The translations under genes and the position numbers were made by a program. From Octopus bimaculoides (Eukaryota): 64,000 nucleotides of DNA. The stretch covers positions 109,648,523 to 109,712,522 of the forward strand of contig NC_068986.1 of NCBI RefSeq assembly GCF_001194135.2, written 5' to 3'. The notes under the pieces are model-generated. The model was not told where the DNA came from, ran no database searches, and worked only from the letters and a program-made list of their open reading frames with translations. Shown here piece by piece: positions 1 to 64,000 of the stretch (position 1 is the stretch's first letter; each line of letters opens with the position of its first letter).

Positions 1-48
<48 letters not shown>
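1..48. repeat. (AG)n microsatellite
   Basis: Pure AG run at the window start. Confidence 0.95.
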
Positions 49-52
<4 letters not shown>

Positions 53-1391
53 TGGGCATATGTGTGTGTGTGTGTAAGAAAGAGAGAAAGAGAGAGATCA
101 CATTACATCGTGTTGATAGTTATCAGATCAGATATGATTTGTTTGTAAACATGTGATGAGTTATTAGTGTGTGTGTGTGTGTGTGTGTGCCTACACACAC
201 ACACATCACTGATACTTTATTTTGAAAAAAATGACAGTAATAGTAGCAAAATAATATTGCTGTGGGGAGCAGAGTTTCTGACATTTAAGGTTGAGATGTC
301 AGGAAGTAAAGAGGTAGACAGAAGAGTTCTCCATCCTCTCTCTTGCTATGTTTCAGTGATTAACCATCGTCTTTAAAGATGACCAAGACTTCACATCTTA
401 GACACCGCAAAAATGGAAGATCAGCTGTAAATGTAACCCCAAGACATAACCAGGGTGACACAATGTGTGACCCTGTGTGTGTGACAAAGATGCACCCTTG
501 AATTACAATCATATGATAGACATCTACACAGTTTCCAAATACTGAATCCCACTTATAGAGTATGGGTTTCTCTGAGACTTTAGAAAATGACATTAGCCCT
601 AGATGTCAGTCAGTGGAAGTGAAACCTTAGGATTGCCAAGCAATCCTTCTTAACCATTCATCAGAACCATCAGCATCAAACAGGATGCTTTGTGGTAGTT
701 GTTTCAAGTCTTTGCAATCAGATCACAGTTCAAATCCCATAGAGGTTACCTTGGTCTTTCACATTTTCAGGGGTCAATAAAGAAAGTACCAATCTGAAGC
801 GGTTGATTGGTGGAACTGTAATAATGTCAAACCAGATGCCCTTGTGGTGTTTGTTCTGGCACTTTCCATTCTAAATGCAAATCCACCCATGGCCTACTTG
901 CATGATAGCCCTTAACATATTGCTCAGTTTAACACCACCATCTGGCAGTTTGGGTATCTTTAGTGGAGTCCACTCTGTTGCAAGCATTTGACACCAGATT
1001 TCCATTCTGAGGATACCATCCTCCTCCCCACCATCACCACCACCATTCTCAGAGACTTTCACGGGTACCAGCGCCATGAAGAGAAGCACCCAGTACATTC
1101 TTTGAAGTGGTTGAAGTGCATCCAGTCATAGAAGCCATGGCAAAACTGACATAGGAGCTTGACACAGCCCTGCAGCTTGTTGGATCCTGTCAAACTGTCC
1201 AACCCATGCCAGCATGGAAAAGAGGCATTAAATGATAGTATGTTGATTTGTTTGTGTATGAAGGACAAGAAAATTTTAAAGTGCTTTCTCTTTTTATATA
1301 TATTTAGAGAGAGATGTGTGTGTGTGTTTCATTATGCATATGTAAATGTGCGTGTGTGTGTATATATACATATATATTTTGTTCCAAATTT

Positions 1392-1470
<79 letters not shown>

Positions 1471-1475
<5 letters not shown>

Positions 1476-1874
1476 AGAGAGAAAAAAGATAAAGAGACCA
1501 ATGGCAAAGTTAGAAATATATTTTATGGATAAAGTCTTACAGCTTTTTCAGGGAAAATCCAATGTATCCCTTCATCGGGGACGGTAATAGTAAAGGAATG
1601 GATTATTACATCTATAAAAGGAGAGTTGTAGTAAGAAGTGAGAGCGATGCGCTGAACAAAGAACAAAGAAGAAACAGTACTTGAAGTGTAGCTTCATTCC
1701 AGCAGTAAACATCTATGTAAAGAATCCTTGTAGGTATTTTCCGGAAATTATCTCCGGAAAATACCCACAAGGATTCTTTATATACATGGATGTTTACTGA
1801 AACAGCTGTAAGACTTTATCCATAAAATATATTTCTAACTTTGCCATTGTTCTCTTTATCCTTTTCTTTCTTTA
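1471..1874. repeat. Inverted repeat of a Penelope-like terminal repeat, with an internal 97-bp hairpin (1703-1799)
   Basis: caatggcaaagttagaaatatattttatggataaagtcttacagct at about 1499-1544 recurs in reverse complement at about 1804-1849. Inner arms cagtaaacatc...ttttccgga and tccggaaaa...gatgtttactg surround a 7-nt loop. Confidence 0.8.
1533..1580 (-). ncRNA. Degenerate minimal hammerhead ribozyme-like motif (CCGAUGA variant)
   Basis: Minus strand reads gtccCCGATGA-aggga...tccct-GAAA-aagctgtaagac; the same family occurs at 24844-24890. Confidence 0.45.
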
Positions 1875-2017
1875 TACATATACATGCTAATACACGACCT
1901 ATGTTATATTCCCCACCCATGTTTATACAACGACAGGGGCAAAACTAGCCGGTATACAGCACTTACTCGGTGTTACCCGTATCTTTGGGTTTGGTTGAAT
2001 CCAATACCCTTCATAAC

Positions 2018-2059
<42 letters not shown>

Positions 2060-3366
2060 TCATGCATACACATACATTCACACACCTGTGTTAAAATACA
2101 GAAATATTTCAGCCTTTTCTTCAACGAATTTATGTATTTTTGCTCAGTTGGTTTTGTGAATGGAATAAAAAGCCAAGCTAACAAGTCCAGGCAGTTTCCA
2201 GCAACAGGAACAGACACTCAGACGTTGCTATACAAATATAATATAGTGTAAACTTTGATAAGAGTAGAATTTCTTGAACAACCATTTTCATTAAAATAAC
2301 AGATGGATTGATGAAAAAAAAAAAACTATGCGAGGGAAATGATGAAAGCAAAGAAATTGGCAGGACTTGGAGGTGGGGGTGAGGTGTCTAGGCAAGTAAA
2401 AAAGGTGTGCCTTCCAGCGAAATCATGTCTGAACACAAATTTACACAAAATACGGGAAGTTGAATGAGACGAAATGTAAACCAGCTGTATGAATAAACAA
2501 GTGTGAATATTGTGGAGGAAGATATAATTCGGAAATGGCAGTATTTATAGGTAACAAGAGTTTGTAGTCACAGATGAGCTGGTCACTTGGCATAGGAGCG
2601 GAAGGAATATCGTAGGTGGCGGGGGTGGTGGTGAGTGGGAAGAGAGGAAGACAGGAAGAATGAGTCGTCCCACCGCCACTGCCGCCCATTTCAGATACAG
2701 GCACACTTTTATGGAGCGACTTTTACAACTTCCTTTAAGATGTTCCTCATATTTTAATGAAACTTCAAAGAAATCTTCTTCCTTGTTCACGTGTTATTTA
2801 CTTTATTTATTTCCAAGAATTGTTTAAAATTGAAGTTACAAACTTGTAGAAAAGAGAGAAAGAAAGAAATAGCATTTCAGAGGATTACGGTTGAGATAAT
2901 AAAAGACAAGAAGTGAGAGGGCGGGAAGGATGCAGGAGAAGTGGAACAGGATGTTAGCATCTCATCATGTTGATGATAAAATAGATTAAAAGATTACAAG
3001 TAGTCAACAGGTCTTATACTTGGCAGACATTTCACTTTGAAAATGGACCACCATCAGAGTAAAAAGAAAAGAAATCCCAATTTGTGAAGGTGTAGCATTG
3101 TTTTCTGTATCTTATATACAAACAGGGGACCTCTTTCCATACATGCAATTTTATGTATGTGCCCTTGTTCACAATATGGTTCTTAAGGCTTATAATATGT
3201 TTCTATTCTTGTACACAAAATGGCTTACCTATCATTGAAGGCAGCAAGCTCGCAGAATCCTTACTGTATCGGACAACATGCTTAACAGTGTTTCTTCCAG
3301 ATCTTTATATTCTGAGTTCAAATCCTGCTGAAATCAATTTTGTCTTTAATCTCACCAGGGGCCGTT

Positions 3367-3762
3367 GGCGCAGGAGTGGCTATGTGTAAGTAGCTTGCTT
3401 ACCAACCACATGGTTCCAGGTCCAGTCCCACTGCGTGGCATCTTGGGCAAGTGTCTTCTACTATAACCACGGGCCGACCAAAGCCTAATGAGTGGATTTG
3501 GTAGATGGAAACTGAAAGAAGCCCGTCGTATATATGTATATATATATGTGTGTGTGTGTGTGTTTGTGTTTGTCCCCCTAACATTGCTTGACAACCGATG
3601 CTGGTGTGTTTATGTCACCGTCACTTAGCGATTCGGCAAAAGAGACCGATAGAATAAGTACTTGGCTTACAAAGAATAAGTTCCGGGGTCGATTTGCTTG
3701 ACTAAGGGTGGTGCTCCAGCATGGCCAGTCAAATGACTGAAACAAGTAAAAGAATAAAAGAA
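3367..3762 (+). mobile_element. tRNA-derived SINE, family A (CORE-like), full length
   Basis: A/B-box-like head (tggctgtgtggtaag...ggttccaggtcc), gcatcttgggcaagtgtctt core, internal TA/TG microsatellite and a gactgaaacaagtaaaagaa tail; many copies in the window. Confidence 0.85.
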
Positions 3763-4173
3763 TCAAGTACTGGGGTCAATGTAAATGGCTAACCCTGCTC
3801 CCTCTAAAATTGCAGGCATTGTGCCCAAATTTGAAACCAATATTTCTTACCTCTACAACAGATTGGCAGAATTGTTACAGTGTTGGACAAAATGCCTTGT
3901 AGTATTTGTTCCAGCCACTTACATTCAGAGTTCAAATCATGTCTAAGTCACCGAAGCACAAGTATTGATTTTAATGTGCCATAGTTGTTGTTGTTTAGCT
4001 TCAAGAAAGCCCTAATTCAAGGAACCCATTCACAATATACAGTCACTAATCATTTTTATGAAGTTCAATCAAATATTCTCTGATCAGACTCGCTTTTTTT
4101 CTCCTGTCAATGATGGTTGGAATATATTTATGCAGACTTTTAGGGAGATTTGATGTGAAAAAGTTTAACAACA

Positions 4174-4564
4174 TGGCTGTGTGGTAAGACATTTGCTTCC
4201 CAACCACATGGTTCCAAGTTCAGTCTCACTGCATGGCACCTTGGGCATCTGTCTTCTTCTATACCCTCAGGTTGACCAAAGTCTTGTGAGTGGATTTGGT
4301 AGACCGAAACTGAAAAAATGCCTGTCATATGTGTGTGTGTGTGTGTGTGCGTGTGTATGTGTGTGCGTGTGCATGTGTGTGTTTATCCCCCCATCACCAC
4401 CACTGTTTGACAACTTAGAGGTTCAGCAAAAGGAGACCAATAGAATAATTACCAGGCTTTAAAAAAAATCAAGTACTGGGGTTGATTTGTTTGACTAAAA
4501 CGCTTCAAGGTGGTGCTCCAGCATGGCCATAGTCGAATGACTGAAACCAGTAAAAGATAAAAGA
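4174..4564 (+). mobile_element. SINE family A
   Basis: Same head, core and tail as 3367-3762, more diverged. Confidence 0.8.
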
Positions 4565-5705
4565 ACTGCTGCAGCTCTTAACTCACATAAGCTCAGTTAA
4601 TTCTTCTAGGTCTCGTCTATTAACTAACTTTCACTACTAAACATAACATTATTGAGCATACTTCTCATGTAACCCCTATGTAACCCCTATGCAGTTCCTG
4701 AATAAAGAAATCCCTTTTGATGTTGGAAAGAGCTTAAAGTTCTTTACATTTCCTCTAGATCTCGTAGATCCTACTTAGAAGTTAAATATATTTTGTGAAA
4801 AAACATTTGAAGGATTAAAGCACAGAGAATAAAGTTTAATGACATGATTGCGTATAAAATGGTTTAAATTTGAATTGACACAAAAATGACAACTAAAATA
4901 CAAACAAACACTAAATCACTGAGACTTTGGTTGTTGCATTCTGAAAGGGTTTAGGAAGAATTCTCAGCTTGACAAACAATAAATTCTACAAGATTAGGCA
5001 TGAGGGAATGTTTCAGGTAAGTGATATCCTGTCAACAAAGGATTAGGGTGATTAGATTACTGTTGAGAAACATGGCTGACTTGTTAGTAACAAGGATTAT
5101 AGCTTGGAACAAGTGATATTACTTCAGCAACACCACAAGCCAACGAAGGAGTGTCTATGTGGTTGTTTATATGTGCTAGAAATAGCAGTTAAATCACCCA
5201 CAAATAATATTGTGTCCAAGACATTAGATAATGCAGTCCTAGATAAACAATGGATTAAACAAGATGTGGTCACAGTATGAAGACCTGAGATTATAAGTTA
5301 GCTCATTTGTCAGGGTTGAGTGGGGGCCAAAAAATAACAACACTCAAACAAAGAACAGTTATCATACTCCAACAGTATTTATATCTCAAAACACACTTTG
5401 TTATCTGATAACATCAAAAGTAGGAGCTCTTGAATATGTTAGTGCACTTCATTTATGTCATTGCTAGATTGGTGTCACCTTGGCCAAGCTTACGCTCAGA
5501 CAGTGTCAACATAACGGAACTACAAGACATCCATAAGAAATCATTCTCCAAGAAAACTGATGGTGGGGTGGGGGTACTGGTAAAAAGTAAACAATGACGT
5601 TCGGGTTAAGTTCATATGCCATGGAGAGAAGAAAAACTGGATATTTCAGGAATGGTTTTTTCATTCAGGAAAAAAGGAATTATGAACCTCAAAAAATTTG
5701 ACCAA

Positions 5706-5889
5706 TAGGCGCAGGAGTGGCTGTGTGGTAAGTAGCTTGCTTACGAACCACATGGCTCTGGGTTCAGTCCCACTGCATGGCACCTTGGGAAAGTGTCTTC
5801 TACTATAGCCTCGGGCCGACCAAAGCCTTGTGAGTGGATTTGGTAGACGGAAACTGAAAGAAGCCCGTCGTATATATATATATATATAT
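5706..5889 (+). mobile_element. SINE family A, 5' half, runs into a gap
   Basis: taggcgcaggagtggctgtgtggtaag...gaaagaagcccgtcg(TA)n followed by Ns. Confidence 0.85.
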
Positions 5890-6861
5890 NNNNNNNNNNN
5901 NNNNNNNNNNNNNNNNNNNNNNNNNNNNNNNNNNNNNNNNNNNNNNNNNNNNNNNNNNNNNNNNNNNNNNNNNNNNNNNNNNNNNNNNNNNNNNNNNNNN
6001 NNNNNNNNNNNNNNNNNNNNNNNNNNNNNNNNNNNNNNNNNNNNNNNNNNNNNNNNNNNNNNNNNNNNNNNNNNNNNNNNNNNNNNNNNNNNNNNNNNNN
6101 NNNNNNNNNNNNNNNNNNNNNNNNNNNNNNNNNNNNNNNNNNNNNNNNNNNNNNNNNNNNNNNNNNNNNNNNNNNNNNNNNNNNNNNNNNNNNNNNNNNN
6201 NNNNNNNNNNNNNNNNNNNNNNNNNNNNNNNNNNNNNNNNNNNNNNNNNNNNNNNNNNNNNNNNNNNNNNNNNNNNNNNNNNNNNNNNNNNNNNNNNNNN
6301 NNNNNNNNNNNNNNNNNNNNNNNNNNNNNNNNNNNNNNNNNNNNNNNNNNNNNNNNNNNNNNNNNNNNNNNNNNNNNNNNNNNNNNNNNNNNNNNNNNNN
6401 NNNNNNNNNNNNNNNNNNNNNNNNNNNNNNNNNNNNNNNNNNNNNNNNNNNNNNNNNNNNNNNNNNNNNNNNNNNNNNNNNNNNNNNNNNNNNNNNNNNN
6501 NNNNNNNNNNNNNNNNNNNNNNNNNNNNNNNNNNNNNNNNNNNNNNNNNNNNNNNNNNNNNNNNNNNNNNNNNNNNNNNNNNNNNNNNNNNNNNNNNNNN
6601 NNNNNNNNNNNNNNNNNNNNNNNNNNNNNNNNNNNNNNNNNNNNNNNNNNNNNNNNNNNNNNNNNNNNNNNNNNNNNNNNNNNNNNNNNNNNNNNNNNNN
6701 NNNNNNNNNNNNNNNNNNNNNNNNNNNNNNNNNNNNNNNNNNNNNNNNNNNNNNNNNNNNNNNNNNNNNNNNNNNNNNNNNNNNNNNNNNNNNNNNNNNN
6801 NNNNNNNNNNNNNNNNNNNNNNNNNNNNNNNNNNNNNNNNNNNNNNNNNNNNNNNNNNNNN
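5890..6861. other. Assembly gap
   Basis: N run. Confidence 1.
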
Positions 6862-7457
6862 AAATGTTGAAGTGAATCTAACGGCTTTTGTGTTTTTAAA
6901 TGGCTTATAAACACCTTCCACGCTGCAATCTAATTTTGTTATCCTTTATATAAATTTTATTCACTTTTAAACCAATTAAATTTGGTTCACAGCCAATAGC
7001 TTAGTAAAAGAAAAATTTTCTATAGAAATGGAAACTCAGTAAAAGTTGAGTATAAATTACATTAATGTTTTTTTGTTTTTTTCTACATGCTGAAAAATAA
7101 CAACATAAAATGTGTGATATATGGTGTTGTAATCAAATTATATGTATGGTATGTAGAATTGCAGTATTCCATAGATTTCCAATGTTTTTAAATGAGATAA
7201 TGGAATATAATTCATCAGAATGGGAATTAAGAAAACACTTGTCTGTCATCATTAAATAAATGTTATTTAAAATCTAATGAAAGATGAATAAATACACAGA
7301 AACTTCCTCCGACATAAAAGAGATTCCCAAATGTTTGTTTGTAGCTCAATGGTAATGAAACCATCTTAAAATTCCGTTATATTTTTAATTAGATAATTAG
7401 AACCTGTCATGGGTCTCCAAGCCAACCTTGATCCATGACGCTTATCTTCAAAGACAT

Positions 7458-7673
7458 TTAACCCTTTAGCATTTAAACTAACCATATCTGGCCCAAATAT
7501 TTTGCCTGTTTTATGTCCAAACTGGCCAGATCCAGCCTCTCACACCTACCCTACAAAATGAAAAGTCACATCATTGAAATCCCAAAGCTACACAATAATA
7601 CACGATTATATCAAAGCAGTGTGAATAAATAAGCATTTCATTTGATAAAGTGATCTGAATGGTAAAGGGTTAA
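7458..7673. mobile_element. piggyBac-type MITE (family 2)
   Basis: TTAA-ccctttagcatt ... aatggtaaaggg-TTAA: TTAA target duplication and CCCT/AGGG ends; a partial copy lies at about 18792-18960. Confidence 0.75.
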
Positions 7674-8296
7674 CTCATAACCTCCCCCACCTATACACAC
7701 ACACCCTTCTTTTTTTATCAGTCACAATGTATCTACGACTAGAACCTCCAATATTTCCTTCCTTTTGTAAGAAAAAGTAGGATATGATGAAGCGGTTTGG
7801 CTGGTATTTTTTTTTTCTCAGGACAAGTGACTATGAAAGATTACTTACTGGTTTGTTACGAACTCGATGCAGCTGCCCAAGAGATCAGAGAGGGAGGAGA
7901 AAGGGAAGTAAAAAGTTAATGGGGGGAGAGTATGAGGAAACTCTAATCTCCTCCAGATAATGCTGAAGTGTTCAATTCAAAAAAGTAACCCCATCAAAAA
8001 ATGACCCGAACAATTTTACGGTTGTTGTAGTTGATAGGAAACAACACAAACAAGAGTAACACCTGACTGCTATGTTTCTAAGATGAGATATTGCAAGATT
8101 AAGAAAGATTAAAAAGGCTTTTAACCTCATTCACCTTCATTCAGTATTATCATTTAATATAGAGCTTTTCTTGTTAACATCTGCACCTTTCCTGGGGTTA
8201 AAAGACGGGCTGGCCATGTCATATACACCTTAGATCATGTGTCTGCTCAATAATTGAAACAAACAATAAATCGTCAGAGACAACAGAGGCAAGTTC

Positions 8297-8601
8297 ATTT
8301 CACCCTTTTTGGACGGACTTGTGACTGGTGACGAAAAATGGATCATCTATCGAAATGTTAAACGTCGTAAATAGTGGCTTGGTAAAAGGGAAAAAGCTCA
8401 ACCACAACCGAGAAGGGAACTTCATGGGAAAAAGGTTCTTCTCTCTATCAGGTGGGATTGCAAAGGAGTAATTCACTTTGAATTGTTACCACCTAATGCA
8501 ACAATAATCAATGCTCAAGTCTACTGTCAGCAATTAGAGCGTTTGAACCAAGCTTTGAAGAAAAAAAGCCAGCTTTAGTGAATCGAAAAGGAGTTATGTT
8601 T
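8297..8601 (+). mobile_element. Mariner (DD34D-type) transposase pseudogene fragment, catalytic domain
   Basis: Translates PFLDGLVTGDEKWIIYRNVKRRK*WLGKREKAQPQPRRELHGKKVLLSIRWDCKGVIHFELLPPNATIINAQVYCQQLERLNQALKKK / PALVNRKGVMF. It has the TGDEKW motif, one stop and one frameshift, and is cut by the gap just before the expected HDNA motif. Confidence 0.9.
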
Positions 8602-9446
8602 NNNNNNNNNNNNNNNNNNNNNNNNNNNNNNNNNNNNNNNNNNNNNNNNNNNNNNNNNNNNNNNNNNNNNNNNNNNNNNNNNNNNNNNNNNNNNNNNNNN
8701 NNNNNNNNNNNNNNNNNNNNNNNNNNNNNNNNNNNNNNNNNNNNNNNNNNNNNNNNNNNNNNNNNNNNNNNNNNNNNNNNNNNNNNNNNNNNNNNNNNNN
8801 NNNNNNNNNNNNNNNNNNNNNNNNNNNNNNNNNNNNNNNNNNNNNNNNNNNNNNNNNNNNNNNNNNNNNNNNNNNNNNNNNNNNNNNNNNNNNNNNNNNN
8901 NNNNNNNNNNNNNNNNNNNNNNNNNNNNNNNNNNNNNNNNNNNNNNNNNNNNNNNNNNNNNNNNNNNNNNNNNNNNNNNNNNNNNNNNNNNNNNNNNNNN
9001 NNNNNNNNNNNNNNNNNNNNNNNNNNNNNNNNNNNNNNNNNNNNNNNNNNNNNNNNNNNNNNNNNNNNNNNNNNNNNNNNNNNNNNNNNNNNNNNNNNNN
9101 NNNNNNNNNNNNNNNNNNNNNNNNNNNNNNNNNNNNNNNNNNNNNNNNNNNNNNNNNNNNNNNNNNNNNNNNNNNNNNNNNNNNNNNNNNNNNNNNNNNN
9201 NNNNNNNNNNNNNNNNNNNNNNNNNNNNNNNNNNNNNNNNNNNNNNNNNNNNNNNNNNNNNNNNNNNNNNNNNNNNNNNNNNNNNNNNNNNNNNNNNNNN
9301 NNNNNNNNNNNNNNNNNNNNNNNNNNNNNNNNNNNNNNNNNNNNNNNNNNNNNNNNNNNNNNNNNNNNNNNNNNNNNNNNNNNNNNNNNNNNNNNNNNNN
9401 NNNNNNNNNNNNNNNNNNNNNNNNNNNNNNNNNNNNNNNNNNNNNN
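8602..9446. other. Assembly gap
   Basis: N run. Confidence 1.
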
Positions 9447-9551
9447 AAGTATTCAGTTGTTTACATTTACTCCTTTGGCTGATTAAGCGATGTAAAGCGT
9501 ATTTAATCTCCATACCTTCGTTTTATTTGCTTTTTTCATTTTAAATTTGCT

Positions 9552-9579
9552 TTAACCCTAACCCTAGGGTTAGGGTTAA
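9552..9579. repeat. Perfect 28-bp palindrome of telomere-type units
   Basis: ttaaccctaaccctagggttagggttaa equals its own reverse complement. Confidence 0.95.
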
Positions 9580-9986
9580 TTGTTTCAGAATCGTTTGTTT
9601 ATGTAGTCGGCACTTAATGTATATCAGCTGAATGGACGTCAGTGATTGGTTGAAATTACAGAAATACGACAACTTTCACATGGAATAACTTATGGATTTC
9701 TTTTTTTTTTAAGAAGACTAAGAGAAAAGGATGTTTTATATGACACATTCTACCAGTGTTCCAAGTTTCAAAGTGTTTCGTTAATGAAAAATGTGGCCCC
9801 CGTTTTAAAAAAGATCCGACTCCTCTGTTTAGTTCCTGCTATTATCAGGTTATTCTTTCGTCTCTCTGACTTGTTTCCCATTTTCAACTGCAGCTGAGAT
9901 TTCCCATTTTCTGCTGCAGCTGAGATGTATTAGAAAGATTAGGCCTCTAACGAAATACATTTTTTCAAACATTTTTTACTATACTA

Positions 9987-10383
9987 TAGGTGCAGGAGTG
10001 GCTGTGTGGTAAGTAGCTTGCTTACCAGTCACATGGTTCCGGGTTCAGTCCCACTGCGTGGCACCTTGGGCAAGTGTCTTCTACTATAGCCTTGGGCTGA
10101 CCAAAGCCTTGTGAGTGGATTTGGTAGATGGAAACTGAAAGAAGCCCGTCGAGTATGTGTGTGTGTATATATATATGTGTGTCTGTGTTTGTCCCCTCAA
10201 CATCTCTTGACAACCGATGCTGGTGTGTTTACGTCCCCGTAACTTAGTGGTTCGGCAAAAGAAACCGATAGAATAAGTAGTAGGCTTACAAAGAATAAGT
10301 TCTGGGGTCGATTTGCTCGACTAAAGGCAGTGCTCCAGCATGGCCGCAGTCAAATGACTGAAACAAATAAAAGAATAAAAGAA
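9987..10383 (+). mobile_element. SINE family A, full length
   Basis: Head taggtgcaggagtggctgtgtgg through tail aaagaataaaagaa. Confidence 0.85.
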
Positions 10384-10561
10384 TATATATTTTACTAGTT
10401 TTTCTTTCTTTTCCTTTTTTCTTGAGGATGGGTGGTGGGGGGATATTATGCATTTTTCTAAACAACATCGTCTTTGGTTGGAGGCTTCCAAGTAGCCTAA
10501 TACTGATGCAATCCATTTCCAATGGTGAGAGTGACAAAAGTATGTCTATGCATCTTGGGTA

Positions 10562-12736
10562 GAGTAAACACCACAAGGTATTTTCATTCATCGCAGCAGT
10601 TGATCAGCAATTTCTCATCAATGACAAGAATGTCCTCGGTGACTTGACATGGAAAGAACCAGAACGTCTCCCCCCACCCATATCCCTTGCTAGTAGAATC
10701 AGACTGTGCTTTCATTAACATCATTATGACAAGCCTCATTAAACAACAGCCAGTAATACAACATCATCATCAGCAGCAGCATAAACTGATGAGACTACTA
10801 CACTACTACTATTATTATTATCAACACAGCTGTAAAATGTCTCTTCAAACAAACCCCTGCCACTTCAAGTGGGGGCTGATCAGTTTATTTCAACTGTTAA
10901 TCCCTAGAAATAACATTCTTTCAAAACACAGAATGGATTTGTCAAAGAAACAAAAGTAAACAAGACGAAGCTTTGATAAAACTTTGACCAGATACAACAT
11001 TAGATTTATCTAATTATTTTTATATTGCAATTTGGAAATAATAATAACATTAAATGCATGTTCTTGAATGGACGGCCACCTGTTAATTAGATTTTCAATG
11101 GTGAAAGTGATGGGGGGAAGTGCTTGAATTTTAGCATTTCCAAAGCACTGGTTTCTTGTTTTCACACACACACACATGCATGCATGCGCACGTGCATGTG
11201 AGGGCTGATCAATAAGTATCTGGACTGTGGCCATAGTAACAAAGCTAAAGCAAGCAGAGTGAAGCCACTTGGCACAGACTGACCTTGAACTCTGCTGTGC
11301 ATATGCACTAAGTTTTAACGTTCTAGCTCACTTCTGCTGTTTACAGCAGTGCTTGGAAGGAAGGTGTGTAGCGTGTGTTCATCTCATTGACCATGACAGA
11401 AAGTTGAGCACAGAATCTGCATCAAATTTTACCAAAAGCTTGGTGGTACCTGCTCAGAGGCCTACGCAAAGTTTTCATAAAGTTTTCATTGGTCTCGACA
11501 CAATCAAGGAGATCTTTTATGCAACTGAAACCCAAGTGTCCTTTTCATCAGCTGAAAGCAATTTCGGCACAAACTTGGCAGACAAGTGTCTCAACCCAAA
11601 TCTTCAGTGATAATGGACTGAACTGAACCGTAATTAATCTGCACATCTTCTGATAACTCACAGATGGTGATTCGATGATTCCCCCTCACAGTTGTATGCA
11701 CATCTGTGATGTTTTTCTCAGTTCTGTTGGTTGTGGGTCTCCCAGAACATTCGTCAATATCAACATTTTTTCAGCCATCTTGGAAACGTTTGAACCACTT
11801 GTACACTTGTGTGCAGCTCATACACTCCTCTCCATACACTTTATGCAACTTTGCATAGGCCACTGAGCAGGTATCGCCATGACAGCTTTCTCTGTCGTGG
11901 TCAATGCGATGATCACACGCTACACACCTTCCTTCCAAGCAGTGCTGTAAACAGCAAAAGTGAGCCAGAAACTTAGTGCGCATGCACAGCAGAGTCCAAG
12001 GTCAATCTGTGCCAAGCAGCTTCACTCTGCGTGCTTTAGCTTTGTTACTATGGCAACAGTCTGGATACTTATTGATCAGCCCTCGTATGGTTCAAACATA
12101 CAAAAAACAGAAGACAGGTGAGTGAACAACAAACAAGTTTGGCATAAAAACCAATGGATTTGGAATGGTGTCTCTTGACATACACCAATTTGAGAGCCTT
12201 CCCTACCACTCTTGCCATTGAAAATCTAATTAACCAGTGATGATCCGTTCAAGAACATGCATTTAATGTCGTTATTATTCCCAAATTGCAATATAAAAAA
12301 TAACTCAAACTTTATCAAACAGTCTCTTGTTTATTTTTTGTTTCTTTAACAAATCCATTTGTGTTTTAAATGTTATTTCTAGGGATTAACAGTTGAAATA
12401 AACTGAGCAGCCCCCACTTGAAGTGGCAGGGGTTTGTTTGAAGAGACACTTTACAGCTGCGTTAATAATAATGATAATAATAATAGCAGCAGCAGCAGCA
12501 GTGGTAGTAGTAGTAGTCTCATCAATTTATGCTGATGACAATGATGATGTATTACTGGCTGTTGTTTAATGAGGTTTGTCATAATGAAAGTACAGTGTGA
12601 CTCTACTAGCAAGGGATATGGGGTGGGGAGGTGTTCTGGTTCTTTCCAAGTCAAGTCAGTGAGGACATTTTTGTTAATGGTGAGAAATTGCTGATCAATT
12701 GGTCAGTTGAATGAAAATACCTTGTGGTGTTTACTC
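10562..12736. repeat. Large nested inverted duplication (outer arms about 10562-11157 and 12145-12736)
   Basis: Colinear reverse-complement similarity over about 590 bp, e.g. exact 35-mer 10883-10917 versus 12369-12403, with matching ends gagtaaacaccacaaggtattttcattca / tgaatgaaaataccttgtggtgtttactc. Confidence 0.9.
11199..12085 (-). mobile_element. Mariner-derived element with two inverted 5' ends and a transposase N-terminal pseudogene
   Basis: Both ends read (ta/tg)(c/t)gagggctgatcaataagtatc. The minus strand encodes DTCSVAYAKLHKVYGEECMSCTQVYKWFKRFQDG*KNVDIDECSGRPTTNRTEKNITDVH...ITICELSEDVQINYGSVQSIITEDLG*...AKFVPKLLSADEKD, i.e. HTH motifs and a WVPHEL-equivalent linker. Confidence 0.9.
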
Positions 12737-12962
12737 AATGACTATGCTCTGGTCTAGACTATAATCAGCTATAAAATAGTCAGCTATTGTCACTGTGGTG
12801 GTGGTGGTGGTGGTGGTGGTATACACCTACACACAGGTAACCAGTTAAATGTTTAGAAAGGTACCTGGATCTTACACCTTGGATATATACTGTAGACAAA
12901 TGACAGAGCTGCTACAAGGCAGGTGTCAACCAGCTTAGAAATAACAGCCAAATTTACTTGAA

Positions 12963-13236
12963 ATTATGCTAGTGCCCCCTCCCACTGGCTCCTGTGCCCA
13001 TGGCATATAAAAAGCACCATCTGAATGTGGTTGATGCCAGTGCCGCCTGACTGGCTCCCATGCCGGTGGCACGTAAAAAGCACCCACTTCACTCTCAGAG
13101 TGGTTGGTGCTAGGAAGGGCATCCAGCTGTAGAAACCTTGCCAGATCAGATTGGGGCCTGGTGCAGCTTCCTGGCTTGCCAGCCCCCAATCAAACTGTCC
13201 AACCCATGCCAGCATGGAAAACAGACGTTAAACGAT
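12963..13236 (+). mobile_element. Family C repeat (RTE LINE 3' UTR-derived)
   Basis: tgccggtggcacgtaaaaagcaccc...ggaagggcatccagctgtagaaac...ccaacccatgccagcatggaaaacagacgttaaacgat. Confidence 0.8.
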
Positions 13237-14371
13237 GTAATGGTGATGATCTTAAAAAAAATGAATGAAACATTAGGTAACGTGATTTAGAATGTTCTGA
13301 AACTGAATAAAATACAGGATGGTCATATCTGGAATAATTTTGATAATAGAACTGCTCAATCAGAGTCGACCTTGTGTGAGGTTGGGTTTGGTTCTGTTTT
13401 GTTATGACAGAATAATCTAGGAATTGTCTGAATCCACAGACAGATCTACAAATCACAATCAACACCAAAGTCTAATGTTTTGATAAAATAAGGAATGACA
13501 AACCAGAACCAAGATATCTTTGAATTCTATGTTCACAATTGCCATCGACTTCACCATTTACAGAGTTTTTCTTTTTGTATTTCTCTAAATTTGTATTTTG
13601 GACATTGTGAGTGAAAACCCAAATTTTTATCTAAGTTTCTCACCCACACGACTGGACATGGTTCAGCTCTTAGAAAGATAAATTATTTTAAAGAATTAAC
13701 ATTTTTCATCCTCAAATGTGATTTTACATTTTTTAAAATTAAAGATTTTTTAGAGGTGTGGGGCACGGATATGGGAGGGGACTCCTGTTTTTAAGTGTTG
13801 TTGTTACTGTTTTTATTAACACCGAGTCAGCTTTTATTGAACAAATTTCTCATCAATGGTGTTCCAAATATGACCCTCTTGTCTTTTTGTATATCTAATA
13901 TCCAGGATTACATTCTGTAAATTGTCCTTCTTCTTTTGTTTAAGATGGTTAGGGTGGGGAGGGGGACATAGGTGGAGGGGGACAGAGAAGCAGGGAAAGA
14001 GGAGGAGGGACAAACGAGGGGAGGGGGAGAGGAGGAGGAGGAGGAGGTAAAGTGTTTATGGAAGAGTTGAAATTTTGCAAAGACAGGTGTTCAATGGAAC
14101 ATTAAAAATCGTTTTAATGTTTCTAAATTTTATCAACATAATTGTCTTCTTAAATTTACTTTGTATCAAACTTTATTTTAAAATAATAAGTATTTTTCTT
14201 TCGAAAATTAGTAATTCATTTCATCATTTTGTATGAACACCAAGAAACAGGATAAAAACTAACTAACTGTAACATCTGCCATATTTCCTGATAATAACCA
14301 TGGTGGTAAAAGTATACTTCCAAAGTTAGCCATTCTAAGTAATTATCCTCACCACCACCACCACCACCACC

Positions 14372-14530
14372 ATCATTTAAAGTCCATCTTCATGGTTTGA
14401 CTAGAACTGATGAATGCCAGAACTGTGCCAAGTTTCAATCTCTGTGTTGACACAGTTTCTATGGCTGAATGCCCTTCCTAACATCAACCACTTCACAGTG
14501 TACAGATGCTTTTTAAGTGGCACCAACATT
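14372..14530 (-). mobile_element. Family C repeat, degenerate
   Basis: Reverse complement of the gaagggcattcagccatagaaac tail. Confidence 0.6.
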
Positions 14531-14937
14531 AGAAGGGTCACCAAGTAACACACAAGATCCCTCAACCAGGACAGGAGATGTAGTGGTTGAGTTACAATGA
14601 TTGATTAGTTAGTGTTGTGTTGTAGACTGGGTTTCACCATAGATGGATGGAGTGGAGGAGTTAAACAACAATGAAAAAGATGAGTCCATCTCTCGTTACA
14701 TCATTAACAATCTATTAATAGTAATAACAATAGGGCTGAAATTTGGGGGAGATGGTAGCAAATCAACCCCAGTAGTTTACTGGTATTTATTTTATCAACC
14801 CAGAAAGAGAGAAAGGCCTAGTCTACCTCAGTGACATTTGAATTAAGAATGTAACACTAGAATAAATATTGCTAAGCATTTTCTCCAGCATGCTAACAAT
14901 TTTGCCTGCTTCCTGCCGGAATGATGTTAATAATAAT

Positions 14938-15154
14938 TGTTTCTAATTTTGGTACAAGGTTAGGAATTTGAAGGAGAGAGAACAAGTCGATTACATCAAC
15001 CCTTGTACTTGACTGGTACTTTATTTTATCAGCTCTGAAAGGATGAAAGGTAAAGTTAACCTTGAAGGAATTGGAACTCAGGATGTTAGGAGTTGGAAGA
15101 ATTACCATAAAATATTTTTCCAACGTGTTAACTATTCTGCCAACTCACCACCAC
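14938..15154 (-). mobile_element. tRNA-derived SINE family B, degenerate
   Basis: Reverse complement of ggtggtgagttggcagaat...tttcatcctttcag...taaagtaccagt. Confidence 0.7.
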
Positions 15155-16404
15155 CTAATAATATGCGAGGCCATGCACTGTTTATCTTGATATGAGATCA
15201 CAATGTAGCGCACATATGGTTGTGATGCATGTGCCTGGTGTACCCATATCAGACGGGTAGTCATGATGGGTATACTGGGCTTCGTATATTTTACCCCAGT
15301 GTCACTTTGATGGCATGCACTGCTCTCTCACTCAATAATAACAATAATAATAATAATAGTTATTATTATTATTGTTATTATTATTTCAAACTTTTGTTAC
15401 AAGGGCAGTTTGGGGGAGTTGCGTGTCACTCTAGGACATATAGCAATAATGGTAATTCTGTCCCTAGTAACAGATTTGACTTCATAGGTGCACAGCCTGT
15501 TAGTTACTTTTACTATTTGGTCAGTTCATCTTTACAATTCAGTATTATATAAAAAATGAGATTAAAACATGCAAATGACCTTCACTAAGCAACACCATAC
15601 AAATCACAAGCCTGCAGAATATAAAGAGTGTCATCCACCAGTTGTTACTCCTCTGACCACAACATTCTGTACAATGATGTCCCTGTCTACTTGGTACACC
15701 TATGCCATTCCACATGTGGTTCATTTGACAATATCATTACTTGATCACCTTCCTTCCCAATACAAGAAGAGCCCGGTGGAACTCTCTCCTAACCCACACT
15801 TCCCAACAGACATCCATGCAGAAGTATGAACTGGACATCAACAACAACTTTGCTAGTTTGTGTAGTGGTGGAGAGAGAGAGTTATGGACACTGCACCTAC
15901 TACTCAAAATTATACACAACTTAAATCGTTATCACTAGCAACCCACCTGAGATTGGGCCTTAATTCCACGATACAGACTTTCTATTTTAAAAGGATCTAA
16001 ATTAAAACTTCCAACAAAATCCTATTTTCATTTATGTTCCAAACTCCAATTCTAATGGCAGTGTATTTCAACAGAAATATGGTAACAAAAGAGTTAAGGA
16101 GAGCCATAGAGACAATAGCTTTCCCAGTAAATACGAAACCACTATCTCTTTCTAGAGGAAAAAGAAAGCAAATATTCCCATTCTTTGTCTGTCTGTTTGG
16201 TATAATGCTAAGAAGATACCTTGGCAAGCTATTCAGACACATTTAATGCATGGTGGTAAGGGAACAATTCTATAAAGTCTGTCTCCCACAAACAATATGA
16301 AAATCTCAGCCTATGACAATACATTAAATCTCAGCCGTGTGACTAAATGGAGGGTTCTCCATATGTTATGTAACTTGTGGACTGTTTATATAGACATGCA
16401 TATG

Positions 16405-16435
<31 letters not shown>

Positions 16436-16647
16436 TAGGAATGCTATGACTCTGTACCTGCCTACAGCTAATACTTGGTTTCTAAGCAAAGACTTATGCA
16501 AATCTTTGGTTGTTCATATAAATTATATAATGCAGCTATCTAGGTTAACTAAATAAACAGAAAGGACTTTCTACTTTGTGCTTTGAGGATCTTGTTTGGG
16601 TCAGACAGGGTCAAATGCCAGTTGTTGCTGTTAGCTTTAATCCTAAC

Positions 16648-16747
16648 CTGAACTCTTTGTAAGTGGAAGAAGTTATTGTCAGGTTATTGTTGAGATAATT
16701 AGCAACAAAAACAGATGTCATGGGCTCTGATGAATGCATTTCAGTGG
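16648..16747 (-). CDS. Candidate 100-nt internal exon, product unknown (TEMHSSEPMTSVFVANYLNNNLTITSSTYKEF)
   Basis: Long pyrimidine tract ctctcttccctctgtttcctcctattcatttctattcAG, an open frame, and a donor-like cag|GTtagg; no homology recognised. Confidence 0.25.
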
Positions 16748-17421
16748 CTGAATAGAAATGAATAGGAGGAAACAGAGGGAAGAGAGAACAATTATTGATA
16801 TCCGAGGCATTGTTCGGTTGGAATGTTAGCTGTAGCAGTTTGGTATGTATCTTCAAAAATTCCTTTGAAGATACAAAACCAATACATAACTACTTTAGAA
16901 ATCTTGAATCTTAAACAAACAGAGAATTCAATAAAAAAAATAGATTAGTTACTGGAGAGAAATGTCAAGAGAAAAGAGGAATTAACCTGATTCAATTTGA
17001 ATATTAATGAAGATATCAAGTTTTTTTTTTGTTCCAGGAGTAACTTGTAAACCTTCTAAATATCTCAATAAAACAATGGTTAAATTGAAGAGCTCTGCTC
17101 AAATAGTTACAGGATATTCTTTGGCATTCCTTCAGTATTGGTCTATAGAGTGTCAGTGAGAAGACAACATCATTCTGCCTCGACTATGTTATGAGGGAAG
17201 GTTGTCTGGGTGAATGGCATCATGTACCAATACTGAAGGATGACCCATTCTTTTAATTATAAATGTCACCAATACACCAGAAAAGACACATCAAGGTTGG
17301 TATTTAATGTTGCCTTCATGATATTAATCAGATGAGAGATAAATTACCCCTGGATATAATATTAATCTAAGAGAGATTCTATGAAGATCTTGTTCCCGTT
17401 TGTCTGCTGCAGCAAGTTCAC

Positions 17422-17461
17422 CTGAGACGTGTAAGGTTAAATAAGGCCTGCATTCATGACC
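17422..17461 (-). CDS. Candidate 40-nt microexon (GHECRPYLTLHVS)
   Basis: tttctgacttatAG|...ctcag|GTgaac; only one frame is open, and it is phase-compatible with 16648-16747. Confidence 0.12.
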
Positions 17462-17672
17462 CTATAAGTCAGAAAGCATGAGGGAATGCAATCACCCTCT
17501 CAAGTTCAAGTGAAAGAATGGAGAAAATTCAAGCAAAACAACAAAAATAATAGAGAAAATAAACAAAAAAAAATCTAACAAACTAACAATGATGACAATT
17601 TAATTACTGATTAATCTTGTTAATGGTCAACAAAAATTTGTGATAAACAGCTTCTTTAAATTTGTCTACATT

Positions 17673-17888
17673 AGGTTGGTGAGCTAACAGAACCATTAAC
17701 ATAGTGGGAAAAATGCTGCTAAGCATTTTGTCTGTCTTTACATTCCAAGTTCAGATTCCACCAAGATCAACTTTGTCTTTCATTCTTTTGGGGTCAATAA
17801 AATAAGTTTTAGTTGAGCATTGGGGCTGATATCATAGACTTGCCCTCCCCACTGGAAATTTCAAGCCTTGTGTCTACAGTAGAAAAAA
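17673..17888 (+). mobile_element. SINE family B, degenerate
   Basis: ggtgagctaacagaacc...gatcaactttgtctttcattcttttggggtcaataaaataag. Confidence 0.7.
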
Positions 17889-18316
17889 ATTATTTTAAAA
17901 ACGAATGGACTTAACTCCCTTGTTACACTATAGTCTTGTTTACATTCCATACTGAAAACACCAGAATTTTCCAGTGTTCTTAAATTTAATCTTTGATGAA
18001 ATCATGTTTGAATGAGTTCTGGGGATGGGGTTTTTTTTTTTGTGGGGAAGTAACCCAATTTTTTAATGGCAATTTTGTAATGAGGGTGAGATAACCAAAA
18101 AGTATCAATAGTTTCATTGGAGAGTATTGTAGTTCGCTTGAAGCATTGTAAAGAATAAAAAGTTTTGAATAGTACAACAATGCACTATAATACAAAAAAA
18201 ATGGACTATATACTTGTTGTAATTTAATCATCCATAGTCCGATGATATTTCGGAATACAATTCCTTCTTCAGATATTCTTAGATGGAGTCTCTGCTATAA
18301 ACTGTTTTCCAACGAC

Positions 18317-18545
18317 TTTTCTTTTCTACTCTTGGCACAAGGCCCGAAATTTTGGAGGAGGTGAGGAGGTAGGAAGTCGATTAGATCGACCCCAGTACAC
18401 AACTGGTACTTAATTTATAATCGACCCCAAAAGGATGAAAGGCAAAGTTGACCCCAGCAGAATTTGAACTCAGAACGTAACAGCAGACGAAATACTGCTA
18501 AACATTTTGCCTGGCGTGCTAACATTTCTGCCATCTCACCGCCTT
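18317..18545 (-). mobile_element. SINE family B
   Basis: Reverse complement of the family B consensus (gaccccaaaaggatgaaaggcaaagttgacc; gaatttgaactcagaacgtaa). Confidence 0.85.
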
Positions 18546-19189
18546 TTAGTTTTATTGATCAAGGAAAACATTGATTAACACTATATCAGTCTCTCTCCCT
18601 CTCTCTCTCTCTCTCTCTCCAGTGTGTATTTCATTTTTGTTGGACATCAAATCCAAATGGTGTTCACTAAATCTCATGGAAAATAAATCAAAAAACATAC
18701 AAACAGTTTTATTGAAAATACATGAAATGTTACAGAAAAAATGTGGCCAGCAAATAAATTTCAATTACAAAGATTCCGGCCACACCGTGACTTTTAACCC
18801 ATTAGTATTCAAACTGACCATTAGTATTCAAACTGTTATATGCAAACTGGCCAGATCCAGCTGCTCACACCTACCCTACAATATCTAAAAATAAATAACT
18901 GCATCATTGAAATGTTGAAGCTACAAGATGAAGTTTCACTAAATCAAAACTGAATAAATATGAGAAAGTCATGATGCAGTCAACAAAGAAATGTTTCAGA
19001 CAAAGAAGGGAGTAGCAGTGATGAAACTGATATATTATCTCTAACCTACAACAATAGTGATAATCAGGATATCATAAACATATCTGGAGTCTCTATAGAG
19101 GTTGGCGACACCAAACCTGAAAATATTTCAAGTAAGAATGACAAGAATGACCTAAAAGTAACCCATGAATCTCCCTTCATGTTGCTGTG

Positions 19190-20580
19190 TCCTCAAAACA
19201 AAACCACAAAAGCTGGACCAAATCAACCAGTTTTGTCACAATATGAATAAAAAAATTGGTAAAGAATCTAGTTTCAGGTATGGTTAAACCCTTTTGATAC
19301 CAACCCAGCTGAAACAAGCTCTGGTGCTGTAATACAAATATGTCTTGTTTTCATAAGTTTTGAATTAAAATCTTCCACCAAACCTTAGTCACAATTTATG
19401 TTCCTAACACCAGCTTAATGATAACTAAATTATTTTACTAAATTCTTTGTTATATTTAAAATTAATTGAAAGAAACACAGAGCATCTCAAAATAAATACA
19501 GTAACAAAAGGGTTAAATCTTATCCTTTGTTTACCAATAAATTAAATGTTAAACTCTGAGTTACTCTTGTAAGGTTTTCATGCACGGAAGCACAGATAGT
19601 TTTGAAAACTGGAAGAAGGCAAACTGGTTCACAAAGCATATGAAGAATGCTTGCCATCCATTAGCAGGTCATGATGAAGTGAAACAGCCAAGCATAAAAT
19701 GTTGGTTTGAAGTGAACTAAAAAACTATTGTGTTATATACAGAGGCAGGAAGTAGTGCAGAACCAAGAACACTTGACAATTACTACCAAAACTCAGTTTG
19801 CTCACTACCCAACAAAACATTAGTTCAAGGAAGCCATACAGAAGACTGCAGTAAATTAGGCAGAGATATTTTGGGACTTCTGTATTTATAGTCAAAGAAT
19901 ATTTCTCAGGAGCAAAACAGGAAAGTTTGTTAGATGCAACTATGCAGTGGACTTCACCTACTGTCTGAAACTGAGATCGTAGCAAATGATTTTAAAACGG
20001 TGTTCAAGATATTCCATTACGTTTGAGGAAATGTCAGACATTCACAGGACTGAACAAGTAACCCTAAAGTTCATTGAAGGAAAGTCAAAGAGTTTTTGTC
20101 AGATTTTAATAACACCAACAGAAATAAGTTTTCTCAACAAACTGAAATGGCTAAAATTACTAAAGAAACATTTGATGCTCAGCAACTAAGAACAATTTGC
20201 TTGTTGGAATTTTGCAACAAGAATAAAAGAATGGTTTCTGTTTTCCTTTTATGTTCATTGTTATGAACACAAGCCAAATCTTGCTATCTAGGATACTGAA
20301 CCATTCCACAACATCTTGGGTACAAATAAGAGCCGCTATAACTTTATAGAGCTCAGTCTCAAATGACATGAAATCTCTGAGAAAATCAAAGTCAATGTTG
20401 CTGTTACAGGAATGACGTTCATGGTGCACATGCAGTCTTTTGGTATCTTGGTATTATTCCTGCAAAATCATATTCTACAGACTGCTCCTTTGGTAGCCTC
20501 AGATCAATGAAGACCTTTCTGAGGAGTGCAAGGGGTCAAACATGACCCAACACTGTGGCAACACTAAATATTGAGCAAAA
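19190..20580 (+). mobile_element. Decayed, internally deleted hAT-superfamily transposase
   Basis: Motifs in the correct order: GPNQPVLSQY (about 19215), DSFENWKKANWFTKHMKNACH (about 19600, zinc-finger region), RYSITFEEMSDIHRTEQVTL (about 20010, first catalytic Asp region), and GIIPAKSYSTDCSFGSLRSMKTFLRSARGQT*PNTVATLNIEQ (20450-20578, hAT C-terminal dimerisation domain-like). Confidence 0.8.
19284..19516. mobile_element. piggyBac-type MITE (family 1) inserted in the hAT relic
   Basis: TTAA-acccttttgatac ... gtaacaaaaggg-TTAA; an inverted homolog lies at 32343-32572. Confidence 0.8.
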
Positions 20581-21560
20581 GAATGACAAGGTATTGACTA
20601 AATGCTGATCATATAACGAGTTATTAAATGAGTTTAATATGTAATTTGCATTGGCATGACCTACCCAGGATCCCACTGACACATCCACTCAGGCATTTTT
20701 ATTGGAATCCCTGGATGAGACACTTTAAGTCATTTACTTCAAGAAATGGAAGCAAGAAATTCTGAAATTTATTTATTTCCATTCACAATAAAAACACCTT
20801 TTCTTATTATTAGAAACTAGACAAGAGTGTTACTACCTGTCCGTTACCTGTCTTATGCCAACAGGTAACTTTGTGTGTATACTTCTGCCATGGCATACAT
20901 ACAATAATTATAGCTTAACTTTTATCATATTTCTGGGTGCTTATACAAAATGATGAAATGAATAGGAATTTTCAAAAAACATAAATAAATACTTATTAAA
21001 ACAAATTTCTCGTTTGTACAACTTGCTCCTTAACTACCCTGTAATTTACTTCTCCTCCTCCTCCTGCAATGTGTCTCTGATTCTTTCTCCCTACTCATCC
21101 TGCACCTCTTAGGTTAACCTCTCTACCTGTCCTTTACTCTCTCTACAATGTCAATTTGTGATCGAGGAAAATCAACCAACAAACATTTACATTAGTTATT
21201 CATCATCATCATCGTTTAACGTCATTATTATTATTATATAGCGATATCAACCCTTTTAATACAAAGCTGTCCAACATTGCCCTGGATGTATGATACAAAC
21301 TTGCTGTTTTAAAGTGATCTAAATTCAAACCTTCCACCAAAATTTCATGTTCGCTTATATTTCATACACCAACATAATATGGTGGCAGTTTTACAAAATA
21401 CTTCAACAAAAGCTGTTGTATTTCAACAGAAACATACCAAAAGGAATAAAGGGCTCTTTGCTTTGAACGAACAAGTCCTTAATGATATTTGCTCGACCTA
21501 CTGGAAAATGTTTCCTTCAGACTATACATTCTTTTTAAAAAATTAAGGACTCGTTAGATA

Positions 21561-21776
21561 ATCCTTTCTACTGTACACACAAGGCCTGAAATTTGGGGGG
21601 AAGGGATCAGTTGATTGCATCGACCCCAGTGTTTCACTGGTACTTAGTTTATCGACCCCAAAAGGACGGAAGGCAAAGACGACCTCGGTGGAATTTGAAC
21701 TCAGAACGTAACGGCAGACGAAATACCGTTAAGCATTTCGCCCGGCGTGCTAATGATTCTGCCACCTCGCCGCCTT
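21561..21776 (-). mobile_element. SINE family B, well preserved
   Basis: CpG-retaining copy: gacctcggtggaatttgaactcagaacgtaacggcagacgaaataccgttaagcatttcgcccggcgtgc. Confidence 0.85.
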
Positions 21777-22132
21777 GTAGACTCATTAGATAATGGAGTT
21801 CTAAATGCATGATGCCTGAAAACAGAACAAGGAATGGTTATGTCTGAAGCACCTTTCAATCAGGAGACACACAGACACACGTGTATACAACAAGTGTTTT
21901 AAGGTCATTTCCCCTGCTAAAACAGAATAAGACTTATAACCCCTTTTCTCAGTCTTGCCCTATGTTGTAACTCCCCACTATCTAACCCTTTTTGCTCTTA
22001 TACCCTCCTTCAGCATCCTTCATCTTATTCTTAGTTTTTCCTTCCTCTACTTCCTTCTATATTTATTTTCACCACTCAAACTCACCCACTCTGTGTGTGT
22101 GTGTGTGTCTGTGTGTGTGTGTCTGTGTGTGT

Positions 22133-22168
<36 letters not shown>

Positions 22169-22394
22169 AAATACAACAGCACTTGTGAGTGTGTTCTTGT
22201 GCCTGTGAAGGTCACCACAGTCTTTCTCATGATGAAACCATTAAAAGGTAAAGAAAGAAAATTAAAAAACAATACTCTATTGTTCTTTTACAGAGAAAAA
22301 TAACATGGAATTCTCTTACAGATTTGTTTTGGGAATGACTGTCTCCTCATGGAAGATGTACACTTATGCTTCTGCTATTCATTGAACTCTTCAT

Positions 22395-22760
22395 CATCCT
22401 TATTTAACATCTGTTTTCCATGCTGGCATGGGTTGAACAGCTTGACAGGAACTGCCCCAAAGTTCCATAGTCGGTTTTGGTTTGGTTTCTATGGCTGAGT
22501 GCCCTTCCTGATGCCAACCTCATCACAAAGTGTACTGGATGCTTTTTATGTGGCAGAAGCACCCACACCAATGCTTTTTTGCATGGCACTGTGGTTTTAG
22601 GATATCAATTCTGTTGTGGTGGGCAGGTCTTCTTGAGTGCAACAATGCACCACATACCTCGGTCCTCTGTCATCTTCATAAGGCCCAACATTTTGAGATT
22701 AGCCTCAAATACTTCTGTCCCATATCTTCCTGGGTATCCCACTTCCTCATGCATACAATC
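22395..22760 (-). mobile_element. RTE LINE 3' fragment (ORF C-terminus plus family C tail)
   Basis: The minus strand reads an RTE-like ...PRKIW...LKMLGLMKMTEDRGMW, followed by the family C 3' UTR. Confidence 0.6.
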
Positions 22761-22979
22761 ATTTTAATGTCCACTTTTCCATCCCTGCATAGTTCAGACA
22801 GAATTTTTTGAGGCAGTTCTTCTATGGCCAGACACCCTTCCTGTCACCAACCCTTACCTGTTTCCAAACAAAGTAATATTTTCTATGGCCAAACATGTTT
22901 TATACGGAAGATGGAATTAACGACACCATTTGTATGAGCAATGCTTATTTACAACTGTCATGTGAAGTCAAGACAAGGG

Positions 22980-23090
<111 letters not shown>

Positions 23091-23516
23091 GTTGCTTTCA
23101 GTTTGATGAGATTTTGATTGGTCCAAGTCAATAACAGAAAACTCTTGCCCAAGGTGTCATACAGTGGAACTGAACTTAAACCCACATGATCAGGAAGTAG
23201 GCAGCCATACTTGTGCCATATATATAACACATGTTAGTGTCTCCTTTTTACACGAATTTAAAAATAGCAGAGCTTTTCCTGTTATATCCCCTTTAGGTCA
23301 CAAAGGAACAACTCCCCCAAACAGACCAATAAATACCAGCCTAAAATAAAACCCTGAATTGGTTAGAATTGACTAAAACAATGAAGGGAGTACTGCAACC
23401 TCATGAATGAAACTAGAGAGATGAAGATCTTTGGATGAAAATCTTTGAAACACATACATGTATACAAAAAAGAAAATATACACAAGGCTATGTATACATA
23501 TATTTGCACACACACA

Positions 23517-47650: not shown

Positions 47651-48716
47651 TAACATCAAATATAATAATGTAAATGATGGTAATATTATATTCTTTGTTT
47701 GGCTAAGGATAAAATATTATATTCTTTGTGTGGCTAAGGATAAAAATTCTTGATTTAGGAAACATACATTGATGAACTATAAGCATTGAGAGTCTTTAAG
47801 GACCAAAAGGGGTAATATGGCTGTGTGTGTGTTGGGAGGAAGGGATGGAAGTTTGAGGATTTAAGAAAATGTTTTGCCTTTTTAAGGGAGAAGTCGAAAT
47901 GGTTATTCTTTGGTTGAAGAAACATTAATTCCAGAATCAAAAGAATTCCAGGCATGAACATCCTACTTTTTCAGCCATGATGACATGGCCTATTTTAAGA
48001 CAACAGGATGCAATGCAAGAGAGATTTGACTACTATTTCCAGCAGATCAAGAAACAATCTATAAGCTTCCTGGTTAGCTCATGAAAAAATCACTGGATGG
48101 TTATTGATAAATCGTCTTTGATCATAAGTCTGTCCAGCCAGGGCTGACTTTAGGCTAAACAACAACACCAAAAGTAGTAACAAGACGAAAAAGGGACCAT
48201 TATACAAATCATTCAGAAATAGCAGTTAAACCATCCTCAAATGACACATTAAACCATATAGTTCTAAATATGACCACATACCTACTGGATCAGGACTGAC
48301 CTAGGGGTAAAAAAAAAACAACCACAACCACAACTTTTACTACTACAGTAACCACGTAGTACATCAGAGTTAATACTTTATCCAACGCAACTGAACTAAA
48401 CTAAGATCTGACTTGCAATCAACCATAATTAATTGATAATAGCAATAATTATTTCTAATGACTATAGCTAATTAGTACAAGATATTTTAAAGTCCAGCTA
48501 ATAATAAACAAGTGCAAGCACAATGGTTATTAACTTCTCTTTTTCTCTCTTTTCTTTCATGTTTTCTCTTCTTCTTTCTTTGTTGTTCAGTCGGTTAGAT
48601 TAAACCTTTAATCTTTATCAGGTTATTAAGGGCATCAGCAATGAACTTCTTATACAGTCAACTCCTCCAGAGCCTATACACTTCATTGGTATACAGCATG
48701 ACTATATATATATGTG

Positions 48717-48800
<84 letters not shown>

Positions 48801-48905
48801 AGTAAAAATAAATACAAAAATGCAGGAATATAAATAAAACATAAAAAACAGTGTTGGAACTCTTTTAAACAAAATAATATATATATATATATGTGTGTGT
48901 AGGTG

Positions 48906-48949
<44 letters not shown>

Positions 48950-49030
48950 AACACACATGCACACACACACACAAACACATACACACACACAAACATGCAC
49001 ATGCACACACAAACACATGCACGCATACAC

Positions 49031-49269
49031 ACACACATGTAGGATTTGTATGGAGTTACTTTCTCTTAGATGAACAGGTTTTTGTCTACCCTGGGTCCAT
49101 TAGGATGTTCTCCCAGAGAATTCTATGGCATGTTCATTAATCCATTACAATGACCCTGACAAGAGTAGATAGAATTTGTTAAGGCAGAATACCTACAGCT
49201 GGATGCTCTTTCTGCTGCCAACCTCCACCAGCTTCCAAACACATGGCCAGACATGTTTTTATGGATGAT
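49031..49269 (+). repeat. 239-bp direct repeat, copy 1 (copy 2 at 50881-51119)
   Basis: Identical except ctgctgcca versus ctgttgcaa (2 differences seen). Confidence 0.9.
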
Positions 49270-50218
49270 TGGAAATGAACAACACTTCTTGTTTACAACT
49301 ATTGCATGATGTCAATACTAAGACACAAAAATATACGCACTCATGAAGGAAGAAAGAAAAAGAAGGAAAGAAAGAGAAAGAAAAACGGGACAACTTTCAA
49401 TTTCTGTCTATCAAATCTACTCAGAGAACTTTGCTTTGTCTATAAGAGAAGACGCATGCCCAAGGGGCCACATTGTGAAACTGAACCTGAAACCCTGGAG
49501 TTGCAGAGCAAACGTATCAGCACAACCACAGCTACAATTAAAAAACAAAACAAAAGGAAGAGATATTATGTAATGTAGTCCCAGATACATTACGTCCATA
49601 AAAAAATAAGGAGACAACATGATTATGGCTGGCACACCTTTTCTCAACAACAACAAGAGCAACAACATAAAAACAACTAAAAAAAACTCCAGTTAATATG
49701 TTTGAAGTTAGCAAAGGAAATGAAGGTTTCTGTTGCATTAAGTAATCGGTCCTGTTGAATAATAAACATTGACCAGACTTTATGGCAACCAACCCCATCA
49801 AGAGACAATAACAGTCAAACTAATTTTAGTTTTATTACTTATAAATTTCCAGCAGAATTACAATAAAAATGTAAATAATTCTACGAAAAAGAATTGAGAA
49901 CCAAGTTTATTCCTTGTTTGTTTGTTCCTGTTTTATTGTCTGGCAAATGGTTGAATCTCTTTCTCTCTATGTTATATCCTCCACACATAACATAACCAAC
50001 CTGCTGTCCATATGACAAACCTGTCCAACTGTCAGTCTTTAATGTACAACAATTGAACTATCAATCTCAGGTTTCTAATGCTGCGTATTGCTTTCTCTGT
50101 TTAGACCTCGCTGTGTAACTGTTACTTATTTTGCCCTCTCTCTCTCCACACACTCCCACCTCTATAAATATACATACATATGTGTGTTTATAAGTATGTT
50201 TATGTAAATATACATGTA

Positions 50219-50387
50219 CATACACGAAGGGGTAGGTTACACAGTGATGAAGGAAACTGAGCCAAACCTTTGAAGTTACTGTCAACATTTTCCTTGTAAA
50301 AATAAGCGTGATAAGCTTAAATGTTTTCAGTAATCTTTCAATTACAGTTTCACTGATCTTATATTTAACTATGCATAAAAAAAAACA
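50219..50387. repeat. Duplicated ~170-bp cassette, copy 1 (copy 2 at about 55068-55230)
   Basis: 39-bp island 50247-50285 versus 55103-55141 (38/39) and exact 25-bp island 50363-50387 versus 55206-55230. Confidence 0.85.
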
Positions 50388-50401
50388 TTAGTACACACAC
50401 A

Positions 50402-50438
<37 letters not shown>

Positions 50439-50488
50439 GTACATACATAATACATACATACACATACACATACATACACACACACACA

Positions 50489-50713
50489 TATGAGAGGGGG
50501 GGTGTAAAGTTCCTGGCTTTGGGTAAAAGAAAATACAGGAGGATCAGTTAATTATGATTTTATTCAACATATTCTTCCCCTCTCAGATTCACTCATTTAT
50601 TGCAGCAGTCCTTCAGTTTTTCTAAGCCCTGTAAAAGAACTTAGAAGCTTCGGCCTACAACTGAAACTTTCACAATACCCTTAAAGCCAGGAACTTCTCA
50701 GCACCCCTTCATA
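50489..50713. mobile_element. Tc1/mariner-type MITE
   Basis: TA-flanked TIRs: tatgag...gggtgtaaagttcctggcttt and aaagccaggaacttctcagcaccccttcata. Confidence 0.8.
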
Positions 50714-51119
50714 CATGTGTATGTGTGTGTGCATAGGTGTGTGTGTGTGTGCGTACGTATGTGTGTATATATATACACACATACATACGCACACACACAC
50801 ACACACACATATGCACACACGCACAAACACATGCATACATACATAAATACATGCATGCACATGCACACACAAACACATGCACACACATGTAGGATTTGTA
50901 TGGAGTTACTTTCTCTTAGATGAACAGGTTTTTGTCTACCCTGGGTCCATTAGGATGTTCTCCCAGAGAATTCTATGGCATGTTCATTAATCCATTACAA
51001 TGACCCTGACAAGAGTAGATAGAATTTGTTAAGGCAGAATACCTACAGCTGGATGCTCTTTCTGTTGCAAACCTCCACCAGCTTCCAAACACATGGCCAG
51101 ACATGTTTTTATGGATGAT

Positions 51120-51219
51120 NNNNNNNNNNNNNNNNNNNNNNNNNNNNNNNNNNNNNNNNNNNNNNNNNNNNNNNNNNNNNNNNNNNNNNNNNNNNNNNNN
51201 NNNNNNNNNNNNNNNNNNN
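51120..51219. other. Assembly gap (exactly 100 N, probably a placeholder size)
   Basis: N run. Confidence 1.
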
Positions 51220-51250
<31 letters not shown>

Positions 51251-52356
51251 GTATGAGTCAACTGCTGGTATTTAAAGCCAGAGCATGCAATTTTTAAAAC
51301 TAAGACACATAAGCTGATACTCTACATGTAATATGTATCTACCCTCTTTTCGAGCTGTCTGTGATAAAAATGAAAGACATTAACACTGGATTTGTTATTT
51401 ACATTCATTCATGTATATTAGGCATGCATTGCATACTTTGCACTCATGCATGAAATCCCTCTGATATATATTTGCACACAAATATATATATATTACACAC
51501 ACACACACTTGGTAAATTTGTGTCAAAACACAAATGAACCACATACTTCAACTTTGAAGAAATGTCAGGTTTTGATAAAAAATATAATCACCACTTTGAG
51601 TTACACATTACCAATTACTCAAATGAATAAATAAAGGGAGTAGCATGACAATATGTATGCAAAAATATTTGTAAAACCTTAGAAATATGACTAATTATTT
51701 TGGTTGCCAAAATACTGTTAGAAAGTGAATCACATTTTCATCTATTCAGTTACCATACACAGAAGATATGATATATTTAATTATTCACATGCAAAAAGTA
51801 TTTTCATGTCTTCAATAATCATATGTGTAAAACACACAAAAGCAAGAAAGGCGTTTATTTTTACTGAAGTTTTAGCCATAAAGGATAACTGAATGTTTTT
51901 CAATTCATTTGCAGAGAAATTAATATATATATTCTAGTCATCCCCTGGTAACCCATAGAAATTTAACAAACAAAGTTTACTAGTAAATGCATATCTAGTT
52001 ATACTTTTATTTAAAAAGCTTTGACTGTGTCATTTATTATTACAATGATGCAATAAAAAATAGTGGCTTCAAAAATGAAGTACATTACATACAGAATAAC
52101 ACTAACACTCAAAAAAAGTGCTAAAAATATGAAACAAAATATTCTATGTTACAATTCTTTGTTCAGATTAAATGTTTGTTCAAATATTATCAGAATTTTC
52201 ATAAGCCTCTTAAGCACTTCCATAGATATAATGTTTTTGATAGACATATCATTAAGGTGAGCTATAGTTGTCTCAAAAACTTTGTTTTTATTAATGCCAG
52301 TAGAAAATTACTATTTTTAAATCTCACAACGAGAGATATTCAGCAATGGTACTTTG

Positions 52357-52566
52357 TAGTAAAGATTGTTTGCCAACATAACATGGCAGTCCTAGTTTAG
52401 GATGAATGTTGCTGTAATTTTAGCCCCAGGAGACATTGTCTCCAGCTGGCTATACGATATGATCTGTGTCCTTATGTTTTCGAACAAGGGAATCCTGGGG
52501 CTAAATTACAGCAACATTCGTCCTAAACCAGGATTACCATGTTGTGTTGGCAAACAATCTTTACTA
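52357..52566. mobile_element. MITE-like foldback element with ~75-bp TIRs and TA termini
   Basis: 52357-52431 versus 52493-52566 reverse complement, about 90% identical by eye. Confidence 0.8.
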
Positions 52567-52842
52567 TAATGCCAGTAGGTACAACAATGTGAAATAGGGT
52601 AATGATCGAGAAGCATTTATTTCTAATAACATGCATATGCACACACATACATCCATCCCTCCCTAATTCATTATCTTGATATAAAAGGGAAATTTAACCT
52701 GAGTGGATTTGATCCCAGACCAAGGAGAACTGGAACTAATCCTGCAAGATATTTTATCCTGTTCTATTGACTCTACCAATTCACCCACACATAGACACAC
52801 TTAAGTATGACATCTATAGTATATTAATATATATATATATAC

Positions 52843-52880
<38 letters not shown>

Positions 52881-53546
52881 GTATATATATATACCTCCCA
52901 ATGGCTGATATAAGAACAGAGAAGAGAGAGAGAATGAAAGAGAGTGAGATAATAAATCTCTGTCAGGGTAGCGTAAAAAACAGTAGAATAGATGGGTTCT
53001 TATTGCTTATCCCAAGATATCTGTTTATCTTCTATTTCTAGCTGGTAGGAGAGAGCAGAGGCTCCTTCTCATTGGCTAAACTGGTTGGAGAAATAGATTA
53101 AGAAGACCTAATATAAACACAAGTAGAGTCGTTATGATATGGTCATTGAAGAACCTTGAAATCTTGAGGTTTAGTTCAAGCTATAATTCTTTATAGCATG
53201 GGAGAATGGAGTTGCCAAACTGGAAGTTGGCATTGCCAGCCAAACTCAGTGCAAACTAGTTTATTGTTTTTTTTAATTTTTTTTTTTTTATATCATATCC
53301 AACTTCATAGTTATATGTTTAGATATTGTTTTCTTTTACTTTCAAAAATGTCAGTTATACTGATACGAAGGTATGGAATTTGGAGTTTAATGAGGAAAAG
53401 CAAGGATGCATGTGTTTGTGTGTGTGTGTTTGTGTGTGTGTGTTTGTGTGTGTGTGTTTGTGTGTGTGTGTTTGTGTGTATCGTCAGTAGTTCATATATC
53501 CAAATAAGAAGCACATTCTAAAGCAGTATATATATATGTATGTATA

Positions 53547-54401
53547 NNNNNNNNNNNNNNNNNNNNNNNNNNNNNNNNNNNNNNNNNNNNNNNNNNNNNN
53601 NNNNNNNNNNNNNNNNNNNNNNNNNNNNNNNNNNNNNNNNNNNNNNNNNNNNNNNNNNNNNNNNNNNNNNNNNNNNNNNNNNNNNNNNNNNNNNNNNNNN
53701 NNNNNNNNNNNNNNNNNNNNNNNNNNNNNNNNNNNNNNNNNNNNNNNNNNNNNNNNNNNNNNNNNNNNNNNNNNNNNNNNNNNNNNNNNNNNNNNNNNNN
53801 NNNNNNNNNNNNNNNNNNNNNNNNNNNNNNNNNNNNNNNNNNNNNNNNNNNNNNNNNNNNNNNNNNNNNNNNNNNNNNNNNNNNNNNNNNNNNNNNNNNN
53901 NNNNNNNNNNNNNNNNNNNNNNNNNNNNNNNNNNNNNNNNNNNNNNNNNNNNNNNNNNNNNNNNNNNNNNNNNNNNNNNNNNNNNNNNNNNNNNNNNNNN
54001 NNNNNNNNNNNNNNNNNNNNNNNNNNNNNNNNNNNNNNNNNNNNNNNNNNNNNNNNNNNNNNNNNNNNNNNNNNNNNNNNNNNNNNNNNNNNNNNNNNNN
54101 NNNNNNNNNNNNNNNNNNNNNNNNNNNNNNNNNNNNNNNNNNNNNNNNNNNNNNNNNNNNNNNNNNNNNNNNNNNNNNNNNNNNNNNNNNNNNNNNNNNN
54201 NNNNNNNNNNNNNNNNNNNNNNNNNNNNNNNNNNNNNNNNNNNNNNNNNNNNNNNNNNNNNNNNNNNNNNNNNNNNNNNNNNNNNNNNNNNNNNNNNNNN
54301 NNNNNNNNNNNNNNNNNNNNNNNNNNNNNNNNNNNNNNNNNNNNNNNNNNNNNNNNNNNNNNNNNNNNNNNNNNNNNNNNNNNNNNNNNNNNNNNNNNNN
54401 N
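53547..54401. other. Assembly gap
   Basis: N run. Confidence 1.
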
Positions 54402-54457
54402 TATATATATAGGTATAGTTCAGTAAAAAATTTAGATTCAAAATTGATATATGTAGG

Positions 54458-54489
<32 letters not shown>

Positions 54490-55465
54490 TGTATGTATGT
54501 ATGTATGTATATATATATATATGTTGCTAGTTTAATTTGCATAGTGCTATGTTGGTGACTTTGAATATACACTAAACAGTGTTTTTTCCCTGCTGTATCT
54601 GTGGGGTTAGGTAAACTGCTCTTCACACCATAGATAGATCTATATTTTTCAGTCCATGGAAACAAGAAGAAAACAGCATTTGTTTACAATTGGCACAATA
54701 CACCAATGGATGTTGTGGGCTGAAAATAGAAGTTTAACCATGAGCCACACTCCAGATATAGCAGACAATAAAGGCAGTCTGTTGTATAATTAATTTGAAC
54801 AAATCGTCAACATAACACCATGAATTCAAATAAAACTAATCGGTTGAGCAAACTCACAACATTTAGTGACTATATATAGCCGTTAACTACATTTCTCTCT
54901 CTTTCTCTCTCTCTCTGTTCGGATCAAATAGTAATTTTATTTCCGATGTAAATCCAGAAAGGATTGAAGTCAACCAGATAAACCCTTTGTTTTCTGTCTA
55001 TGGGAAGGAGAAAGACATTTGTTTCCAACTGTCACAATACAGTTATGGTTCCAGTGTGCTGAAGAAGACATACAAACACAGGGATAGATTATACAATGAG
55101 CAATGAAGGAAACTGAGCCAAACCTTTGAAGTCACTGTCAAGCTTTTTCTTGGAAAAAATAAAGGACATAAATGGTTTCATCCTTCAATTACCATCTGTC
55201 CTTAAATTTAACTATGCATAAAAAAAAACAAACATGCATATATATATATATATAATGCTCTTAGCTTAGATTTTCCTTGGGGCTGGCCAGATTGGAGCAA
55301 TATCGAGTATAACCAGCTGAAATTGCAAAGATAATCTGGAACTCGACTGAGGATAGAAAACTCCAAATGACCTGTTCTTGTTTTCTTTGTATCGTCTATC
55401 TGGATGTTTTGTTGTCCCTTTTTTTGTATCACCTAACTGTCTGGATGTTTTGCATTCTTGTCCCA

Positions 55466-55605
55466 NNNNNNNNNNNNNNNNNNNNNNNNNNNNNNNNNNN
55501 NNNNNNNNNNNNNNNNNNNNNNNNNNNNNNNNNNNNNNNNNNNNNNNNNNNNNNNNNNNNNNNNNNNNNNNNNNNNNNNNNNNNNNNNNNNNNNNNNNNN
55601 NNNNN
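55466..55605. other. Assembly gap
   Basis: N run. Confidence 1.
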
Positions 55606-55635
55606 TATATATATATATATATATATACACATATC

Positions 55636-55670
<35 letters not shown>

Positions 55671-55848
55671 ATGTATGCATATGCTTCTGTGTGTATGTAT
55701 GTATATATTTTTCTTGGCATCATATTACTGATATAGCAGATTATATATATTATGTATACATAGTAAAAATTTATAGGAAAACAAAAGACGAAGACAGGTG
55801 TATGAACAACAAGCAGGTGTATTAGTTTAATGCTCAAGAAAATGAAAA

Positions 55849-55886
55849 AGTGTTTTATGTTTCGAGCCTACACTCTTCAGCAGAAA
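55849..55886 (-). ncRNA. Minimal hammerhead-like motif in a Penelope-like repeat end
   Basis: Minus strand CTGAAGA-g-tgtaggct-c-GAAA-cata; homologous to 29499-29525, which keeps GAAACGTC. Confidence 0.45.
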
Positions 55887-55937
55887 GGAATATGAGGAAA
55901 TAAACATGTTTGTTTCTATGTCAAGTTATATAAATAA

Positions 55938-55977
55938 ATAATTTAACATAATTTAACATAATTTAACATAATTTAAC
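55938..55977. repeat. 10-bp tandem repeat (ataatttaac) x4
   Basis: Directly visible. Confidence 0.9.
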
Positions 55978-56487
55978 TGAACCATTACTGAATACTTTTT
56001 AGTAGAATATAAGTTACTTTTGCAAGTAGAGATGTTACATCGACTGAGGTTTTGTCACGTGTGTATGTGAGTGTGGTCTATGTGTATGTGTATATTTACA
56101 CACAGACACACGTACATACATACATATAAACATACATGCATACTACAACTGTGCATAACATTGGTACCTTTTGTCAAGTTGTTTGTTTGTCATTCAGTAG
56201 AAATAGATAAATAATAGCATCTCTGCTGTAATGAAGGGGTGGATGTGGTTCCGCTGCTGTTGTTATTTGTGAGAAGTTGTGAATTAACTCAGACGTAAAA
56301 CAACAAACAAAAAGAAGAAGAAAAAAACGAATGTGTTTATATTTATAACAACATATGTTGGGTAGCAGGGTGGCAGGGTAGCATCAAGTTATAACTGAGT
56401 TTCATAGAATAAGGTTATCAAAAATAGTTTCTTCACCCACTTCAGGGTTCTTTCTGAACCCTGATCTATTATTATTAGTATTACCAT

Positions 56488-56709
56488 GGTAGCAGGCTGG
56501 CAGAATCATTAGCATAACAGACAAAATGCTTAGCAGCATTTCGTTTGTCTTTACATTCCGAGTTCAAATTCCACTACGGTCAATTTTGCCTTTCTTCTTT
56601 TCAGGGTCGATAAAATAAGTAGTAGTTGGACACTGGGGGTCAATGTAATTGACTCACCCACTCCCCCCACCGCCAAATTTCGACCCTTGTGCCTTTAGTA
56701 GAAAGGATT
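56488..56709 (+). mobile_element. SINE family B
   Basis: ggctggcagaatcattagc...ccgagttcaaattcc...gggtcgataaaataag...ccttgtgcctttagtagaaagg. Confidence 0.8.
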
Positions 56710-56816
56710 GTTATTATCATTATTATTATTATTATTATTGCCTTTGCACAGCTTCTAACGCTGGAGATGTACTACAGTGTCAGCTGTTCACTACCCGTGA
56801 ACTAAGGTAACACCAC

Positions 56817-56860
<44 letters not shown>

Positions 56861-56871
56861 ATATTATATTA

Positions 56872-57045
56872 TAGGTGCAGGAGTGGCTGGGTGGTAAGTA
56901 GCTTGCTTACCAACCGCATGGTTCGGGTTCAGTCCCACTGCGTGGCACCTTGGGCAAGTGTCTTCTGCTATAGCCTCGGGCCAACCAAAGCCTTTTGAGT
57001 GGATTTGGTAGACGGAAACTGAAAGAAGCCCGTCGTGTATATGTG

Positions 57046-57110
<65 letters not shown>

Positions 57111-57328
57111 TTATTTGTCTGTGTTTGTCCCCCCCCACCCCACCAACATCACTTGACAACTGATACTGATGTGTTTACATCCCTGTAACTTAGTGGTTCA
57201 GCAAAAGAGACCGATAGAATAAGTACTAGGCTTACAAAGAATAAGTCATGTGGTCGATTTTCTCGACTAAAGGCGGTGCCCCAGCATGGCCACAGTCAAA
57301 TGACTGAAACAAGTAAGAGTAAAAGAGA
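56872..57328 (+). mobile_element. SINE family A, full length
   Basis: Head to tail, with an expanded internal TA/TG run. Confidence 0.85.
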
Positions 57329-58689
57329 GTTATTATTACTATTATTATTTGCCATCGTCAGCTTTGCCTTTCATCCTTTCGGGGTTGATGAATTAAGTAC
57401 CAGTGAGACACTGGGGTCAATGTAATTGACTCATCCCCTCCCCCAAAATGGCTGCCCTTGTGGCAAAATCTGAAACCATTATTATTATTATTATTATCAT
57501 TAGATGTTGAAACCAAGAGAACAATGTAACTAAACTCCTATTTAAAAATGAATTTTCAACAGGATTATTGAATAAAAAGAATTTTTCTTGTTTCTTGTTT
57601 TTTTTTCCCATTAACTAAAGGTTTTCAAATAAACAATCACCCTAATTCCCAGGGTGTAAAAAAGGTTTGTCTTTAGACATTTTATTGTGAACAGATATTA
57701 TTGCAAACATCCATTTCTCTGTTTATTATTCGGAGTTCAATTATAACTACCTCTGTTGTGGAGGAGGAAGGTACTAAGCACAATTCTTCGTAACAATGAC
57801 TGCCCCCACCACAATTTTCTGCAGAGAAACAGTTAAAAAAAAAAGAAGCCTAATAATTATGCTGTTTCAAATAATAACAAAAACAATATTTGGTTCCTAC
57901 ATAAAAATAAACAAAGAACAATAGACATCTTACACCAATATGCTTGATATAATGTTGGTCAATAATTTGCCAGTCCTGGGTCGATAAAAATATATTTTGG
58001 ACTTTTATGGAATGTGGGTCAACAACAGTTATTGTTTATTTTTGCTGCTGTTGTTTTCGGCCAGCCATGACAAATAACCAAAGGCATTCCAACCATACCC
58101 AACTTGTTTATTCATCCAGTTTATCTCAGGCTGTGTTTACATTATATGTTGTGACCATGTATGTAGGCATCGAGCTGGCAGAACTGTTAGCAGGCTGCGC
58201 AATATGCTTAGCAGTAATTCATCCGTCTTTATGTTCCAAGTTCAAATTCTGCTGAGGTTAACTTTGCTTTTCATCCTTTTGGGGTCAATAAAATAAATAC
58301 CAGTTGAACACTGGGGGTCGGTGTAATCAACTACTCCTGGGTAAGAGCATAAGAATCTAACCCTTCTGCCAAGCCATGTCAAGCCAGTATCATAGAACAG
58401 GGTCATCAAACCAGTCTGATCTCAAATTTATGGCCTTCACTTCAGACCATGGTTGGTGGAGAGAGAATGCTGAGGGCCTTCGTCCTGCAGTGAACATTGG
58501 CAACCCAATCCAACATGTATTTAATGGGTTTTAGAATAGGGACTCTGTGTCATTGCATGCTGTAAGTGGCAGTAAAATTGGGGAGCAACACAAAGGGCAT
58601 TTGGCTGTGAAAATACTGCCTCACAAAAACACCATCTAACTTGTACCAGTTTGAAAAAGTGGACATTCAACACTGGTGATGATGACGAT

Positions 58690-58990
58690 AATGATGATGG
58701 TGCCACTGCACTGGCTCCCGTGCAGGTGGCATGTAAAAGACACCATTTTGAGTGTGGCTGTTGCCAGTACCGCCTGACTGGCTTTCGTGCCGGCGGCACG
58801 TAAAAGCACCCACTACACTCTCAGAGTGGTTGGTGTTAGGAAGGGCATCCAGCTGTAGAAACTCTGCCAGATCAGATTGCAGATTGGGGCCTGGTGTAAC
58901 CACATGGTTCACCAGTCCTCAGTCAAATCATCCAACCCATGCTAGCATGGAATGCGGACGTTAAACGATGATGATGATGATGATGATGAT
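58690..58990 (+). mobile_element. Family C repeat with a (GAT)n tail
   Basis: ccggcggcacgtaaaagcacccactacactctcagagtgg...gcggacgttaaacgatgatg. Confidence 0.85.
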
Positions 58991-60211
58991 GTTGTGATTT
59001 CTGAGTGATTTGGGTGTTGTTTGTAGTAGGTTGAATGACAATATAGAGATCTCATTTCATTGGCTTTCCATGTTGAATCAAAACCTATTTTTACAAAATA
59101 TATTTTAGAAATTACAATTTTAGTATAATAAATTTCTTGTGTAGAAAATCTACACACAGGAAATGAAAGAAAGCAAATAACAAAAAACCAATTCTGTGAA
59201 TATTCCTCATTTGATTATAAAGATAGATGAGTCAGGTAGGATATTATATAAAGACGGTTAAAATTTTATAAGTCCACAAAAGTTGAATACATAACCTGTT
59301 TATTTACCAAAATAGAATTCTCTTCAATGCTCCAACTGTGTTGATACATGAGTTGTTTCAAAACAAACAAATAAAGGCAGGGTAAGGTCCCAGCCCTCGT
59401 CTATCAGCAACTGTCTTAAAATAGACAGATTGAATTTTTATCAGTGCTATCAAGACTAATTATAGCTGTGTATGGTAATTTATGATTGGAAATAAGTTGA
59501 TAGACTGAACTCTTTATTACTTAACGTCTGATAAAGAAAGAATTGTGAGAAAATATTTGTGGTTTGTTTACCTAATTGAAAATATTTTAGTCTGATTAAG
59601 AGAGAGATAGCTTTTGGGGGGAAACGGGAAGTATTTGACTGAAGAAAACCTGACATTGGATCCGAACAAAACAATCCCAGAAATCCTTGCTATTTTGAAG
59701 TAAAAGAAATCATAAAATGCTCCACCCAGTGTTGTTTAGAACTGTGCCTGGAAATATTAGAGAGTAATTTTAAGAAATGAGAACATGGTTTGTTTATGGT
59801 TTATAAACGAAGTTTGTGGAACAGGAAGGAAACTTAGACAGGTTTTATCAGAAATCTATCAACAAGAAATGATTCACTTCTTGAACAATAAGAAGAAAAT
59901 TAACGATGATGATGATGATGATGATGATGATGACCATGGTGATAAGAACAATAAAGAATTAATTCTCAATAAAACAAATTATTCAGTTTTGATAAAAGAC
60001 AGTAAAAGACACTCAAAAATATTTCTCAACTTTCCTTATTTAGAATTCCAAAGTGAAGGAAAATAGCAACAAGAGGTTATTTTTTGAAACCTGTTTCATA
60101 ATTGGAGAATTGTCACTGTTTCTTCAACCTTTTACACTCATCACTGCTAAAACCATTTCATTGCAATTCAGAGAATACAGAGAGCTAAGGTGTGAAACAT
60201 GGAAGATTATA

Positions 60212-60423
60212 ATCTTTTCTACTCTAGGCACAAGGCATGAAATTTTTGGGAGAGGATTAAGTCAATTAGATAAACCCCAGTACGCAACTGGTACTTAATT
60301 TATCAGACCTGAAAGGATGAAAGGCAAAGGTAACCTCAGTGGAATTTGAACTCAGAGTATAAAGATAAACGAAATACCGCTAAGCATTTCGCCCGGCATT
60401 CTAACGTTTCTGCCAGCTCGCCA
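60212..60423 (-). mobile_element. SINE family B
   Basis: Reverse complement of the family B consensus. Confidence 0.85.
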
Positions 60424-60807
60424 ACTCAGAGAAAAATGGATATTAAAACAATAATGGTAATTTACTAATTATCCTGTTCATTAACCTGCTCTTTCTATCT
60501 CTGTATATATGCATATATGTATCATCAATCTGTCTGTGAGCATCATTGCTCGTTAGGACCAGGTCAGCCCTAATCAAGCAGACTTGTGATCAAAGACATT
60601 CTAGCTGTGACCACCACACCTTCATATACATCCACAAATGCATTCATTGTCCAATGTATCCTTCCTATTTTTGAAAATGAAGTGTGAATTGCAGGAAATT
60701 TGCCTGCTATTTTTAGCAGGTTGAGTAACAACATACAAACCCCTTTGTGAGAAAGATAGAGAGGATGGGGGGGAAAGAGAAAGAGAGAGAGGAAGAGGGA
60801 GAGAGAA

Positions 60808-60848
<41 letters not shown>

Positions 60849-61564
60849 ACGCGTATGTGTGTGTACAGGTGTGTGTCTATGTCTGCAAGTGTGTCTGTGC
60901 ATGTGTGTGCATGCATGTATGTGTGTATGCGAGGTGGGAGGGTTGGGTTATAGCAGTTTTCTTCATTCCCTTTGTATTCTTTGTTTTACTTTTTCTTTCA
61001 TCTCTTTTCTTCCTTTATCTGCTACACCATATTCATTCCTTTCTCATTCATTCACTCAATCTCGTCCTCATTATTCCCAAATTTATTTAGGTCTTCCCTC
61101 CTCCTCCTTCACTTTTTATTTCATTTTTGACGTTTTTAGGTCAAGTAGTTCCTATTTTCATATTTCTTTTTATTTCATAAAATCTTATTAATGCTTCACA
61201 TATTCCACACAACACCACCAACAGGGAGCCGATTAGGGCAAGGATGCGTGCAAGGGTCAGTGCTGGAAATAGCAACCAAATCTCCCTTAAATCACACCCT
61301 GTTAGTTTTTGTAAAAGGATACATTGGATGACCCTTTAATACAGTCTTGGATTCCATACACAGAGAACAGACAAGGTGGTCACAACTGGAATGTCTGATC
61401 ATAGGTGTGCTCAAATCAGATTGAGCTGGGATTAAACAACACCCCCCATACACACCCACACTAAGAGAGCCTCTACACCAGTGTTTCCCATTCTTTTTAC
61501 CCTTGTGTAACCCTTAAAATAAATTACATGTTACAAGGAACCTCTGCACAAAAAGAATTATATA

Positions 61565-61870
61565 CCATGTATCTTTCTCAAGATCCGCTGGATGGATTTG
61601 GATGAAACTTTCAGGGATGTTTGGTTTCGTGACTAGCATGAACTGATTAGATTTAGGGATCAATCTGGTACCGGACAAGGATTCTGAATTATTTTTCCTG
61701 TTTTTTAACTTAATTTCTGAGAGCGGTCGGGTTCCTTTTTAGTATTCTTGTTTGTGAGAGCAGTCGAGTTTATTTCAGATATTCTCATTTTAAAAATCAT
61801 CTCTGGCTAATCGTTGAGAGGACATTGGTGTTGCTTTGGCAGAGGTTTGTGCTCTCTGAGTGTTCTTGTT
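61565..61870 (+). mobile_element. Non-autonomous DNA-type repeat, class uncertain
   Basis: gatggatttggatgaaacttt and the 3' end ggcagaggtttgtgctctctgagtgttcttgtt resemble widespread non-autonomous elements; superfamily not assignable here. Confidence 0.45.
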
Positions 61871-61890
61871 ATTATCATTATTATTATTTT

Positions 61891-61937
<47 letters not shown>

Positions 61938-61958
61938 ATAGCAGCAGCAGCATTAGTA

Positions 61959-62414
61959 AGGTGGTGAACTGGCAGAAATATAAGTGCTTCAAACAAAATG
62001 TTTTGCAGCATTTCTTCAGGATCTTTATGTCCTGAGTTCAAATTCCGCTGAGGTCGACTTTGCCTTTCATCTTTCCAGATTTGATAAAATAAGTACCAGT
62101 TAAACACTGGGGTCAATGTAATTGACTTAGCTCCACACCTCTCGAAATTGCTGGCCTTGTACTAAAATTCGAAACCATTGTTGTTATTATTATTATTATC
62201 ATTATTAGGTAGCAAGCTGGCAGAATCGTTACCACATCAGGCAAAATGCTTAGTGTTATTTCATCCATCTTTATGTTCTGAGTTCAAATTCTGCCAAGGT
62301 CAACTTTGCCTTTCAGCCTTGCGAGGTCAATGAAATCAGAACCAGTTGAGTTCAGCTGGTACTAATGACTTCCTACTCCTCCAAACTTGCTGGCCTTGTG
62401 CCAAAATTTGAAAC

Positions 62415-62418
<4 letters not shown>
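61959..62418 (+). mobile_element. Two tandem SINE family B copies (about 61959-62179 and 62207-62418)
   Basis: Each has a ctggcagaa head, the gagttcaaatt B box and a ctggccttgt...gaaaccatt(att)n tail. Confidence 0.8.
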
Positions 62419-62462
<44 letters not shown>

Positions 62463-63729
62463 CATTATTATTTTATTTCAGTGTAGAAGGAGTTTATAAG
62501 CCATTTTAAAAAACTCACAAAAACCATTGGATTCACTTTGACATTAAAATTTAATTTGTGTCAAAATATTTTCGTTGCTTTGAAACCGCGACCTGTTCAC
62601 TGACAAAATTTCGTGCTGCATCTATTATTTTGTTATTGTTATTTCATCATTCCATCATATGTAAATCCCCACACTCTATGTCTGTCTCTGTATTGTTCCC
62701 CCTCATCTCTCGCCCAGGTGGCAAACCATCCAAGCTCAATGCACAAGACAACAGCTATAAGACCATAGCTTCTAGAGTCAGTGGGGCAGAGACAGCTATC
62801 TCTCTACCATCAGCTTTAGATTAACCTAGCTCTGCTTTAATTACTCCTAACTACTTATCATGATTGTTCTCCAATTTCTAATTACCTACTTTCATTAATT
62901 TACATGACCTCAGTTTTTTTTGTTTTCTTTCTCTTTTTTTTCCTGCTGAAATATCAAAAAAGAAACAAAAAAATCCTATAAAACCAGTCGTACATTTTTA
63001 TTTTATAGTTTATCCATAAAGAAGCTATGTCTTATTTTAACCCATTTAAAACTAGTTTATTGTTCTAATAAATCTTAATTAGTATTGTTGCTGTTTAACC
63101 CCAGGCCACCTTTGATCAAGCAGGGCAATGGTCAAAGATATTCTACCTCTAGCCAGCCCATCTTTTCAGACAGTTTATCTAAGACTAGATTATTCAATAT
63201 CTAATACTTCTGCTATTTCTAGCAGGTCAAATAATCATGGAGAACTTTATTCATTGACTCATGGTGGTTATACAGTAAGAAAAGAAAATGCATGTGCACG
63301 CATGTGTGCACGCATGTGTGCACGCATGCATGTCCATGCGTATATATCATTATATGGGAAGATGAAAAGCCTAGATGGACAATACCCTGTAGAACACAAC
63401 TGCTAAACTTTGCAGTTCAACTTTGCAGTAGAGATTTTGCTTTGCTTGTCCACATTAAAGATAAAAAATAGGGTGGTCATGGGTGGAACATTTGTCAGGT
63501 CTGACAGAGGCAAAACACCCACAACAAAAGTAAACTACTTAGTGTAGCTGCCAAGTTTCTTCAAATGGAAGGCTTGCCTATTTTTAGAAATAAGGAATAT
63601 TTGTTATTGAGTCATCCATCTTGGAAGACAACAACAAAACATGTGACCAAATCTTGTTTGGTTGGCTATCCTTGCACACTACGCCTGCTGACCCTGAAAG
63701 AATGAAGCAATGAAGTGGGATCTGAGGGA

Positions 63730-63910
63730 GATTTCATTGCTATTTCTAGCAGCTCATAACAGCCACTTCTTATCACAGCCAATTGGTTTAAAAAAGGATT
63801 AAGAAAAAGATAGATGATCCTACATACCCTTATAAAAGGCAGGATGGTCATATTTGAAATGTCTTTGACCGAAGCCTGCCAGATCAAGGATGACCTAGGG
63901 TTAAACTACA
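63730..63910 (+). repeat. Member of a further dispersed repeat family (E)
   Basis: Motifs gctatttctagc, ggatggtcat...gtctttga and gacctagggttaaac recur at about 5130-5340, 42640-42860, 48000-48170, 61255-61440 and 63085-63240. Confidence 0.55.
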
Positions 63911-64000
63911 CCAATAATTACAACAGCTGCTGCTACATAAGCAATACCACCTCTGGCACCATCACCACAACAATAACAATGGTCTCTGATTTAGGCACAA

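What the first reader, a model, noticed from the sequence alone, without database searches (positions are those of the whole stretch)
10562..12736. Nested 2.2-kb foldback: a ~590-bp inverted duplication wrapped around a mariner with two 5' ends
Seen: the outer arms (about 10562-11157 and 12145-12736) are colinear reverse complements of sequence not found elsewhere in this window, including a shared but diverged CAT/CAG/TAT microsatellite. The inner arms (about 11199-11480 and 11839-12085) are both the 5' end of the same mariner. Inference: one foldback or template-switch event begun inside the mariner copied its 5' end and flank back in inverted orientation. The divergence between arms argues against an assembly artefact. 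If transcribed, it would give about 850 bp of imperfect dsRNA, a candidate ADAR or endo-siRNA substrate. Caveat: the ~40-60 bp immediately outside the two mariner ends do not match each other.
Basis: partly seen in the sequence, partly recalled or inferred. Interest (0 to 1): 0.72.

Follow-up and report, generated by a model that had tools for sequence, protein, structure and literature searches.

The report
Decayed palindrome centred on rearranged mariner
A dead mariner transposon fragment with two copies of its own front end sits exactly in the middle of a 600-bp inverted duplication of host DNA; it is probably a scar of fold-back DNA repair and an instructive but ordinary kind of structure.

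Summary
Two concentric inverted repeats lie at 10562-12736. The outer arms are 10562-11169 and 12118-12736. The inner arms are 11199-11483 and 11838-12085, separated by a 354-nt single-copy spacer.

The inner 887-bp unit is a truncated mariner on the minus strand. It has a terminal inverted repeat, a Mos1-type HTH_48 domain (E=8e-8) and no catalytic domain. Its far end is an inverted copy of its own first ~285 bp. The join lies in a 13-nt zone of inverted microhomology.

Inner and outer arm pairs are equally diverged (9.8% against 9.5%, Fisher p=0.90).

Symmetry breaks exactly at the transposon ends. About 25-29 nt on the left (a pure pyrimidine-purine microsatellite) and 28 nt on the right share no similarity. 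A single continuous fold-back does not predict this.

My best reading (about 0.42) is two linked steps. A hairpin mariner formed first by template switching. Its arms then nucleated a fold-back or template switch that copied ~610 bp of one flank.

The main rival (about 0.30) is an unrelated insertion of the hairpin mariner into the loop of an older palindrome.

Genome-wide copy number, reads and expression could not be checked. Interest is low to moderate.

The parts
10562..11169 (.). Outer left arm: inverted duplicate of 12118-12736, host (non-mariner) sequence with no copy elsewhere in the window
   Evidence: 9.5% substitutions, 18 gap openings; no other copy in the window.
11163..11200 (.). 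Perfectly alternating pyrimidine-purine tract, (CA)7 then a CATG/CG/TG compound microsatellite. Positions 11170-11194 form the left unmatched patch.
   Evidence: Y/R string; no similarity to the right patch beyond shuffles.
11197..11198 (.). TG, the counterpart of the TA target-site dinucleotide at the left mariner end (one transition away from TA)
   Evidence: (pair I1).
11199..12085 (-). 887-bp non-autonomous mariner derivative with two 5' ends. It is colinear with the mariner from 12085 down to 11471 (element positions 1 to ~615) and is then an inverted copy of positions 1 to ~285.
   Evidence: HTH_48; best relatives 65-69% aa, Mos1-HTH proteins.
11199..11483 (+). Inner left arm: second, inverted copy of the mariner 5' terminus, 5' UTR and first ~25 codons. 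It retains 31 nt that the right arm has lost.
11471..11483 (.). Junction zone GTTTTCATAAAGT, which aligns to both partners (inverted microhomology). It lies within a perfect 11-nt tandem repeat at 11468-11489.
11484..11837 (-). Single-copy spacer (354 nt): mariner transposase N-terminal coding region (about residues 25-125, with stops and a frameshift)
11838..12085 (-). Inner right arm: the 5' end of the mariner that is colinear with the spacer
12086..12087 (.). TA dinucleotide flanking the mariner terminus
12090..12117 (.). Right unmatched patch (28 nt)
12118..12736 (.). Outer right arm. It begins with GTGAGTGA, the complement of TCAC(T)CAC, which faces TCAC(A)CAC at 11162-11169.

Best explanation
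This is a decayed, non-functional scar made in two causally linked steps.

Step 1. A mariner inserted at a TA inside a (CA/TG)n-type microsatellite. It was then converted to an 887-bp 'hairpin' derivative. During repair synthesis the nascent strand, having copied element positions 1 to ~615, switched at a 13-nt inverted microhomology. From there it copied positions ~250 back to 1 of the same end. This left a 354-nt spacer between two 285-bp arms.

Step 2. A break or stalled fork arose beside this inverted repeat, plausibly in the fragile alternating Py-Pu tract. The single strand folded back on the mariner arms. The ~28-nt non-homologous original flanks stayed as a symmetric bubble. The 3' end annealed at the 7-of-8 microhomology TCAC(A/T)CAC. 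Synthesis then copied ~610 nt of the opposite flank in inverted orientation, and the end was rejoined at 10561/10562 or 12736/12737. Heteroduplex repair in the folded intermediate, or closeness in time, set both arm pairs to the same starting identity. They have since drifted together to about 10% divergence.

Shown: the anatomy, the mariner identity, the junction microhomology, the equal divergence, the unmatched patches, and the absence of target-site duplications at the outer ends.

Inferred: the order of events, the break, the fold-back nucleation, the retained bubble and the heteroduplex reset.
For: - Junction inside the mariner lies at an inverted microhomology, defined with two outgroup mariners.
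- A Tc1/mariner MITE with both halves derived from one end and inverted microhomology at the join has been described and explained by template switching in gap repair (Goblin from Ozma, PMC3814204). A relative of this mariner (L001) carries its own internal palindrome.
- Inner and outer arms have 24/245 and 49/516 substitutions, Fisher p=0.90. Derived changes in the inner arms are split 9 right to 8 left.
- Symmetry stops exactly at the transposon ends plus 2 nt and resumes after 25-29 nt and 28 nt, nearly equidistant on both sides. This is expected if these patches are the original flanks held opposite each other by the paired mariner arms.
- Outer-arm homology starts at TCAC(A)CAC against TCAC(T)CAC, at the edge of the (CA)n run.
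- There is no target-site duplication and no significant inverted similarity beyond 10562 and 12736. No copy of either arm occurs elsewhere in the window.
- Fold-back priming at natural inverted repeats near a double-strand break, with heterologous flaps and mismatch correction in the foldback, is experimentally established in yeast (PMC10622511). Spacer plus inverted microhomology is the hallmark of human germline inverted duplications (PMC3907307).
Against: - In the documented pathway the heterologous flap is trimmed and synthesis starts at the base of the repeat. That would make the flank symmetric right from the transposon end. A retained 28-nt bubble is my own extension and is undocumented.
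- The order of events cannot be read from one sequence.
- Equal divergence needs either a heteroduplex reset or two events close in time.
- The 7-of-8 microhomology at the arm/patch boundary is simply where homology ends and would look the same under the rivals.
- No genome-wide copy data, no orthologous locus and no reads were available.
Confidence: 0.42

Rival explanations
1. Independent nested insertion. A ~1.26-kb palindrome already existed, either an old inverted duplication or a hairpin-type non-autonomous element, with ~600-bp arms and a ~60-nt loop. A mobile (or later rearranged in situ) hairpin mariner landed by chance at the TA in the middle of the loop.
For: - The break of symmetry coincides with the transposon termini. 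TA (or TG) flanks both ends, which is the classical insertion signature.
- The reconstructed empty site ...GTGCA-TA-TGG... lies in an alternating Py-Pu context. From my memory of the Tc1 target consensus CAYATATRTG (papers citing the motif were listed), Tc1-type elements favour such sites.
- Same-end hairpin derivatives of Tc1/mariner are known as mobile families.
- Nested transposon insertions are common in repeat-rich genomes such as this one.
Against: - Only 2 of 85 TA sites of the reconstructed palindrome lie in the loop.
- Equal divergence of two unrelated repeat pairs (p=0.90) would be a coincidence.
- The outer element has no target-site duplication (best case 4 of 8 nt).
- The outer arms contain no tandem subrepeats beyond short microsatellites.
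- There is no other copy in the window.
- Two independent inverted-repeat-forming events would have to share one centre.
Confidence: 0.3
2. One fold-back begun inside an ordinary mariner copied positions ~250 to 1 plus ~640 nt of flank in one go. Later the ~28 nt next to the left end were deleted and a Py-Pu microsatellite grew in their place.
For: - Equal divergence and a balanced split of derived changes.
- One junction with microhomology.
- No outer target-site duplication.
- The arms have suffered many other indels of up to 31 nt.
- Py-Pu tracts of 24 nt or more cover 3.6% of this window, so such tracts arise often here.
- The only CA in the right-arm counterpart of the patch is the one next to the TA. 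A slippage deletion from a (CA)n run would therefore end exactly there (read).
Against: - It needs a deletion plus a microsatellite birth whose edge falls within 2 nt of the transposon end.
- The replaced length (25-29 nt) must happen to equal the lost 28 nt.
- No residual similarity is left.
Confidence: 0.15
3. The whole 2.2 kb is one copy of a composite long-terminal-repeat mobile element, of foldback or FB-NOF type, or a very-long-TIR Tc1/mariner.
For: - Long inverted arms surround a transposon-derived core.
- The left outer end reads TAGAG, resembling the hAT terminal motif as I recall it.
Against: - No target-site duplication of 2, 3, 4 or 8 bp.
- No tandem subrepeats beyond short microsatellites in the arms.
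- No second copy in 59.5 kb of non-gap sequence.
- No related ORF in 1.84 billion representative proteins.
Confidence: 0.05
4. Assembly artefact: a chimeric fold-back join in a gapped short-read scaffold.
For: The window is a scaffold with 9 gaps totalling 4513 N.
Against: - The region 10562-12736 contains no N.
- The arms differ by about 10% substitutions and more than 20 indels. Fold-back chimeras give identical arms.
Confidence: 0.03

Closest known systems
Goblin MITE derived from the Tc1/mariner element Ozma in Aedes aegypti (PMC3814204)
   Same: Both sides of the internal junction derive from the same end of the parent element in inverted orientation. The break points are inverted microhomologies. 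The proposed origin is a template switch during gap-repair synthesis.
   Different: - This unit is 887 bp and keeps a 354-nt coding spacer.
- Its copy number and mobility are unknown.
- It is wrapped in an inverted duplication of host flank.
Fold-back inverted duplications with a single-copy spacer (human germline, PMC3907307; yeast break-induced, PMC10622511)
   Same: Inverted arms, a non-duplicated spacer and short inverted (micro)homology at the spacer/arm boundary. They can be nucleated by pre-existing inverted repeats such as Alu or LINE pairs.
   Different: - Those are kb-to-Mb terminal events with dicentric intermediates.
- This one is a 2.2-kb interstitial structure rejoined on both sides, old (about 10% diverged), and interrupted by a symmetric ~28-nt unmatched patch on each arm.
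Palindromic Tc1-related elements of C. elegans: Tc7, and the transposon-related palindromic repeat of Dreyfus and Emmons 1991
   Same: Elements that are mostly two long inverted arms whose tips match a Tc1/mariner terminus. Tc7 is from my memory. The 1991 paper appears in the reference list seen.
   Different: Those are multi-copy mobile families. Multi-copy status is untested here.
Drosophila foldback (FB) and FB-NOF elements
   Same: Long inverted arms with another element sitting in the centre (from memory).
   Different: FB arms are built of tandem subrepeats and have target-site duplications. Neither feature is found here.
Hairpin-RNA (hpRNA) endo-siRNA loci and ADAR-edited inverted repeats
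   Same: If transcribed, the locus would fold into a ~720-bp imperfect duplex.
   Different: - No evidence of transcription, small RNAs or editing could be obtained.
- No Rfam family matches.

Membership tests
mariner (IS630-Tc1-mariner superfamily) | Transposase with an N-terminal Mos1-type HTH | tested here: met
   Pfam HTH_48 at E=7.8e-8, 32.8 bits against a cut-off of 24.1. The best protein relatives all carry PF17906.
mariner (IS630-Tc1-mariner superfamily) | DD(34)D catalytic domain | tested here: not met
   The element stops at about residue 125. tblastn with the middle and C-terminal parts of a relative finds nothing within 11199-12085. It is therefore a non-autonomous remnant.
mariner (IS630-Tc1-mariner superfamily) | Short terminal inverted repeats flanked by a TA duplication | tested here: met
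   The termini CGAGGGCTGATCAATAAGTATC and TGAGGGCTGATCAATAAGTATC align with the 5' terminus of L002. TA lies at 12086-87 and TG (one transition from TA) at 11197-98.
Same-end hairpin MITE (Goblin type) | Both subterminal regions come from one end of the parent, joined at inverted microhomology | tested here: met
Same-end hairpin MITE (Goblin type) | Multi-copy family with copies in different flanks | not testable with these tools
   - No copy elsewhere in the window.
- The junction 23-mer is absent from metagenome contigs.
- The junction-spanning ORF has no homologue.
- The host genome was not searchable.
Fold-back inverted duplication | Inverted arms separated by a single-copy spacer, with inverted microhomology at the spacer boundary | tested here: met
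   The spacer is 11484-11837. The 13-nt overlap zone is 11471-11483.
Fold-back inverted duplication | Arms continuous over the whole duplicated interval | tested here: not met
   Patches of 25-29 nt and 28 nt have no similarity, and they begin exactly outside the mariner ends.
Foldback or long-TIR transposon (for the outer arms) | Target-site duplication at the outer ends | tested here: not met
   The flanks are ...CTTGGGTA and AATGACTA.... Duplications of 2, 3 and 4 bp are absent, and the 8-bp comparison matches 4 of 8.
Foldback or long-TIR transposon (for the outer arms) | Arms built of tandem subrepeats (FB type) | tested here: not met
   TRF finds only short microsatellites.
Foldback or long-TIR transposon (for the outer arms) | Multiple genomic copies | not testable with these tools
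   - None in the window.
- No hits for a 21-mer in metagenome contigs.
- No hits for the arm ORF in 1.84 billion proteins.
- These collections probably do not hold the host genome.
hpRNA / ADAR substrate | Transcription through both arms, small RNAs or A-to-G edits | not testable with these tools
Only the in-silico fold is available.

The most novel reading that the evidence does not exclude
A transposon-derived hairpin acted as the seed for growth of a larger palindrome in a germline. The mariner's own 285-bp inverted arms nucleated a fold-back that palindromised ~610 bp of host flank and left the original ~28-nt flanks as a symmetric bubble. That would be a fixed, natural example of inverted-repeat-nucleated fold-back duplication with a retained heterologous tail. 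It would also be a possible way for transposon remnants to create long-hairpin loci that could later feed siRNA or ADAR pathways.
Probability: 0.4. Interest if true: 0.45.

Novelty: new member of a known kind. Interest (0 to 1): 0.3.

Why it matters
If the linked-origin reading holds, the locus is a small, sequence-resolved germline example of a process mostly studied in yeast and in cancer or patient genomes. In that process an inverted repeat, here made by a transposon rearrangement, captures a nearby break and enlarges itself into a bigger palindrome. It would show one route by which dead DNA transposons generate long hairpin-forming loci.

If the nested-insertion reading holds, it is ordinary transposon layering.

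In either case the structure is old (about 10% arm divergence), encodes nothing intact, and has no demonstrated function.

Tried and rejected
No run ids could therefore be obtained, and read laying, copy-number, long-read and RNA checks were not done. I did not try to get round this.
- Exact-product look-ups of three window ORFs spanning the junction, the real N-terminus, and the TIR/patch/arm found nothing on record.
- The junction-spanning 113-aa ORF has no homologue.
- An exhaustive HMMER search of the outer-arm 90-aa ORF against 1.84 billion representatives gave 0 hits.
- Exact DNA scans gave 0 hits: an outer-arm 21-mer and the junction 23-mer in metagenome contigs, and the mariner terminus in viral contigs.
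- These negatives say little, because the host genome is evidently not represented in those collections. The closest mariner proteins are only 65-69% identical.
- Extension of the palindrome beyond 10562 and 12736 is not significant (293 of 1000 shuffles reach the score).
- Residual homology between the two unmatched patches: none.
- A mariner 3' half next to the structure: absent. The only other transposase signal, at ~8270-8601, belongs to a different mariner lineage on the other strand.
- Target-site duplications for the outer arms, including a hAT-like reading with TAGAG termini: none found.
- Rfam and tRNA scans of 9400-13800 were empty.
- The third protein-database search was not spent on identifying the host species. 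It would not change the verdict.

Full report
**What is there**

Reading 10300-13000 and the repeat search show a colinear series of inverted-repeat blocks. They fall into two concentric pairs.

Gapped alignment places the outer arms at 10562-11169 and 12118-12736. They have 49 substitutions in 516 aligned positions (9.5%) and 18 gap openings. They share a trinucleotide-repeat region that has expanded differently in the two arms.

The inner arms are 11199-11483 and 11838-12085. Between them lies 354 nt of single-copy sequence (11484-11837).

BLAST of the region against the whole window finds no other copy of either arm. This holds at word size 11 and at word size 7, where only microsatellite hits appear.

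The structure sits in locally unique DNA (10413-10561 and 12737-12961). That DNA lies between copies of two abundant short interspersed repeats, at 9971-10412 and 12962-13250.

The window is a gapped scaffold with 9 runs of N totalling 4513 nt. The region itself has no gap.

**The inner unit is a mariner remnant with two 5' ends**

On the minus strand, 12085 to about 11500 reads as a terminal inverted repeat, a 5' untranslated region and the first ~125 residues of a transposase. The coding part has two stops and a frameshift.

The translation hits Pfam HTH_48, the 'HTH domain in Mos1 transposase', at E=7.8e-8. The nearest database proteins are 65-69% identical Mos1-HTH proteins, including one from the snail Bradybaena similaris.

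I fetched two related contigs:
- L001, from a soil metagenome, is 73% identical in DNA and colinear with the element through about position 615. It also aligns in reverse to the far end of the unit.
- L002, a Logan contig, aligns from the very terminus.

L002 fixes the element ends at 11199 and 12085. TA lies at 12086-87. TG, one transition from TA, lies at 11197-98.

No catalytic domain is present. The unit is therefore a non-autonomous 887-bp derivative: positions 1 to ~615 followed by an inverted copy of positions ~285 to 1.

**The junction**

With the outgroups, window 11471-11483 (GTTTTCATAAAGT) aligns in two ways. It is the reverse complement of the colinear codons for ENFMKT (ACTTTATGAAAAC). 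It is also the left-arm copy of GTTGCATAAAGT, whose right-arm counterpart is at 11838-11849. TRF sees the resulting perfect 11-nt tandem repeat at 11468-11489.

The join therefore lies in an 8-13-nt imperfect inverted microhomology.

This anatomy has been described before. For the Aedes MITE Goblin, both halves derive from one end of the Tc1/mariner element Ozma and the break points carry inverted microhomology. The authors explain it by a template switch during gap-repair synthesis (PMC3814204).

The relative L001 carries an internal palindrome of its own at 995-1192. Such rearrangements therefore recur in this lineage.

Restricting to the element and using L002 and L001 to polarise changes, the inner arms differ at 24 of 245 positions (9.8%). 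Nine changes are derived on the right arm, eight on the left, and seven are ambiguous.

The outer arms differ at 9.5%. Fisher's exact test gives p=0.90. Indel density is somewhat lower in the inner arms, but not significantly so (P=0.05).

The 'clearly different divergence' outcome that would have refuted a common origin is not observed.

**What does not fit a single continuous fold-back**

Symmetry runs through the mariner termini, the TA and two more bases (CA at 11195-96, TG at 12088-89). It then disappears.

The left stretch, 11166/11170-11194, is part of a perfectly alternating pyrimidine-purine tract (11163-11200). The right stretch, 12090-12117, is unrelated. Their best alignment is no better than shuffled or random window sequence.

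Homology resumes at TCAC(A)CAC on the left and TCAC(T)CAC (read as the complement) on the right. It is gap-rich for about 60 nt and then good.

The patch lengths are nearly equal, 25-29 nt and 28 nt.

The outer ends show no target-site duplication. There is no significant inverted similarity beyond them, and there are no tandem subrepeats beyond short microsatellites.

**Weighing the models**

It also needs a later deletion plus a microsatellite birth whose edge falls within 2 nt of the transposon end and whose length happens to match the other side. Py-Pu tracts are common here, covering 3.6% of the window. The arms have many other indels. I therefore keep this model at 0.15.

*Independent nested insertion.* It explains the sharp boundary. 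Against it:
- Only 2 of 85 TA sites of the reconstructed palindrome lie in the loop.
- Equal divergence would be a coincidence.
- Two separate inverted-repeat-forming events would have to share one centre.
- The outer element lacks transposon hallmarks.

In its favour, an alternating Py-Pu context resembles the Tc1 target consensus. That point rests on my memory of the motif; papers citing it were listed. I give this model 0.30.

*Two linked steps.* This model keeps the good points of both. The hairpin mariner forms first, which accounts for the sharp boundary and the original non-homologous flanks. Its arms then nucleate a fold-back or microhomology-mediated template switch that copies the opposite flank. 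That accounts for the concentricity, the equidistant resumption of homology, the absence of outer duplications, and homology starting at a microhomology on the edge of a (CA)n run.

Supporting literature:
- Fold-back priming at natural inverted repeats next to a break is established in yeast (PMC10622511). That work describes heterologous flaps and mismatch correction in the foldback.
- Spacer plus inverted microhomology marks human germline inverted duplications. Some of those are nucleated by inverted Alu or LINE pairs (PMC3907307).
- Mismatch repair in the folded heteroduplex would also reset the inner arms. This would explain the equal divergence.

The weak point is that the documented pathway trims the flap. 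A retained 28-nt bubble is my own inference. I give this model 0.42.

*Composite mobile element (0.05) and assembly artefact (0.03).* Both are unlikely, for the reasons listed under the rival explanations.

**Function**

Nothing intact is encoded. There is no Rfam family and no tRNA.

Folded as one strand, 10562-12736 gives about 720 arm-to-arm pairs at -1240 to -1257 kcal/mol, against about -525 for shuffles. A transcript would therefore be a long imperfect hairpin.

**Limits**

The key question is the genome-wide copy number of the 887-bp unit and of the outer arm. It could not be answered. Database and collection searches were all empty. These are weak negatives, because the host genome is evidently not represented in those collections.

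**Verdict**

The template switch inside the mariner and the common age of both arm pairs hold up. The claim that one continuous event copied the end and the flank does not fit the patch that begins at the transposon termini.

The structure belongs to known kinds: a same-end hairpin mariner derivative combined with a fold-back-type inverted duplication.

Interest is low to moderate.

Noticed in passing
window 8270-8601 (+ strand), running into the N gap at 8602-9446: A fragment of a second, unrelated mariner-type transposase (Pfam Transposase_1, E=2e-24). It is only ~27% identical to the corresponding part of the L001 relative. It is therefore a different lineage from the element in the finding.
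   Followed up: partly
window 9971-10412 and about 10 further places (e.g. 3367-3763, 33442-33862, 56862-57350); 12962-13250 and about 10 further places (e.g. 23857-24135, 58690-58984): Two abundant short interspersed repeat families (75-90% identity between copies) flank the structure. At 46205-46852 a copy of the second family is nested inside a copy of the first.
   Followed up: partly
L001:995-1192: The soil-metagenome mariner most similar to this element has its own internal 78% palindrome inside the transposase gene, with the sequence in between deleted. This is another fold-back or template-switch derivative in the same lineage, or an assembly chimera.
   Followed up: partly
window 10515-10534, 11091-11110, and the reverse complement at 12206-12225: A 20-nt motif, ATTTYCAATGGTGARAGTGA, lies 28 nt outside the left end of the outer arm. 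It recurs near the inner end of the arms and occurs nowhere else in the window. Its significance is marginal (15 of 500 shuffles reach the score) and it is unexplained.
   Followed up: partly
window, whole: The window is a gapped scaffold with 9 runs of N totalling 4513 nt. It is very rich in CA/TA/TG-type microsatellites: 49 alternating Py-Pu tracts of 24 nt or more, covering 3.6% of the non-gap sequence.
   Followed up: no
window 12795-12820: A perfect (GTG)8.7 microsatellite lies 60 nt right of the outer arm. Similar tracts occur at 34643-34723 and 35074-35108.
   Followed up: no
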